Shown here one piece after another: positions 1 through 64,000 of a stretch of DNA of 64,000 nucleotides. How positions within the stretch are numbered: position 1 is the stretch's first letter; every line of letters starts with the position of its first letter. The notes below the pieces were generated by a model. The model saw only the letters and a program-made list of their open reading frames with translations. It searched no databases and had not been told where the DNA came from. A program made the translations under genes and the position numbers. The stretch is from the NCBI RefSeq assembly GCF_003334405.1, contig NZ_QOWM01000001.1. The stretch is one strand, 5' to 3'. The DNA is from Escherichia coli. Lineage in GTDB: Bacteria; Pseudomonadota; Gammaproteobacteria; Enterobacterales; Enterobacteriaceae.

Positions 1-11691: not shown

Positions 11692-12785
11692 TAACGTCCC
11701 TCAAAATCAATACGCGGATCAACCAGCGTATAGCTGATATCACTGACAATATTCAGCAGCAGGCCAATCAGGGTGAAAATATACAAGGTACCAAACATTA
11801 CAGGATAATCGCGCGAGACGGTCGCTTCGTAGCCCAGTAAGCCCAGACCATTGAGTGAAAACATCACCTCAATCAGCAGCGAGCCGGTAAAAAACATGCT
11901 GATAAACGTCGCCGGAAAACCGGCAATCACCAGCAGCATGGCGTTGCGGAACACATGTTTCCAGAGAATATTTTTTTCACTTACCCCTTTCGCACGCGCG
12001 GTCACCACGTATTGCTTGCGCACTTCATCAAGGAATGAGTTTTTTGTCAGCATGGTCAGCGCCGCAAAGCCACCAATCACTGTCGCCAGCACCGGCAGCG
12101 TGATATGCCACAGATAATCGGTGATTTTCTGATACCACGGCAGCGAATCAAAGTTAGCGGAAACCAGGCCGCGTAGAGGGAACAGGTCGAAATAGCTGCC
12201 GCCCGCGAAGAAGACAATCAGCAGGATGGCAAACAAAAAGGCCGGAATGGCGTAGCCGATGATGATAAATGCGCTACTCCAGACGTCAAAGCGGCTCCCA
12301 TTATAAACAGCTTTGCGAATGCCTAACGGAATCGACACCAGATAGATAATCAGCGTGCTCCACAATCCGAGGGTGATGGAAACCGGCAGACTGTCTTTAA
12401 TCAGCGTCAGCACCGAGGCGCTGCGAAACAGGCTATCGCCAAAATCAAAGCGGATGTAGTCCCAGAGCATTTTGAAGTAACGTTCGTGGATCGGCTTATC
12501 AAAACCGTAGCGATGAGTGATCTCAGCGATCACTTCTGGATCTAATCCGCGTCCGCCACGGTAATTACTGTCGCTGATATTGCCGACACCCGTTTGCGCA
12601 TGGCTGGCACGAACACCTTCACCGCCTGCGCCGGGTAATACTCCGGCATTACCAAACTCAATGGCGGCGATGGCCTGGTCGACCGGACCGCCAGGCGCAA
12701 TTTGCACGATGAAAAAGTTGATGGTGATAATCGCCCATAATGTTGGGATCACCAGCAACAGACGGCGAATCAGGTAAGCGCCCAT
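11691..12785 (-). CDS. yejB: ABC transporter permease YejB
   Basis: 364-aa membrane protein; 1-nt overlap with yejE. Confidence 0.92.
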
Positions 12786-14600
12786 CTACTCTCCCTGTTT
12801 GCTGGCGGACGGCAGTTTGGCCGCTTTATTGACGTCATACCACCAGGTATCGATACCGAGGCTATAGATGGGGCGCACGGCCGGCTGGGAGAATTTATCC
12901 CACCAGGCGAGACGGTCTTCCGCCATGTACCACATTGGCAGCATGTAATAATTCCACGTTAATACGCGATCCAGTGCTCGCCCCAACGGCAGTAATTTTT
13001 CTTTATTTCCCTGCGCGGCAATAATTTGGTTGATCAGCGAGTCGATAACCGGGCTTTGCACGCCGGGGGCATTATAAGTGGAATTGATATATTCCGATGA
13101 CCAGGAAATCTGTAAATCGGAACTGGGCCACGGCATCGCCCGCCATACGCGCGGCATCATGTCATAGTCGCGACTGCGCATGCGGTTAGTGATTTGCGAG
13201 TTATCCACCTTGCGAATGTCCATGTTGATACCCAGCCGTTGCAGGCTGTGCTGGAACGGCAATACCCACTGACTATTGCTGCTTGCGGGAAGCAATAATT
13301 CAAAGCTGAGTGGCTGACCCGTTGTGGCATTAACGCGTTGCTGACCCTTCAGCACCCAGCCCGCTTCGTTGAGAAGTTTGTCGGCTTTTAACAGGTTGTC
13401 ACGATCGTAGCCATCGCCTTTGGATACCGGCGGCTGGTAGATTTGTGTGAAGACTTCTGACGGTAGATCTTTTTTCATTGGTGCCAGAAGCACCAGCTCC
13501 GCGGCGTCGGGGTAATTTCTGGCCGCGTATTCGGTATTCTGAAAATAACTGTTCGTGCGACTCCAGGCATTGTAAAACAACGCCTTGTTCATCCATTCAA
13601 AGTCAAAGGCGAGAGTGATAGCTTCCCGGACCCGGCGATCGCTGAATACCGGACGTTGGATATTAAACGCCAGCCAACGCGTATCCTGGGCTGATTCGTT
13701 CTTTTGCTCATCTTTGATGATGTATTTTTTATCGAAATTTTTACCGGTATAACGCGTGGCCCAGTTTTTGGCGTCGTTTTCCATACGCAAATCAAAGGCA
13801 CCTGCTTTAAACGCTTCAAAGGCGACATTATCATCGAGGTAATAATCGTAGCGAATGGTGTCGAAATTCCAGCGTCCACGGTTTACCGGTAAGTTTGCTG
13901 CCCAGTAATCTTTCACACGGGAATAGACAATATTTTGCCCCATTTTCCAGGACGTAACGCGGTACGGACCACTGGCAAGCGGAGGCGTGGCGAGCGGGTC
14001 GCTAAGTTTGTGATCCTTCCAGTACTTTTCTGGAAATACCGGCAGCGAAAACAGACTCAGCATATCTTCTTTGCCGGGTTTAGCTAACTCAATGCGCACG
14101 GTTAACGGTGCAATGGCTTTGACGGTGGTGCCTTTGTAGACCAGACGAAATTGCGGCACGCCTTCGGTCATAAATTTTTGAAAAGTAAACTCTACATCGC
14201 GGGCAGTAATGGGCGAACCATCATGAAAACGGGCGCGCGGATTAATAGCGACCTCCACCCAGGAATAATCGTCAGCATAGCGTGCGCTTTCAGCAATCAG
14301 CGGGTAATAACTGCCTGGTTCGTCATCGGAAGTCGTAAATAGCGTGTCGTACAGCTGCTCGGTGCGTGCGCCCGGGTTGCCGCGCAGTGCATAGCGGTTG
14401 AAATTATCGAAGGTGCCGAGGGCTGACAACGTTATCTGCCCACCTTTTGGCGCGGCGGGGTTCACATAATCAAAATGGTTGAAATTAAACGCGTACCGGG
14501 GTTCGCCCAGCACGGCAAAGGCATAGCTTTCCTTGATAGCCTGCGCCTGCACACCAAAGGTGAACAGAGCGATAAACAGCAGCAGTATGCGCACAATCAT
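12786..14600 (-). CDS. yejA: ABC transporter periplasmic substrate-binding protein YejA
   Basis: About 604 aa with an N-terminal signal peptide; first gene of the yejABEF operon (alternative start at 14606). Confidence 0.9.
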
Positions 14601-14681
14601 CTGCAACGGATTTCCTTTTACTCATCATTAGCCGCAATCCGGCATGCTTTCACTATGAATAATAAGGGACGTAAGCACACC

Positions 14682-16238
14682 TTACCACTGCGGCGTATAC
14701 GGTTTCTTTAGCCAGCGAACAAAATCGTCCAGCGGTAACGGGCGGCTAATCCAGTAGCCTTGCATGAAATTAACGCCGCGTTCGCTTAGCCATCGCGCCT
14801 GTTCCGGCGTTTCGACCCCTTCAGCAACCGTCAGCATATTGAGGCGTTTCGCCAGCGTCAGCACCGCGTCAAGTACGGGGGAAGTGATCGTTTCCGTACC
14901 GATGGCGTTGATAAATCCACGGTCAATTTTCAGATAATCGAGCGTAAAACGCTCAAGATAGATAAGCGCGCTGTGCCCGGTGCCGAAGTCATCAATAGCA
15001 ATTTCTACGCCGACCGAGTGCAGCCAGGCGAAGAGTTGTGTGGCTTCTTGCTCTTTCAACATATCGCGCTCGGTAATTTCCAGCACAATCTGGAAATGGT
15101 GTGCGGGCAGGGAAGTGAGCAGTTTCTGGATATCTGCTTTAAAGCTTTCGCTGTGCAGATGGTCCGGCGCAATGTTAATACCAAATTTGACGCCTACCGG
15201 CAGCACTTTTTCTAATTCTGCGGCATCGCGGGCAATTAACTCAAACAGGTGCTGAGTCAGCGGCACAATCATCTTTTGCGATTCGGCAAAGTTAATGAAG
15301 GCATCCGGGGGAATTTCTCCCGCGACAGGATGCCGCCAGCGTAGCAGTACTTCCAGGCCCGTTACTCGCAAAGCTTGTGTATCCACCACCGGTTGATACG
15401 CCACGTAAAATTGTTCGCGCTTGATGGCGGTCATGATTTCTCTGCCGGGGCGCATACGTACGCTCATCAGGTAATAGCAGAGCAGGCCAACGACAGTTCC
15501 ACTCATGCCGCCCAGTAAAAATGCGTACCACACATCGTTCCATGTCCAGTCATCTGCATAAAGCCGAACGGTCAGAGGAATGCCCGCAATTTTAGTTTCA
15601 CGGACTGGCATGTCGGTTAATTCGTTAACGTTCATCAAACGTGAAGAAAAGGTAGATAGCGCAGTATTGCCAATAATGAGGGCGACGCCATCGTAATCTT
15701 CCTGCCGTGAACTATAAAAGAGTGAAGGCGTCAGGTTGAGATTCAGAGCGGCAAAGACGCCGCTATTTTTCAGCAAAGGGTTGCGATACCAGATGACGAT
15801 TGCGGGTTTGTTCGGCACCATCGGCGTGCCGGGTAAGATCGCCATATCGACGTTTTTATTAATGTCGAGCGCCGGAATCAATTCATTGAGTGGAATGTCC
15901 ATCTCACCGGTCGCAGATGAACAGAATGTTTTTTTATCTTTCACCAGCACAAACGTTCGGACATTCATGCTAAACGCTGCGCGGGCGGTCAGTTCGGGGT
16001 TAGCTTGCTGGCAGGTATCTAAGGTCAGCGGCTGGAGCCGGTCAGTAGTGGATTTCAGGTCGGCAAAATAGGTATCGAGATACTTTTGTACGTCGGTAAT
16101 CAGTGTGTCGTATTTGACTTCGTGCTTATGCCAGGCCACTAAAAACTGAAGGCAACTCACCAGTATCGCAATCATTACGCCTGCAACAATGCAGGTAAGC
16201 AGGAGCTTACGTCCAAAATTGGGAGCGCGTATGAACAT
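14682..16238 (-). CDS. pdeN: c-di-GMP phosphodiesterase PdeN (Rtn), CSS periplasmic domain plus EAL domain
   Basis: 518-aa ORF with an N-terminal TM helix and a C-terminal EAL-type domain. Confidence 0.9.
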   Translation of the reverse strand: MFIRAPNFGRKLLLTCIVAGVMIAILVSCLQFLVAWHKHEVKYDTLITDVQKYLDTYFADLKSTTDRLQPLTLDTCQQANPELTARAAFSMNVRTFVLVKDKKTFCSSATGEMDIPLNELIPALDINKNVDMAILPGTPMVPNKPAIVIWYRNPLLKNSGVFAALNLNLTPSLFYSSRQEDYDGVALIIGNTALSTFSSRLMNVNELTDMPVRETKIAGIPLTVRLYADDWTWNDVWYAFLLGGMSGTVVGLLCYYLMSVRMRPGREIMTAIKREQFYVAYQPVVDTQALRVTGLEVLLRWRHPVAGEIPPDAFINFAESQKMIVPLTQHLFELIARDAAELEKVLPVGVKFGINIAPDHLHSESFKADIQKLLTSLPAHHFQIVLEITERDMLKEQEATQLFAWLHSVGVEIAIDDFGTGHSALIYLERFTLDYLKIDRGFINAIGTETITSPVLDAVLTLAKRLNMLTVAEGVETPEQARWLSERGVNFMQGYWISRPLPLDDFVRWLKKPYTPQW

Positions 16239-16339
16239 GATTCCGTTAATTTCCTGAAATTACGACAACATTTAAAAGATAACAATGACCGGACTATAGC
16301 CTGGATCAAGACGCGGAAACATCATTTTCTCTGATGAAT

Positions 16340-16370
16340 GAAAACAAAAAAGCACTGCCTAAGCAGTGCT
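16340..16370 (-). terminator. Rho-independent terminator after mepS
   Basis: Stem agcactgc / gcagtgct with loop ctaa; T-run on the minus strand. Confidence 0.65.
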
Positions 16371-16418
16371 TTCAGTTAACTCGTCAGGATAGCCAAGGGA
16401 TTGCATCCAAACGGTTTA

Positions 16419-16985
16419 TTAGCTGCGGCTGAGAACCCGGCGTGCTTCGTTGTAACGCTTCTTCCAGTACGGTTCATTCATGCTGGAAATAATAACACCA
16501 CTGCTGGTGGAAGCATGGACAAACTGATTGTTGCCGATATAAATACCGACATGGCGTCCCGTTGAACCGGCACGGAACAGAACTAAATCACCCGTACGCA
16601 AATTACTGCGGGAAACAGATTTACCCATTTCCTGCTGTTCGTAAGTCGAACGCGGAAGTTCTAAGCCAAATTGCTCACGGAATGTACGCTGTACGAAACC
16701 AGAACAATCGATACCTTTTTTAGTGCTGCCGCCCAGACGATAACGTACGCCTTTCCAGTCAGCATACTGATCCATAATTCGCGATTTTACGTCGACATTA
16801 CGAACCAGGTTTTCAAATTCATCCTGAGAAGCTTGCAGTGATGATGTTTCACTACCCACTGCACGTGTCTCAGGATGCATATTCTTTGCGGTGTTATTTG
16901 CACTACATGCAGAAAGCAGAACCGCTACTGCAATCGCGGGAATCCCGCGCAAGATATATCTCAAAATCGGTTGAGATTTGACCAT
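16419..16985 (-). CDS. mepS: Murein DD-endopeptidase MepS (Spr), NlpC/P60 lipoprotein
   Basis: 188-aa ORF with a lipobox (LSAC) and an NlpC/P60 Cys-His domain. Confidence 0.93.
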
Positions 16986-17396
16986 GTTGTTTGTTTTCCC
17001 TTGAAGTCCTTAACGACAAATATCGTTATAAAAAAATGCCAAGCGACACGAGACTAATTACCTGGGCATGTTGAAACAATTCCTTAAGGCCAAATCTGTG
17101 GACTAACGCACAAAATTATATGCTGTGAGGATAATCTACCGCCGAGGCAAAACGAGTTCGAGATTACCCGATTGGTGCGGTCTTGGCGAGCGGTTTTACA
17201 TGATTTTTTATAAGAAAAAGTGATACAGAAAGTTAATAAGCGGGGTTGGTCAATTAAAGTACAATTGAGTGAAACGCATGCAATCCATTCATTTACTTAG
17301 AGAATGATTTTTGCGTTCGATAGATGAAAGCACGGTGCGCATCATCAGGATTATCCTCACTATAAAAATAACCCTGATGATGTTAATTACTGTGAG

Positions 17397-18110
17397 TTAT
17401 TTGTTTTGGAAATGTTTGTTTTTTCCTGGTAGTGATTTGTCAAAAAAGGTGATTAATCGATCACTTAATGGCGTCAGCAACACCCAGGGCAAACCGATCA
17501 ATATCACGGTCATCGAACCGACAATGATGTCAGTAAACCAGTGTGCGCCAATCATTACTCTGGGAAATGCAAAAACCACAAAAATAATAAGGGCGATAAG
17601 GCCTGCAACTTTGCCGAAATAACGCCACATGAATGCCGAAAAAATAAGCAGCATCATGCCGTGATCGCCGGGAAAGCTATCTCGTGAGGCATCTTTCGTG
17701 GGAACAGAGAGCAGTTCGCTGACGCGGTTAATATCGGTAAAAGTCAATGTTGGGCTGGCCCGTTTTACAGGAATTAATGCCTGACCCAGCTGGTTTAATA
17801 CCACTGCAGTTAATAGCATGACCAGACCAATAATCACGATACGTCGTCTGCCAGGGGCGTTTTCTTTCAGCCAGAAACTCAGCATCAACATACCCATCGC
17901 CAGCAGTGAACAACCGTCGAAGGCGCGATTGTTGGTCAATGCAACCAGCCACAAAAAGGCCTTACTTTCGACCAGTTTCTGATTAAAGAAATAAAAAATA
18001 TCCGCATCAATCGGCAACCAGAATCCATGATTAACGGGGATATACCAGGAAAGAAACAGCGCGAGGCCGACAATATTCAACAACACTATTTGCGGCAAAT
18101 TTTTAATCAT
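17397..18110 (-). CDS. lpxT: Lipid A 1-diphosphate synthase / undecaprenyl-pyrophosphate phosphotransferase (PAP2 family)
   Basis: 237-aa product from MIKNLPQIV; PAP2 motifs; the ORF track extends 12 codons further upstream. Confidence 0.9.
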   Translation of the reverse strand: MIKNLPQIVLLNIVGLALFLSWYIPVNHGFWLPIDADIFYFFNQKLVESKAFLWLVALTNNRAFDGCSLLAMGMLMLSFWLKENAPGRRRIVIIGLVMLLTAVVLNQLGQALIPVKRASPTLTFTDINRVSELLSVPTKDASRDSFPGDHGMMLLIFSAFMWRYFGKVAGLIALIIFVVFAFPRVMIGAHWFTDIIVGSMTVILIGLPWVLLTPLSDRLITFFDKSLPGKNKHFQNK

Positions 18111-18148
18111 ATTTTCTCTAATTATCTTACTGAAAAACGCAGGCAACC

Positions 18149-19135
18149 TTACGCGGTAGTCGCTAAACGAAGCTTCAACAGCGCGCTCTGCAAGGCATTC
18201 CAGTCAGCTTCGCTGCTGGAAATCAGCTCAATACGGCTGTCCGGTGGCGCAACGTTTTGCGTTTCAATGTGCAGGTCATCGCCCTGACGGTTGATTCGCA
18301 CCAGCCCTTCGGGAATACGCAGCACGCCTTTGACGCGTTCCACCGGTGCAAGTCGCGCCCATTCCAGAATGCCAATGGTGTCGAATACCGTATCAGCGTC
18401 GAATATCCAGCCGCAGGCCTGATATCCTTGCCCGCTGTTCAGACTGCGACGCCAGCGTTGATGCTCTGGCAGGCTTAACGCTGCTAACCCTTTTTTCACG
18501 ACATGCTGATGAGAATGCGCGGCGCTGGCGGGCAACTCGGCTAAATTGCGACGCGGCAAATCCAGAAGATGACCGTCAACTTTCCCATGCTCACTGTGAA
18601 TTAATTGTCGATCGCCACCATTTTGCTGCCACCAACGCTGTAGCGCTTGCTCACTTTCGGGCGTCGTACGGTCGGATTTATTGGCGACAATGATGTCTGC
18701 GGCAGCCAGCTGGTCACGGAAGTTTTCATTGCTGGCGCTTTTTTCGTCCAGCAGCAAGCGCGGATCGAGAATGCACAAGGTGGCGCGCAGATCTATCCAC
18801 GGTTCATAGACTGGTGCGGTTAACAGATCGAGGATCTGTTTCGGATGGCCCAGCCCGGTCGGCTCTATCAACAAGCGGTCTGGTTTTCCCTGACGCAGTA
18901 AGGTATTCAACCCTACCTGCATGGGTAAACCATTAACGCAGCACATGCAGCCGCCGGGGATCTCTTTCAGCAATGCGCCGCTATCGGCGAGCAAAGCACC
19001 ATCAATTCCGACTTCCCCAAATTCATTAACCAGTACCGCCCATTTTTCGTTGGGATCTTTATGGGCTAACAGATGAAGAATCGACGTGGTTTTCCCGCTG
19101 CCGAGAAAACCGGTGATGAGGTTGGTCCTGGTCAC
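18149..19135 (-). CDS. yeiR: COG0523 (CobW-like) zinc-associated GTPase YeiR
   Basis: 328-aa ORF with P-loop GFLGSGKTT and a CxCC motif. Confidence 0.9.
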   Translation of the reverse strand: MTRTNLITGFLGSGKTTSILHLLAHKDPNEKWAVLVNEFGEVGIDGALLADSGALLKEIPGGCMCCVNGLPMQVGLNTLLRQGKPDRLLIEPTGLGHPKQILDLLTAPVYEPWIDLRATLCILDPRLLLDEKSASNENFRDQLAAADIIVANKSDRTTPESEQALQRWWQQNGGDRQLIHSEHGKVDGHLLDLPRRNLAELPASAAHSHQHVVKKGLAALSLPEHQRWRRSLNSGQGYQACGWIFDADTVFDTIGILEWARLAPVERVKGVLRIPEGLVRINRQGDDLHIETQNVAPPDSRIELISSSEADWNALQSALLKLRLATTA

Positions 19136-19252
19136 AACGGCTCCGCAATACTCTGGTAAGTTAACTGAGCGTTAATCCTGGCTAAAAAAGGCAGAAAAGA
19201 GAAGGGGAGAGCGGACGAAGGTGAGCTTCATCCGCTTTAACCGCAGAAATCG

Positions 19253-20719
19253 TTAAATTTTGAGGGTGTTTAATAGCGCCTGATGTGCGCCGAATTGTAC
19301 GATTTGTTGCCAGGCTTGTTCGATGGCCTGCACAAAATGCGGGTTATCTGGCAGATCATCACCGAAAACTTCACGCAGGGAAAGCAGGGCGGTTACGCGT
19401 TGTTCACTGCTGCTGCCCGCAACAAGTTCGCGAATTTTATCGCTAAGCGGATCGCGAACATCAATGGCATTTCCGGCATCATCAACGCCGCTGACGTAAC
19501 GCATCCAGCCTGCAACGCCTAATGCCAGCAACGACCAGTCCGTTTCGCGCCCCTGATGTATGCGAATACCTGCCAGCATGCGTTGCGGTAATTTCTGGCT
19601 GCCATCCATCGCGATTTGCCAGGTCTTATGTTTCAGCGCCGGATTAGCAAAACGTGCAATTAACTTATCCGCATATTGTGTTAAATCGACATCTTTAATT
19701 TGCAGTGTCGGCGCTTGCTCATCCAGCATTAATGTTCTGGCGGCATGGCGAAATGCGCGATCCTGCATGCAATCACTGATATGGGCGAATCCTGAGAGGT
19801 AACCCAGATAAGCGAGAAAAGAGTGGCTGCCATTAAGCATCCGCAGTTTCATCTCTTCCCATGGCAGGACATCATTCACCATTTGTACACCTGCGACTTC
19901 CCAGGCAGGACGCCCAGCGACGAAGTTATCTTCCACCACCCACTGGATAAACGGTTCGCAGCTAATCGCGCAGGGATCATTCACCCCCAGATGCTGGCTG
20001 ATTTCCACCAGTGATTCGTCGGTTGCAGCCGGAACAATGCGGTCGACCATGGTTCCCGGAAAACTGACGTGCTCTTTTATCCACCCGGCGAGTTCTGGCG
20101 AACGTTTTTCTGCCATTCCCAGCACCGCGTTTTTCACCACATGACCATTGTCGGGAATATTGTCGCAGGAGAGCACGGTAAACGGTGTAAGGCCGCGCTC
20201 ACGGCGGCGTTTCAGTGCTTCGACGAGAATACCCGGTGCGGAGTGAGGTTCTTCAGGGGTTTGTAGATCGTGAATAATCCGCGGATTACTGGTGTCGAGT
20301 GCACCGGTGGCCGGGTCAATACAATAGCCTTTTTCGGTAATCGTCAGGGAAACAATTGCCACCTGTGGCTCGCAAAATTTCTCAATAATTGCCGCTAAGG
20401 AATCCAGTTTTGCATTAAGGCATTCGTGAACGGCACCGACAATTATCACCTGATTGCCGTCCGCACCTTTCTCCAGCACGGTATATAAATGGTTCTGTGC
20501 GCGGAGCTGGCTCATCAGTTGATCACCGCTGAACAAGCTGATTTCACAGATCCCCCAGTCGCCGCCCTGGGCATTCAGCACACGATCGGTCAGTAACGCC
20601 TGATGAGCGCGGTGAAAGGCTCCAAAGCCAAAATGAACGATACGTGATTGCAACTGCTGGCGATCATAGCGTGGAGCGTGTACATGATGCGGGAGCGTAA
20701 CGGAGGCGATTGTATTCAT
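19253..20719 (-). CDS. yeiQ: Mannitol dehydrogenase family oxidoreductase YeiQ
   Basis: About 488 aa, long-chain mannitol/fructuronate dehydrogenase-like. Confidence 0.88.
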   Translation of the reverse strand: MNTIASVTLPHHVHAPRYDRQQLQSRIVHFGFGAFHRAHQALLTDRVLNAQGGDWGICEISLFSGDQLMSQLRAQNHLYTVLEKGADGNQVIIVGAVHECLNAKLDSLAAIIEKFCEPQVAIVSLTITEKGYCIDPATGALDTSNPRIIHDLQTPEEPHSAPGILVEALKRRRERGLTPFTVLSCDNIPDNGHVVKNAVLGMAEKRSPELAGWIKEHVSFPGTMVDRIVPAATDESLVEISQHLGVNDPCAISCEPFIQWVVEDNFVAGRPAWEVAGVQMVNDVLPWEEMKLRMLNGSHSFLAYLGYLSGFAHISDCMQDRAFRHAARTLMLDEQAPTLQIKDVDLTQYADKLIARFANPALKHKTWQIAMDGSQKLPQRMLAGIRIHQGRETDWSLLALGVAGWMRYVSGVDDAGNAIDVRDPLSDKIRELVAGSSSEQRVTALLSLREVFGDDLPDNPHFVQAIEQAWQQIVQFGAHQALLNTLKI

Positions 20720-20894
20720 AGGAGTCACGTCTTAGTAACGATTAATTAACAACGACAGTGTAAAGTTATATGACAGCAATTGAAATTGGTCTGGATTGTT
20801 AATGCGATGAAGTGTGAGGGCGATCAATCAACGAGTGAAAATTGAGGGCGTAAGGTGTTCAGGAAGCGCAAAATAGAAGATTGGTATAATAAAT

Positions 20895-20927
20895 TAAAAA
20901 AGGGACAGCCTGAGCTATCCCTTTTCT
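20895..20927 (-). terminator. Rho-independent (bidirectional-type) terminator after yeiP
   Basis: A-run, stem aaaaggga / tccctttt, T-run; located 15-45 bp downstream of the yeiP stop. Confidence 0.6.
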
Positions 20928-20941
20928 GCATGCGGCTGAAG

Positions 20942-21514
20942 TTAGTCAGCACGCCCCATATAACGGCGTTCTTCGATATGGATACGAATTTTTTCGCCCG
21001 GGCTTAAGTATTCTGGTACCTGAATCACCAGACCAGTGCTCAATGTCGCCGGTTTGTTACGGGCGCTGGCAGATGCCCCTTTGATGCCTGGTGCGGTTTC
21101 AACGATTTCCAGATCAACGGTCTGCGGCAGCTCAAGCGCCAGCAGTTGACCGTCCCAGGTCAGCACCTGCATGTCCGGCATGCCGCCCTCTGGCATAAAC
21201 AGCAACTCTTCTTCAATCTGATCTTTGGTGAAGGTATACGGGGTATAGTCTTCTTTATCCATAAAGACATATTCGTTGCCATCGACATAGGAGAAGTCAA
21301 CGTAACGGCGGGTCAGCGTCACGGTGTCAACGATATCATCACCTTTGAAACGCTCTTCTACTTTCAGCCCGGTACGGACATCAGAAAAACGCATTTTGTA
21401 CAGCGTAGCGGCACCGCGGGCAGTGGGCGACTGAATATCAATATCCTTAACCAGCAGCAGTTTGCCGTTGTAATTCAGTACCATACCTTTTTTAATTTCG
21501 TTCGCTCTTGGCAT
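20942..21514 (-). CDS. yeiP: Elongation factor P-like protein YeiP (EfpL)
   Basis: 190-aa product from [13 protein letters not shown]; EF-P fold paralogue; the ORF track is extended upstream. Confidence 0.92.
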
Positions 21515-21668
21515 CGAAAAATTCCTGTAGTCGAAAATGTCAAAAATATCGCGACAAAGTACTCGCGACGGGCCTTTCGGGCAAGTGGTATTCGCACTTT
21601 TGCTGGTGCAAAAAAGGTGGTACTGTGCGCGCTCATCAATCCGGTGGTTAACCTTAAGAGAACAACGT

Positions 21669-21923
21669 ATGGAATGCCGTCCGGGTTGCGGGGCGTGTTG
21701 CACTGCCCCTTCAATTTCCAGCCCTATTCCCGGTATGCCAGATGGCAAGCCCGCCAATACGCCCTGCATTCAGCTTGATGAACAGCAACGCTGTAAAATT
21801 TTCACCTCGCCACTGCGACCGAAAGTCTGTGCAGGCTTACAAGCCAGCGCTGAAATGTGCGGTAACTCGCGTCAGCAGGCCATGACCTGGCTTATCGATC
21901 TGGAAATGCTGACCGCGCCTTAA
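21669..21923 (+). CDS. yeiW: UPF0153 cysteine-rich protein YeiW
   Basis: 84-aa product from [11 protein letters not shown]; its stop overlaps the setB stop on the opposite strand. Confidence 0.85.
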
Positions 21924-23101
21924 ACATCTTTAATCCGCAGTAAGCAAAACAGAGTGGCGATAATCATCACCATCGCAAACCAGAACACAGCGTGATAATT
22001 CCAGATCTCGGCGACGATGCCCGCCACTGATCCTGCGATGATCCAGCCCACGCGCGAAGTGTTGGTATAGAGCGTGGTGGCTGAACCCGCCTGACCGGGC
22101 ATCAGATCCTGAAAATAGAGCATCCCGATGCCGCCCAGAATGCCAATAAAAATAGCATTTAGCAGCTGCAAGCCCAACAGAATGACAGGTGAATGCGCCA
22201 TCAGCATTCCTGCGTAAAAACAGACGCCACCCACGGCAGCAACGCGCATTAAGAAACGCTTACCCAGACGTTTGGCGAAATATCCGGCAATCAACATCGT
22301 CGGGATTTCCAGCCCGGCGGCGGTCCCCATCATCACACCGGCCAGTTTCTCGGGAAGATGCAGTTCGTTGATAATAAATAGCGGCATGTTGATGATGTAC
22401 AGGCTGTTCGAGCCCCACATCAATGTACAAATGACAAACAGCAGCAGCGTATCGCGACGGTTACGGCGCGGCGCTTCGATCGTGCCGGTCGCCAGCGGAA
22501 GCTCTTTTTGCATCGACGGTAAAAACAGCCACACCATCACACCGCAAACAATAAACGCTACCGCTGCGCTCAGATACATTACCGTAAAGCTGAAACCCAT
22601 CGCTAAGGCATAAGCCAGCGGTGGGCCAATGACCCATGCCAGTGAAACCTGAGCGCGTAAAAAAGAGCTGAACATCACCGCCTCACGTCCGGTTTTGTCG
22701 GCATGTTCACGGGCAAGGGCAAACATTTGCGGGTTAGCGGTCGAGCCAAAGCTGCTAAGAAAGACGCCAACGAATAGCAAAACAAAGTAGTTGCGATTCC
22801 AGGCAAAAAGGGTGCAGGCCAGCACGCCTAACAGGCAGCAAAAGACAATCAGCGATTTGCGATCGCCGCGCTTATCAGAGCGCCCGGCGAGAAACTGACT
22901 TACCAGAATCCCAATGACAGCGCTGCCGGTAAAGAAGAATCCCACCATCGCCGGACGGGCATGTACTTCATCGGTAAGAAAAATACTGAGTGTCGGGGTT
23001 TGCAGAGCGCCCGCAATACCGGTGAGAAAGGCAACGATTAAAAACGCCGTCGAGGTCAGGTCAAACGATTTCGCGCTGGAGACTGCGGGGGAGTTATGCA
23101 T
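21920..23101 (-). CDS. setB: Sugar efflux transporter SetB (MFS)
   Basis: 393-aa 12-TM ORF. Confidence 0.92.
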
Positions 23102-23366
23102 GCTGGTCGATCACTGGAAGAGGAAGACGCGGAGTTTACGCTGCTTGTCAGAAAATAAACAGACAGCGAAATCAAAAGCGCCACGAATAGTCAAAATGCC
23201 ATTTCACTGTTGCTGATTGGCTGCTGACGCTGCTGAAATGAAATTGCTGATAACGGATTTTCCCATCAGCAATTAGGAAAAATGGCAAAAAATTGTGCAG
23301 CACATCAAACTTTTGCTCATAACTTTACGGCTTTCCTTGCGTGCTGAAACAGAAGTATTATGCTTT

Positions 23367-23383
23367 CTTGAAACGTTTCAGCG
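23367..23383. promoter_or_regulatory. Cra (FruR) operator in the fruB promoter
   Basis: Perfect palindrome tgaaacgtttca embedded in cttgaaacgtttcagcg, about 90 bp upstream of the fruB start. Confidence 0.7.
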
Positions 23384-23433
23384 CGATCTTGTCTTTAACC
23401 CTAAGCCAGGTTGGCGCTTTTTTTCTCATAGAG

Positions 23434-23454
23434 GCTGAATCGTTTCAATTCAGC
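23434..23454. promoter_or_regulatory. Second Cra (FruR) operator in the fruB promoter/leader
   Basis: gctgaatcgtttcaattcagc, an imperfect palindrome with TGAAxC half-sites, 15 bp upstream of the fruB start. Confidence 0.65.
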
Positions 23455-23468
23455 AAGAGAGGAGAACT

Positions 23469-24599
23469 ATGTTCCAGTTATCCGTACAGGACATCCATCC
23501 GGGCGAAAAGGCCGGAGACAAAGAAGAGGCGATTCGCCAGGTCGCTGCGGCGCTGGTGCAGGCCGGTAATGTAGCAGAAGGCTACGTCAATGGCATGCTG
23601 GCGCGCGAACAGCAAACCTCAACGTTCCTCGGCAATGGTATTGCTATTCCACACGGCACTACCGACACCCGCGATCAGGTGCTGAAAACCGGCGTTCAGG
23701 TATTTCAGTTCCCGGAAGGCGTCACCTGGGGTGACGGTCAGGTAGCGTACGTGGCAATCGGTATTGCTGCCAGCTCGGATGAACATCTGGGCCTGCTACG
23801 CCAGCTGACCCACGTACTGAGCGATGATTCCGTTGCTGAACAACTGAAGTCAGCAACAACAGCAGAAGAACTTCGCGCATTACTGATGGGCGAAAAGCAG
23901 AGTGAGCAGCTGAAGCTCGACAACGAAATGCTGACACTGGATATCGTCGCCAGCGATCTGCTGACTCTTCAGGCGCTGAACGCTGCGCGTCTGAAAGAGG
24001 CGGGGGCAGTTGACGCCACTTTCGTCACCAAAGCCATCAATGAACAACCGCTGAATCTCGGACAGGGTATCTGGCTGAGCGATAGCGCCGAAGGCAATCT
24101 GCGTAGCGCGATTGCGGTAAGCCGTGCGGCAAATGCTTTTGATGTGGACGGCGAAACGGCAGCCATGCTGGTGAGTGTGGCGATGAATGACGATCAGCCC
24201 ATCGCGGTTCTTAAGCGTCTCGCTGATTTATTGCTCGACAATAAAGCTGACCGCTTGCTGAAAGCGGATGCGGCAACGTTGCTGGCGCTGCTGACCAGCG
24301 ATGATGCGCCGACCGACGACGTGTTAAGCGCGGAGTTTGTGGTGCGCAATGAACACGGCCTGCATGCTCGTCCAGGTACCATGCTGGTCAATACCATTAA
24401 ACAATTTAACAGTGATATTACCGTGACAAACCTTGATGGTACCGGCAAACCGGCAAACGGACGTAGTCTGATGAAAGTTGTGGCACTTGGCGTTAAGAAA
24501 GGTCATCGCCTACGCTTTACCGCCCAGGGTGCAGATGCTGAACAGGCGCTGAAAGCAATCGGCGACGCTATCGCTGCTGGTCTTGGGGAGGGCGCATAA
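23469..24599 (+). CDS. fruB: Fructose PTS multiphosphoryl transfer protein (EIIA-Fru / FPr)
   Basis: 376-aa ORF with an EIIA domain and a C-terminal HPr-like domain (GLHARPG). Confidence 0.95.
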
Positions 24600-25537
24600 T
24601 GAGCAGACGTGTTGCTACTATCACCCTTAATCCGGCTTATGACCTTGTTGGTTTCTGCCCGGAAATTGAACGCGGCGAAGTGAACCTGGTGAAAACCACC
24701 GGTCTGCATGCGGCGGGTAAAGGCATCAACGTGGCCAAAGTATTAAAAGACCTGGGAATTGATGTCACCGTTGGCGGCTTCCTGGGTAAAGACAATCAGG
24801 ATGGTTTTCAGCAACTGTTCAGCGAGCTGGGCATTGCCAACCGTTTCCAGGTTGTACAGGGGCGCACCCGAATTAACGTTAAGCTGACGGAAAAAGACGG
24901 CGAAGTGACCGACTTCAACTTCTCGGGTTTTGAAGTCACCCCCGCCGACTGGGAACGCTTTGTGACTGATTCTCTGAGCTGGCTCGGTCAGTTCGATATG
25001 GTCTGTGTCAGCGGAAGCTTACCGTCAGGCGTCAGCCCGGAAGCGTTCACCGACTGGATGACTCGCCTGCGTAGTCAGTGTCCTTGCATTATCTTTGATA
25101 GTAGCCGTGAAGCGTTAGTAGCAGGTTTGAAAGCGGCACCGTGGCTGGTGAAACCTAACCGCCGCGAGCTGGAAATCTGGGCAGGCCGTAAACTGCCTGA
25201 AATGAAAGATGTGATTGAAGCTGCACATGCGCTACGTGAACAAGGCATCGCGCATGTTGTTATTTCACTGGGTGCCGAAGGCGCGCTTTGGGTTAATGCC
25301 TCCGGCGAATGGATCGCCAAACCACCGTCAGTCGATGTCGTAAGCACCGTTGGCGCAGGGGATTCTATGGTTGGTGGCCTGATTTATGGCTTGCTGATGC
25401 GTGAATCCAGTGAACACACACTGCGTCTGGCGACAGCTGTTGCAGCCCTGGCGGTAAGTCAAAGCAATGTGGGTATTACCGATCGTCCGCAGTTGGCCGC
25501 AATGATGGCGCGCGTCGACTTACAACCTTTTAACTGA
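24599..25537 (+). CDS. fruK: 1-phosphofructokinase
   Basis: 312-aa PfkB-family ORF; ATGA start/stop overlap with fruB. Confidence 0.95.
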   Translation: MSRRVATITLNPAYDLVGFCPEIERGEVNLVKTTGLHAAGKGINVAKVLKDLGIDVTVGGFLGKDNQDGFQQLFSELGIANRFQVVQGRTRINVKLTEKDGEVTDFNFSGFEVTPADWERFVTDSLSWLGQFDMVCVSGSLPSGVSPEAFTDWMTRLRSQCPCIIFDSSREALVAGLKAAPWLVKPNRRELEIWAGRKLPEMKDVIEAAHALREQGIAHVVISLGAEGALWVNASGEWIAKPPSVDVVSTVGAGDSMVGGLIYGLLMRESSEHTLRLATAVAALAVSQSNVGITDRPQLAAMMARVDLQPFN

Positions 25538-25553
25538 CAGCAGGAGAGGCATA

Positions 25554-27245
25554 ATGAAAACGCTGCTGATTATTGACGCTAATCTCGGTCAGGCACGCGC
25601 CTATATGGCGAAGACCCTGCTGGGCGCGGCGGCGCGAAAAGCAAAACTGGAAATCATCGACAATCCGAACGACGCTGAAATGGCGATTGTTCTCGGTGAT
25701 TCCATCCCGAACGACAGCGCGCTGAACGGTAAAAATGTCTGGCTGGGCGATATTTCCCGGGCAGTTGCGCACCCTGAGCTGTTCCTGAGTGAAGCCAAAG
25801 GCCATGCGAAACCTTACACTGCGCCGGTCGCTGCGACAGCACCAGTTGCCGCCAGCGGTCCGAAACGCGTAGTTGCGGTGACTGCTTGCCCGACTGGCGT
25901 AGCACACACCTTTATGGCGGCTGAAGCCATTGAAACCGAAGCGAAAAAACGTGGCTGGTGGGTGAAAGTTGAAACCCGTGGTTCTGTTGGCGCGGGTAAT
26001 GCAATCACTCCCGAAGAAGTCGCAGCAGCGGATCTGGTGATTGTGGCGGCAGATATCGAAGTGGATCTGGCGAAATTTGCTGGTAAACCGATGTATCGTA
26101 CCTCTACCGGTCTGGCGCTGAAGAAAACCGCGCAGGAACTGGATAAAGCGGTTGCTGAAGCAACGCCGTATGAACCGGCGGGCAAAGCTCAAACGGCGAC
26201 CACTGAAAGTAAGAAAGAGAGTGCAGGCGCATACCGTCACTTGCTGACGGGCGTTTCTTACATGCTGCCGATGGTCGTTGCAGGTGGTCTGTGTATCGCG
26301 CTTTCTTTTGCTTTTGGTATCGAAGCGTTTAAAGAGCCGGGTACGTTGGCTGCGGCGCTGATGCAGATTGGTGGTGGTTCAGCCTTTGCGCTGATGGTGC
26401 CGGTACTGGCAGGTTATATTGCCTTTTCCATTGCCGATCGTCCGGGCCTCACTCCGGGTCTGATTGGCGGTATGCTGGCGGTCAGCACCGGTTCTGGCTT
26501 CATTGGTGGTATTATTGCGGGCTTCCTGGCTGGTTACATTGCGAAGTTAATCAGTACGCAATTGAAACTGCCACAGAGTATGGAGGCGCTGAAACCGATC
26601 CTGATCATTCCGCTAATTTCCAGTCTGGTGGTCGGTCTGGCGATGATCTACCTGATCGGTAAACCAGTTGCTGGCATTCTCGAAGGGCTGACTCACTGGC
26701 TGCAGACCATGGGGACTGCGAATGCGGTTCTGCTGGGGGCGATCCTCGGTGGCATGATGTGTACTGACATGGGCGGTCCGGTAAACAAAGCAGCGTACGC
26801 ATTCGGTGTGGGTCTGCTGAGTACTCAAACCTATGGCCCGATGGCGGCGATTATGGCGGCAGGTATGGTGCCACCGCTGGCAATGGGTCTGGCAACAATG
26901 GTGGCGCGTCGCAAATTCGACAAAGCGCAGCAGGAAGGTGGCAAAGCCGCTCTGGTATTGGGACTGTGCTTCATTTCGGAAGGTGCAATTCCGTTTGCTG
27001 CTCGTGATCCGATGCGTGTGCTGCCGTGCTGTATCGTGGGTGGGGCGCTGACTGGCGCAATCTCAATGGCGATTGGTGCGAAACTGATGGCACCGCACGG
27101 TGGTCTGTTTGTTCTGCTGATCCCTGGCGCTATTACGCCGGTATTGGGTTACCTGGTAGCAATTATTGCCGGTACGCTGGTGGCGGGTTTGGCCTATGCC
27201 TTCCTGAAACGTCCGGAAGTGGACGCAGTAGCGAAAGCAGCGTAA
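25554..27245 (+). CDS. fruA: PTS fructose-specific EIIB'BC component
   Basis: 563-aa ORF with IIB domains and a C-terminal membrane IIC domain. Confidence 0.95.
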   Translation: MKTLLIIDANLGQARAYMAKTLLGAAARKAKLEIIDNPNDAEMAIVLGDSIPNDSALNGKNVWLGDISRAVAHPELFLSEAKGHAKPYTAPVAATAPVAASGPKRVVAVTACPTGVAHTFMAAEAIETEAKKRGWWVKVETRGSVGAGNAITPEEVAAADLVIVAADIEVDLAKFAGKPMYRTSTGLALKKTAQELDKAVAEATPYEPAGKAQTATTESKKESAGAYRHLLTGVSYMLPMVVAGGLCIALSFAFGIEAFKEPGTLAAALMQIGGGSAFALMVPVLAGYIAFSIADRPGLTPGLIGGMLAVSTGSGFIGGIIAGFLAGYIAKLISTQLKLPQSMEALKPILIIPLISSLVVGLAMIYLIGKPVAGILEGLTHWLQTMGTANAVLLGAILGGMMCTDMGGPVNKAAYAFGVGLLSTQTYGPMAAIMAAGMVPPLAMGLATMVARRKFDKAQQEGGKAALVLGLCFISEGAIPFAARDPMRVLPCCIVGGALTGAISMAIGAKLMAPHGGLFVLLIPGAITPVLGYLVAIIAGTLVAGLAYAFLKRPEVDAVAKAA

Positions 27246-27402
27246 TAAAAGGTGTGTTACAGGGCAGAAATTTCCTGTCCTGTAACATTTGATGAGCGCA
27301 AAGAGAATGACCGGTTTGTGAATGTAATTTTATGAATTTAAATGGTTTTATCTTTCAGTAGAAACTTCAAACGTTCATCAAACACTCAGGTTATTTCCTC
27401 AA

Positions 27403-27429
27403 GGGCAGATTATTTTCTGCCCTTTTTTA
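27403..27429 (+). terminator. Rho-independent terminator downstream of fruBKA
   Basis: Stem gggcaga / tctgccc followed by tttttt. Confidence 0.7.
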
Positions 27430-27667
27430 TTGTTCTGTTCTGTGCATCCCGTCACAAATTCCTCGCTTTTGTAATTCAGGCATTTAATCGCATTTTGTGA
27501 GCCTGCTCAAATCTGCCCATTTTGCCTCTCTGGCGGTAATTTACTTTACGTAAAACATGCATACTATGAGCACATGTTTAAATATGAACACATGTTTAAA
27601 CCGTCTTTGCAGTATCTATATTCTTGTGGATTGACAGGGTTGGTAATTTTTTACCAGAGGACGTGCT

Positions 27668-28609
27668 ATGCGCGAAAAGGATTATGTCGTAATTATAGGT
27701 TCGGCGAATATTGATGTCGCCGGATATTCACATGAATCATTAAATTATGCGGATTCAAATCCAGGTAAAATAAAATTTACGCCTGGTGGAGTAGGGCGCA
27801 ATATTGCACAAAACCTGGCGTTGCTGGGTAACAAAGCCTGGCTACTGAGCGCCGTAGGCAGTGATTTTTATGGTCAATCGCTGCTAACGCAAACCAATCA
27901 ATCTGGCGTTTATGTCGATAAATGCCTGATTGTGCCGGGAGAAAATACGTCGAGTTATTTATCATTACTCGATAATACCGGTGAAATGCTGGTTGCTATA
28001 AATGACATGAATATTAGCAACGCTATTACAGCTGAATATCTCGCACAGCACGGTGAATTTATTCAGAGGGCAAAGGTCATTGTCGCGGACTGTAATATCA
28101 GTGAAGAGGCACTGGCATGGATTCTGGATAATGCCGCCAACGTACCCGTATTTGTCGATCCGGTTTCGGCATGGAAATGTGTCAAAGTGCGCGACCGTCT
28201 AAATCAGATCCACACTCTCAAGCCAAACCGCCTTGAAGCGGAAACCCTGAGTGGGATTGCGCTGTCAGGGCGTGAAGATGTGGCAAAAGTTGCTGCCTGG
28301 TTCCATCAACATGGCCTGAACCGACTGGTATTGAGCATGGGCGGCGACGGCGTTTATTACAGCGATATCAGCGGTGAAAGTGGCTGGTCTGCGCCGATCA
28401 AAACCAATGTTATTAATGTTACCGGAGCGGGCGATGCCATGATGGCGGGACTTGCTTCGTGTTGGGTAGACGGAATGCCGTTTGCCGAATCTGTTCGTTT
28501 CGCACAGGGATGTTCGTCAATGGCGCTCTCCTGTGAATACACCAATAACCCCGATTTATCGATTGCCAACGTTATATCGTTAGTGGAGAACGCAGAATGT
28601 CTGAATTAA
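27668..28609 (+). CDS. psuK: Pseudouridine kinase (PfkB family)
   Basis: 313-aa ORF with GG dipeptide and GAGD motifs. Confidence 0.92.
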   Translation: MREKDYVVIIGSANIDVAGYSHESLNYADSNPGKIKFTPGGVGRNIAQNLALLGNKAWLLSAVGSDFYGQSLLTQTNQSGVYVDKCLIVPGENTSSYLSLLDNTGEMLVAINDMNISNAITAEYLAQHGEFIQRAKVIVADCNISEEALAWILDNAANVPVFVDPVSAWKCVKVRDRLNQIHTLKPNRLEAETLSGIALSGREDVAKVAAWFHQHGLNRLVLSMGGDGVYYSDISGESGWSAPIKTNVINVTGAGDAMMAGLASCWVDGMPFAESVRFAQGCSSMALSCEYTNNPDLSIANVISLVENAECLN

Positions 28610-29535
28610 AAATTTCCCCTGAATTATTACAAATTTCCCCGGAAGTGCAGGACGCTTTAAAAAACAAAAAACCGGTTGTGGCGCTGGAATCGACCATTAT
28701 TTCTCACGGGATGCCGTTCCCACAAAATGCCCAGACCGCAATTGAAGTTGAAGAAACTATTCGTAAACAGGGCGCTGTACCTGCCACGATCGCCATTATT
28801 GGCGGCGTGATGAAAGTGGGGTTAAGCAAAGAAGAAATTGAATTACTGGGTCGTGAAGGGCATAACGTGACCAAAGTTAGTCGTCGCGATTTACCTTTTG
28901 TTGTTGCCGCCGGAAAAAATGGCGCAACCACTGTGGCTTCAACGATGATTATTGCGGCGCTTGCCGGAATTAAAGTATTTGCCACCGGGGGAATTGGTGG
29001 TGTGCATCGCGGGGCGGAACATACCTTCGATATTTCTGCCGATTTGCAAGAACTGGCAAATACTAATGTCACCGTTGTTTGTGCCGGGGCGAAATCTATT
29101 CTCGATTTAGGATTAACCACTGAGTATTTAGAAACCTTCGGTGTGCCGTTAATTGGCTATCAGACTAAAGCGCTGCCTGCGTTTTTCTGCCGCACCAGCC
29201 CGTTTGACGTCAGCATTCGTCTCGACAGCGCCAGCGAAATTGCCCGTGCAATGGCGGTGAAATGGCAAAGCGGTCTGAACGGTGGCCTCGTGGTAGCGAA
29301 CCCGATCCCGGAACAGTTTGCTATGCCGGAACACACTATCAATGCGGCGATCGATCAGGCGGTAGCTGAAGCTGAAGCTCAGGGAGTCATTGGTAAAGAA
29401 AGTACGCCATTCCTGCTGGCGCGCGTTGCTGAACTGACCGGCGGTGACAGCCTGAAATCCAACATCCAGCTGGTGTTCAACAACGCCATTCTGGCGAGCG
29501 AAATTGCCAAAGAATATCAGCGTCTCGCGGGTTAA
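28597..29535 (+). CDS. psuG: Pseudouridine-5'-phosphate glycosidase
   Basis: 312-aa ORF; 13-bp overlap with psuK. Confidence 0.92.
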   Translation: MSELKISPELLQISPEVQDALKNKKPVVALESTIISHGMPFPQNAQTAIEVEETIRKQGAVPATIAIIGGVMKVGLSKEEIELLGREGHNVTKVSRRDLPFVVAAGKNGATTVASTMIIAALAGIKVFATGGIGGVHRGAEHTFDISADLQELANTNVTVVCAGAKSILDLGLTTEYLETFGVPLIGYQTKALPAFFCRTSPFDVSIRLDSASEIARAMAVKWQSGLNGGLVVANPIPEQFAMPEHTINAAIDQAVAEAEAQGVIGKESTPFLLARVAELTGGDSLKSNIQLVFNNAILASEIAKEYQRLAG

Positions 29536-29628
29536 TTTCTGACGGGCAGAAAGCCGTCGCCCGTACTCATCAAGCATACCAAAACCTGGCGCTGACGCCG
29601 GGTTTACCGGCATGAAGGGAAAATCATT

Positions 29629-30879
29629 ATGGATATAATGAGAAGTGTTGTGGGGATGGTGGTGTTACTGGCAATAGCATTTCTGTTGTCAGTGAATAAA
29701 AAGAGCATCAGTTTGCGCACGGTTGGAGCCGCACTGCTGCTGCAAATCGCTATTGGTGGCATCATGCTCTACTTCCCACCGGGAAAATGGGCAGTAGAAC
29801 AGGCGGCATTAGGCGTTCATAAAGTGATGTCTTACAGTGATGCCGGTAGCGCCTTCATTTTTGGTTCGCTGGTTGGGCCGAAAATGGATGTCCTGTTTGA
29901 CGGTGCGGGTTTTATCTTCGCCTTTCGCGTACTTCCGGCGATTATTTTCGTTACTGCGCTCATCAGTCTGCTGTACTACATTGGCGTGATGGGGCTGCTG
30001 ATTCGCATCCTTGGCAGCATTTTCCAGAAAGCCCTCAACATCAGCAAAATCGAATCTTTTGTTGCGGTTACTACTATTTTCCTCGGGCAAAATGAGATCC
30101 CGGCGATCGTTAAACCGTTTATCGATCGCATGAATCGCAACGAGTTGTTTACCGCAATTTGTAGCGGGATGGCGTCCATTGCTGGTTCGATGATGATTGG
30201 TTATGCCGGAATGGGCGTACCAATTGACTACCTGTTAGCGGCATCGCTGATGGCGATCCCTGGCGGGATTTTGTTTGCACGTATTCTTAGCCCGGCAACC
30301 GAGCCTTCGCAGGTCACATTTGAAAATCTGTCGTTCAGCGAAACGCCGCCAAAAAGCTTTATCGAAGCGGCGGCGAGCGGTGCGATGACCGGGCTAAAAA
30401 TCGCCGCTGGTGTGGCGACGGTGGTAATGGCGTTTGTCGCAATTATTGCGCTGATCAACGGCATTATCGGCGGAATTGGCGGCTGGTTTGGTTTCGCCAA
30501 TGCCTCTCTGGAAAGTATTTTTGGCTATGTGCTGGCACCGCTGGCGTGGATCATGGGTGTGGACTGGAGTGATGCCAATCTTGCGGGTAGCCTGATTGGG
30601 CAGAAACTGGCGATTAACGAATTCGTCGCTTACCTGAGTTTCTCCCCATACCTGCAAACGGGCGGCACGCTGGAAGTGAAAACCATTGCGATTATCTCCT
30701 TTGCGCTTTGTGGTTTTGCTAACTTTGGTTCTATCGGTGTTGTCGTTGGCGCATTTTCGGCTATTTCGCCAAAACGCGCGCCGGAAATCGCCCAGCTTGG
30801 TTTACGGGCGCTGGCAGCAGCAACGCTTTCCAACCTGATGAGTGCGACTATTGCCGGGTTCTTTATTGGTCTGGCGTAA
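29629..30879 (+). CDS. psuT: Putative pseudouridine/nucleoside transporter, concentrative nucleoside transporter (CNT) family
   Basis: 416-aa membrane protein; paralogue of nupX at 32819. Confidence 0.92.
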   Translation: MDIMRSVVGMVVLLAIAFLLSVNKKSISLRTVGAALLLQIAIGGIMLYFPPGKWAVEQAALGVHKVMSYSDAGSAFIFGSLVGPKMDVLFDGAGFIFAFRVLPAIIFVTALISLLYYIGVMGLLIRILGSIFQKALNISKIESFVAVTTIFLGQNEIPAIVKPFIDRMNRNELFTAICSGMASIAGSMMIGYAGMGVPIDYLLAASLMAIPGGILFARILSPATEPSQVTFENLSFSETPPKSFIEAAASGAMTGLKIAAGVATVVMAFVAIIALINGIIGGIGGWFGFANASLESIFGYVLAPLAWIMGVDWSDANLAGSLIGQKLAINEFVAYLSFSPYLQTGGTLEVKTIAIISFALCGFANFGSIGVVVGAFSAISPKRAPEIAQLGLRALAAATLSNLMSATIAGFFIGLA

Positions 30880-30889
30880 TGCTCGATTT

Positions 30890-30926
30890 GTAGACCGGAT
30901 AAAACGTATTAAGCGTTGCATCCGGC
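30890..30926. repeat. REP-like palindromic element between convergent psuT and yeiL
   Basis: gtagaccggataaaacgtattaagcgttgcatccggc, with REP-type gccggatg ... ccggtctac arms. Confidence 0.6.
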
Positions 30927-30949
30927 AATCGCGCTATTGAAAATAATTT

Positions 30950-31609
30950 TTACTGCATCATCCCGGAGAATTTATTCTCCGGGTCCATCTCCAGCGCCAG
31001 TCCTGACAACTGCTTTCTGTTTTTAATGAGATACCCTTTCTTGCTTTTAATTAATAAACCGTCGTGAATGAACTGCGCGAGAACATATAAAAGATGTCGA
31101 TAAGAAACGCCTAAATACTCTGCCGCTTGCGTATGCTTTTCGTGATAAAGATCACCTTCCTGCGAGAGTAATATAAATGCTGCCAGGCGATTCACTAACG
31201 GAAATGATTGATTCTGAGTTAAAGAAACAATATTACGATAATTTTTATGACTTAAGGTGACGCAGAGTTTTCGTAAAAATAGCGTGTCGTTTAATAACAG
31301 CGGACGGTAATGTTTCATAGGGAGCGCAAGGCACCAACACTCTTCAATAGCCTGCACCGCACGCGGTTCATGGTCTTTATCGATTAACTCAATCTCGCCA
31401 ATAAAACAGGGGGCGGCAAAGAAATCGATCAGCGACACGCGACCATTAGCTAGCGTGGCGTAAAGCCTGGCGCGGCCTCGCGTCAGGTAAAACAGCCAGG
31501 ACGGCTGTTGCCCTTCCTGCACAATGTAGTCACGCGCTAAAAAATGAAACAGCCGCGTATCGGCTGAAACATCCGTTAAAAAGCAATCCTTAAACGCGGA
31601 TTCACTCAT
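30950..31609 (-). CDS. yeiL: CRP/FNR-family transcriptional regulator YeiL
   Basis: About 219 aa from MSESAFKD; cNMP-binding-like fold with a C-terminal HTH; the ORF track is 13 codons longer. Confidence 0.88.
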
Positions 31610-31777
31610 CAATTGCTGCTTAAGATCATTATTGTGGATTTCTTTCACGATGTTTATCCGCTATGAGATTTCTCATATTTAGCATACGTACGCTGTTGTT
31701 AAGATTCAATCATCGGCCCGGTCGAATTTTCTTTGCTGTAGAAAAAATAACGCAACTGGAAACAGAGGAAATAAACA

Positions 31778-32719
31778 ATGGAAAAGAGAAAAATTATTCT
31801 GGATTGTGATCCGGGTCATGATGATGCTATTGCTATAATGATGGCGGCGAAACATCCGGCAATAGATTTATTAGGCATCACTATTGTAGCGGGTAATCAG
31901 ACGCTTGATAAAACATTAATTAATGGCCTGAATGTTTGCCAGAAACTGGAGATTAATGTTCCGGTTTATGCGGGGATGCCGCAGCCCATTATGCGTCAAC
32001 AAATCGTTGCCGATAATATTCACGGTGAAACCGGACTGGATGGCCCGGTATTCGAGCCGCTGACCCGCCAGGCAGAAAGCACTCATGCGGTGAAATATAT
32101 CATTGATACCCTGATGGCAAGCGATGGCGATATCACTCTGGTGCCGGTTGGTCCGCTTTCAAATATCGCGGTGGCAATGCGTATGCAACCCGCGATCCTG
32201 CCCAAAATCCGTGAAATTGTGCTAATGGGCGGCGCTTACGGTACAGGCAACTTCACGCCATCTGCCGAGTTCAACATCTTTGCCGACCCGGAAGCCGCAC
32301 GCGTAGTGTTCACCTCCGGCGTTCCATTAGTGATGATGGGCCTCGATCTCACCAACCAGACCGTTTGCACCCCGGACGTGATTGCTCGGATGGAAAGGGC
32401 AGGCGGCCCCGCCGGAGAGCTGTTCAGCGACATCATGAACTTCACTCTCAAAACGCAGTTCGAAAACTACGGCCTTGCTGGCGGCCCGGTGCACGACGCC
32501 ACCTGCATCGGTTATCTGATTAACCCTGATGGCATTAAAACCCAGGAGATGTACGTCGAAGTGGACGTCAACAGTGGCCCTTGCTATGGGCGTACCGTCT
32601 GCGACGAGCTGGGCGTTCTTGGCAAGCCCGCCAATACCAAAGTCGGCATCACTATTGATACAGACTGGTTCTGGGGATTAGTCGAAGAGTGCGTGCGCGG
32701 CTACATCAAAACCCATTAA
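31778..32719 (+). CDS. rihB: Pyrimidine-specific ribonucleoside hydrolase
   Basis: 313-aa ORF with the N-terminal DCDPGHDDA nucleoside hydrolase signature. Confidence 0.93.
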
Positions 32720-32818
32720 GTGTTGATAACAAGCCGGGCCGGTATCGCAAGATGCAGGCCTGGCTATTTCTGATGGGCAGAAAGCCGTCGCCCAATATGA
32801 CATGAAGAGATAATCACT

Positions 32819-34138
32819 ATGGATGTCATGAGAAGTGTTCTGGGAATGGTGGTATTGCTGACGATTGCGTTTTTACTGTCAGTAAACAAGAAGAAGATCA
32901 GCCTGCGTACCGTTGGCGCGGCGTTAGTGTTACAGGTCGTGATTGGCGGCATTATGCTTTGGTTACCGCCAGGGCGTTGGGTCGCTGAAAAAGTCGCTTT
33001 TGGCGTGCATAAAGTGATGGCGTACAGCGACGCGGGTAGCGCATTTATCTTCGGTTCTCTGGTCGGACCGAAAATGGATACCTTATTTGATGGTGCAGGA
33101 TTTATCTTTGGTTTCAGGGTGTTACCGGCAATTATCTTCGTCACCGCGCTGGTGAGTATTCTCTACTACATCGGTGTGATGGGGATTTTAATTCGAATTC
33201 TCGGCGGTATCTTCCAGAAAGCATTAAATATCAGCAAGATCGAGTCATTCGTCGCGGTCACCACCATTTTCCTCGGGCAAAACGAAATTCCGGCAATCGT
33301 CAAACCCTTTATCGATCGTCTGAATCGCAATGAATTATTTACAGCGATTTGTAGTGGCATGGCCTCGATTGCTGGTTCGACAATGATTGGTTACGCCGCA
33401 CTGGGCGTGCCTGTGGAATATCTGCTGGCGGCATCATTAATGGCGATCCCTGGCGGGATCTTGTTTGCCCGCCTGTTAAGCCCGGCAACGGAATCTTCGC
33501 AGGTTTCCTTTAATAACCTCTCTTTCACCGAAACACCGCCAAAAAGCATTATTGAAGCCGCTGCGACAGGGGCAATGACCGGGCTGAAAATCGCCGCAGG
33601 TGTGGCAACAGTGGTGATGGCATTTGTTGCAATAATTGCGTTGATTAACGGTATTATCGGCGGCGTTGGTGGCTGGTTTGGTTTTGAACATGCCTCGCTG
33701 GAGTCCATTTTAGGTTACCTGCTGGCTCCACTGGCGTGGGTGATGGGTGTGGACTGGAGTGATGCGAATCTTGCCGGGAGTTTGATTGGACAGAAACTGG
33801 CAATAAATGAATTTGTCGCTTATCTCAATTTCTCACCCTATCTGCAAACGGCTGGCACTCTCGATGCTAAAACTGTGGCGATTATTTCCTTCGCGTTGTG
33901 CGGTTTCGCTAACTTTGGTTCTATCGGGGTGGTGGTGGGGGCGTTTTCTGCGGTTGCGCCACACCGTGCGCCGGAAATCGCCCAGCTTGGTTTACGGGCG
34001 CTGTCGCGGAAACTGTATCCTTCAAGAAAGCTATATACCAGGCCCGCCATAAAACCATCGTCAGCACCAAAACTGTCTACTGTCGTATGCGCTGGCGCGG
34101 TCAGCAAAAATTGTTCTCCATCCTTTTCGCTGCAATAA
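32819..34138 (+). CDS. nupX: CNT-family nucleoside transporter NupX with an aberrant 3' end (last ~21 expected codons replaced by 44 unrelated codons); possibly a pseudogene
   Basis: Colinear with paralogue PsuT to residue 395 (...PEIAQLGLRAL), then diverges; the 3' extension is antisense to yeiI coding sequence. Confidence 0.8.
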   Translation: MDVMRSVLGMVVLLTIAFLLSVNKKKISLRTVGAALVLQVVIGGIMLWLPPGRWVAEKVAFGVHKVMAYSDAGSAFIFGSLVGPKMDTLFDGAGFIFGFRVLPAIIFVTALVSILYYIGVMGILIRILGGIFQKALNISKIESFVAVTTIFLGQNEIPAIVKPFIDRLNRNELFTAICSGMASIAGSTMIGYAALGVPVEYLLAASLMAIPGGILFARLLSPATESSQVSFNNLSFTETPPKSIIEAAATGAMTGLKIAAGVATVVMAFVAIIALINGIIGGVGGWFGFEHASLESILGYLLAPLAWVMGVDWSDANLAGSLIGQKLAINEFVAYLNFSPYLQTAGTLDAKTVAIISFALCGFANFGSIGVVVGAFSAVAPHRAPEIAQLGLRALSRKLYPSRKLYTRPAIKPSSAPKLSTVVCAGAVSKNCSPSFSLQ

Positions 34139-34983
34139 ACTGACTCATCGGGCAAATAAACAAACAGTTGCTGAACACCTTGCTGATGCAATGCATTCAC
34201 TGCGGTATTACGGTCAGCATCGCTGGTGATCGCCTGTCCCCATAAAATTTCCAGCTCCGGTAAAGTGGGTTTCAGGGTGTGAATATGCGCCAGCCAGTGT
34301 TTGATTTTGCCCGCTTTGAATTCTGAAACGGTATCGACAAACACCGGGATTTCATCAGCGAGGGTAAAGACCCATTCCAGCGCCTCGGCTGTCAGGTTGC
34401 AATCAGCCAGTACCACGCCCGCATGACGAAGTAAATCGCGCGACCCGTTCAGTAGTTGCGGTGTCAACTGTTCCAGCAGATGGGTATCGTTAATCGCCAG
34501 CACGGTTTGATCGTCTCGATTGGCAATTGCCAGATACGTCGATGTGCTTTGACCATGCAAACGAACGCAGCCGGAGACATTCACGCCGGCACGGCGCGTT
34601 TCTTCCAGGAGCATTTCGCCATAAAAGTCATCGCCAATCACTGAAAGCAAATGGACGTCACGGCCTAACAGCGCCAGATTGTGGGCGATGTTGCGTCCCA
34701 CGCCGCCCGCTGAGCAATGAATTGTACCGGGATGAGAAGCCGATTGCGGGTAACGGATATCCGCCATCCCGCGAATATCCATATTGATTGTCCCCACCAC
34801 TACGCAGTATTCCTGCTCGGTGAGAATGTAACCTTTGCCTTTAATCCGGCCTTTGCGCATTAAATCCATAATATGCGCCGCAACGCGCGAACGGCTGATT
34901 TGCAGCATGTCCGCAATTTCGTTCTGCTGAATCAGCGGGTTACGCCGTAAAATTGCAAGGATCTCCTTTTCCCGGTTATTCAT
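33838..34983 (-). CDS. yeiI: HTH plus PfkB-family sugar kinase YeiI with an aberrant 3' end; possibly a pseudogene
   Basis: N-terminal HTH and PfkB kinase core up to ...FGADDGFMAGLVYSFLEGYSFRDSA; the final ~52 codons are antisense to nupX and lack the conserved PfkB C-terminal segment. Confidence 0.8.
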   Translation of the reverse strand: MNNREKEILAILRRNPLIQQNEIADMLQISRSRVAAHIMDLMRKGRIKGKGYILTEQEYCVVVGTINMDIRGMADIRYPQSASHPGTIHCSAGGVGRNIAHNLALLGRDVHLLSVIGDDFYGEMLLEETRRAGVNVSGCVRLHGQSTSTYLAIANRDDQTVLAINDTHLLEQLTPQLLNGSRDLLRHAGVVLADCNLTAEALEWVFTLADEIPVFVDTVSEFKAGKIKHWLAHIHTLKPTLPELEILWGQAITSDADRNTAVNALHQQGVQQLFVYLPDESVYCSEKDGEQFLLTAPAHTTVDSFGADDGFMAGLVYSFLEGYSFRDSARKPSWAISGARCGATAENAPTTTPIEPKLAKPHNAKEIIATVLASRVPAVCR

Positions 34984-34985
34984 CT

Positions 34986-35843
34986 TCAGGCTACCGCTTT
35001 TTCAGTTTGTTGCGCTTTCAGCCAGGCGATCTCTTCTGCCCAGATATCCGGGTTGATGGTTTCGAGGATCAGCGGAATGCCGTCGAAACGGTCGTCCTGC
35101 ATGATCCAGCGGAACGCATCATGACCGATATTGCCTTCACCGAGGCTATGATGGCGGTCAACGCGGCTGCCAAAGGTGCTTTTCGCATCGTTAAGGTGCA
35201 TCCCGCGCAGATACTTAAAGCCGACAGTACGGGCAAAATGCGCGAATGTTTTCTCGCATTCGGCTGGAGTACGCAAATCATACCCGGCAGCGAAAGCATG
35301 GCAGGTATCAATGCAGACGCCGACGCGGGATTTATCTTCCACGCCGTCGATAATCGCCGCGAGATGTTCGAATTTAAACCCTAAGTTACTGCCCTGACCG
35401 GCGGTGTTTTCTATCACCGCTGTCACACCTTGAGTTTTATCCAGCGCAATGTTGATGGATTCGGCAATACGCGCAAGGCAATCCTCTTCTGAAATCTGCA
35501 TCAGATGGCTGCCAGGGTGGAAGTTGAGCAAAGAAAGCCCCAGCTGTTCGCAACGCTGCATTTCATCTATAAAGGCATCGCGCGATTTTTCCAGAGCTTC
35601 AGTGACCGGATGTCCGAGGTTAATCAGATAACTGTCGTGGGGAAGAATTTGCGCCGATGTGTAGTGATATTTTTCACAGGCGGCTTTGAATTCATCGATG
35701 GTTTGCGTCGTGAGCGGTGCGGCACGCCACTGACGTTGGTTTTTGGTGAACAAGGCAAACGCGGTTGCGTCGATTTCGGCGGCGCGAATTGCGGCATTTG
35801 CCAGACCGCCAGCAGCACTAACGTGCGCTCCAATGTATTTCAT
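34986..35843 (-). CDS. nfo: Endonuclease IV (AP endonuclease)
   Basis: 285-aa ORF; xylose isomerase-like TIM-barrel AP endonuclease. Confidence 0.95.
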
Positions 35844-35916
35844 GCGAGGACTCCTGTTAAACCCGCTGGAGGAAAACGGTAATGATAGCGGGTTAACAGG
35901 AGCAAGATGTAGTGGT

Positions 35917-36966
35917 TTATGCGATGACGCTTTGAATCACATAGTTAATCGCACCACCACCAACAATCAGCCAGGCAAACAGTACCAGTGCCATCAGCAG
36001 AGGTTTCGCCCCAGCTTTTTTCAGCGCGCTGACGTGAGTGGTCAGACCCAGCGCCGCCATCGCCATTGCCAGCAGGAAGGTATCCAGCGTTACCAGCATG
36101 TTCACCACGCTCTGCGGTAACAGGTGGAACGAGTTAAAGATGGCAACTACGATGAACAAGATGGCAAACCACGGAATAGTGATTTTGCTTTTCTCGCCGC
36201 TGTTCGCCCCAGACAGCTGTTTAACACGCGCCGCCAGCAGGATGAGGAACGGAGCCAGCATCATCACGCGCAGCATTTTGGAAATAACTGCTGCGTTTTC
36301 CGCATCCGGGCTGATGGCATGACCTGCCGCCACCACCTGCGCCACTTCGTGCACAGTAGAACCAATGTAGATACCGAAAGTTTCCGGACTAAACCATTGA
36401 GACATCAGCGGATATATCGCCGGGTAGAGGAAAATCGCGACGGTCCCGAAGATAACAACGGTTGCAACAGCCACGGTTACTTTACTGGCTTCCGCTTTCA
36501 CTACCGGCTCAGTCGCCAGTACCGCGGCAGCACCACAGATACTGCTACCGGCACCGATCAACCAGCTGGTGTGCTTATCCAGACCAAACACTTTCTGCCC
36601 CAGGAAGCAAGCCAGCAGGAAGGTACTGGACAGCGTCAACACGTCAATGATGATCCCACTGATACCGACATCGGCAATTTGCGAGAACGTCAGACGGAAG
36701 CCATAAAGAATGATACCCAGACGTAATAAATATTGCTTGGCAAACAGCACACCACCGTCACAGCTTTTCCAGATGTGCGGATAGATGGTGTTGCCTAAAA
36801 CCATCCCCAACAAGATTGCGAGGGTGAGGGCACTAAACCCGGCACCCGCAACCGCGGGAATGGAACCACCCCACAGGGCGACCCCGGTGATAACTGCACT
36901 CAGGGCTAACCCCGGAATAAAATGCCACAGTGTACGATGTTGTTTCTGTAAGGTGATATTCGTCAT
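35917..36966 (-). CDS. yeiH: UPF0324 inner membrane protein YeiH
   Basis: 349-aa polytopic membrane ORF; divergent from yeiE. Confidence 0.9.
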
Positions 36967-37064
36967 AACCCTCTCCTTTAACCGGGCATAAGGTTACGAC
37001 TAACTGGTTTAAAAATAAAATTGATTATATATTTATAATTAATCTTTATAAGTGGTAAGCGACT

Positions 37065-37946
37065 ATGCACATCACCCTCCGGCAGTTGGAAGTTTTTGCA
37101 GAAGTATTGAAAAGTGGATCAACCACCCAGGCGTCGGTGATGCTGGCGTTGTCGCAATCAGCAGTGAGCGCAGCCTTGACCGACCTGGAAGGGCAGCTTG
37201 GCGTGCAACTGTTTGATCGCGTGGGGAAAAGACTGGTTGTTAATGAACACGGGCGGCTGCTCTATCCGCGTGCGTTGGCATTGCTTGAACAGGCGGTTGA
37301 AATCGAACAACTGTTTCGCGAAGACAACGGCGCGATTCGTATCTATGCCAGTAGTACCATCGGTAACTACATTCTGCCTGCAGTTATCGCCCGTTATCGC
37401 CATGATTATCCGCAGTTGCCGATTGAACTTAGCGTTGGGAATAGCCAGGACGTGATGCAAGCGGTGCTGGATTTCCGCGTTGATATTGGCTTTATTGAAG
37501 GACCGTGCCACAGCACTGAAATCATTTCTGAACCGTGGCTGGAAGACGAGCTGGTGGTTTTCGCCGCGCCGACTTCGCCGTTGGCCCGTGGTCCGGTCAC
37601 CTTAGAACAGCTGGCCGCTGCGCCGTGGATCCTGCGTGAACGCGGTTCCGGCACGCGGGAGATTGTCGATTATCTGTTGCTGTCACATTTACCGAAGTTT
37701 GAGATGGCGATGGAATTAGGTAACTCCGAGGCAATCAAACATGCGGTGCGTCATGGGTTGGGAATTAGTTGCCTGTCGCGACGTGTGATTGAAGATCAAT
37801 TGCAGGCAGGCACATTAAGTGAAGTTGCGGTCCCTCTGCCGCGCCTGATGCGTACGTTGTGGCGTATACATCATCGGCAAAAACACCTTTCCAACGCGCT
37901 ACGGCGCTTTCTGGACTATTGCGATCCCGCAAATGTGCCGCGTTAA
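37065..37946 (+). CDS. yeiE: LysR-type transcriptional regulator YeiE
   Basis: 293-aa ORF with an N-terminal LysR HTH. Confidence 0.92.
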
Positions 37947-38150
37947 GTTGCTGTACAAGAACATGCTGGTGCTGTGTCGATTTCGTGACGCAGCGCCTTC
38001 AGCATGCATTCGCCAGAAAAGAGATTGGCTGCTTTACTTATAATCCCTGGGCGATCATGAAGGTGTCTTATAACCGTGTATTTCTGCCGGAAGGATTGCC
38101 AATCGTCTGCTACAATCGCGCCTCATTTTTAAGATGGATAGCATTTTTGT

Positions 38151-39620
38151 ATGGTTTCCGAAACTAAAACCACAGAAGCGCCGGGCTTACGCCGTGAATT
38201 AAAGGCGCGTCACCTGACGATGATTGCCATTGGCGGTTCCATCGGTACAGGTCTTTTTGTTGCCTCTGGCGCAACGATTTCTCAGGCAGGTCCGGGCGGG
38301 GCATTGCTCTCGTATATGCTGATTGGCCTGATGGTTTACTTCCTGATGACCAGTCTCGGTGAACTGGCTGCATATATGCCGGTTTCCGGTTCGTTTGCCA
38401 CTTACGGTCAGAACTATGTTGAAGAAGGCTTTGGCTTCGCGCTGGGCTGGAACTACTGGTACAACTGGGCGGTGACTATCGCCGTTGACCTGGTTGCAGC
38501 TCAGCTGGTCATGAGCTGGTGGTTCCCGGATACACCGGGCTGGATCTGGAGTGCGTTGTTCCTCGGCGTTATCTTCCTGCTGAACTACATCTCAGTTCGT
38601 GGCTTTGGTGAAGCGGAATACTGGTTCTCACTGATCAAAGTCACGACAGTTATTGTCTTTATCATCGTTGGCGTGCTGATGATTATCGGTATCTTCAAAG
38701 GCGCGCAGCCTGCGGGCTGGAGCAACTGGACAATCGGCGAAGCGCCGTTTGCTGGTGGTTTTGCGGCGATGATCGGCGTAGCTATGATTGTCGGCTTCTC
38801 TTTCCAGGGAACCGAGCTGATCGGTATTGCTGCAGGCGAGTCCGAAGATCCGGCGAAAAACATTCCACGCGCGGTACGTCAGGTGTTCTGGCGAATCCTG
38901 TTGTTCTATGTGTTCGCGATCCTGATTATCAGCCTGATTATTCCGTACACCGATCCGAGCCTGCTGCGTAACGATGTTAAAGACATCAGCGTTAGTCCGT
39001 TCACCCTGGTGTTCCAGCACGCGGGTCTGCTCTCTGCGGCGGCGGTGATGAACGCAGTTATTCTGACGGCGGTGCTGTCAGCGGGTAACTCCGGTATGTA
39101 TGCGTCTACTCGTATGCTGTACACCCTGGCGTGTGACGGTAAAGCGCCGCGCATTTTCGCTAAACTGTCGCGTGGTGGCGTGCCGCGTAATGCGCTGTAT
39201 GCGACGACGGTGATTGCCGGTCTGTGCTTCCTGACCTCCATGTTTGGCAACCAGACGGTATACCTGTGGCTGCTGAACACCTCCGGGATGACGGGTTTTA
39301 TCGCCTGGCTGGGGATTGCCATTAGCCACTATCGCTTCCGTCGCGGTTACGTATTGCAGGGACACGACATTAACGATCTGCCGTACCGTTCAGGTTTCTT
39401 CCCACTGGGGCCGATCTTCGCATTCATTCTGTGTCTGATTATCACTTTGGGCCAGAACTACGAAGCGTTCCTGAAAGATACTATTGACTGGGGCGGCGTA
39501 GCGGCAACGTATATTGGTATCCCGCTGTTCCTGATTATTTGGTTCGGCTACAAGCTGATTAAAGGAACTCACTTCGTACGCTACAGCGAAATGAAGTTCC
39601 CGCAGAACGATAAGAAATAA
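38151..39620 (+). CDS. lysP: Lysine-specific permease (APC family)
   Basis: 489-aa 12-TM amino acid permease. Confidence 0.95.
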   Translation: MVSETKTTEAPGLRRELKARHLTMIAIGGSIGTGLFVASGATISQAGPGGALLSYMLIGLMVYFLMTSLGELAAYMPVSGSFATYGQNYVEEGFGFALGWNYWYNWAVTIAVDLVAAQLVMSWWFPDTPGWIWSALFLGVIFLLNYISVRGFGEAEYWFSLIKVTTVIVFIIVGVLMIIGIFKGAQPAGWSNWTIGEAPFAGGFAAMIGVAMIVGFSFQGTELIGIAAGESEDPAKNIPRAVRQVFWRILLFYVFAILIISLIIPYTDPSLLRNDVKDISVSPFTLVFQHAGLLSAAAVMNAVILTAVLSAGNSGMYASTRMLYTLACDGKAPRIFAKLSRGGVPRNALYATTVIAGLCFLTSMFGNQTVYLWLLNTSGMTGFIAWLGIAISHYRFRRGYVLQGHDINDLPYRSGFFPLGPIFAFILCLIITLGQNYEAFLKDTIDWGGVAATYIGIPLFLIIWFGYKLIKGTHFVRYSEMKFPQNDKK

Positions 39621-39640
39621 GTTTCCTCCCTTCCTTGCTA

Positions 39641-39668
39641 AGCCCTCTCAACCGAGAGGGCTTTTTCA
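39641..39668 (+). terminator. Rho-independent terminator of lysP
   Basis: Stem agccctctc / gagagggct with loop aacc, followed by ttttt. Confidence 0.85.
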
Positions 39669-39715
39669 ATTCCATTTCCCTGACAAATCATGCGGATATA
39701 AAATTTAACATTTGG

Positions 39716-39744
39716 ATTGATAATTGTTATCGTTTGCATTATCG
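39716..39744. promoter_or_regulatory. Fur box in the cirA promoter region
   Basis: attgataattgttatcgtttgcattatc resembles the Fur consensus gataatgataatcattatc; cirA is iron-regulated. Confidence 0.55.
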
Positions 39745-39913
39745 TTACGCCGCAATCAAAAAAGGCTGACAAATCAGAGGCTGTTCCGGCTTTCTGGGAT
39801 GATCACCTGCATAAAAAATAAGTCCACCGCGATGCTGCCGTACGCAAGGGGACGTGAAGAAGATGTGAGCGATAACCCATTTTATTTTCGTAGTTACCTC
39901 ATGGAGATATGGA

Positions 39914-41905
39914 ATGTTTAGGTTGAACCCTTTCGTACGGGTCGGGCTGTGTTTGTCCGCTATTTCTTGTGCATGGCCTGTGTTAGCGGTCGATGATGAT
40001 GGCGAAACGATGGTTGTCACTGCATCTTCCGTGGAACAAAATCTTAAAGATGCACCTGCCAGTATCAGCGTCATTACCCAGGAAGACCTGCAGCGAAAAC
40101 CGGTACAGAATCTGAAGGATGTCCTCAAAGAAGTGCCTGGCGTACAACTGACGAACGAAGGGGATAACCGTAAGGGCGTTAGTATTCGTGGTCTGGACAG
40201 CAGCTATACCCTGATTCTCGTCGACGGTAAACGCGTGAACTCCCGCAATGCCGTCTTCCGCCACAATGATTTCGATCTGAACTGGATCCCGGTCGATTCC
40301 ATCGAACGTATTGAAGTGGTCCGTGGCCCGATGTCGTCGCTGTACGGTTCCGATGCGCTCGGCGGTGTAGTGAATATCATCACCAAAAAAATCGGTCAGA
40401 AATGGTCGGGTACCGTTACCGTCGATACCACCATTCAGGAACATCGCGATCGCGGTGACACCTATAACGGTCAGTTCTTTACCAGTGGACCATTAATTGA
40501 TGGTGTGCTGGGAATGAAAGCTTACGGCAGCCTGGCAAAACGTGAAAAGGATGACCCGCAAAACTCAACGACCACCGATACCGGAGAAACGCCGCGTATT
40601 GAAGGATTCTCCAGCCGCGACGGCAATGTCGAATTTGCCTGGACACCGAATCAAAATCACGATTTTACTGCCGGATACGGTTTCGACCGTCAGGATCGTG
40701 ATTCCGACTCGCTGGACAAAAACCGCCTGGAACGCCAGAACTACTCCGTCAGCCATAATGGGTGTTGGGATTACGGCACCAGCGAACTGAAATACTACGG
40801 TGAGAAAGTCGAGAACAAAAACCCTGGCAACAGCAGCCCGATAACTTCCGAAAGCAATACGGTCGACGGCAAATACACGTTGCCGCTGACGGCGATTAAT
40901 CAGTTTCTCACGGTTGGCGGTGAATGGCGTCACGACAAACTTAGCGATGCGGTGAACCTGACCGGGGGAACCAGCTCCAAAACGTCTGCCAGCCAGTACG
41001 CGCTGTTTGTGGAAGATGAATGGCGGATCTTCGAGCCGCTGGCGCTGACGACCGGCGTGCGTATGGACGATCACGAAACCTACGGTGAACACTGGAGTCC
41101 GCGTGCCTACCTGGTTTATAACGCCACCGACACCGTAACGGTGAAAGGGGGCTGGGCGACGGCATTTAAAGCACCTTCTCTGTTGCAACTTAGCCCTGAC
41201 TGGACGAGCAATTCCTGCCGTGGCGCATGTAAGATTGTGGGTAGCCCGGATCTGAAACCAGAAACCAGCGAAAGTTGGGAGCTGGGGCTTTACTACATGG
41301 GTGAAGAAGGCTGGCTGGAAGGGGTTGAATCCAGCGTTACCGTTTTCCGTAACGATGTGAAAGATCGTATCAGCATCAGCCGTACGTCTGACGTCAACGC
41401 TGCACCGGGCTACCAAAACTTTGTTGGTTTTGAGACGGGCGCTAACGGACGGCGCATACCGGTATTTAGCTACTACAACGTTAACAAAGCTCGTATTCAG
41501 GGCGTGGAAACCGAACTGAAAATTCCGTTCAACGATGAATGGAAACTGTCGATCAACTACACCTACAACGATGGTCGTGATGTCAGCAACGGCGAAAACA
41601 AACCGCTATCCGATCTGCCGTTCCATACTGCTAACGGTACGCTGGACTGGAAACCGCTGGCGCTGGAAGACTGGTCATTCTATGTTTCTGGGCACTATAC
41701 CGGGCAGAAACGCGCCGACAGCGCGACGGCTAAAACACCGGGCGGTTATACCATCTGGAATACCGGCGCGGCCTGGCAGGTGACTAAAGACGTCAAACTG
41801 CGCGCAGGCGTGCTGAACCTTGGCGACAAGGATCTCAGTCGTGACGACTACAGCTATAACGAAGACGGACGTCGTTACTTTATGGCAGTGGATTATCGCT
41901 TCTGA
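39914..41905 (+). CDS. cirA: TonB-dependent catecholate siderophore / colicin I receptor
   Basis: 663-aa ORF with signal peptide, TonB box, and a barrel ending ...YFMAVDYRF. Confidence 0.95.
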
Positions 41906-41936
41906 TGAGAAGATGCCCGGCGAACCGGGCGGACTT

Positions 41937-42806
<870 letters not shown>

Positions 42807-43030
42807 TCATCATACCGTTTATTCAATGTGCTGTGAGTAACTTTCACTTCCGTATTTGCATAACGATGTTTTAACATCTGCTGATGAAAGGCAGCGGCAA
42901 TTACAATAATTATCGCTGTGAATACTGGATTATGTGCGCCGCCTCACGCACAATAATCAGGCTGTAAATCAGCTTAATAACTTTGCCCCCACGCAGGGCG
43001 GAGGCGTCACACCTGCAGGAGAAATCATAA

Positions 43031-43699
43031 ATGCCATCACTCAGTAAAGAAGCGGCCCTGGTTCATGAAGCGTTAGTTGCGCGAGGACTGGAAACACCGC
43101 TGCGCCCGCCCGTGCATGAAATGGATAACGAAACGCGCAAAAGCCTTATTGCTGGTCATATGACCGAAATCATGCAGCTGCTGAATCTCGACCTGGCTGA
43201 TGACAGTTTGATGGAAACGCCGCATCGCATCGCTAAAATGTATGTCGATGAAATTTTCTCCGGTCTGGATTACGCCAATTTCCCGAAAATCACCCTCATT
43301 GAAAACAAAATGAAGGTCGATGAAATGGTCACCGTGCGCGATATCACTCTGACCAGCACCTGTGAACACCATTTTGTTACCATCGATGGCAAAGCGACGG
43401 TGGCCTATATCCCGAAAGATTCGGTGATCGGTCTGTCAAAAATTAACCGCATTGTGCAGTTCTTTGCCCAGCGTCCGCAGGTGCAGGAACGTCTGACGCA
43501 GCAAATTCTTATTGCGCTACAAACGCTGCTGGGCACCAATAACGTGGCTGTCTCGATCGACGCGGTGCATTACTGCGTGAAGGCGCGTGGCATCCGCGAT
43601 GCAACCAGTGCCACGACAACGACCTCTCTTGGTGGATTGTTCAAATCCAGTCAGAATACGCGCCACGAGTTTCTGCGCGCTGTGCGTCATCACAACTGA
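43031..43699 (+). CDS. folE: GTP cyclohydrolase I
   Basis: 222-aa ORF recognised as FolE. Confidence 0.95.
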
Positions 43700-43715
43700 T
43701 TAAAAGGCAGGAACC

Positions 43716-44873
43716 ATGGAGCGCAACGTCACGCTCGATTTTGTTCGCGGCGTCGCCATTCTGGGGATCCTGCTATTAAACATCAGCGCCTTTGGGCTAC
43801 CAAAGGCGGCTTATCTCAATCCCGCCTGGTACGGTGCTATTACGCCGCGGGATGCATGGACTTGGGCATTTCTTGATCTCATCGGCCAGGTGAAATTCCT
43901 CACGCTTTTTGCGCTACTGTTTGGTGCGGGCCTGCAAATGTTGCTGCCCCGTGGCAGACGCTGGATCCAGTCGCGGTTAACGCTGTTAGTCTTGTTGGGC
44001 TTTATTCACGGTTTATTGTTCTGGGACGGCGATATTTTGCTGGCTTACGGGCTGGTGGGCTTAATCTGCTGGCGGCTGGTGCGCGATGCGCCATCGGTAA
44101 AAAGCCTGTTTAATACAGGCGTCATGCTTTATCTGGTGGGGCTTGGCGTTTTGCTGTTATTGGGGCTGATTTCCGACAGCCAGACCAGCCGCGCCTGGAC
44201 GCCGGATGCATCGGCTATTTTGTATGAAAAATACTGGAAGCTTCACGGCGGCGTTGAAGCGATCAGTTATCGTGCCGATGGTGTTGGCAACAGTTTACTG
44301 GCACTGGGCGCACAGTATGGCTGGCAACTGGCAGGGATGATGCTCATTGGTGCGGCGCTGATGCGCAGCGGCTGGCTGAAAGGGCAGTTCAGCTTACGTC
44401 ACTATCGTCGTACTGGTTTTGTGCTGGTGGCGATTGGGGTGACCATTAACCTTCCTGCCATCGCCCTGCAATGGCAGCTGGACTGGGCGTATCGCTGGTG
44501 TGCCTTCTTACTTCAAATGCCGCGGGAACTGAGTGCGCCGTTTCAGGCGATTGGCTATGCGTCGCTGTTTTATGGCTTCTGGCCGCAATTGAGCCGCTTT
44601 AAGCTGGTGCTTGCGATCGCCTGCGTCGGACGGATGGCGCTGACCAACTATCTATTGCAAACGCTGATTTGTACCACGCTTTTTTACCACCTCGGTTTGT
44701 TTATGCATTTTGACCGCCTGGAGCTGCTGGCGTTTGTTATTCCGGTATGGCTGGCGAATATCCTCTTCTCTGTTATCTGGCTGCGTTACTTCCGCCAGGG
44801 GCCGGTGGAATGGCTCTGGCGTCAGTTAACTTTGCGTGCTGCCGGACCGGCAATATCTAAAACATCAAGATAA
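43716..44873 (+). CDS. yeiB: DUF418 family inner membrane protein YeiB
   Basis: 385-aa polytopic membrane ORF 17 bp after folE. Confidence 0.9.
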   Translation: MERNVTLDFVRGVAILGILLLNISAFGLPKAAYLNPAWYGAITPRDAWTWAFLDLIGQVKFLTLFALLFGAGLQMLLPRGRRWIQSRLTLLVLLGFIHGLLFWDGDILLAYGLVGLICWRLVRDAPSVKSLFNTGVMLYLVGLGVLLLLGLISDSQTSRAWTPDASAILYEKYWKLHGGVEAISYRADGVGNSLLALGAQYGWQLAGMMLIGAALMRSGWLKGQFSLRHYRRTGFVLVAIGVTINLPAIALQWQLDWAYRWCAFLLQMPRELSAPFQAIGYASLFYGFWPQLSRFKLVLAIACVGRMALTNYLLQTLICTTLFYHLGLFMHFDRLELLAFVIPVWLANILFSVIWLRYFRQGPVEWLWRQLTLRAAGPAISKTSR

Positions 44874-44905
44874 CGATCTGGATCACATTCGTTAACAAAA
44901 CGGCT

Positions 44906-64000: not shown

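Follow-up and report, generated by a model that had tools for sequence, protein, structure and literature searches.

A minimal tail-to-tail overlap of the stop codons of yeiW and setB in Escherichia coli

The yeiW/setB junction and its two genes

The DNA analysed here is a stretch of 64,000 nt from Escherichia coli (contig NZ_QOWM01000001.1 of assembly GCF_003334405.1), referred to below as the window. It is K-12-like, and the 1 kb around the junction studied is 100% identical to that of the K-12-derived strain C600. Three genes occur here in the order setB (minus strand), yeiW (plus strand) and yeiP (minus strand), with the following features at the setB/yeiW junction.

21669..21923, plus strand: yeiW coding sequence, 84 aa (84 codons, ATG at 21669), a YkgJ-family/CxxCxxCC cysteine-cluster protein (RefSeq, Pfam)
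21920..23101, minus strand: setB coding sequence, 393 aa (393 codons from 23101), an MFS sugar efflux transporter (RefSeq, NCBIfam)
21920..21923, both strands: the TTAA tetramer, containing the yeiW TAA at 21921-21923 and, as the complement of 21920-21922, the setB TAA

Based on the sequence and the table of open reading frames, the TTAA at 21920-21923 contains both stop codons. An earlier note on this DNA had stated that the tetramer gives one TAA to yeiW on the plus strand and another to setB on the minus strand, and this proved exact when judged by the sequence, the reading frames and RefSeq; its further statement that no space is left for a terminator between the two genes is true by geometry. 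The coding sequences lie on opposite strands, tail to tail, and overlap by 4 nt, the central TA being common to both stops, in agreement with the RefSeq/PGAP annotation, which in C600 (100% identity) places yeiW at 21669..21923 (+) and setB at 21920..23101 (-).

Of 5426 complete E. coli genomes, 5414 contain the 1-kb stretch around the junction and 5412 the junction segment itself; in a lineage with 96.5% identity in the junction segment, the 4-nt overlap is still annotated. Two clinical isolates of E. coli, strains N24 and EC18, have deletions spanning the junction, by which yeiW and/or the 3' end of setB is truncated.

An overlap of this kind might be an annotation artefact, with one of the two open reading frames being unreal or ending elsewhere, and yeiW does invite the suspicion, as it is short (84 aa) and had no NCBIfam match at E <= 1e-5. 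Against this, YeiW, named YkgJ family cysteine cluster protein in RefSeq, belongs to the Pfam family PF03692 (CxxCxxCC; E-value 1.2e-7, residues 2-60), and its full length is retained in thousands of proteins, nearly all of the 3257 homologues found at E <= 1e-20 being 84 aa long. Its orthologues across Enterobacterales are 63-99% identical, and the position of its stop codon is homologous in nearly all 80 loci. SetB is a member of the NCBIfam equivalog NF011587 (876.2 bits, cut-off 693), with residues 1-393 aligned on profile positions 1-393, and since the profile is matched end to end (1-393 of 393), the C-terminus of SetB is canonical. The family match, the conservation of length and stop position in YeiW and the end-to-end match of SetB led us to reject the artefact reading, which we regard as hardly credible.

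Overlap class and evolution of the junction

By direct enumeration of stop codons, convergent genes cannot overlap by 1-3 nt, and an overlap of 4 nt, the shortest possible, demands the sequence YTAR. [quoted passage not shown] The yeiW/setB pair has the same geometry, with opposite-strand stops sharing the central TA and, as in other convergent overlaps of E. coli, no intergenic terminator. It is no different in kind from the class already described, to which the present data add the depth of conservation and the natural losses, and it is a real, ordinary, already known and annotated member of that class. Eleven convergent gene pairs are present in the 64-kb window. At window positions 9071-9075, yejG (+) and yejF (-) converge with just 3 nt between them, and this pair is also on the published list of MG1655 excludons (PMC12288877).

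The evolution of the junction was followed in 80 yeiW loci (the best 80), with one genome per species, by locating yeiP, yeiW, setB and fruB in each. The full order yeiP-yeiW-setB-fruB was present in 39 species, 33 of which had the exact 4-nt overlap, the tetramer being TTAA in 15 loci, CTAA in 15, CTAG in two and TTAG in one. In the same 39 syntenic loci, the yeiP-yeiW spacer had 20 distinct lengths and the setB-fruB spacer had 16. The first base of the tetramer is the third position of the last Pro codon of YeiW, and setB can stop only if this base is a pyrimidine; the fourth base, paired with the third position in the last Val/Ile codon of SetB, has to be a purine if yeiW is to stop. Because both stops constrain them, the outer bases are limited to transitions, and the tetramers observed follow the pattern predicted from this codon geometry.

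Several lineages have departed from the 4-nt arrangement. In Entomohabitans (L044 3728-3755), the tetramer is CTGA, with the yeiW stop retained and the setB stop lost, resulting in an overlap of 28 nt. Citrobacter sp. MGH106 (L038 3753-3777) carries an insert of 19 nt between the stops, containing the short inverted repeat AGAGCC...GGCTCT, and the stops are separated by 32 nt in Klebsiella indica and 25 nt in K. oxytoca. In Rahnella (L065, L074 and L079, about 3752-3791), SetB is extended by 12 codons relative to E. coli and terminates precisely on the complement of the yeiW stop, apparently through stop capture, and the 4-nt overlap there may have originated independently. In many Erwiniaceae, setB is absent altogether.

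A paper on the opvAB operon of Salmonella points to an insertion at the setB/yeiW site (PMC12902445). Using the setB primer published there, we recovered four metagenome contigs (L085 to L088), which we call Salmonella-like on the basis of the primer match and their open reading frames. In all four, about 1.24 kb separates the setB stop from the yeiW stop (in L086, 2251-3491); this interval, a low-GC island (23-42% GC), contains an opvB-like open reading frame of 221 aa, the end of which matches the published opvB primer, and an opvA-like one of 40 aa. Identities between these contigs and E. coli were 63% for YeiW, 90% for SetB and 98% for YeiP. Owing to the low identity of its YeiW (63%), Salmonella was missing among the best 80 yeiW loci and the best 120 homologues.

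Since the Salmonella-like contigs, K. oxytoca, K. indica and Citrobacter sp. MGH106 keep both genes with their stops separated, the overlap is not obligatory. Judged from these sequences, the junction is ancient and sticky, yet dispensable. Its exact retention across many genera could reflect selection on the overlap itself instead of selection on the two C-termini. The comparative picture is a clean example of how a shared stop tetramer evolves, with the TA fixed, the outer bases changing by transitions only, and rare escape by insertion, one such insert being the horizontally acquired island of the Salmonella-like contigs.

Transcripts, 3' ends and promoter-like blocks

Because each mRNA must reach its own stop codon, an overlap of the setB and yeiW transcripts at their 3' ends is unavoidable and an intergenic terminator is impossible. 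The pair is one of 165 convergent excludons detected in at least 50% of 58 MG1655 transcriptomes (PMC12288877), a call that is nearly automatic for expressed genes whose coding sequences already overlap. As to the consequences that the earlier note had drawn from the geometry, the 3' overlap is right, on the strength of both geometry and published RNA-seq (PMC12288877), and is already in the literature, whereas convergent interference, supported by nothing found here, is unproven.

The Term-seq data of Adams et al. 2021 (PMC7815308) were converted to window coordinates (window position = 2286964 - MG1655 coordinate), and the conversion was checked at the fruB leader site. Between window positions 21714 and 23425, these data contain no curated 3' end on either strand under two conditions, and no discrete 3' end of setB or of full-length yeiW is present in published Term-seq data for this interval. 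From 21465 to 22064, there was one strong signal, at 21713/21714, and no further 3' end or Rho region. A search of Rfam gave no family match within 20.7-23.5 kb. The features bearing on transcription are as follows.

21556..21584, minus strand: candidate yeiP (efpL) promoter, with -35 TTGCCC, a 17-nt spacer and -10 TACTTT, overlapping a palindrome scored as a terminator
21618..21626, plus strand: candidate yeiW promoter, an extended -10 TGgTACTGT in a block conserved across genera
21669..21919, minus strand: putative setB 3' extension, antisense to all of yeiW, G-rich and a poor Rho substrate, with read-through toward the yeiP promoter/gene
21690..21714, plus strand: yeiW-internal hairpin GGGGCGTGTTGCACTGCCCC followed by TTCAA (terminator scan; Term-seq 3' end)
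21907..21946, both strands: imperfect palindrome predicted to form a 15-bp interrupted hairpin in either transcript (RNA folds)
21924..22063, plus strand: predicted first ~140 nt of RNA reading through from yeiW, which is untranslated, lies antisense to the 3' end of setB and is richer in C than in G, a candidate for Rho loading

The segment 21556-21626 in the yeiP-yeiW spacer contains back-to-back blocks that are conserved across genera and read as divergent promoters of yeiP and yeiW. The region upstream of yeiW has been reported to confer vanillin-inducible expression (4.3-fold), with which the conserved extended -10 block is consistent (PMC5291986). We also considered a hairpin at 21569-21548 (-) as a terminator of setB beyond yeiW, and rejected it: the sequence block, conserved in 44 species, has the look of a yeiP promoter, the arms of the hairpin are not preserved, and there is no Term-seq 3' end at the site.

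Within yeiW, the hairpin GGGGCGTGTTGCACTGCCCC followed by TTCAATTTCC was the only terminator-like hairpin that the scan reported on the plus strand, and it coincides with the dominant yeiW-sense 3' end at 21713/21714 (MG1655 2265251/2265250), which lies 44-45 nt past the yeiW ATG and is represented by 66368 and 52260 reads (PMC7815308). This end has an intrinsic terminator score of 6.97, a score of at least 3.0 suggesting intrinsic termination, and is not a Rho region, its Rho score from the BCM data being 1.36 and not significant (PMC7815308). The hairpin may halt much of yeiW transcription before setB and, in laboratory culture, restrict convergent traffic, yet DirectRNA reads were about equal upstream and downstream of it (26 vs 27). 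An abundant RNA of about 80 nt would result from the end at 21713/21714 together with the candidate promoter at 21618-21626. Codons coding for CxxCxxCC form this hairpin. A reading of it as a conserved structure was rejected, since the stem is largely dictated by the coding of CGACCTAP and the only free (middle) pair showed no covariation, being paired in 38 of 80 loci compared with 33 +/- 3.2 in shuffles. The tail is T-richer in K-12 (TTCAATTTCC) than in the E. coli genome L005 (CTCAATCTCC).

Beyond the stop codons, the composition of the two RNAs differs. On the plus strand, the C/G ratio over 21924..22063 is 1.3-1.6, the median for the window being 0.95 and its 95th percentile 1.61, and the terminator scan gave no plus strand terminator-like site in setB; on composition, this yeiW read-through RNA is probably ended by Rho. 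In the setB RNA past its stop, the C/G ratio is 0.5-1.0 for the first 200 nt. Between 20.7 and 23.5 kb, a single sigma-70-like promoter match (9 of 12 positions) was found, at 22368-22396 (+) and antisense within setB, and a binding peak of the sigma-28 holoenzyme inside setB has been found by genomic SELEX (PMC5493296); either could add antisense transcription within setB.

Origin of the overlap and rival explanations

We consider the junction to be a minimal, annotated YTAR tail-to-tail overlap that is passively kept and in which interference is a by-product, an account as a whole to which we assign a probability of about 0.82. Most likely, the overlap originated when a stop codon or spacer was lost and a stop on the complement of the partner's stop was then captured; Entomohabitans and Rahnella illustrate such mutational paths in nature. 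Thereafter it would persist passively: the central TA is required by both genes, the outer two bases could change by transitions only, and any insertion or deletion would harm a conserved C-terminus. With no terminator between the genes, each mRNA runs antisense into its partner. On the yeiW side, the dominant sense 3' end in K-12 lies at the intrinsic-terminator-like hairpin 44 nt into the open reading frame, and the RNA that passes the stop codon, being untranslated, C-rich and G-poor, is probably ended by Rho inside setB; transcripts of setB probably cross yeiW toward yeiP. Mutual interference would then be a probably weak by-product, with a putative regulatory role at most. Given the excludon call (PMC12288877) and the inducible yeiW promoter (PMC5291986), condition-specific antisense effects on setB are possible.

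The palindrome at 21907-21946 might instead be a bidirectional terminator, built from the last codons of both genes, that stops or positions the converging polymerases, and single-molecule work has shown that head-on collisions at defined positions between convergent genes require a stem-loop (bioRxiv 10.1101/2022.10.23.513370). A stem-loop is indeed present at this convergent boundary: a 15-bp interrupted hairpin can form on both strands, its 56-nt fold has a free energy of -16.5 kcal/mol with a z-score of about -2.1, and about 75% of the pair cells are pairable across 38 species. However, the shuffled alignments pair equally well (74.7% of cells vs 74.8% shuffled) and there is no excess of covariation (0.156 vs 0.148), the pairing being explained by conserved codons and column composition. 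Neither is the sequence that of a G+C-rich hairpin flanked by A- and U-tracts, as the setB strand has a weak U-tract after the hairpin (UUUCC) and the yeiW strand has none (AAACAG); the terminator scan did not report the hairpin, Term-seq has no 3' end in the corresponding interval (MG1655 2264900-2265099), and half of the stem is under translation in each mRNA. The setB/yeiW stem thus differs from the published collision/bidirectional terminators in being coding sequence with neither A/U tracts, covariation nor mapped 3' ends. We found evolutionary maintenance no more than 3' ends at this site and rejected a conserved bidirectional terminator at 21907-21946, which is very unlikely; the hairpin looks like a by-product of conserved C-terminal codons.

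A functional role has also to be weighed, in which the pair would be a convergent excludon, or a noncontiguous operon with yeiW antisense between setB and yeiP. Induced yeiW RNA would enter setB and lower SetB through polymerase collision and cleavage of the duplex by RNase III, setB read-through would act likewise on yeiW, and the yeiW-internal terminator would gate the effect. The place of setB-yeiW among the 165 MG1655 convergent excludons (PMC12288877), the vanillin-responsive promoter of yeiW (PMC5291986) and the conservation of both the exact junction and the setB-yeiW-yeiP order across Enterobacteriaceae are in keeping with such a role, and the layout suits the schemes drawn for excludons and noncontiguous operons (PMC7154746). 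Like known convergent excludons (PMC12288877; PMC7154746), the two genes lack a terminator between them and have overlapping transcripts; but mutually exclusive expression by interference and RNase III, the outcome that defines excludons, is putative for setB-yeiW, the transcript overlap follows trivially from the coding sequences, and the excludon call says little once these overlap. In the S. aureus noncontiguous operon menE-menC-MW1733-ytkD-MW1731 (PMC7154746), an antisense gene lies between co-directional genes as yeiW does between setB and yeiP, whereas co-transcription of setB and yeiP is putative and yeiP has a conserved promoter-like block of its own; furthermore, setB-yeiW-yeiP is not among the only three noncontiguous operons that ExcludonFinder reported in E. 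coli (PMC12288877). The junction has also been broken several times with neither gene being lost, the dominant yeiW-sense 3' end falls 44 nt into the open reading frame, and SetB and YeiW have no known functional link. We therefore regard a functional excludon or noncontiguous operon as unlikely. Quite unlikely, too, is the stronger proposal that the junction and the nested setB/antisense yeiW/yeiP arrangement form a selected module, in which a stress-induced, hairpin-gated yeiW RNA would tune sugar efflux via setB while setB read-through would feed or interfere with yeiW and efpL (yeiP).

On its own, the yeiW/setB overlap matters little: all annotations of E. coli include it, overlaps of this class were described long ago, and the pair is already listed as an excludon. 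If yeiW induction proved to be coupled to SetB levels by the overlap, this would add another worked case to the excludons of E. coli and would establish no new principle.

Other RNA features were observed elsewhere in the window. A very strong "orphan" Term-seq 3' end, with 218310 and 431335 reads, is located at 23405-23425 (+) (PMC7815308). It falls at a hairpin with a T7 tract (AGCCAGGTTGGCGCTTTTTTT), and the ATG of fruB follows 44 nt downstream. The site is flanked by two GCTGAAnCGTTTCA palindromes, which we take to resemble Cra operators. This site, for which there was no Rfam family match, may act on fruBKA as a terminator or attenuator in the leader. Matches to Rfam were found at four positions in the window.

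680-753, minus strand: tRNA-Pro
4469-4494, minus strand: L25 leader upstream of rplY
50003-50080, plus strand: naRNA4 (CssrE)
61729-61809, plus strand: Peptidase-S11 RNA upstream of pbpG

Follow-up and report, generated by a model that had tools for sequence, protein, structure and literature searches.

The psuKGT genes of Escherichia coli pose the question of which protein, if any, acts on the repeated motif lying between fruA and psuK. The window analyzed here, a stretch of 64,000 nucleotides from contig NZ_QOWM01000001.1 (assembly GCF_003334405.1), is E. coli K-12-like, and its 422-bp fruA-psuK spacer (27246-27667) is identical to that of MG1655; window coordinates are converted to K-12 positions (NC_000913.3) by subtracting them from 2286964. 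In an initial annotation of this DNA, a catgttt motif in two direct copies and one inverted copy was read as the operator of an oligomeric regulator, with the remark that no regulator of psuKGT had been described; a literature search for psuK/yeiC likewise found no named regulator of these genes. The spacer follows the fruBKA genes, from whose read-through psuK should be insulated by a terminator-like hairpin 3′ of fruA. On the far side of the psu genes, yeiL adjoins psuT on the opposite strand. A search of positions 26900-27900 against Rfam at a permissive threshold returned only two sub-threshold chance matches.

The repeat unit and its conservation

The direct copies of cacatgtttaaa are found at 27571-27582 and 27589-27600 and the inverted copy taaaacatgcat at 27551-27562, so that all three strings are present where they had been placed, 68-117 bp from the psuK ATG at 27668, in agreement with the distance first reported. 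Aligned head to tail, the 18-mers TATGAGCACATGTTTAAA (27565-27582) and TATGAACACATGTTTAAA (27583-27600) are identical at 17 of 18 positions, a tandem repeat that exceeds chance, as the best direct 18-mer match within 40 bp did not surpass 14/18 in 300 shuffles of the 422-bp spacer. Each unit is a 5-2-5 palindrome. The unit is thus not catgttt but the 12-bp palindrome RAACA-NN-TGTTY, in which the CATG letters fall partly in a variable centre. taaaacatgcat has just seven bases (AAACATG, 27553-27559) in common with the reverse complement of the repeat, and the inverted copy on its own is therefore marginal.

Orthologous promoters were collected by a scan for PsuK peptide patterns with one genome per species, which yielded 11 loci from Escherichia spp., E. 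albertii, Buttiauxella, Citrobacter, and a Raoultella MAG. The upstream alignment comprised 12 promoters from five genera, to which a divergent second E. coli allele was added later (13 in all). In the 12-promoter alignment, five islands of invariant columns emerge from an otherwise diverged spacer, i.e., TTGTGA-N6-TCAwATCT (27495-27514), ATTTAC, TAnnAT, A.CA..TGTT, and GAACA..TG.T, the last two of which are the direct repeats. The second E. coli allele retains the same promoter and box elements, and none of the SNPs of four divergent E. coli strains within the 116-bp core falls in a box arm, in either hexamer, or in the TGTGA or TCAAA half. Depending on the species, the boxes read GAACA-CA-TGTTT, GAACA-TG-TGTTT, GAACA-CG-TGTTT, or GAACA-TA-TGTTC; the 5-bp arms are kept, the central dinucleotide flips between CA and TG (CG, TA, GA, and AG also occur), and the spacer between the boxes varies in sequence. 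The preservation of the arms, together with a centre that is often swapped to its own reverse complement, indicates a two-fold symmetric protein site of the form RAACA-NN-TGTTY. The initial annotation had named a lack of conservation in orthologous psuK promoters as the outcome that would refute it; in this comparison, the direct copies were present in every promoter examined. Of the proposed triple copy, the two direct members hold, whereas the third is reduced to a conserved AAACA half-site and a GC, out of register with the boxes. In the 12-promoter alignment, columns A84-C87 and G90-C91 of the inverted copy are invariant and A88 is nearly so; other genera have CACG, CAAG, or CCTG in place of its CATG, and the natural E. 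coli variant G27559A falls within it. From this pattern of conservation, the direct repeats are very probably a protein operator. The features of the locus are collected in Table 1.

Table 1. Genes, predicted signals, and repeat elements around psuK, in window coordinates.
Feature	Position	Strand	Remarks
fruB-fruK-fruA	23469-27245		5′ neighbours of the psuK spacer
Intrinsic-terminator-like hairpin and T-run	27401-27430	+	3′ of fruA; also after fruA in Buttiauxella and Enterobacter
Predicted CRP site, TGTGA-gcctgc-TCAAA	27496-27511	+	Centre 27503.5; about -70.5 or -71.5 from the inferred start
Predicted -35 hexamer, TTTACT	27540-27545	+	ATTTAC invariant in the 12-promoter alignment
Inverted copy of the initial annotation	27551-27562	+	In the 16-bp -35/-10 spacer; conserved: AAACA (27553-27557), GC (27559-27560)
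Predicted -10 hexamer, TACTAT	27562-27567	+	TAnnAT invariant in 12 orthologues; always 16 bp from TTTACT
Box 1, GAGCA-ca-TGTTT	27568-27579	none	About -6 to +6; arms kept across species
Box 2, GAACA-ca-TGTTT	27586-27597	none	About +13 to +24; GAACA invariant in the 12-promoter alignment
Stem-loop, TTGGTAA-tttt-TTACCAG	27640-27657	+	psuK 5′ UTR; abuts the Shine-Dalgarno sequence GAGGA
psuK	27668-28609	+	ORF; identity to MG1655 (psuK-psuG-psuT, b2166-b2164)
psuG	28597-29535	+	ORF; identity to MG1655
psuT	29629-30879	+	ORF; identity to MG1655
TATGA-N6-TCATA palindrome	31662-31677		rihB/yeiL spacer; only exact match in the window
yeiI	33838-34983	-	N-terminal winged helix HTH_24 (residues 1-48) and PfkB kinase-like domain

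A predicted weak promoter under the boxes and its recurrent mutation

The invariant ATTTAC and TAnnAT islands contain the hexamers of a predicted sigma-70 promoter, TTTACT-16-TACTAT, with a consensus score of 8/12 (4/6 + 4/6), just below the cut-off of the promoter scan. As the -10 element lies at 27562-27567, transcription of psuK probably starts at about 27574-27575. Relative to these conserved hexamers and the inferred start, the two boxes, whose centres are 18 bp apart, would cover about -6 to +24, which is the position of a repressor. In Affinibrenneria and Enterobacter, too, box 1 comes immediately after the -10 element, and its counterpart in Aliivibrio is preceded by a -10-like hexamer assigned by eye. 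Upstream of the promoter, the TTGTGA and TCAwATCT columns, which are invariant or nearly so in the 12 orthologous promoters, contain a predicted CRP site. The consensus of CRP is TGTGA-N6-TCACA, and class I sites are centred near -61.5, -71.5, -82.5, or -92.5. The psuK element matches this consensus at 9/10 positions and occupies a class I position relative to the inferred start; psuK is absent from the gene lists of two published genome-wide CRP studies (SELEX and footprint), and a literature search found no evidence linking CRP to psuK.

The 5′ UTR of psuK contains a conserved stem-loop, for which RNAalifold on a trimmed alignment of nine sequences gave 98% of cells paired and one covarying pair (CG:6, UA:2, UG:1). 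A sigma-54 promoter, TGGCAA-N4/5-TTGCC, was considered by eye near the ribosome site and rejected; the GC is AC in K-12, the spacing is one base short, and a start from there would also delete the Shine-Dalgarno sequence.

The upstream promoter coincides with a recurrent adaptive mutation. Published evolution experiments report that psuK/fruA 2257444 A>C (NC_000913.2) rose in most mouse-gut lineages, and an A>C allele of the psuK promoter arose in three long-term stationary-phase populations. The mouse-study coordinates refer to NC_000913.2, and their offset to NC_000913.3 is +1978, as checked with atoS A229T from the same table. With this offset, the SNP corresponds to window position 27542, T>G on the psuK strand (A>C on the K-12 plus strand). 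T27542G turns the -35 hexamer TTTACT into TTGACT, raising its match from 4/6 to 5/6, and it is the only recurrent adaptive change in the fruA-psuK spacer. The substitution is inferred to be a -35 up-mutation of the conserved promoter that raises expression, and it would thereby identify the upstream promoter as the one that matters.

Box distribution, YeiI, and alternative readings of the repeats

Tandem boxes recur 5′ of the first psu gene in Yersinia, Serratia, Photorhabdus (CAAACGTATGTTTAAAAACAAACAAGTGCCC), Pasteurella (CAAACAAAAGTTGAAAAATAAACAGGTGTTGA), Shewanella (TAAACAAAAGTTTGCCTTGCAAACATATGTTTG), and Aliivibrio (CAAACAATAGTTAGTTTAGTGAACATATGTTTG), and they are likewise found at the psu loci of Affinibrenneria (TAAACAAGTGTTCGATATTGGTCATATGTTTA) and Enterobacter (CAAACAGATGTTTGTTTGCAAACATAAGCTC). 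A pair of RAACANNTGTTY boxes 18 or 19 bp apart was scored at every position of about 290 kb of fetched DNA. A score of at least 17/20 was reached 5′ of the first psu gene at 22 of 23 psu loci and at one other site, inside yeiE (37287-37316); the E. coli psuK pair scores 19/20, and no high-scoring tandem pair was found at the psu locus of Xenorhabdus. Among these 22 are the loci of Pasteurella, Shewanella, Aliivibrio, and Photorhabdus, with flanks that cannot be aligned to E. coli. Because many of the loci are phylogenetically related, they represent about 11 independent lineages rather than 23. The conservation of the boxes at orthologous and distant psu promoters supports the first reading of the repeats as the operator of an oligomeric regulator. 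The Yersinia group also retains CTTTACT at the -35 position, by which the whole promoter-operator module looks ancestral. Within the 64-kb window, GAACANNTGTTY with up to one mismatch gave 15 matches versus 8 expected, those outside psuK all lying in coding DNA (yejB/E, yeiE), and TGTTY-N6-RAACA gave 9 versus 9 expected; no boxes were found at the rihB, yeiL, or nupX promoters of the window.

A candidate binding protein is provided by the gene neighbourhood. A tblastn search with the neighbouring proteins revealed that in E. albertii, Citrobacter, Buttiauxella, and Raoultella, psuT is followed not by yeiL but by a paralogue of PsuK (32-36% identical). The E. coli copy of this paralogue, yeiI (b2160), is located three genes further along. 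YeiI is still described as an uncharacterised sugar kinase or a hypothetical transcription factor, and a literature search found no YeiI study. Its Pfam match to HTH_24 has an E value of 2.5e-10, accompanied by weak matches to MarR, MarR_2, and AsnC. The gene is kept in all E. coli genomes; in this window, its 3′ end is replaced owing to a 281-bp deletion. Contigs were fetched for ten YeiI homologues, and psuG adjoins the HTH_24-PfkB gene in all ten loci, with boxes preceding the operon in nine. Seven loci (Yersinia, Serratia, Xenorhabdus, Photorhabdus, Pasteurella, Shewanella, and Aliivibrio) have an HTH-PfkB-psuG(-psuT) operon that opens with the fusion and contains no other kinase, and in Enterobacter and Affinibrenneria, yeiI is convergent to psuT-psuG-psuK.

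The two domains of these proteins have diverged to different extents. The HTH helix is 65-91% identical among the ten proteins; that of YeiI is 65-72% identical to the fused proteins, whereas its kinase domain is only 38-48% identical. Conversely, E. coli PsuK is 53-60% identical to the fused kinase domains of Yersinia, Serratia, Xenorhabdus, Photorhabdus, and Pasteurella versus 37.5% to YeiI. The catalytic GAGD is intact in PsuK and in all fused proteins, and GADD or GADE occurs in three YeiI-branch proteins only. These identities and the GAGD pattern are consistent with a bifunctional kinase-repressor having been duplicated to yield an enzyme and a regulator. Residues S30, N143, and K170 of PsuK contact pseudouridine (PMC9061257), and their equivalents are present in all eleven proteins compared. 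A sequence search of the PDB gave no solved structure of an HTH-PfkB fusion, the nearest entry being E. coli pseudouridine kinase, whose coverage is confined to residues 55-359, and the similarity of the YeiI helix to MarR and Lrp/AsnC structures is marginal (E 0.1-0.4). Judging from gene order and domain composition, YeiI is the likely box-binding protein.

Alternatively, the boxes may be the operator of a factor other than YeiI, encoded elsewhere and common to gamma-proteobacteria. In favour of such a factor, no autoregulatory box was found before yeiI, either in the E. coli window or in loci of type B or C. The scan for other E. coli sites covered 64 kb of the genome, and a wider regulon or another binder may exist. 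Against such a factor, the HTH-PfkB gene is the only regulator that co-occurs with the boxes in Enterobacterales, Pasteurellaceae, Shewanellaceae, and Vibrionaceae, and a Buttiauxella locus in which yeiL-rihB-nupX lies between nfo and fruA contains neither psuKGT nor yeiI at this position. A different binder is accordingly regarded as unlikely, and YeiI is retained as the preferred candidate.

The boxes might also act after transcription, pairing as a 5′-terminal RNA stem-loop that stabilizes or attenuates psuK mRNA. RNAalifold indeed predicts an 11-pair hairpin between them (-8.7 kcal/mol), but any palindrome present in two direct copies will pair in this way. The covariation term amounts to -0.12, E. 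coli K-12 breaks the two central pairs (CA and AC), and conservation from Vibrionaceae to Escherichia extends to the arm letters themselves rather than to complementarity alone, all of which makes a function as RNA quite improbable. Slightly less probable still is an activator site serving a downstream promoter (-35 TTTAAA, 27595-27600; -10 TATATT, 27617-27622) and placing box 2 near -37. It is this promoter that the consensus scan reports (9/12, 16-bp spacing) instead of the upstream one (8/12); nevertheless, 27601-27635 is not conserved between genera, the spacer of one Escherichia locus (L003) has an 11-bp deletion, and it is in the upstream promoter that both the conserved hexamers and the adaptive SNP lie.

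The initial annotation had suggested YeiL, CRP, CytR, and NagC-type proteins as candidate binders, none of which appears to fit the boxes; YeiI was not among them. CRP has its separate predicted site about 70 bp upstream. The operator of CytR consists of half-sites flanked by two CRP sites; the spacer (27246-27667) contains a single CRP-like site and no TTGCAA or GTTGCATT, and hence does not have the composition of a CytR operator. YeiL, which belongs to the CRP/FNR family, is suggested by the position of its gene next to psuT in E. coli and by the inner arms of the boxes, which are the most conserved and can be read as TGTTT-N6-GAACA with the 5-6-5 geometry of CRP. Nonetheless, the psu loci of E. 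albertii, Citrobacter, Buttiauxella, Raoultella, and Enterobacter keep the boxes without having yeiL, and yeiL goes with rihB-nupX, from which it is always divergent, even without psu genes. YeiL homologues are widespread; in Buttiauxella sp. and Hafnia alvei, yeiL is divergent from rihB-nupX with no psu genes or yeiI nearby. A perfect palindrome of CRP-type geometry, TATGA-GAAATC-TCATA, is common to the rihB/yeiL spacers of E. coli, Buttiauxella, and Hafnia; the rihB/yeiL spacer has no psu-type box, and the psuK promoter has no TATGA-N6-TCATA. Binding of YeiL to the psuK repeats is thus considered highly improbable. The separability of yeiL-rihB-nupX from the psu genes indicates that E. coli carries two nested cassettes (yeiI, nupX-rihB-yeiL, psuT-psuG-psuK), and, on the evidence of gene order, the psuK boxes are assigned to the outer yeiI/psu cassette. 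The boxes of ArgR, KdgR, TorR, NadR, EvgA, PuuR, and GlpR fit the E. coli letters only or have the wrong spacing, and do not match the conserved columns. A recent functionless slippage duplication, which the nearly identical, head-to-tail E. coli copies could bring to mind, can practically be dismissed, since at least 11 lineages have two boxes in this arrangement but with diverged sequences.

A possible kinase-derived repressor and its relatives

The reading favoured here, with somewhat better than even confidence, is that YeiI represses psuKGT from boxes placed on and shortly after the start site of a weak sigma-70 promoter that is activated by CRP in a class I arrangement. YeiI dimers on the tandem boxes would block RNA polymerase and keep psuKGT off; pseudouridine or a derivative would bind to the kinase-like domain of YeiI and cause its release; and CRP at about -71 would activate the psuK promoter. 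The full scheme, in which repression at the start site is relieved by pseudouridine or its phosphate with help from CRP, is given about an even chance. The fused HTH-kinase of Yersinia, Serratia, Photorhabdus, Pasteurella, Shewanella, and Aliivibrio would perform both the enzymatic and the regulatory task. In the Escherichia/Citrobacter/Enterobacter lineage, duplication would have given rise to an HTH-less PsuK, which kept the promoter and operator, and to YeiI, a mainly regulatory protein whose catalytic motif is drifting (GADD/GADE). The same evolution studies repeatedly recover knock-outs of frlR, srlR, dgoR, glpR, and kdgR and report none of yeiI but only the -35 substitution. This is a real weakness of the model, as the gene of a simple repressor would offer a large loss-of-function target. 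The missing yeiI knock-outs can be accounted for by an inducer that is there from the outset and a promoter whose strength sets the limit; another possibility is that YeiI does not act as a simple repressor.

The proposed arrangement resembles several known systems, each in part. As in catabolic promoters of the lac type, psuK has, about 70 bp upstream, a predicted CRP site, and in addition sub-consensus hexamers, a proposed operator over the inferred start and the early transcribed region, and a single-base, putative promoter-up mutation that is selected when the substrate matters. In contrast to lac, which has one 21-bp main operator and distant auxiliaries, psuK has two adjacent 12-bp palindromes, its proposed regulator is not of the LacI family, and its regulatory steps are predictions. 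Winged-helix dimers bind to short palindromes at marO sites I and II and, in the case of archaeal FL11, at TGAAA-N3-TTTCA. The winged helix of YeiI, the 5-bp half-sites 2 bp apart, and the two sites side by side over a core promoter are reminiscent of the MarR and Lrp/AsnC families, while the effector part of YeiI has a PfkB kinase fold instead of the MarR helix bundle or the RAM domain. The fusion of an N-terminal DNA-binding domain to an enzyme of the same pathway is also the feature of the trigger enzymes BirA, NadR, and PutA, and such a fusion means that the binding of substrate or product can set operator occupancy; the psu kinase differs from these in belonging to the PfkB family, and in E. 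coli, the two functions are apparently split between paralogues. NagC and Mlc of the ROK family likewise have a kinase-like ligand sensor behind an N-terminal helix-turn-helix and coexist with HTH-less enzyme paralogues, but their fold is ROK/actin-like rather than PfkB/ribokinase-like, and their operator, presumably a 23-bp AT-rich palindrome, bears no resemblance to the psuK boxes. Finally, the CytR and DeoR regulons share with psuK the theme of nucleoside salvage under CRP control, which for psuK is predicted, whereas the psuK spacer contains one CRP-like site and no DeoR-like 16-bp palindrome.

To our knowledge, no DNA-binding member of the PfkB family has been characterised. YeiI and its fused relatives may, with roughly equal odds for and against, prove to be the first kinases of this family shown to be transcription factors, descending from an ancestral kinase-autorepressor on tandem AAACA-NN-TGTTT boxes whose functions were later split. 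For a defined 30-bp operator, the analysis proposes a specific protein and a likely inducer, a combination that can be put to the test. It also provides a molecular reading for one of the most reproducible adaptive mutations of E. coli (psuK/fruA A>C) and may be of practical use for engineered pseudouridine-producing strains, in which psuK and psuG are manipulated. If correct, the model would assign a function to the E. coli y-gene yeiI, and would give a reason for the near silence of psuKGT in K-12 and for the repeated selection of a single -35 mutation in the gut and in long-term stationary phase.

Hairpins, promoter and leader of psuK

In the spacer between fruA and psuK of the pseudouridine-breakdown operon psuKGT, a T-run follows only the second of two terminator-like hairpins (see the table), and this second hairpin corresponds to the sole hairpin located directly 3′ of fruA in Buttiauxella and Enterobacter. 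The approximately 110 bp separating the two hairpins looks like an Escherichia-specific insertion. Further downstream, the recurrent adaptive psuK/fruA A>C mutation described in mouse-gut and long-term stationary-phase evolution studies falls at position 27542 and turns the conserved −35 hexamer TTTACT into TTGACT; in the window, this position has the wild-type T. The string CTCTGGCGGTAAT (27528-27540), which is restricted to Escherichia sequences, shows 12/13 identity to the phage lambda OR1/OL1 string CTCTGGCGGTGAT, a likeness that is probably due to chance. The stem-loop in the psuK leader contains one covarying pair, which is T:A in K-12, T.G in E. albertii, and C:G in Citrobacter, Buttiauxella, Enterobacter and a second E. 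coli allele. This stem-loop may play a role in the control of translation or mRNA stability.

Features of the psu region in the window
Feature	Position	Strand	Remarks
First spacer hairpin	27255-27287		fruA-psuK spacer; terminator-like; shares AGGGCAGA..TCTGCCCT with the second
Second spacer hairpin	27401-27430		fruA-psuK spacer; terminator-like; shares AGGGCAGA..TCTGCCCT with the first
Leader stem-loop TTGGTAA-tttt-TTACCAG	27640-27657		Adjoins psuK Shine-Dalgarno; conserved in 9 orthologues
Palindrome TATGAGATTTCTCATA, TATGA-N6-TCATA	31662-31677		rihB/yeiL divergent spacer; perfect; CRP-type geometry
nupX	32819-34138	+	439 aa vs 416 aa undeleted
yeiI	33838-34983	-	381 aa vs 362 aa undeleted
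Tandem psu-type box pair GAACAGGCGGTT..GAACAACTGTTT	37287-37316		Within yeiE CDS; score 18/20

Operator-like sites outside the psuK promoter

The psu-type box pair inside yeiE lies approximately 250-350 bp away from the yeiH-nfo-yeiI promoter region, and the orthologous position in Enterobacter (locus L017, about 4643-4672) scores 16. The pair may result from coding constraint or from chance, or it may be a distal site for YeiI, the winged-helix-PfkB protein proposed as the psuK repressor. In the Yersinia group, an additional longer palindrome with a box-type core, AACCAAACAcTTGTTTGGTT, lies some 250-285 bp upstream of the first psu gene (Yersinia locus L018, about 7748-7770; equivalents in L019, L020 and L021); it is perfect in Yersinia and could be an auxiliary operator. 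The palindrome TATGAGATTTCTCATA is conserved between rihB and yeiL in E. coli, Buttiauxella and Hafnia (L030 and L031, about 4960-4985) and is a probable YeiL box of the yeiL-rihB-nupX cassette.

The annotated ATG of the fused HTH-PfkB genes in Yersinia (L018, 8001) and Serratia (L019, 8001) falls within box 1, ACACATGTTTAAAAAC, giving approximately 9-10 additional residues that are absent from other orthologues, and in Photorhabdus ACACATGTTTAAAAAC is upstream of the gene and out of frame. The Yersinia and Serratia starts are probably annotated too far upstream.

Variation of the locus and the nupX-yeiI deletion

Within E. coli, the fruA-psuK spacer and psuK also occur as a second allele class that resembles E. 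albertii (NCTC9040, L014, 4677-5132; MS20659, L016). Its PsuK shows 88% protein identity, and its spacer, with an additional repeat-like insert 3′ of fruA, retains the predicted CRP site, the −35 and −10 hexamers, the two boxes and the leader hairpin. By megablast, K-12-type psuK is missing from approximately 1,200 of 5,426 E. coli genomes, which probably carry the second allele. Only a remnant of nupX is left in MS20659, and BL12 (hit H38) has an IS1 insertion in psuK/psuG. In ER1709 (hit H12), the spacer match is limited to the last 60 bp, adjoining fruB, suggesting a local rearrangement or deletion.

In the window, 281 bp of MG1655 (about NC_000913.3 2252690-2252970), flanked there by two copies of ACGGGCGCTG, are absent at the junction 33994-34009. 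As the deletion took the 3′ ends of the convergent nupX and yeiI together with the intervening spacer, both reading frames read on and overlap. The deletion was not found among the matches listed from the 5,426 complete E. coli genomes, since each match covers the junction as two pieces. If YeiI is the psuK repressor, the strain represented by the window may be derepressed.

Follow-up and report, generated by a model that had tools for sequence, protein, structure and literature searches.

The question raised by this locus is whether yeiI, which encodes a PfkB kinase fused to an HTH domain, belongs with the pseudouridine-breakdown genes psuK, psuG, and psuT or with the uridine/cytidine genes next to it. 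The locus lies in a 64,000-nucleotide stretch of Escherichia coli DNA (contig NZ_QOWM01000001.1), referred to here as the window. An initial annotation saw two paralogous nucleoside modules on either side of the regulator gene yeiL, namely psuK-psuG-psuT and rihB-nupX with yeiI. Sequence comparisons indicate a different partition, in which YeiI belongs with the pseudouridine genes.

Gene content and a deletion in the window

The window locus is a part of the E. coli chromosome, and its genes are real and already annotated in this species. The open reading frames coincide exactly with the gene coordinates in Table 1, and family matches bear out the identities initially assigned between positions 27668 and 34983 (psuK, psuG, psuT, yeiL on the minus strand, rihB, nupX, and yeiI on the minus strand). 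The 9-kb region is syntenic with that of strain K-12 and 99.9% identical to that of the RefSeq strain E. coli S1-INA-02-A. PsuK, RihB, and YeiL score 713.8, 727.3, and 418.7 bits against NCBIfam cut-offs of 540, 459, and 180, respectively, and PsuG contains the Indigoidine_A domain (Pfam, E = 3e-132). RihB and YeiL are full-length members of the named RihB/YeiK and YeiL families. Both transporters, PsuT and NupX, match TIGR00804, NupX covering only positions 1 to 385 of the 401 in this profile. YeiI covers only positions 1 to 339 of the 362 in NF007416 and, as initially annotated, combines HTH_24 (residues 1 to 48) with PfkB (residues 58 to 335) in Pfam searches.

Table 1. Coordinates of genes and sequence elements in the window
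Feature	Position	Strand	Basis
Intrinsic terminator of the upstream fruBKA operon	27401-27424	+	stem-loop followed by T-run
Candidate CRP-like site TGTGAgcctgcTCAAA upstream of psuK	27496-27511	+	sequence reading
Candidate psuK promoter: -35 TTTACT (27540-27545), 16-nt spacer, -10 TACTAT (27562-27567)	27540-27567	+	sequence reading
psu box 1, GAGCACATGTTT; 2 mismatches to AAACAnnTGTTT	27568-27579	+	18 bp upstream of box 2
psu box 2, GAACACATGTTT; 1 mismatch; candidate YeiI (winged-helix) operator	27586-27597	+	box distribution
psuK, pseudouridine kinase; intact, without HTH, canonical NXXE and GAGD	27668-28609	+	ORF position, NCBIfam, motifs
psuG, pseudouridine-5'-phosphate glycosidase; intact	28597-29535	+	ORF position, synteny, Pfam
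psuT, transporter of the CNT family; orthologous to the one CNT gene of other Enterobacteriaceae	29629-30879	+	TIGR00804, identity
yeiL, regulator of the CRP/FNR family; belongs to the inserted cassette	30950-31648	-	NCBIfam, synteny
Palindrome TATGAGATTTCTCATA, invariant, in the promoter region between the divergent yeiL and rihB; candidate site for YeiL	31662-31677	.	conservation
rihB, pyrimidine (uridine/cytidine) nucleoside hydrolase; intact, DCDPGHDD motif	31778-32719	+	NCBIfam, motif, PMC10526354
nupX-derived ORF, 439 aa	32819-34138	+	overlaps yeiI-derived ORF
nupX native part, codons 1-394 of 416; ORF continues to 34138, antisense to yeiI	32819-34003	+	
Deletion junction, single leftover copy of ACGGGCGCTG; 281 bp missing	33994-34003	.	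comparison with reference
yeiI-derived ORF, 381 aa	33838-34983	-	overlaps nupX-derived ORF
yeiI native part, codons 1-330 of 362; HTH_24 and PfkB, TxxE and GADD; ORF continues to 33838, antisense to nupX	33994-34983	-	
nfo (endonuclease IV), 2 nt upstream of yeiI	34986-35843	-	ORF position, family match, nfo-yeiI adjacency

The decay of nupX and yeiI noticed in the initial annotation is due to the absence of 281 bp of the reference (L001, positions ~8505 to 8785), which removes the 3' ends of both convergent genes. In the reference, this segment is flanked by two copies of a 10-bp direct repeat, ACGGGCGCTG, and a single slippage-type deletion in this strain has clipped both proteins. Compared with NupX/YeiJ, the NupX of the window keeps residues 1 to 394 of 416, lacks the last 22, and carries a 45-aa foreign tail; YeiI keeps residues 1 to 330 of 362, followed by a 51-aa foreign tail. 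Among the 5,426 complete E. coli genomes, none matches a 50-nt probe spanning the junction. NupX is dispensable, as nupX is missing from ~18% of E. coli genomes; yeiI is almost universal, being kept in 5,421 of the 5,426.

The description of the two sets as paralogous modules is correct for the transporters (88% identity between PsuT and NupX over 416 aa) and for the kinases (39% identity between PsuK and the YeiI kinase domain, E = 6e-76). However, PsuG, with its Indigoidine_A fold, and RihB, a nucleoside hydrolase, are non-homologous, so that the paralogy extends to just two of the three gene pairs. The PsuT of the window is 92 to 93% identical to the CNT proteins of Enterobacter, "E." lignolyticus, and Salmonella, and nupX is an old duplicate of psuT.

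Distribution of yeiI and of the rihB-nupX-yeiL cassette

The comparison covered ~90 species, with a set of 80 species loci and 9 further loci. An HTH-PfkB gene adjoins psuG in every one of the 80-set loci with enough flanking sequence and in the 9 further loci as well. In 38 species of Enterobacteriaceae, yeiI is convergent with psuKGT (yeiI> <CNT <psuG <psuK), and the yeiL-rihB-nupX cassette separates them in only 7; the other 31 have yeiI without rihB, nupX, or yeiL and always adjoining psuKGT. In the species-locus comparison, the cassette is absent even from E. albertii. The initial grouping of yeiI with rihB-nupX does not survive this comparison; yeiI is also encoded on the strand opposite to rihB-nupX, just behind nfo, with which it is probably co-transcribed. 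The nfo-yeiI adjacency is conserved in Enterobacteriaceae loci with chromosomal synteny, whereas the yeiI-psuKGT pairing persists without nfo and the usual flanks in a Salmonella island and in Affinibrenneria.

Outside Enterobacteriaceae, the psu operon starts with an HTH-PsuK fusion gene, which encodes its only kinase, in Yersinia, Serratia, Photorhabdus, Morganella, Pasteurella, Shewanella, Aliivibrio, Chromobacterium, and others. These uncharacterized proteins, annotated as "PfkB family carbohydrate kinase" or "pseudouridine kinase," share with YeiI the two-domain architecture, a psu box before the psu operon, linkage to psuG, and, usually, a CNT transporter. They differ in having canonical motifs and in being the sole kinase, whereas YeiI has altered motifs and is encoded convergently, by a gene of its own, in loci whose PsuK lacks an HTH.

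The locus is best divided into an ancestral, conserved unit comprising psuK-psuG-psuT and the convergent yeiI, and a yeiL/rihB-nupX cassette found in only some lineages. The latter comprises a pair of genes for weak uridine/cytidine uptake and hydrolysis, together with a CRP/FNR-type regulator gene and a conserved palindrome of its own; between yeiL and rihB, 88% of the intergenic sequence is conserved in four genera, with TATGAGATTTCTCATA invariant. RihB hydrolyzes uridine (Km, 142 uM) and cytidine (Km, 532 uM) (PMC10526354), and NupX weakly transports both (PMC11241209), which makes the initial view of an undefined substrate outdated. The possibility that RihA and RihB act on modified nucleosides was raised in 2010, and rihB was reported to be silent, yet induced by autoinducer-2 conditioned medium (PMC2898832).

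Motifs of YeiI and the psu box

Among solved structures, the YeiI kinase domain is most closely related to PsuK/YeiC (PUKI family; PDB 7vkp and related entries; E = 1.3e-66). Both have the PfkB fold, the hallmark Ser, Asn, and Lys residues, the ribose contacts, and the catalytic Asp; equivalents of PsuK Asn14, Asp16, Ser30, Tyr97, Asn112, Asn143, Lys170, and Asp256 are conserved in YeiI. Ser30, Asn143, and Lys170 are published pseudouridine kinase hallmarks, and Ser30 triggers a change of quaternary structure (PMC9061257). YeiI differs in the added N-terminal HTH_24 domain, a Thr in place of Met114, and the two phosphoryl-transfer motifs, which are altered from NXXE to TxxE and from GAGD to GADD in every species examined; this argues against a plain salvage kinase. 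HTH-PfkB proteins encoded beside a separate psuK always contain KPTxxE (or KMA/KPS/KTT) and D[SRGP][FV]GAD[DE], whereas those that are the sole kinase always contain KPNxxEAE and G[AS]GD, as in PsuK (GAGD in all except Chromobacterium, which has GSGD). GADD is identical across intact clade-A sequences except for that of Affinibrenneria (GADE), so that the altered motif is under selection and not decaying.

The HTH of YeiI has 69 to 79% identity with its counterpart in HTH-PsuK proteins that are sole kinases, and 65 to 79% over the fusions of the eight genera named above; its residues S30, R31, S32, V34, A35, H37, I38, M39, and L41 show little or no variation. Identity to these proteins is 43 to 53% for the YeiI kinase domain and 48 to 62% for PsuK from the same genomes. 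YeiI has been listed as a predicted transcription factor (PMC6055005) and as uncharacterized, with no assigned function (PMC9061257, 2022; PMC12506659, 2025). According to the latter paper, which cites Preumont 2008, a psuK mutant cannot use pseudouridine; hence, YeiI does not substitute for PsuK as a kinase in vivo.

The fruBKA terminator implies that psuK needs its own promoter. Its stem-loop is shared by Enterobacter and "E." lignolyticus but, in a comparison of upstream regions, is not seen in the Salmonella island or Affinibrenneria. As for the candidate CRP-like site, a TGTGAttctgtTCA block is conserved in four Enterobacteriaceae. Of the 80 species loci, 73 have the palindrome (GC)AAACAnnTGTTT(GC), with at most 1 mismatch, at the promoter of psuK or HTH-psuK, and all 22 exact matches to AAACANNTGTTT in these loci (1.21 Mb) fall inside the 24 kb upstream of psuK or HTH-psuK. 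Box positions are fixed across loci, and tandem sites are 18 bp apart, the spacing also seen between the two imperfect boxes of E. coli. In three further distant lineages, the box lies 3 to 31 nt before the start codon. A scan of the loci detected no box upstream of rihB, nfo, or yeiI.

Mutations in the psuK promoter have been repeatedly selected in the mouse gut (PMC9509342, PMC7518454), and coordinate conversion would place the recurrent adaptive psuK/fruA SNP (PMC7518454, PMC9509342, PMC7858067) at position 27542, turning the candidate -35 element into TTGACT. The psuK transcription start is a predicted one: a consensus scan proposes a different promoter, relative to which the psu boxes would occupy activator-like positions.

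Possible role of YeiI

We consider it somewhat better than an even bet that YeiI is a kinase-derived, pseudouridine-sensing transcription regulator of psuKGT; a literature search found no paper proposing this role. YeiI would descend from an HTH-fused pseudouridine kinase whose roles were split in Enterobacteriaceae: PsuK would have dropped the HTH and kept the canonical active site, and YeiI would have kept the winged-helix domain and the pseudouridine-binding pocket while changing both phosphoryl-transfer motifs, with kinase activity presumably lost or reduced. A YeiI dimer would occupy the tandem (GC)AAACAnnTGTTT(GC) palindromes of the psuK promoter, and the known pseudouridine-induced closure of the PsuK-type dimer, involving the Ser30-equivalent residue, would reposition the two HTH domains. 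The most likely outcome would be operator release, so that regulation is probably repression relieved by pseudouridine.

Kinase-derived or enzyme-fused transcription regulators include the ROK repressors NagC and Mlc (compared with ROK glucokinases), BirA, NadR, and PutA. All share the logic proposed for YeiI, in which a DNA-binding protein senses its ligand through the fold of a metabolic enzyme and the roles are divided between regulator and enzyme paralogs. YeiI, however, has the PfkB/ribokinase fold and not the ROK/ASKHA one, and no PfkB-based regulator of this kind was found among solved structures or in literature searches. Evolution experiments bear on the sign of regulation: psuK up-regulation in mouse-gut and long-term stationary-phase evolution arose via one specific promoter SNP, and the main texts consulted report no loss-of-function yeiI alleles. 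Knock-outs would be an easier route for a simple repressor, so that either the repressor version is weakened or the promoter is intrinsically weak.

The initial annotation treated rihB, nupX, and yeiI as a further salvage module directed at another nucleoside, possibly a modified one; YeiI would be its active kinase and yeiL the shared regulator. Such a module would account for the adjacency of the three genes in E. coli, the catalytic Asp and ribose/base-contact residues kept in YeiI, and the modest affinity and efficiency of RihB and NupX for uridine and cytidine, for which a role with modified nucleosides has been suggested (PMC10526354, PMC11241209, PMC2898832). It is made improbable by the 31 species with yeiI beside psuKGT and no cassette, the opposite strand of yeiI behind nfo, both altered motifs, and the absence of nupX, but hardly ever of yeiI, from E. 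coli genomes; moreover, a hydrolase and a kinase acting on one nucleoside are competing routes, not sequential steps. A bifunctional YeiI, both a regulator and a still-active (perhaps slow or differently regulated) pseudouridine/uracil-nucleoside kinase, is unlikely but deserves more credence. The ancestral fusions combine canonical catalytic motifs with an HTH and a psu box, and those outside Enterobacteriaceae probably do both; YeiI itself still has the catalytic Asp (D309), the N-terminal GG motif, and a full nucleoside pocket, and purifying selection keeps GADD strictly constant, so that the protein could remain active as a kinase, albeit with an unusual site. However, every YeiI has substitutions at the NXXE Asn and at the third position of the GAGD anion hole, changes confined to genomes with a separate PsuK; its kinase domain has evolved more quickly than its HTH; and the psuK mutant phenotype (PMC12506659) speaks against a second active kinase.

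The psu box could also be bound by another protein. Its core resembles the KdgR-type AAACA-N-TGTTT motif, with the spacing differing by one base, and the E. coli boxes are imperfect; YeiI would then be a redundant, slowly degenerating paralog kept beside psuKGT through shared ancestry only. We find this quite improbable, since the box and HTH-PfkB occur together in Gamma- and Betaproteobacteria even where genomic contexts are unrelated, the HTH recognition residues hardly vary, and yeiI is retained intact, with its invariant altered motif, in 5,421 of 5,426 E. coli genomes and all 38 Enterobacteriaceae, unlike a decaying gene. Hardly to be expected is a partnership of YeiI with nfo, for example, in sensing or phosphorylating damaged nucleosides: the 2-nt gap and the conservation of the pair under chromosomal synteny would fit, but the linkage is lost in the Salmonella island and Affinibrenneria and does not exist in the fused HTH-PsuK lineages, whereas that to psuG is universal, and nfo has no upstream psu box. 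Under the preferred reading of YeiI as a regulator of psuKGT, and if it acts as a repressor, these genes should be deregulated in the strain of the window.

Gene content and syntenic partners of yeiI

The gene content of this locus is ordinary and has been annotated previously. Every open reading frame (ORF) is found where the initial annotation placed it, and family models confirm the gene identities. The DNA is E. coli chromosome: the region is 99.9% identical to the intact reference locus of E. coli S1-INA-02-A and collinear with K-12 in full synteny. A Shigella origin, considered in view of the gene decay, was rejected on this synteny and because no IS elements are visible in the window. 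PsuK scores 713.8 bits against the equivalog cut-off of 540 in the NCBIfam model PRK09850, and RihB scores 727.3 bits against an equivalog cut-off of 459. RihB also contains, at residues 9 to 16 (DCDPGHDD), the N-terminal DXDXXXDD Ca2+/ribose motif of CU-type nucleoside hydrolases. YeiL belongs to the CRP/FNR family (418.7 bits over its full length; NF007707 cut-off, 180). NupX is not an intact NupC-type CNT transporter: it covers only profile positions 1 to 385 of the 401 in TIGR00804.

Features of the locus and of the psuK upstream region (window coordinates)
Feature	Position	Strand	Basis or remark
fruBKA terminator	27401-27424
CRP-like TGTGA-N6-TCAAA	27496-27511	+	sequence reading
candidate psuK -35, TTTACT	27540-27545	+	read from sequence
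candidate psuK -10, TACTAT	27562-27567	+	read from sequence
psu box 1, GAGCACATGTTT	27568-27579	+	motif search
psu box 2, GAACACATGTTT	27586-27597	+	motif search
psuK	27668-28609	+	ORF
psuG	28597-29535	+	ORF; Pfam Indigoidine_A
psuT	29629-30879	+	ORF; matches NupC model
yeiL	30950-31648	minus	ORF; NF007707
invariant palindrome TATGAGATTTCTCATA	31662-31677		yeiL-rihB intergenic; four-genus comparison
rihB	31778-32719	+	ORF
nupX-derived ORF, 439 aa	32819-34138	+	matches NupC model (TIGR00804)
yeiI-derived ORF, 381 aa, overlapping the nupX-derived ORF	33838-34983	minus	Pfam HTH_24 and PfkB
nfo, yeiH	downstream	minus	ORFs

These genes had been read as two paralogous nucleoside modules, psuKGT and rihB-nupX-yeiI, arranged around yeiL. 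The paralogy is real for psuT and nupX (88% identical proteins) and for psuK and the kinase domain of yeiI (39%); PsuG and RihB have unrelated folds. PsuT is the orthologue of the single CNT transporter of other Enterobacteriaceae, with which it shares 92 to 93% identity, versus 84 to 87% for NupX. The observations behind that reading hold, but its interpretation stands only in part: synteny and a shared promoter motif place yeiI with psuKGT and not with rihB-nupX, which separates the two only in some lineages.

Gene neighbourhoods of YeiI homologues were collected together with a one-genome-per-species scan that used alignment of the helix-turn-helix (HTH) region; the scan found 323 species, and 80 loci were kept and annotated by script. 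In 38 species of Enterobacteriaceae the order is yeiH> nfo> yeiI> <CNT <psuG <psuK. The genera include Escherichia, Citrobacter, Enterobacter, the Klebsiella oxytoca group, Kluyvera, Buttiauxella, Leclercia, Kosakonia, Phytobacter, Pseudocitrobacter, Entomohabitans, and Affinibrenneria. Placement of the yeiL-rihB-nupX cassette between yeiI and psuT is limited to E. coli, two Escherichia sp., E. whittamii, a single strain of Citrobacter amalonaticus, Phytobacter diazotrophicus, and Entomohabitans; E. albertii lacks the cassette. A Salmonella island and Affinibrenneria have different flanking genes and no nfo, yet yeiI still adjoins psuKGT in both. Outside Enterobacteriaceae, the HTH-PfkB gene opens an HTH-psuK/psuG(/CNT) operon that has no second kinase. 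This arrangement is found in Yersinia, Serratia, Hafnia, Photorhabdus, Xenorhabdus, Morganella, Gilliamella, Pasteurella, Shewanella, Aliivibrio, Ferrimonas, Chromobacterium, a Burkholderiaceae MAG, and a Fusobacteriaceae MAG. Such conserved adjacency shows that the partner of yeiI is the pseudouridine operon. This assignment, resting directly on synteny and on the promoter motif, is the firmest part of the argument.

The gap between nfo and yeiI is only 2 nt (window 34984-34985), as in the Enterobacteriaceae loci with chromosomal synteny, so that yeiI is probably cotranscribed with nfo, the oxidative-stress-inducible gene for endonuclease IV. Within E. coli, yeiI exists as two deeply divergent alleles, both full length: the K-12 type, at 95% identity or more, in ~3,360 genomes, and a second type, at ~81% nucleotide identity to it, in 2,060 (including Nissle and JJ1886). 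The latter value is far beyond normal within-species divergence and suggests an old import of the allele by recombination. In Escherichia sp. MOD1-EC7003, a partial psuG (residues 42 to 312) lies between yeiL and fruA, and psuT and psuK are undetected; this lineage, which retains the cassette and yeiI, may thus have a decayed psu operon.

The cassette appears to be an autonomous unit that carries its own regulator. RihB hydrolyses uridine and cytidine, with Km values of 142 and 532 uM (PMC10526354). NupX transports both nucleosides at low efficiency, and PsuT carries neither (PMC11241209). A role in post-exponential nitrogen starvation has been proposed for YeiL, as relayed in PMC3590769 (citing Anjum 2000). 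Between yeiL and rihB, the 129-bp intergenic region (31649-31777) shows 88% identity among Escherichia, Citrobacter, Phytobacter, and Entomohabitans, more than the flanking coding DNA (~80%). It contains the invariant palindrome TATGAGATTTCTCATA, whose 5-N4-5 geometry (ATGAG-N4-CTCAT) resembles FNR-type sites and makes it a candidate YeiL operator. The high identity of RihB across genera (92 to 94% at the protein level) suggested recent horizontal transfer, but the nucleotide identity of rihB and nupX (77 to 81%) equals that of the flanking genes, which rules this out. Thus, the cassette looks old and repeatedly lost. In Citrobacter amalonaticus AUH_CA_2023_1, the single CNT gene beside yeiI matches PsuT over residues 1 to 247 and NupX better over residues 225 to 416. 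It may be a chimera produced by a psuT/nupX recombination that deleted rihB and yeiL, which would represent one route of cassette loss.

Domains and motifs of YeiI

YeiI combines a full-model Pfam HTH_24 domain (residues 1 to 48; E = 2.5e-10), also precomputed for its homologues, with a PfkB domain (residues 58 to 335; E = 1.2e-62). Its HTH is 69 to 79% identical to that of the fused kinases, and the candidate recognition-helix residues are nearly invariant. Its kinase domain is 43 to 53% identical to the fused kinases, versus 48 to 62% for PsuK of the same genomes. HTH-PfkB proteins are not represented among solved structures.

The N-terminal di-glycine motif (GGxGxN) is present and invariant (GGVGRNIA). 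The motifs associated with phosphoryl transfer are altered. In the Mg2+/phosphate-binding NXXE region, YeiI has KPTLPELE, and Thr, Ala, or Ser takes the place of Asn in 38 of 38 orthologues; all PsuK and sole-kinase HTH-PsuK proteins have KPNxxEA there. The GXGD region reads GADD, so that the catalytic Asp is retained and the second Gly of the anion hole is replaced by Asp. In the alignments the two groups separate perfectly by these motifs. GADD is identical in every intact YeiI except that of Affinibrenneria (GADE); this near uniformity indicates that the altered motif is under selection and not in random decay.

Active-site motifs in HTH-PfkB and PsuK proteins
Class	NXXE region	GXGD region
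HTH-PfkB beside a separate PsuK (YeiI)	Asn lost, KPT/KMA/KPS/KTT..E	D[SRGP][FV]GAD[DE]
HTH-PfkB as sole kinase	KPNxxEAE	N/S-x-x-G[AS]GD; GAGD except Chromobacterium, GSGD
PsuK	KPNxxEAE	NVTGAGD

The ligand pocket, in contrast to the phosphoryl-transfer site, is preserved. In crystal structures of E. coli PsuK, Asn14 and Asp16 contact the ribose, Ser30 contacts the pseudouridine-specific N1, setting off dimer closure, and Asn143 and Lys170 contact the base; Ser/Thr30, Asn143, and Lys170 are the hallmarks of the pseudouridine kinase (PUKI) family (PMC9061257). The three hallmarks align with Ser83, Asn196, and Lys223 of YeiI, which are invariant or nearly so. The equivalents of Asn14, Asp16, Ser30, Tyr97, Asn112, Asn143, and Lys170 are all kept, and the only changed pocket residue is Met114, replaced by Thr. 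Residue 84 of YeiI (window 34735-34737), directly after the Ser that contacts N1, is His (SHPG) in the window and in S1-INA-02-A. PsuK, the representative genome of the species E. coli, and most other orthologues have Asn here (SNPG); His is also found in an Escherichia sp., Enterobacter sichuanensis, a Citrobacter sp., and Leclercia.

The psu box and the psuK promoter

Alignment of psuK upstream regions exposed a palindrome, termed here the psu box, and the 80 loci were then searched for AAACANNTGTTT. The regions upstream of psuK or HTH-psuK make up 24 kb, or 2%, of the 1.21 Mb searched and contain all 22 exact matches. Of the 184 sites with no more than one mismatch, 107 are in these regions, and 73 of the 80 loci have at least one such site. 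The positions are fixed. In Enterobacteriaceae, the boxes lie ~100 and ~82 nt before the psuK ATG, and in the fused lineages ~45 and ~27 nt before the start, with a distal site near 290 nt; the tandem boxes are spaced 18 bp. Three further distant lineages carry a box 3 to 31 nt ahead of the start codon and, together with Shewanella, extend the consensus to GCAAACAnnTGTTTGC. The box overlaps the ribosome-binding region in several of the fused lineages, a repressor-like position. No boxes were found upstream of nfo, yeiI, rihB, yeiL, or yeiH in the Enterobacteriaceae loci, where every noncoding site, leaving aside the unannotated flank beyond yeiH, is upstream of psuK. On comparative grounds, a putative palindromic operator co-occurs with a predicted winged-helix regulator near its likely target genes.

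When up to one mismatch is allowed, the window contains 6 sites where 3.0 are expected. Matches inside yeiH and yejB lie in coding sequence and were treated as chance; that in yejB (11949-11960) is a 12-mer identical to psu box 2, GAACACATGTTT.

The fruBKA terminator upstream of psuK indicates that psuK has its own promoter. From the candidate -35 and -10 elements, transcription would begin within box 1. A consensus promoter scan returned one site, no more than shuffled sequences yield, and is not decisive on the psuK start; any sign of regulation by YeiI is accordingly tentative.

Changes in the psuK promoter are among those that adapting E. coli acquires most repeatably, both in the mouse gut and in long-term stationary phase (PMC9509342, PMC7518454, PMC7858067). 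Specifically, one and the same A-to-C SNP between psuK and fruA, at old K-12 coordinate 2257444, is found in most of the lines evolved in the mouse gut, a resident strain included, and in long-term stationary-phase cultures; it is reported to alter expression of psuK (PMC7518454, PMC9509342, PMC10340439, PMC7858067). By coordinate conversion, constrained by the requirement that the mutated base be A on the plus strand, this SNP appears to fall at window 27542 (K-12 NC_000913.3 ~2259422; position 9423 of the compared K-12 locus, L094). The conversion used an offset of 1978, which we take to be that separating the two versions of the K-12 reference. On this mapping, the SNP would change TTTACT at its third T to TTGACT, a promoter-up mutation. 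This placement, just upstream of the psu boxes, supports the promoter assignment.

Truncation of yeiI and the proposed role of YeiI

The decay of nupX and yeiI noted in the initial annotation is genuine and results from a single 281-bp deletion relative to the reference, which truncates both 3' ends. In the reference the missing stretch is flanked by two copies of ACGGGCGCTG, of which one is left in the window (33994-34003), a signature of slippage or microhomology deletion. The deletion takes 22 codons from the end of nupX and 32 from the end of the convergent yeiI, together with the intergenic region between them, which looks REP-like. Each ORF now runs into the antisense of the other, and a 45-aa foreign tail replaces the last 22 native residues of NupX. 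A 50-nt probe spanning the junction matches 0 of 5,426 complete E. coli genomes. Among these, yeiI is at least 80% covered in 5,421 and rihB in 5,400; nupX is missing in ~18% (Nissle, ST131, and others), with 974 genomes and 15 borderline ones matching only through the psuT paralogue. Thus, nupX loss is commonplace and independent of the deletion seen here, and yeiI damage is rare; this strain is a natural yeiI truncation, rare among E. coli.

Other rearrangements were seen in individual genomes. Nissle retains a 66-nt nupX remnant between rihB and yeiI (L092, its locus, 8833-8898). Strain 2017-19-1CC (NZ_AP027854.1) has rihB split by IS1, and strain IH5 has a truncated yeiI beside an IS1 remnant, relocated next to tldD. 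Several E. coli matches (H2-H9) span ~10.0 kb, against 9.28 kb in the intact reference and 9.0 kb in the window, which implies that the region holds an insertion of ~0.7 to 0.8 kb; the feature names displayed for these matches do not include yeiI.

Several roles can be considered for YeiI, which is among the remaining E. coli K-12 genes without a function (PMC12506659). A second pseudouridine kinase, as machine-learning tools mis-call it (PMC12506659), would fit the preserved pocket, but YeiI scores 230.1 bits against the PRK09850 cut-off of 540, its phosphoryl-transfer motifs are altered, and a psuK mutant is reported at second hand to be unable to use pseudouridine despite the presence of yeiI (PMC12506659, citing Preumont 2008). 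Synteny and the psu box, together with the retained HTH, argue instead that YeiI is probably a regulator of psuKGT, a well-supported reading that we infer from comparative data. KdgR, as another binder of the box, appears improbable on core spacing, one base shorter (KdgR core, AAACA-N-TGTTT). We are less sure that YeiI is a repressor and that it has lost kinase activity. Were YeiI a simple repressor, yeiI knock-outs would be expected as the commoner route to higher psuK expression; none are reported in the main texts of the papers that describe the psuK SNP (PMC7518454, PMC9509342, PMC10340439, PMC7858067).

The most economical mechanism would start from an ancestral bifunctional HTH-PsuK, both kinase and autoregulator, that was duplicated in Enterobacteriaceae. 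PsuK would then have kept catalysis and lost the HTH; YeiI would have kept DNA binding and pseudouridine sensing, with its phosphoryl-transfer site altered. The yeiL/rihB-nupX cassette forms a second unit, inserted between psuKGT and yeiI in some lineages. In a more specific and tentative version, somewhat less probable than not, YeiI might be a pseudokinase-type sensor: with the phosphoryl-transfer site disabled, pseudouridine binding and ligand-induced dimer closure would move the winged helix on or off the (GC)AAACAnnTGTTT(GC) operators of psuKGT. If so, the 281-bp deletion would be a natural regulator knock-out, with pseudouridine catabolism deregulated.

Literature searches found nothing relevant on an HTH-pseudouridine kinase or a psu repressor, no paper proposing such a regulatory role for YeiI, and no experimental report of DNA binding or a regulatory effect by it. 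In pseudouridine production strains, psuK and psuT were deleted and regulation of the operon was not considered (PMC12500856). What is new here is a specific testable function for yeiI, a defined cis-element, and a natural yeiI truncation.

Enzyme-derived transcriptional sensors are an already known kind of regulator, and YeiI on this reading is one of them; to our knowledge, the PfkB fold has not been found as the sensor of a transcription factor. A pseudokinase-type YeiI would thus be the first described PfkB-fold transcription regulator, and it would control an operon whose up-regulation recurs under selection in the mammalian gut. The comparative evidence gives yeiI a specific and cheaply testable role, that of a psuKGT regulator with a defined operator and ligand. 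The identity of the psuK regulator would explain what the adaptive gut mutation bypasses, and the case would illustrate how an enzyme-regulator fusion splits into a pure enzyme and a pure sensor.

Follow-up and report, generated by a model that had tools for sequence, protein, structure and literature searches.

A near-invariant palindrome upstream of yeiL as a predicted operator for the CRP/FNR-family regulator YeiL

Which DNA sequence does the regulator YeiL recognize, and what does it control from there? YeiL is the third CRP/FNR paralogue of Escherichia coli and among the few Fe-S transcription factors of this species (PMC7671543). Its DNA target and its regulon have so far been essentially undefined. 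The question is raised by a stretch of E. coli DNA of 64,000 nucleotides (hereafter the window), in which yeiL on the minus strand and rihB on the plus strand diverge from an intergenic region of 168 bp with a G+C content of 36%. The region harbors the palindrome TATGAGATTTCTCATA, which consists of two perfect 7-bp arms, TATGAGA and TCTCATA, and a 2-bp spacer, TT. A preliminary description of the locus had reported this element and had suggested that it may be an autoregulatory or shared operator for YeiL. The palindrome was found in the sequence exactly as described there, at a place that corresponds to 2255287-2255302 of MG1655, and also the gene names hold, as the yeiL/rihB region is 100% identical to K-12-type genomes in which both genes are annotated and as their products match the NCBIfam families NF007707 and NF007417.

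Taken by itself, the palindrome is not conspicuous. For inverted repeats whose arms measure 7 bp or more and whose spacer is 0-4 nt, the window gives a count of 30, compared to 25 ± 7 in dinucleotide-preserving shuffles, and such a repeat arises in approximately 7.7% of the shuffles of the 168-bp intergenic region. Thus, by the statistics of both the window and the intergenic region the bare palindrome does not exceed chance, and the significance of the box comes only from its conservation across species.

A database search with YeiL identified orthologues in many Enterobacterales and, unexpectedly, also in Enterococcus, Lactobacillaceae, Clostridia and others, nearly all of them annotated with a length of about 232 aa. 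The annotation of K-12 MG1655 (NP_416668.3, 2255355-2256014) places the start at the ATG at position 31609 and predicts 219 aa. The 13 residues preceding this start (MKEIxNxxLKQQL) are conserved from E. coli and Citrobacter to Enterococcus. In E. coli, this N-terminal extension starts at the GTG at 31648, the 232-aa form is the one given in most RefSeq annotations of the species, and residues 1-226 of the long form match positions 1-226 of the NF007707 profile. Based on the conserved N-terminus and on the profile match from position 1 onward, the true start of yeiL is probably GTG 31648, so that the K-12 start would be set 39 nt (13 codons) too far downstream. This is relevant to all fusion and overexpression constructs designed from the K-12 annotation. 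The distances of the preliminary description, about 50 bp to yeiL and about 100 bp to rihB, are correct when counted to the annotated start codons (53 bp to the K-12 yeiL ATG and 101 bp to the rihB ATG at 31778), but the former refers to a codon that is probably not the start; the likely GTG is much closer, the box being located 14-29 nt 5' of it.

To define the conservation of the box, 80 orthologous yeiL loci were sampled from species-representative genomes, and the DNA 5' of each yeiL gene was compared. The motif TATGAGAWWTCTCAYA occurred in a single copy and in one orientation just 5' of yeiL in 79 of the 80 loci, the sole exception being a locus with only 13 bp of upstream DNA present. 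The loci carrying the box belong to Enterobacterales, Enterococcus, Lactobacillaceae, Lachnospiraceae, Clostridium and other Clostridia, Cohnella, Peribacillus, Erysipelotrichaceae, Sebaldella and Pelosinus, hence to at least three phyla, with YeiL identities to the E. coli protein down to 42-44%. Unlike the box, the remaining intergenic DNA could not be aligned across distant loci. In the 78 non-identical sites, 13 of the 16 positions reached an information content of 1.76-2.0 bits, compared to at most 0.66 bits in the immediate flanks; the two central bases were A or T, and position 15 was C or T. The resulting consensus, TATGAGA-WW-TCTCAYA, totals 29 bits across phyla and occurs in a defined promoter register. 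On this comparative evidence, the palindrome is a real regulatory site that has been kept almost letter for letter beside yeiL across phyla.

The motif is not used symmetrically. The left arm reads TATGA in all 78 sites and never TGTGAG, the right arm reads TCATA in 44 sites and TCACA in 34 (CTCACA in 34/78), and the centre AAAT is far more common than ATTT. This directional bias counts against the binding of a symmetric dimer as the full explanation and indicates that a strand-specific constraint acts in addition, for which the sequence of the start site, a more critical role of the rihB-proximal half-site, or a role at the RNA level are candidates. Covariation between the arms was determined for 32 representative sites. 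Pairs were broken in 23 cells, namely pair 1-16 in five sequences, pair 2-15 in 14 (A.C) and pair 6-11 in four, and not a single compensatory change was observed, indicating that selection acts on the sequence and not on a hairpin.

All loci were then anchored on the box, the promoter hexamers were scored, and transcription starts were predicted by taking the position 7 nt after each -10 element. The features obtained for E. coli are listed in Table 1.

Table 1. Predicted and annotated features of the yeiL-rihB region (window coordinates)
Feature	Position	Strand	Characteristics
YeiL box (16-bp palindrome), candidate operator	31662..31677	.	Reading on the minus (yeiL) strand TATGAGAAATCTCATA; family consensus TATGAGAWWTCTCAYA
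yeiL -10, TATGCT (predicted)	31681..31686	minus	TAnnnT, followed after 2-3 nt by the box, in 66/73 scorable loci
yeiL -35, TTGAAT (predicted), 17-bp spacer	31704..31709	minus	TTGAAT or TTGCAT with 17-bp spacer in 57/73 loci
rihB -10, TAAGAT (predicted), 4/6 match	31700..31705	plus	Shares positions with the yeiL -35 of the other strand
yeiL transcription start, G (predicted)	31674	minus	7 nt after the -10; box at -3 to +13, centre at +5.5
rihB transcription start, A (predicted)	31712	plus	7 nt after TAAGAT; box centre at -42.5; 66-nt leader to ATG 31778
yeiL coding sequence, conserved 232-aa form, GTG start (probable)	30950..31648	minus	Open reading frame, N-terminal conservation, NCBIfam NF007707
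rihB (pyrimidine ribonucleoside hydrolase)	31778..32719	plus	NCBIfam NF007417 (ribosylpyrimidine nucleosidase), 727 bits

The -10 element assigned to yeiL appears in the alignments as TATGCT, TATACT, TACACT or TATAAT, and the T at relative position -30, which belongs to the -35 element, reaches 1.73 bits. On the opposite strand, the divergent -10 element reads TATGAT in other Enterobacterales and is a perfect TATAAT in most Firmicutes, making the E. coli TAAGAT the weakest of the set. The upstream edge of this element is located 29.5 bp (31 loci) or 30.5 bp (40 loci, the latter being the E. coli position) from the box centre, in total in 71 of 79 loci. Relative to the predicted starts, the box is accordingly centred at about +4.5/+5.5 for yeiL and at -41.5/-42.5 for the divergent gene (71/79), and the whole arrangement forms a compact bidirectional promoter of about 60 bp, whose predicted yeiL and rihB starts are about 38 bp apart. 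Between the box and the start codon of yeiL lie anywhere from 10 to about 75 nt, whereas the register of the box with the divergent -10 element is fixed within 1 bp, indicating a constraint at the level of DNA. In the supplements of Kim et al. (2012), no start-site entry was found near the locus or for yeiL or rihB. The ATG within the box was also considered as the start of a leaderless upstream open reading frame and was rejected, as it has no Shine-Dalgarno sequence and its A follows the -10 element by only 3-4 nt. A separate observation concerns the Lactobacillaceae, in which a second conserved dyad, GTAAGCCCTTAC, occurs inside TGTAAGCCCTTACTTAC just past the yeiL -35 element and within the predicted rihB leader (at about 3921-3932 in locus L028, and at the same place in L029, L031, L034, L036-L038, L041, L047, L048 and L063). 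This dyad is absent from E. coli and could be a second operator or a family-specific RNA element.

A position mostly within the transcript, with the box at the predicted -3 to +13, would also be compatible with a function in RNA, as a 5'-terminal hairpin or an RNA-binding site in the first ~13 nt of the yeiL mRNA that controls its stability or translation. In the predicted fold of the E. coli leader, the palindrome does form a stem of 6 bp (MFE -7.4 kcal/mol, z = -1.96), and the fixed orientation of the motif and its strand-biased centre would suit such an element. However, the arms show none of the expected compensatory pairs, the A.C mismatch at pair 2-15 in 14 of 32 sequences is not rescued, and variants compatible with G.U pairing do not occur, although a stem in RNA would accept them. 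It is also the divergent -10 element, and not the start codon, to which the box keeps its distance, and an Rfam search yielded noise-level matches only and no family. We therefore regard an RNA element as improbable.

Still less probable is that the box serves as operator for a different regulator, CRP or FNR, instead of YeiL. Its 5-N6-5 layout is that of CRP sites, the half-site TATGA resembles TGTGA, and the right arm reads TCACA in 34 of 78 sites; in addition, Anjum et al. reportedly found in 2000 that FNR represses yeiL. Against both candidates, the motif is equally conserved in Enterococcus, Lactobacillaceae and Clostridia, Firmicutes which to our knowledge lack an E. coli-type CRP, and YeiL is the only protein that was found together with the box in every locus examined. 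The G at position 2 of TGTGA, which is needed by CRP, never occurs in the left arm (TATGA in 78/78), and with regard to FNR the box reads ATGAG-N4-CTCAT and not TTGAT-N4-ATCAA. The box is thus neither a CRP site proper (TGTGA-N6-TCACA) nor an FNR site proper (TTGAT half-sites with a 4-bp spacer). In the accessible part of a CRP Footprint-seq table, the only entry for yeiL is an intragenic site and not the box (preprint PMC12871828). This in vitro CRP footprint, designated '(yeiL)' at MG1655 position 2255813, corresponds to CGTGATAAAGATCACC inside the yeiL coding sequence at window positions 31141-31156.

An FNR-like sequence, TTGAATCTTAACAA, is located elsewhere in the region, on the minus strand at 31696-31709, and matches TTGAT-N4-ATCAA in eight of ten positions. 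It overlies the predicted yeiL -35 and rihB -10 elements, and it was rejected as the main element of the region since these coinciding hexamers account for its conservation; it may be the site behind the reported repression of yeiL by FNR. The original yeiL paper is said to have proposed an FNR-like sequence as the YeiL site, and it may be this TTGAATCTTAACAA, and not the palindrome, that is recorded as the YeiL site in RegulonDB. The database holds one YeiL site, at the yeiL promoter, and one interaction or regulated gene (PMC9308461), hence the same regulator and the same promoter region as for the box.

Further copies of the box were searched for at several scales. The 64-kb window contains no second box even when three mismatches are allowed, and none was found within ±4 kb of the 79 loci except for two matches with two mismatches each. 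In metagenomes, the exact 16-mer gave 120 matches, 21 of which are located directly 5' of a yeiL gene and two more of which resemble truncated yeiL promoters; 56 fall into coding sequence. No recurrent gene context other than yeiL was found among the 120 matches, and the remainder looks like background. As no second box was found, the YeiL regulon may be limited to this one locus, or it may include further sites of more degenerate sequence. On about a dozen metagenome contigs, several of them from human gut and with about 61% G+C (L084, L087, L092, L095, L122, L128, L159, L165, L170, L178 and L201), the 16-mer caps a hairpin that resembles an intrinsic terminator, AAAAAACTCCGTATGAGAAATCTCATACGGAGTTTTTTT, and no yeiL gene lies in the vicinity. 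These copies seem to be coincidental and unrelated to the box, and they show that the 16-mer by itself is not diagnostic.

That the box is a chance palindrome, or plain core-promoter sequence without a dedicated binding factor, could appeal to the unremarkable counts in the window and in the shuffled intergenic regions and to the metagenome copies in coding sequence and at terminator tops, but this least credible of the alternatives is practically excluded by the near-invariance of the 16 bp across phyla, where the flanks and even the promoter hexamers drift, and we know of no core-promoter element that is a 16-bp dyad centred at +5.

The reading that we consider probable is that the palindrome is a YeiL operator which would activate rihB(-nupX) and repress yeiL, with the binder, the starts and the signs of regulation inferred from sequence comparison. 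The operator proposed in the preliminary description is thus supported by comparative evidence, with YeiL as the predicted binder: the box follows yeiL across phyla, it has a CRP-type layout, the regulator has a conserved recognition helix, and the site is placed with respect to two promoters. The box may be read as 5-N6-5 (TATGA-GAWWTC-TCAYA) or as 5-N4-5 (ATGAG-AWWT-CTCAT) and, as in operators of the CRP/FNR family, a two-fold symmetric site of 14-16 bp is linked to a regulator with cNMP-binding and Crp-type helix-turn-helix domains. In YeiL, Pfam places these domains at residues 35-119 (cNMP_binding, PF00027) and 154-215 (HTH_Crp_2, PF13545), and the alignment of orthologues shows four invariant cysteines. 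The most conserved 12-residue window among the 80 orthologues (176-191) is the recognition helix of HTH_Crp_2, and a near-invariant helix matching an invariant DNA target fits YeiL as the binder. BLASTP aligned YeiL and CRP in the sensor domain alone, and their recognition helices were compared residue by residue by manual inference. A search for a solved structure of YeiL or of a YeiL-DNA complex found none.

According to the proposed mechanism, a YeiL dimer would bind the box inside the bidirectional promoter, where the -35 element of yeiL overlaps the -10 element of rihB on the other strand. Centred at about +5 of yeiL, the dimer would cover the start site and lower yeiL transcription, resulting in negative feedback. 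The same dimer would be positioned at -41.5/-42.5 of the divergent promoter, which is the class II position, and would there recruit RNA polymerase to a promoter without a -35 element of its own; YeiL would thereby switch on rihB(-nupX), and activation of rihB would be coupled to negative feedback on yeiL. E. coli rihB has been reported to be physiologically silent (PMC2898832), which together with the weak -10 element TAAGAT fits an activator-dependent promoter. As this element is the weakest of the set, E. coli rihB should depend strongly on its activator.

Well-studied systems provide parallels to this arrangement. In class II CRP- and FNR-dependent promoters, such as galP1 for CRP and the FNR-activated anaerobic promoters, the activator dimer is centred at -41.5. 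The yeiL locus resembles these in combining a regulator with cNMP_binding and HTH_Crp_2 domains with a 16-bp 5-N6-5 dyad, whose centre lies 41.5 or 42.5 bp before the predicted divergent start, at the usual place of a -35 element. It differs in the half-site, which is TATGAGA and not TGTGA (CRP) or TTGAT (FNR), and in that 40 of the 71 loci, including E. coli, have the box at -42.5, with both the start and the activation being predicted here. With regard to the feedback on yeiL, an FNR site overlaps the transcription start of fnr in fnr autorepression, and crp is autoregulated by way of a CRP-activated divergent promoter. The yeiL promoter would likewise have a site for its own regulator over or next to +1, and, as in crp, the bound protein would be in a position to activate an overlapping divergent promoter in competition with that of the regulator. 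Unlike in fnr and crp, a single site would serve both roles at yeiL, and the divergent transcript would be a real target gene and not a regulatory RNA. A further difference to fnr autorepression is that yeiL was reportedly autoregulated positively, and not negatively, in the yeiL-lacZ fusions of Anjum, Green and Guest from 2000. A site over +1 does not predict such positive autoregulation, and this discrepancy stands; indirect effects, or the design of the fusion relative to the mis-set start codon, could underlie it.

The genes that the box travels with further define its role. In 51 of the 80 loci, the gene divergent to yeiL encodes an orthologue of RihB (69-99% identity to E. coli RihB), and in the Enterobacterales rihB is followed by nupX, which in the window begins at 32819. 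In the other 29 loci, the divergent gene is not rihB and encodes a methyltransferase-like protein, an MFS transporter, a membrane protein or others; the box is kept there as well, and is thus linked to yeiL rather than rihB. Seventeen of the more distant loci, with YeiL identities of about 43-54% (L050, L052, L053, L056, L057, L060, L062, L064, L067, L068, L072-L076, L078 and L079) have as divergent gene one for a class I SAM-methyltransferase-like protein of about 210 aa, whose best NCBIfam match is the DVU_1556 family at 74 bits, which is below the cut-off. The box and the promoter architecture are unchanged in these loci, suggesting that the YeiL family there controls something other than nucleoside hydrolysis.

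The divergent rihB-yeiL pair is common to Enterobacterales and to Firmicutes or Fusobacteria (L019, L023-L051, L063 and L065, with the rihB homologue at about 2950-3900 and yeiL from 4001). In the Firmicutes and Fusobacteria loci, RihB shares 69-86% identity with its E. coli counterpart, reaching 86% in Hungatella hathewayi and 83% in 'Copromonas', and is better conserved than YeiL (50-64%), which points to horizontal transfer of the whole module. Somewhat more tentatively than the operator itself, and without giving it even odds, we propose that yeiL, the box and the back-to-back promoter of about 60 bp may form a self-contained cassette that moves horizontally between phyla, throttling yeiL and placing the divergent gene under control of YeiL.

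An independent observation was made downstream of rihB. Compared to MG1655, the window is without 280 bp (about 2252674-2252953), with the junction at about 33994-34009, where a 16-bp repeat is located. What is missing comprises the 3'-terminal 59 bp of nupX, approximately 115 bp from the end of yeiI and the DNA between both genes, so that the two reading frames run into each other's antisense strand and the open reading frames of nupX (32819-34138, plus strand) and yeiI (33838-34983, minus strand) overlap by 300 bp. Nine of 12 sampled E. coli genomes cover the whole query in a split match, whose pieces are separated by about 230-280 bp more than in the window. The gap is due to either a deletion specific to the strain or an artefact of the assembly.

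In the searchable literature, the 13-mers ATGAGAAATCTCA and TGAGATTTCTCAT occur in no paper, and among the publications on YeiL and rihB found there, none describes a YeiL box, its conservation across phyla or a class II register with rihB. YeiL as such has been known; what is new is a defined, predicted operator for this CRP/FNR-family regulator.

If the cassette reading is true, the box would provide the YeiL branch of the CRP/FNR family with its first defined recognition sequence, and the divergent gene under control of YeiL would be rihB in most lineages and a methyltransferase-like or transporter gene elsewhere. The box predicts the binder, the place and sign of its action and the responding gene, and it provides a matrix for scanning whole genomes for targets. 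The consensus thereby makes both the function of YeiL and the silence of rihB testable, and in E. coli YeiL would, on the same reading, be the missing activator of the cryptic rihB-nupX operon.

Follow-up and report, generated by a model that had tools for sequence, protein, structure and literature searches.

Organization of the psuT and nupX loci

The window, a 64,000-nucleotide stretch of an Escherichia coli genome, contains two paralogous transporter genes in the order psuK-psuG-psuT (+ strand), yeiL (- strand), rihB-nupX (+ strand). The nucleoside transporters PsuT and NupX have received little characterisation; they have been linked to the salvage of pseudouridine and pyrimidine nucleosides, and to our knowledge nothing is known of their control. 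The genes and the features of the two leaders are as follows.

28597..29535, + strand: psuG, pseudouridine-5'-phosphate glycosidase, upstream of the psuT leader (open reading frame list and annotation of an identical strain)
29536..29562, + strand: 27-mer, psuT copy, TTTCTGACGGGCAGAAAGCCGTCGCCC
29542..29564, + strand: hairpin H1 of the psuT leader, stem ACGGGC (29542-29547) / GCCCGT (29559-29564), loop AGAAAGCCGTC (29548-29558)
29565..29581, + strand: C/A-rich, G-poor linker including CTCATCAAGCATACC (alignments)
29582..29605, + strand: hairpin H2, AAACCTGGCG / CGCCGGGTTT with loop CTGA, terminator-like and followed by three T residues (folds)
29614..29631, + strand: psuT ribosome-binding region and start codon, GAAGGG ... 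ATCATT ATG
29629..30879, + strand: psuT, NupC-family CNT transporter, 416 aa
31778..32719, + strand: rihB, ribosylpyrimidine nucleosidase, preceding the nupX leader (annotation of an identical strain)
32732..32765, + strand: hairpin H0 after rihB and 5' of the nupX H1, AGCCGGGCC ... GGCCTGGCT (fold)
32767..32793, + strand: 27-mer, nupX copy, TTTCTGATGGGCAGAAAGCCGTCGCCC
32774..32794, + strand: hairpin H1 of the nupX leader, stem TGGGC (32774-32778) / GCCCA (32790-32794), same loop (32779-32789)
32804..32821, + strand: nupX ribosome-binding region and start codon, GAAGAGA ... ATCACT ATG
32819..34138, + strand: nupX, CNT transporter paralogue, with its 3' end changed by a 281-bp deletion

The start-codon block TCATTATGGA is conserved: each of the 15 leaders compared departs from it by no more than two changes (columns 99-117 of alignment A2). 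The psuT start codon can lie in a small hairpin, since CAUUAU can pair with AUAAUG of codons 3-4 (window 29620-29640), and UGACAU and AUGUCA of E. coli nupX pair with each other around the ribosome-binding site (window 32810-32830). No promoter-like site was found on the + strand in either leader.

Among the other features of the region, we note that the psuT-yeiL interval (30893-30980) gives sub-threshold matches on both strands to Rfam naRNA4, a REP-derived RNA (25.7 and 21.3 bits vs a gathering score of 59.5). Relative to E. coli 720632, 281 bp lying between a pair of 10-bp direct repeats (ACGGGCGCTG) are missing at the junction 33993|33994. With them nupX has lost its final ~22 codons and the convergent gene yeiI its 3' end, together with the repeat region that separates the two genes, and aberrant open reading frames of 439 aa (nupX) and 381 aa (yeiI) are left. 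In each of the eight best hits among 5426 E. coli genomes this junction aligns in two parts that together span 372 bp, and the deletion appears to be rare in E. coli. In E. coli U12A (locus L119, 3658-3723) nupX is nearly all lost, with a 66-nt annotated remnant, and rihB and a leader with a slightly diverged H1 are kept. It seems that E. coli can dispense with nupX and that the gene is often damaged.

A 27 bp sequence shared by the two leaders

A first-pass annotation of this DNA had described a 27-bp motif present upstream of both transporter genes with a single mismatch. The two copies are confirmed, with a small correction in that the psuT copy lies at 29536-29562 and not, as given earlier, one base further on at 29537-29563. 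A second copy of the 27-mer was matched in none of 100 dinucleotide-preserving shuffles of the window. The first base of the psuT copy lies directly 3' of the psuG stop codon (TAA, 29533-29535), and the nupX copy starts 47 nt past the rihB stop codon. There is no similarity between the two loci 5' of the motif; 3' of it, similarity returns at the ribosome-binding site, and the divergence reported for the intervening segment is also found, alignments placing ~41 nt of the psuT leader as missing in nupX. The psuT and nupX coding sequences are 78.8% identical, with an identity of only 0.474 at four-fold degenerate sites, and the 26/27 matches in the 27-mer therefore cannot be neutral retention.

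The motif occurs at a median of two and a maximum of three places per genome in BLAST searches of 5426 complete E. coli genomes, which rules out a dispersed repeat of the REP or ERIC type, and no third copy of the 27-mer was found in these genomes at BLAST sensitivity. The exact 27-mer is restricted to Escherichia, and the E. albertii version has two substitutions. The search of other Enterobacteriaceae proposed with the motif thus has a divided outcome: a core hairpin is kept in psuT and nupX leaders, but the full 27-mer is confined to Escherichia. The motif is not conserved as a whole, its 5' part TTTCTGA being missing in most other genera, with a variant AATTTCT-C only in Citrobacter psuT leaders.

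H1 is a conserved hairpin of psuT and nupX-type leaders

H1 is a 5-6 bp G+C stem, (A)CGGGC/GCCCG(U), enclosing an 11-nt loop with the consensus AGunAGCgGUC, and its outermost pair is variable (N/N). The psuT H1 folds with -10.1 kcal/mol and scores 40.3 bits with the covariance model, and the nupX H1 scores 35.3 bits. The single mismatch between the E. coli 27-mers sits in a compensatory pair, C:G in psuT (29543/29563) and U:A in nupX (32774/32794).

Leaders for comparison came from a protein-anchored scan of species-representative genomes, from contigs encoding homologues from other genera, and from a metagenome scan that used a pattern on the start-codon region and so did not select for the hairpin. 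Both E. coli leaders contain H1, as do 14/14 leaders taken from eleven genera; of the 43 leaders from other genera and metagenomes, all outside the window, 42 have it (14/15 genome-derived and 28/28 metagenome leaders). The genera include Citrobacter, Superficieibacter, Buttiauxella, Klebsiella, Kluyvera, Enterobacter, Entomohabitans and Leclercia, together with metagenome loci. The H1-bearing clade corresponds to transporters of at least ~87% protein identity, with the Entomohabitans psuT leader as the sole exception. Across the transporters compared, identity at four-fold degenerate sites is only 0.37-0.62, and neutral sites carry ~0.9 substitutions per site.

Among 30 distinct sequences, 96.1% of the cells of the 6-bp stem are paired, compared with 34-56% in slid controls. 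Both partners vary in three of the six pairs (CG/UA/UG, GC/AU and GC/AU/GU): pair 10-30 is CG in 23 sequences, UA in three and UG in three, pair 11-29 is GC in 28 and AU in two, and pair 9-31 is GC in 12, AU in ten and GU in two, all in related sequences with fewer independent events than these cell counts. The covariation score was reached by 0/500 shuffles, and RNAalifold on 21 full-length leaders gives the H1 helix and no other. In six of ten 39-nt contexts H1 is the most stable fold or comes within 1-2 kcal/mol of the most stable one (-5.6 to -12.2 kcal/mol); in the remaining four, longer folds by which it is extended or replaced are favoured by 2-11 kcal/mol. The loop is also conserved, with columns G16, G20, C21, G23 and U24 kept in at least 28 of the 30 sequences.

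The hairpin is specific to one strand. The U.G and G.U cells at pairs 9-31 and 10-30 are valid on the sense strand only, and the covariance model gives sense-strand scores of 27-46 bits, with no more than 13 bits for the opposite strand. This bears on the shared operator that had been offered as one explanation of the motif, in which the inverted repeat CGGGC-N11-GCCCG would be bound as double-stranded DNA by a dimeric factor such as YeiL or YeiI. The inverted repeat does exist, and yeiL (cNMP-binding family) and yeiI (HTH plus PfkB) are neighbours in many loci. However, the arms covary and keep no fixed half-site, a T facing a G makes a pair only as sense-strand U.G, the 11-bp spacer is conserved but asymmetric, the site is intercistronic with no promoter-like site on the + strand, and yeiL and yeiI are each missing from some H1-bearing loci. 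We regard such an operator as extremely unlikely.

The other explanation, an RNA element common to both transporter leaders, is borne out by H1 within the 27-mer, with its compensatory changes, sense-strand wobble pairs and retention across genera. Comparison of the leaders demonstrates purifying selection on H1 across the Enterobacteriaceae, and on this comparative evidence H1 is a conserved sense-strand mRNA stem-loop of psuT and nupX-type transporter leaders. Covariance-model searches found no H1 away from psuT and nupX leaders in 450 kb of window and loci, and no regulon or third copies in 450-690 kb of related loci; weak matches at two loci (L016 and L061) are probably due to chance. H1 was not found before more distant CNT transporters (Hafnia, Serratia, Vibrio, Pasteurellaceae, Burkholderia and others). 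No family of Rfam release 15 reaches its gathering score in or near the leaders of the window and six other loci, and H1 is not described in the literature searched, including the Breaker-lab 50-genome survey of noncoding RNAs. H1 thus appears to be previously undescribed.

Alternative folds and readings of the motif

The stem originally suggested for the motif was a different one, GACGG/CCGTC. It can form in E. coli (-8.5 kcal/mol in psuT and -6.7 kcal/mol in nupX) but it is not the best fold; H1 with its 3' context has energies of -10.1 to -11.1 kcal/mol (psuT) and -7.7 to -8.3 kcal/mol (nupX). GACGG/CCGTC is possible in Escherichia because both copies have a C at loop position 8, which is mostly G outside Escherichia, and in other genera its energy is +1.3 to -3.1 kcal/mol, such that it is competitive only in Escherichia. 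Its positions are 70.7% paired with no compensatory change, shuffles do equally well, and 11 of 15 species cannot form the central pair. The covariation analysis proposed for the stem therefore gives a positive answer for CGGGC/GCCCG but none for GACGG/CCGTC. A further candidate stem, TTTCTG/CAGAAA, reaches just -4.3 kcal/mol for E. coli, and in most other genera its energy is positive or the stem is missing.

Several readings other than a hairpin of this type were considered and rejected. The motif is not an upstream open reading frame, leader peptide or other coding sequence, as there is a 2-nt deletion within it in Citrobacter and an ATG occurs only where column 10 is T; the single difference between the 27-mers is synonymous in one reading frame. 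Minus-strand open reading frames at 29149-29613 and 32764-33144 overlap the two copies at non-equivalent positions. A recoding hairpin (SECIS or read-through stimulator) is discounted since the psuG stop codons are TAA or TGA and there is no fixed spacing to the stop; nupX-type H1 copies lie from several tens to ~260 nt from the rihB stop codon. Of the RfaH ops element, lambda boxB, SECIS, the class II tRNA D-loop, 5S rRNA and ChiX, none fits in register when compared by eye.

Near-identity of the two E. coli copies

The E. coli paralogous copies differ at 1/27 positions (in the window and in an O145 strain) or 3/27 (in U12A), and the corresponding pairs differ at 10/27 positions in Kluyvera and 12/27 in E. 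hormaechei, with the identity of the paralogous coding sequences being alike in all three (0.77-0.81). Every H1 element outside Escherichia differs from the E. coli copies at five or more of the 27 positions. Eleven positions vary among the genera (columns 3-9, 17-19 and 22) and the window copies are the same at all eleven, for which the chance at 0.474 per neutral site is ~3 in 10,000 by simple arithmetic. The E. coli paralogues resemble each other more within the 27-mer than outside it, and more than either resembles its orthologues. The 26/27 identity thus overstates the constraint, given the 10-12/27 differences of the Kluyvera and Enterobacter pairs.

The E. coli 27-mer also has a mosaic appearance, with a TTTCT flank and AGAA loop start as in Citrobacter psuT, CTGAYGGGC and the loop AGC as in nupX-type leaders, and one base that is shared and derived. 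Short gene conversion (homogenisation) in Escherichia probably added identity at free positions, including the TTTCTGA flank. The simplest account would be purifying selection on ~16 positions together with a short conversion event in the Escherichia lineage, for which the sample was E. coli and E. albertii, the latter without nupX. Homogenisation is inferred from distances, and the same pattern would arise if a lineage-specific partner had selected both copies in parallel.

We note some reticulate similarities among the genes themselves. Four-fold-site identity between C. werkmanii psuT and C. portucalensis nupX (loci L003 and L089) is 0.604, and between two Citrobacter psuT genes it is 0.609. 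E. coli NupX has 0.87-0.89 protein identity to every other member and is no closer to other proteins in a nupX context than it is to PsuT. These similarities make exchange between the paralogues plausible, and they hint that E. coli nupX may be evolving faster.

If conversion were the whole story, the 27-mer would be merely a recent conversion tract between paralogous leaders, with no function of its own. The identity of the E. coli paralogues at all positions that vary among genera fits this, and the deletion of nupX in U12A and its truncation in the window indicate that selection on the leader may be weak. Conversion acts within one genome, however, and so cannot explain the conservation of the H1 core between genera, where the hairpin is kept in 28/28 metagenome and 14/15 genome-derived leaders, with compensatory changes, at four-fold identities of 0.37-0.62. 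For the core this explanation is largely refuted, and overall we consider it very unlikely.

The linker, H2 and the remainder of the leaders

In psuT-type leaders H1 lies 6-11 nt past the psuG stop codon and is followed by the linker, in which blocks ATCA and ATACC are conserved in leaders with H2. The arms of H2 can also be written as AAACCUGGCG/CGCCGGGUUU (29582-29605). H2 is G+C-rich, with -13.7 to -19 kcal/mol in 18 leaders, and one of its pairs varies as U.G, C-G and U-A among them, which fits the sense strand. Most nupX-type leaders, including that of E. coli, have the linker and H2 deleted and H1 kept, with an H0 of variable sequence; in those of other genera a hairpin is found at the H0 place but its sequence is different. 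One rihB-nupX spacer (locus L098, 1045-1290) is 333 nt long, with an insert between the rihB-proximal hairpin and H1, and has both H1 and H2 intact. The insert resembles an enterobacterial intergenic repeat (ERIC-like).

The form of H2 raises the question of attenuation, in which H2 would be a leaky intrinsic terminator limiting read-through from psuG to psuT, with H1 as a modulator. H2 is a 7-10 bp G+C-rich hairpin followed by TTT or TTTT, with the U.G/C-G/U-A variation, in 18 leaders, and lies 24 nt before the psuT start codon. The best Rfam match, to the two-hairpin sRNA model isrJ, is sub-threshold (18.9 bits vs a gathering score of 37) and covers exactly 29532-29606. Against attenuation, the tract of three to four U residues fails a criterion of 5 T in 8, and a terminator scan with this criterion flagged neither H1 nor H2. 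H1 and H2 fold independently, with no conserved antiterminator or alternative H1-H2 pairing in the leaders compared, and the H2 equivalent of Entomohabitans has no U tract. The Term-seq supplements of PMC7815308 list no 3' end there, nor any for psuT or psuG. Both genes are poorly expressed in the laboratory. H2 is also deleted in E. coli nupX and most nupX-type leaders, which retain H1, and a mechanism needing H2 therefore cannot be general. We thus judge attenuation to be improbable.

Loci where H1 is replaced, and locus organization

In the Entomohabitans psuG-psuT spacer (locus L123, 3097-3208) an unrelated 14-bp hairpin, CAGCGCTGTTCCCGG...CCGGGAAACAGCGCTG, is found at the H1 place, and the linker ATATCAGGCATAC is kept; the H2 equivalent lacks the T tract. 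A more distant psuT clade with 73-74% protein identity is represented by Hafnia, Serratia and 'Klebsiella' sp. BIGb0407 (loci L004-L007, ~150 nt upstream of position 3001). This clade has a conserved spacer of its own, in which an AT-rich block, CCTTAAGTTTTATCC...AAATAAAAA, precedes a long hairpin with conserved outer arms, CCTGAAAGG / CCTTTCAGG, and a variable top. The replacement of H1 by other hairpins in some lineages suggests that a stable hairpin at this place matters most.

The arrangement of the two operons also varies. In E. albertii, K. michiganensis and Leclercia (loci L001, L082 and L088) psuKGT is directly beside yeiI-nfo, without yeiL-rihB-nupX; Buttiauxella, K. spallanzanii and C. 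portucalensis (loci L081, L086 and L089) carry yeiL-rihB-nupX without adjacent psuKGT; and in Enterobacter rihB-nupX comes first and is followed by psuKGT. On the evidence of the leaders compared, H1 goes with the psuT/nupX-type transporter gene whether the upstream gene is psuG or rihB.

A proposed role for H1

A plausible scenario, which we propose with moderate confidence from comparative data, is that H1 is an intercistronic cis-acting mRNA element that sets transporter expression apart from that of the upstream enzymes, through processing or stability and the control of read-through. H1 would act in cis on the polycistronic transcripts psuK-psuG-psuT and rihB-nupX and close off the upstream cistron, with the unstructured C/A-rich linker as an exposed segment. 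Where present, H2 could either terminate transcription leakily or, as a hairpin, protect the 5' end of the transporter segment. To judge by the conservation of its loop, H1 may in addition be read sequence-specifically by a further partner in most lineages. Anywhere from 26 to 69 nt separate H1 from the start codon, a spread that speaks against the hairpin covering the ribosome-binding site directly.

The main rival gives the loop the leading part: a protein, small RNA or small ligand (for example a pyrimidine nucleoside) would bind it and switch transporter expression, much as a regulatory switch or mini-riboswitch does. Seven of the 11 loop positions are conserved in at least 23/30 sequences despite the ~0.9 substitutions per neutral site, and since a hairpin serving stability alone does not usually retain the sequence of its loop, this degree of constraint is more in keeping with a recognition site. 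H1 is also tied to one transporter clade only, has a conserved single-stranded linker 3' of it, and carries the derived C at loop position 8 in both E. coli copies, which could reflect co-evolution with a partner. However, no conserved pseudoknot or long-range partner of the loop was found at a consistent position in 25 leaders, and this, together with the variable start-codon distance (26-69 nt), speaks against a riboswitch architecture. H1 and H2 do not compete for pairing and there is hence no evident expression platform, and a 23-nt hairpin is small for an aptamer. Furthermore, the loops of the E. hormaechei paralogues differ at 7/11 positions, Entomohabitans psuT has its unrelated hairpin in place of H1, and no candidate RNA-binding protein is present in all loci. 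Loop recognition as the principal function is thus possible, though doubtful.

A more specific version would have H1, the conserved loop and the C/A-rich tail form a minimal sensor hairpin for a protein, an sRNA or a nucleoside ligand such as pseudouridine or a pyrimidine nucleoside, which we offer as a long shot. Were it true, PsuT and NupX uptake would be tuned independently of the catabolic enzymes, and the shared derived Escherichia loop would reflect co-evolution with the partner and not gene conversion.

Returning to the proposed intercistronic element, a covarying hairpin that travels with the transporter gene provides a concrete handle on transporter expression separate from that of the upstream enzymes. 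The two E. coli leaders also carry a more general caution, in that gene conversion can inflate the near-identity of paralogous leaders within one genome, and the structure suggested by a single genome can be the wrong one.

Comparison with known systems

The resemblance of the two E. coli leaders recalls the concerted evolution of the duplicated genes tufA and tufB by short gene-conversion tracts. As with tufA/tufB, the E. coli 27-mer paralogues are more alike within the genome than they are to their counterparts in related genera. Unlike tufA/tufB, the tract is ~27-30 bp and non-coding, and the adjacent coding sequences stay 78-79% identical.

Among regulatory RNAs, preQ1-I is a very small riboswitch aptamer consisting of one hairpin and an A-rich tail. 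H1 is likewise a single short hairpin with a conserved loop and an A/C-rich single-stranded tail, upstream of a transporter for nucleoside-like compounds; it differs in having no covariation-supported loop-tail pseudoknot and no Rfam match, and in being intercistronic and not at the transcript 5' end. In the S10 leader with L4, and in leaders with PyrR binding loops, a protein-responsive hairpin is followed by a terminator. The psuT leader shares with these the order of a conserved-loop hairpin, a linker and a terminator-like hairpin before the gene, but H1 has no antiterminator alternative and H2 is dispensable in most nupX-type leaders. We know of no H1-binding protein.

The REP hairpins between malE and malF of E. 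coli are intercistronic stabilisers that give segmental mRNA stability. Unlike REP sequences, H1 is not dispersed (a median of two places per E. coli genome), has a conserved loop, and is inherited with the downstream transporter gene and not with the upstream gene. Like the REP stabilisers, it can be replaced in sequence by another hairpin in some lineages, and the malE-malF REP and the H1 leaders have the same setting, with a stable G+C hairpin located after an enzyme or binding-protein cistron and before membrane-transporter cistrons of one operon.

Follow-up and report, generated by a model that had tools for sequence, protein, structure and literature searches.

Spontaneous deletions between short direct repeats are a familiar class of mutation in Escherichia coli, ascribed to slipped-strand misalignment and exemplified by the lacI deletions and by deletions that are stimulated by palindromes. 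Misalignment between short repeats leaves its mark as a perfect direct repeat at the ends of the deletion, one copy of which is kept, and slippage is the classical route by which such deletions come about. Here, we describe a natural E. coli locus at which two facing genes, nupX and yeiI, have run into each other. It very probably represents a recent, lineage-specific deletion of 281 bp through misalignment of two copies of the sequence ACGGGCGCTG, with slippage as the most likely process and loss of function of both genes as the most likely outcome.

In the intact loci, as given by the RefSeq annotation, nupX is 1251 bp long and encodes 416 aa, whereas yeiI is 1089 bp long and encodes 362 aa; the genes do not overlap and are set apart by a gap of 106 bp in PK8241 and S1-INA-02-A, or 55 bp in strain D2. 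The two protein lengths are those which the first-pass annotation of the present sequence had given for K-12. NupX has been described as inefficient in the transport of uridine and cytidine (PMC11241209), and the function of YeiI has been stated to be unknown (PMC9061257). A literature search on yeiI and nupX returned no description of the deletion allele.

A 281-bp deletion between two copies of a 10-bp repeat

In the window, i.e., the whole stretch of 64,000 nucleotides that was analyzed, the list of open reading frames places nupX (32819..34138, +, 439 aa) and yeiI (33838..34983, -, 381 aa) in convergent orientation with 301 bp in common (33838..34138; Table 1). Base-by-base comparison established that exactly 281 bp are missing from the window relative to both PK8241 and S1-INA-02-A, the sequence being present in these close relatives and gone here between flanks that are collinear. 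The left arm is that of PK8241 through 34003 and the right arm is that of PK8241 from 33994, with the consequence that the 10 bases ACGGGCGCTG are common to both arms. In S1-INA-02-A, this repeat occurs as two copies placed 281 bp apart (L004 11995-12004 and 12276-12285), one towards the 3' end of nupX and one towards that of the convergent yeiI, and the window has one copy. Both breakpoints lie in this same short direct repeat, with the single retained copy at the junction. The deletion took away residues 396-416 of NupX (21 aa), the whole of the 106-bp spacer and residues 331-362 of YeiI (32 aa). These boundaries and losses are read directly from the alignment, and they sharpen what the first-pass annotation had put forward from the window itself: a mutual antisense overlap of 301 bp, which the reading frames reproduce exactly; a deletion of about 250-300 bp, for which the intact references give a gap of 281 bp; a junction near 34000-34006, which now falls inside the 10-bp microhomology at 33994..34003; and the removal of both 3' ends together with the spacer, which is what the comparison recovers.

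Table 1. Features of the fused nupX-yeiI locus and its neighbors (positions in the window)
Feature	Position	Strand	Basis or remark
Native part of nupX, codons 1-395, CNT-family nucleoside transporter	32819..34003	+	Matches reference nupX
Deletion junction, one kept copy of the 10-bp direct repeat ACGGGCGCTG	33994..34003	.	Arms compared with reference
Foreign tail of chimeric NupX, 44 aa and stop, antisense of yeiI codons	34004..34138	+	Replaces native AAATLSNLMSATIAGFFIGLA
Native part of yeiI, codons 1-330, PfkB-family sugar kinase	33994..34983	-	Identity to reference YeiI
Foreign tail of chimeric YeiI, 51 aa and stop, antisense of nupX codons about 341-392	33838..33993	-	~84% identical to psuT antisense ORF
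nfo (endonuclease IV), 2 bp upstream of yeiI, same strand	34986..35843	-	ORF list, RefSeq annotation of intact locus
rihB (pyrimidine nucleosidase), upstream of nupX, same strand	31778..32719	+	ORF list, RefSeq annotation

The closest complete genome, S1-INA-02-A (NZ_CP145663.1), differs from the window by 18 SNPs over the whole 64 kb and by 7 substitutions over 24 kb, with a flank identity of 99.97%, and, across the 64 kb compared, no large indel other than the 281-bp gap separates them. At window position 33989, 5 bp before the left repeat, S1-INA-02-A has a substitution in nupX that amounts to Gly391Cys relative to the window; since PK8241 carries the base of the window, this change is unrelated to the deletion.

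A junction absent from complete genomes

The fused arrangement is rare. Each of the 5,426 complete E. coli genomes searched was matched by a 1001-bp query across the junction, and every full-length match was split into two pieces spanning 1282 or 1231 bp, meaning that these references hold 281 or 230 extra bases. With a 120-bp query centered on the junction, the best matches in the same set came as two pieces spanning 401 bp. Neither query found a contiguous junction (0/5,426 complete genomes). Had the overlap been a regular feature of the species, a prospect that the first-pass annotation itself had raised, reference genomes ought to share it, and it is absent from every one of the 5,426. A search of JGI metagenome contigs with the exact 40-mer of the junction likewise gave 0 matches.

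The allele is on record among draft assemblies. In a public protein collection, two draft contigs from NCBI (232,701 and 359,949 bp) carry the exact 439-aa chimeric NupX, and positions 26819..40138 of the window are identical over 13,320 bp to positions 82321-95640 of JANJGP010000004.1 (GCA_024592625.1). The two contigs may derive from the same isolate or clone and hence do not necessarily confirm each other independently. The exact 381-aa chimeric YeiI is absent from the 15-billion-protein collection, and its gene caller accounts for this: on the contig bearing the allele, it called the 439-aa nupX and left yeiI uncalled.

As to polarity, the comparison indicates that the short form is derived rather than ancestral, given that every other genome has the long form and that PsuT and the distant structural homologues keep the native segments. 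The converse scenario, an insertion in the other genomes in place of a deletion here, was considered and is ruled out by the native tails in PsuT and in the distant CNT and PfkB homologues.

Conserved C-terminal elements replaced by antisense sequence

Codons 1-395 of nupX (...APEIAQLGLRAL) agree with PK8241 nucleotide for nucleotide and with S1-INA-02-A save for the one difference, G391C. After codon 395, 44 foreign residues (SRKLYPSRKLYTRPAIKPSS...), encoded by the antisense strand of yeiI, stand in place of the native AAATLSNLMSATIAGFFIGLA. This is as it had been described from the resemblance of NupX to its paralogue PsuT, and the alignment with the references likewise puts the change after residue 395; the 21-aa tail of reference NupX is also found at the end of PsuT. 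The exchange altered the character of the C-terminus, the native tail having a GRAVY of +1.50 and no charges and the new one a GRAVY of -0.28, 8 K/R and 5 P. Reference NupX aligns end to end with the transporters CNT_NW (5l26) and vcCNT (3tij), with E about 1e-129, and the lost residues align with VAGSLSNLMSAVIAGLFTGL (conserved LSNLMSAxIAGxFxGL) at the extreme C-terminus of the Neisseria CNT_NW, as well as with the end of vcCNT. In the 5l26 and 3tij structures, the lost segment corresponds to the last transmembrane helix, and residues 396-416 make up most of this conserved element. The 439-aa NupX does not have the complete CNT fold with its last transmembrane helix and LSNLMSA...IAG motif; the remainder of the chimeric protein is an unambiguous CNT homologue.

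On the opposite strand, residues 1-330 of YeiI are identical to the reference, and 51 foreign residues, KPSWAISGARCGATAENAPTTTPIEPKLAKPHNAKEIIATVLASRVPAVCR, follow as the antisense of nupX. Reference YeiI is a PfkB-family kinase with about 54 extra N-terminal residues; its residues 55-359 align with PsuK (7vkp, E 1e-66), and the residues lost in the window, FAVACAAISRASGSLNNPTLSADNALSLVPMV, align with PsuK 278-306. Chimeric YeiI keeps the GAGD-type motif with the catalytic Asp, as FGADDG, which aligns with TGAGDA of PsuK. The C-terminal helices after this motif are gone, residues 331-362 having been replaced by antisense-derived sequence, in keeping with the early remark that YeiI ends shortly after FGADDG and lacks the conserved C-terminal segment. 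In the ribokinase family, the helices following the GAGD motif contribute to the nucleotide pocket and to the monovalent-cation site. The removal of such conserved structural elements, the last transmembrane helix in one protein and the C-terminal helices of the kinase in the other, makes it likely that both products are non-functional, and the 439-aa NupX and the 381-aa YeiI are accordingly judged to be probably inactive.

Of the two things said initially about the new YeiI tail, its descent from the antisense strand of nupX stands (51 aa, codons about 341-392); its supposed sameness with the peptide of an antisense ORF over psuT (30630..30833, -) reduces to an identity of ~84%. Both CNT paralogues have this antisense frame open across from their 3' part (window 30630..30833 and 33838..33993, both -), which looks like a by-product of the codon content that psuT and nupX share. 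As the frame is open opposite both paralogues irrespective of the deletion, a long open tail is to be expected and is no evidence of a coding function. The tails of 44 aa and 51 aa are thus best understood, from the reading frames, as passive antisense read-through to the next stop.

The yeiI gene is also variable in its intact state. It falls into two deeply divergent allele classes with about 80-83% nucleotide identity (L005 4853-6100 versus L004 12129-13374), the neighboring rihB being about 96% identical, a pattern that points to recombination or replacement of the yeiI allele long ago.

The lost spacer contains a BIME

The 106-bp spacer contains two REP-like palindromes in inverted orientation (inverted repeats I2 and I3), which together constitute a BIME. 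They have the typical attributes of such elements: imperfect palindromes of ~35 bp, a core of the GCCGGATAAG / CTTATCAGGCCTAC type, repetition in the genome and arrangement as an inverted pair. The REP core motif has 5 further occurrences in the window against 0.1 expected. Three core matches in alternating orientation at window positions 50004-50133, in the part on the mgl/galS side, are evidently another BIME. The spacer between nupX and yeiI is itself polymorphic, with the 106-bp form and its two inverted REPs (L004 12071-12176) occurring in K-12-like and S1-INA lineages and a 55-bp form with one REP (L002 3571-3625) in D2 and UPEC_U013.

A consensus scan for intrinsic terminators (GC-rich hairpin and T-run) found none in the intact locus and no terminator-like site in window positions 33700..34300. 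The latter result concurs with the first-pass observation that no terminator hairpin lies between the fused genes. The accompanying idea that the deletion had removed a terminator holds for the spacer and not for the terminator, as none was detected even in the intact spacer, where the BIME is found instead. The description "terminator deleted" was therefore dropped in favor of "REP/BIME deleted".

The loss of the REP hairpins along with the tail-to-tail fusion could permit convergent read-through. The 2-bp spacing between nfo and yeiI suggests that they are co-transcribed, and nfo-yeiI transcripts would then run into antisense nupX, just as rihB-nupX transcripts would run into antisense yeiI-nfo.

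Recurrent loss of nupX

Beyond this lineage, about 964 of 5,413 complete E. coli genomes matched the body of nupX solely via its paralogue psuT. In about 18% of complete E. coli genomes, nupX is independently lacking or disrupted, and it has become so by at least three independent routes. In UPEC_U013, an internal deletion of 1,136 bp joined the first 67 bp of nupX to its last 44 bp (L005 4734-4842). In TOK-001 (L008 2289-3750), an IS1-associated deletion has left an IS1B in place of rihB and the 5' half of nupX, the 3' half of which is annotated as a pseudogene. Given that nupX is lost so frequently in nature, relaxed selection is a sufficient explanation.

A probable route by misalignment of the repeats

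We propose that the two 10-bp copies of ACGGGCGCTG, one in nupX and one in yeiI, misaligned, and that RecA-independent replication slippage, as the most likely process, dropped 281 bp and let one copy of the repeat stay. The REP/BIME palindromes and a longer imperfect stem may have folded the intervening DNA and thereby drawn the repeats closer. Each of the truncated reading frames now continues on the antisense strand of the opposite gene up to the next stop, and this continuation yields the 301-bp overlap. When the interval between the repeats was folded as single-stranded DNA, it formed the REP hairpins and an imperfect stem of 16 pairs, with one arm at L004 11996-12012, over the left repeat, and the other at 12234-12250, ending 25 nt short of the right repeat. 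The z of this fold is -2.46, with 3/100 shuffles folding as well, which is a modest signal; it is consistent with hairpin-assisted slippage and does not amount to proof. Slippage and other forms of microhomology-mediated joining look alike in sequence, and we infer the mechanism from a single junction.

Alternative explanations

It might be that the isolate is truly intact and that the assembler lost the 281 bp. The allele is indeed seen in draft assemblies only, and REP elements are repeated in the genome, a circumstance that could favor a collapse. Such a collapse would, however, break or join the sequence at the REPs, and both breakpoints instead fall at a 10-bp repeat within coding sequence that is unique. 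A repeat of this length is shorter than typical assembler k-mers. An artefact also sits poorly with the lack of any other large indel relative to the sibling genome in the remainder of the 64 kb and with the presence of the exact chimeric protein on two contigs of unequal length. We consider an assembly error very unlikely.

A real deletion need not be neutral. Its advantage might have lain in the removal of nucleoside uptake or kinase activity, or in a changed expression of nfo or rihB, brought about by the loss of mRNA-stabilizing REP hairpins and by convergent transcription; the independent loss of nupX many times over (the about 964 genomes, UPEC_U013 and TOK-001) and the position of nfo just upstream of yeiI on the same strand are compatible with this. 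Yet, relaxed selection on a weak transporter, which handles uridine and cytidine inefficiently (PMC11241209), equally predicts recurrent loss, and the junction is restricted to one lineage and absent from the JGI metagenome contigs. It is thus very unlikely, in our estimate, that antisense transcription altering nfo or rihB was selected in this lineage, or that the recurrent loss of pyrimidine-nucleoside uptake by NupX has been adaptive. One could go further and view the overlap itself as functional, with selection maintaining the new C-termini or a pair of genes that regulate each other by antisense, for which the length and openness of both chimeric frames might speak. This we hold to be extremely unlikely: the arrangement occurs in 0/5,426 complete genomes, psuT, too, has this antisense frame open by chance, the tails displace conserved structural elements, and the gene caller gave no chimeric yeiI. 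A recent deletion by misalignment of the short repeats hence remains the preferred reading.

Comparison with known systems

The appropriate annotation of the locus would be as two pseudogenes, in place of the 439-aa transporter and missing yeiI that one gene caller gave. The junction could serve as a lineage-specific marker in strain typing, and the allele further supports the dispensability of nupX in E. coli. Other than for annotation, its import is small: it is a clean natural case of a microhomology-bounded deletion across a BIME.

Set against the intact nupX-BIME-yeiI locus, as found in K-12 and in most E. coli, the genes, their order and their orientation are the same, and what differs is the absence of the 281 bp that encode NupX aa 396-416 and YeiI aa 331-362 and include the 106-bp spacer with its two REPs. 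The UPEC_U013-type and TOK-001 alleles resemble it in what appears to be inactivation of the same dispensable transporter gene; in those, however, the breakpoints and mechanisms are others and yeiI is intact, whereas here both convergent genes are truncated. The closest likeness is to the familiar class of spontaneous short-direct-repeat deletions in E. coli, with which it shares ends in a perfect repeat (here of 10 bp), the retention of one copy and an interval of a few hundred bp containing palindromes capable of forming hairpins; unlike the selected laboratory mutants of E. coli, it is an allele of a natural isolate that came to light through genome comparison. In sum, the nupX-yeiI fusion is an ordinary, probably gene-inactivating deletion in two facing, non-essential genes, and as such a new instance of a well-known type of mutation rather than a new kind of gene arrangement.

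Follow-up and report, generated by a model that had tools for sequence, protein, structure and literature searches.

Two events of known kinds very probably lie side by side at the 3' end of nupX in the analysed Escherichia coli DNA (64 kb in all, referred to below as the window): a 281-bp deletion between short direct repeats, which fused nupX with the neighbouring convergent gene yeiI, and an older, separate gene conversion, which left an island of identity between nupX and its paralogue psuT. The deletion is recent and confined to one lineage.

Genetic organization of the region

The analysed segment of the window corresponds to the fruBKA-psuKGT-yeiL-rihB-nupX-yeiI-nfo region of E. coli, as deduced from the list of open reading frames (ORFs), with gene names taken from the annotation of strain S1-INA-02-A. 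According to the same sources, the psuT gene (yeiM; 29629-30879, plus strand) is intact and encodes a CNT-family nucleoside transporter of 416 amino acids, a paralogue of NupX; its sequence is identical to that of psuT of strain K-12. It is followed by the ORFs of yeiL (30950-31648, minus strand) and rihB (31778-32719, plus strand). Next come two ORFs, each of which is truncated and then extended: nupX (32819-34138, plus strand; 439 amino acids), recognized from the ORF list, its translation and Pfam matches, and yeiI (33838-34983, minus strand; 381 amino acids), recognized from the ORF list, a comparison of the fused and intact translations, and Pfam. The ORF of nfo (34986-35843, minus strand) closes the segment. 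NupX has been described as a low-efficiency transporter of uridine and cytidine, present beside the efficient NupC and NupG, and PsuT has been assigned to pseudouridine on the basis of its operon context (PMC11241209).

Comparison of the entire 64-kb window with S1-INA-02-A revealed 17 SNPs and a single indel of 281 bp. A 7.3-kb part of the window is identical to the NCBI draft contig JANJGP010000004.1 (GCA_024592625.1).

Structure and distribution of the deletion junction

For all of the best-matching E. coli genomes, the alignment across the junction is broken into two parts, whose joint span exceeds the query by 281 bp; in nupX-yeiI alleles without one of the REP elements the excess over the query is 230 bp. 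Alignments with PK8241, STEC316 and S1-INA-02-A showed that the DNA absent from the window comprises the last 66 nt of nupX, a 106-nt spacer and the last 109 nt of yeiI. The undeleted sequence (L003) carries the repeat ACGGGCGCTG(G/T)CG at positions 23995 and 24276, i.e., with a start-to-start spacing of exactly 281 bp. The two arms of this pair (repeat family D3) are 13 nt long and match at 12 of 13 bases; the 10-bp stretch ACGGGCGCTG occupies nt 1176-1185 of nupX in the first arm, and the second arm lies in the 3' portion of yeiI, the convergent gene. The same three alignments place the deletion junction of the window at 33994-34003, where the 10-bp direct repeat ACGGGCGCTG is retained in a single copy. 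This copy is followed by the yeiI-side T, and the crossover therefore falls within the 10 perfect bases. The k-mer diagnostic of the junction in the window is GGTTTACGGGCGCTGTCGCGG. The length of the indel thus equals the spacing of the repeats and one copy is kept in the deleted allele, which is the anatomy of a microhomology-mediated deletion.

The ACGGGCGCTG(G/T)CG pair is the longest direct repeat detected in the 700-bp region, and only five exact direct repeats of at least 10 nt, the junction pair among them, are present in the 2.4-kb nupX-yeiI segment. Simulation of 400,000 random deletions in the same DNA gave a probability of P = 2.25e-5 for junction microhomology of at least 10 nt. 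The 106-bp spacer carries two REP elements in inverted orientation (a BIME; pair I2, 15 nt, 93% complementary). Folded as single-stranded DNA, the deleted sequence reaches -65 kcal/mol (z = -2.6 in relation to shuffled sequences), with a long-range stem that is imperfect and a weaker centroid structure. There is no Chi site close to the junction (the nearest are at 27176 and 37550), so these sites do not account for a local recombination hotspot. A scan for promoters and terminators near the junction was empty, with no terminator-like site detected within 33600-34400 and thus none left between the two ORFs.

The junction is extremely rare in the available sequences. It was not found as one contiguous match in any of the 5,426 complete E. 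coli genomes, and an exact search of metagenome contigs with a 38-nt junction sequence gave no match. The exact 439-aa product of the fused nupX is encoded by only two NCBI draft contigs (232,701 and 359,949 bp), without a protein accession, and one of the two belongs to GCA_024592625.1, the assembly that matches the window perfectly over 7.3 kb; both records carrying the junction are draft assemblies, possibly based on one shared read set. An exact look-up of the 381-aa product of the fused yeiI returned no record, probably because gene callers chose another end for this ORF owing to its overlap with nupX. Given the absence of the junction from complete genomes and metagenome contigs, and its presence in two contigs only, the event is considered private to one clone.

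The same rarity could be taken as a sign that the deletion is an artefact of assembly or sequencing and that nupX and yeiI are really intact: the junction is on record in draft assemblies alone, complete genomes and metagenome contigs having yielded none, and the lost segment contains REPs, a type of repeat scattered over the genome that can disturb assembly. However, the junction is placed at a 10-bp repeat flanked by unique coding DNA, outside the REPs, and the same fused product is encoded by both of the long contigs mentioned above. Moreover, ten bases are below the k-mer length usually applied by assemblers, which counts against an artefact, and the junction has the anatomy of a textbook biological microhomology deletion. 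We therefore regard an artefact as improbable, and the deletion as most probably genuine.

Predicted effect of the deletion on NupX and YeiI

Intact NupX has 416 amino acids in K-12, PK8241 and S1-INA-02-A, and can be aligned over residues 2-415 with the solved CNT structures 5L26 and 3TIJ. The protein encoded in the window keeps native residues 1-395 (32819-34003), while the last 21 have given way to 44 residues translated from yeiI antisense sequence. Pfam detected all three CNT domains in it (Nucleos_tra2_N, Gate and Nucleos_tra2_C), the last of them incomplete, covering positions 1-198 of the 213-position model. The window NupX is thus a truncated member of the CNT family (NupC type). The lost residues correspond to the conserved C-terminal end of the CNT structures, including the motif LSNLMSAxIAGxF.

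The YeiI protein is altered in the same manner. Its native residues 1-326, with the HTH domain and the PfkB kinase domain (including VDSFGADD), are kept, and its last 36 native residues are replaced by 55 residues from the antisense strand of nupX; the PfkB match is also incomplete, covering positions 2-285 of 302 in the model, and a complete PfkB kinase would include the C-terminal segment beyond the GAxD motif. Since conserved C-terminal parts of the domains are lost and replaced by antisense read-through, both genes are probably inactive and their products, NupX and YeiI, probably non-functional. The window lacks the 106-bp REP/BIME spacer found between nupX and yeiI in the normal arrangement, and the two read-through ORFs overlap in antisense orientation over 301 bp (33838-34138), which is a new arrangement deduced from the ORF coordinates. 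In annotation, nupX and yeiI of this DNA should be described as pseudogenes generated by one event, rather than as genes for a transporter of 439 and a kinase of 381 amino acids.

The psuT/nupX identity island

The starting observation was a 33-bp block of perfect identity between psuT and nupX, set within visibly diverged flanks and ending exactly where the similarity of nupX to psuT ends. All of these elements were confirmed. The exact 33-mer occurs at two sites of the window only (30781-30813 in psuT and 33971-34003 in nupX), with no match in 100 shuffled sequences, and the perfect run is in fact slightly longer, 36 nt on the plus strand of both genes (30778-30813 in psuT and 33968-34003 in nupX). 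The similarity to psuT stops at 34003/34004, beyond which nupX continues into the antisense strand of yeiI. The two genes align without gaps, with 78.9% identity at the DNA level and 88% at the protein level. In full-length nupX alleles the perfect run shared with psuT reaches 38 nt (nt 1150-1187 of the gene), and it is the longest identical run of the pair, followed by runs of 23, 21, 20 and 20 nt.

A run of at least 38 nt has a probability of P = 0.026 when mismatches are placed uniformly, and of P = 0.010 when their number at each codon position is kept. The island thus exceeds chance, but only moderately, the run-length statistics for the K-12 pair alone being modest (P = 0.01-0.03). A clearer signal was obtained at synonymous sites. 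The last 102 nt of intact nupX are 92% identical to psuT, compared with 78% in the remainder of the gene, and where both genes have a degenerate codon for the same amino acid, they use the identical codon in 26 of 32 cases within the last 34 codons versus 154 of 317 elsewhere (Fisher P = 3.6e-4). Identity in sliding windows had been proposed as a check on whether codon constraints explain the block; for the best 34-codon window, a permutation test on psuT/nupX synonymous identity, corrected for the choice of window, gave P = 0.0017.

The block was then followed through a degenerate search for the peptide PEIAQLGLRAL in one genome per species, which identified both paralogues in several Escherichia lineages and single copies elsewhere. 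In K-12, SCPM-O-B-8794, E1V33, E. whittamii and MOD1-EC7003 the paralogues are 95-100% identical at nt 1150-1187 and 77-82% identical in the flanks. In Escherichia strain SCPM-O-B-8794 the perfect tract extends over 137 nt (nt 1078-1214), the two genes being 78% identical elsewhere. The phylogenetic signal of the 3' end is discordant: the last 66 nt of K-12-type nupX show 97.0% identity to B2-type psuT versus 84.8-89.4% to other nupX alleles, and this likeness takes in the stop codon TGA and the first downstream bases. The first 1149 nt of nupX display normal orthologue relations, the reverse of those found for the last 66 nt.

The island is best explained by ectopic gene conversion between psuT and nupX, which the original prediction had put forward as one of the options for its origin. 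The tract is bounded by diverged flanks, is visible at synonymous sites and is closer to the paralogue than to orthologues, and a constraint on its nucleotides probably does not explain it. We favour conversion over an embedded element because of the excess of synonymous identity, the recurrence of the island in five Escherichia lineages, the 137-nt tract and the discordant phylogeny of the last 66 nt. The 3'-terminal segment of psuT and nupX, of which the island forms the 5' part, would have been exchanged at least once, presumably before the split of the Escherichia species, and later exchanges would have followed in individual Escherichia lineages. Within Escherichia, however, the pattern may reflect either ancestral conversion or a locally low synonymous rate, both of which are compatible with the present data set.

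The original prediction also offered a constrained embedded element as the origin of the block. Such an element, for example an RNA, a regulatory signal or a site bound by a protein, would be shared by the two genes and kept by selection on the nucleotides themselves. It would be in line with the near-invariance of the block in both paralogues throughout the five Escherichia lineages and with its rank as the longest identical run of the pair. Against it, an Rfam scan of the whole window gave no match in psuT or nupX, and on either strand the block folds no better than shuffled sequences (z = 0.07, 0.88 and 0.24). Synonymous variants within it (CCA, GCT, CAA and CGC) are present among E. coli alleles, and in nupX alleles with ACGCGCGCTG or CAA the perfect run is split into unexceptional pieces of 8-17 nt. 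Synonymous variation is likewise free in other genera: over the 33 positions of the block, 1-9 differences were counted in Citrobacter, Klebsiella, Izhakiella and an Enterobacteriaceae MAG, single-copy orthologues among them, and the peptide PEIAQLGLRAL is retained. Finally, the two copies of C. amalonaticus are most diverged within the block, with 82% identity versus 92% for the rest of the gene. A constrained element is hence very unlikely to underlie the island, and gene conversion remains the preferred explanation.

Mechanism of the deletion and its relation to the island

In the ancestral state, the 10-bp repeat was present once in nupX and again 281 bp downstream, in the convergent yeiI. 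Misalignment of these short direct repeats, either by slipped-strand mispairing as the DNA was replicated or by template switching independent of RecA, would then have led to the loss of 281 bp, and the palindromic REP DNA located between the repeats may have aided the process. As judged from the anatomy of the junction, strand misalignment between short direct repeats is the most likely mechanism.

The REP elements might also suggest a more direct role, namely that an enzyme acting on REP/BIME sequences, such as a REP-associated tyrosine transposase, made the deletion instead of slippage. Two inverted REPs are indeed situated inside the deleted segment, and the REP content of the nupX-yeiI region varies among strains by 51 bp; both end-points, however, lie in coding DNA, at a direct repeat and about 70-100 bp outside the REPs, which makes this route highly improbable in comparison with strand misalignment.

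The original prediction had also linked the breakpoint itself to gene conversion or homology-associated deletion between the paralogues. That the junction was made by psuT/nupX recombination or gene conversion, with the block as the crossover site, is almost certainly wrong: the block does end at the junction, exchange of the 3' region is seen in other lineages, and the single gene of E. albertii switches from psuT-like to nupX-like without yeiL-rihB-nupX, but the window retains psuT, yeiL, rihB and nt 1-1185 of nupX in the same order as other strains, with no chimera and no loss of yeiL-rihB. Beyond the junction, moreover, the sequence is that of the yeiI antisense strand, neither psuT nor psuT-flanking, and the missing DNA is precisely the 281 bp between the nupX and yeiI repeats. 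Thus, with psuT, yeiL and rihB intact, nupX was joined at a 10-bp repeat to yeiI, 281 bp downstream. E. albertii and C. koseri carry psuG-psuT-yeiI-nfo without yeiL-rihB-nupX, and in the E. albertii gene the change from likeness to psuT to likeness to nupX falls between nt 1218 and 1243. Paralogue-mediated loss may consequently have occurred in E. albertii, and not in the window.

The island and the breakpoint have separate origins, and the island is older, because the same block occurs in full-length nupX alleles. The comparison with other strains that had been proposed for the supposed link between the two gave this answer directly, the island being found with full-length nupX in K-12, PK8241 and others. 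The island only seems to end at the breakpoint because the rest of nupX is deleted and the repeat arm coincides with the last 10 nt of the island. Such a coincidence is unremarkable; as a rough estimate from the five repeat pairs of the 2.4-kb segment, which amount to ten arms, the chance of an arm falling within the 38-nt block is about 15%.

A further connection was considered, in which conversion from psuT would have created the G of ACGGGCGCTG, and with it the repeat, in K-12-type nupX. It was suggested by the occurrence of ACGCGCGCTG in several E. coli alleles and was rejected, since G (ACGGGCGCTG) is equally found in nupX of MOD1-EC7003, E1V33 and E. whittamii. The distribution among these alleles indicates that G is probably the ancestral base and C the derived one.

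Comparison with other nupX lesions and known systems

Other lesions of nupX, which decays repeatedly in E. coli, were identified: O157:H7 strain FRIK804 has a frameshift, ATCC 8739 an internal stop codon and strain 5264 an IS1 insertion, and a strain of B2 ST131 has lost nt ~67-1203, so that the first 66 nt alone are annotated as nupX (junction homology of 3 nt). The lesion of the window is independent of these and different from them, and it also damages yeiI. It adds one independent case to those that mark nupX as dispensable in E. coli; both nupX and yeiI are non-essential genes.

It is conceivable, though rather doubtful, that the psuT and nupX 3' ends and the REPs downstream of them form a recurrent site of ectopic recombination in Escherichia and its relatives. 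If true, such a site would drive local concerted evolution of both transporters, as well as gain or loss of the yeiL-rihB-nupX pyrimidine-nucleoside module, which E. albertii and C. koseri lack, the switch of the E. albertii gene falling within this same tract. Whether a strain has the module would then reflect a polymorphism controlled by recombination instead of independent decay events. The deletion and the island themselves belong to known kinds of event, and their significance beyond annotation is small. The deletion provides a clean natural example of loss between 10-bp direct repeats that hits two convergent genes at once, and the island is a small, well-bounded case of local conversion between old paralogues, which could be used as a test case for conversion-detection methods.

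The deletion hotspots of lacI are the classical short-direct-repeat deletions of E. coli. RecA-independent events between short direct repeats are known in this species (PMC5426353, PMC7145654). The deletion of the window resembles deletions of this kind in having perfect, GC-rich 10-bp repeats at its ends, one of which is kept, a length equal to their spacing, and palindromic DNA between them; secondary structure in the intervening DNA favours such events but is no prerequisite, and its part in the present case may be minor or substantial. It differs from the usual examples in that the arms are located in two convergent genes, so that one event truncates both and creates an antisense overlap.

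For the island, the closest known counterpart is the conversion of duplicated genes, as in tufA and tufB of Salmonella and E. coli, which undergo concerted evolution by ectopic gene conversion. The common features are a short tract of near-identity within paralogues that are otherwise ~78% identical, its visibility at synonymous sites, its lineage-specific character and a discordant phylogeny. The psuT/nupX tracts differ in being only about 40-140 nt long and restricted to the 3' end, the remainder of both genes having diverged freely, which points to conversion that is local and occasional and not gene-wide.

Probable sequence exchange between psuT and nupX

The 33-nt block shared by the paralogous transporter genes psuT and nupX (window positions 30781-30813 and 33971-34003) lies within a longer identical stretch in Escherichia strain SCPM-O-B-8794, the sequence of which is about 92-93% identical to that of K-12. 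In this strain, psuT (4492-5742 of its locus) and nupX (7693-8943) share 137 nt of perfect identity at gene nt 1078-1214, while the remainder of the genes is 78% identical. This stretch, which spans the block, clearly has the character of a recent gene-conversion tract. In S1-INA-02-A, the closest complete genome, nupX carries a G-to-T substitution within the block (position 23990 of its locus, corresponding to window position 33989), which changes GGT to TGT and thus glycine to cysteine in NupX. Even the nearest relative thus has a block that departs from the psuT sequence.

The psuT and nupX stop codons, together with approximately 50 nt downstream, were compared across loci L001-L012, and three types of 3' end were distinguished: (i) CTGGCGTAA+tgctcgattt, (ii) TTAGCGTAG+tgYgcRattt, and (iii) TTAGCTTGA+gtNtcattgcc. 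The third type was found at psuT and at nupX, in different strains. At nupX it is accompanied by an additional 51-bp REP element, so that the spacer between nupX and yeiI is polymorphic in its REP content (106 vs. 55 nt).

Decay of the transporter genes

Several strains carry damaged copies of nupX. In E. coli O25:H4 ST131 strain CU568-3 a remnant (8406-8574 of its locus) consists of the first ~66 nt of the gene fused to the last ~48 nt, with about 1.14 kb deleted, junction homology limited to TAA, and yeiI intact. In many B2 genomes psuT is the sole part matching the query. Further independent lesions were found in O157:H7 FRIK804 (a frameshift; L006, 3721-4970), ATCC 8739 (an internal stop codon; L010, 3720-4970) and strain 5264 (an IS1 insertion). 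The nupX gene appears to be dispensable, with repeated decay. In Escherichia sp. MOD1-EC7003 the damage affects psuT, of which the last 207 nt are left downstream of psuG (6696-6902 of its locus); nupX is intact.

Chi sites and RNA features of the window

The whole window contains 17 Chi sites (GCTGGTGG), where ~2 would be expected, and the sites to either side show the usual strand bias; the scan found none between 27184 and 37549. Rfam matches comprise the REP-derived naRNA4/CssrE (50003-50080) and the Peptidase-S11 RNA motif near pbpG (61729-61809), both on the plus strand, as well as tRNA-Pro (680-753) and the L25 leader (4469-4494), both on the minus strand. All four are expected in this E. 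coli region.

Related loci in other species and genera

The two transporter copies of C. amalonaticus (4526-5776 and 7677-8509 of its locus) are ~92% identical over nt 419-1049, vs. 78% for the E. coli pair, which suggests wider homogenization or a younger duplication. A 390-bp scaffold of Prolixibacteraceae bacterium JC049 was near-identical to a Klebsiella grimontii gene over the ~180 nt compared, and is probably contamination of this Bacteroidota assembly.

In E. albertii NBRC 107761 (6618-9517 of its locus) and C. koseri (168-4137) the gene order is psuG-psuT-yeiI-nfo, and yeiL-rihB-nupX is absent. In E. albertii the transporter gene resembles psuT as far as nt 1218; from nt 1243 it resembles nupX, and this resemblance extends to the REP downstream. 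Such a pattern is consistent either with crossing-over of the two paralogues within the 3' tract or with a single copy being the ancestral state.
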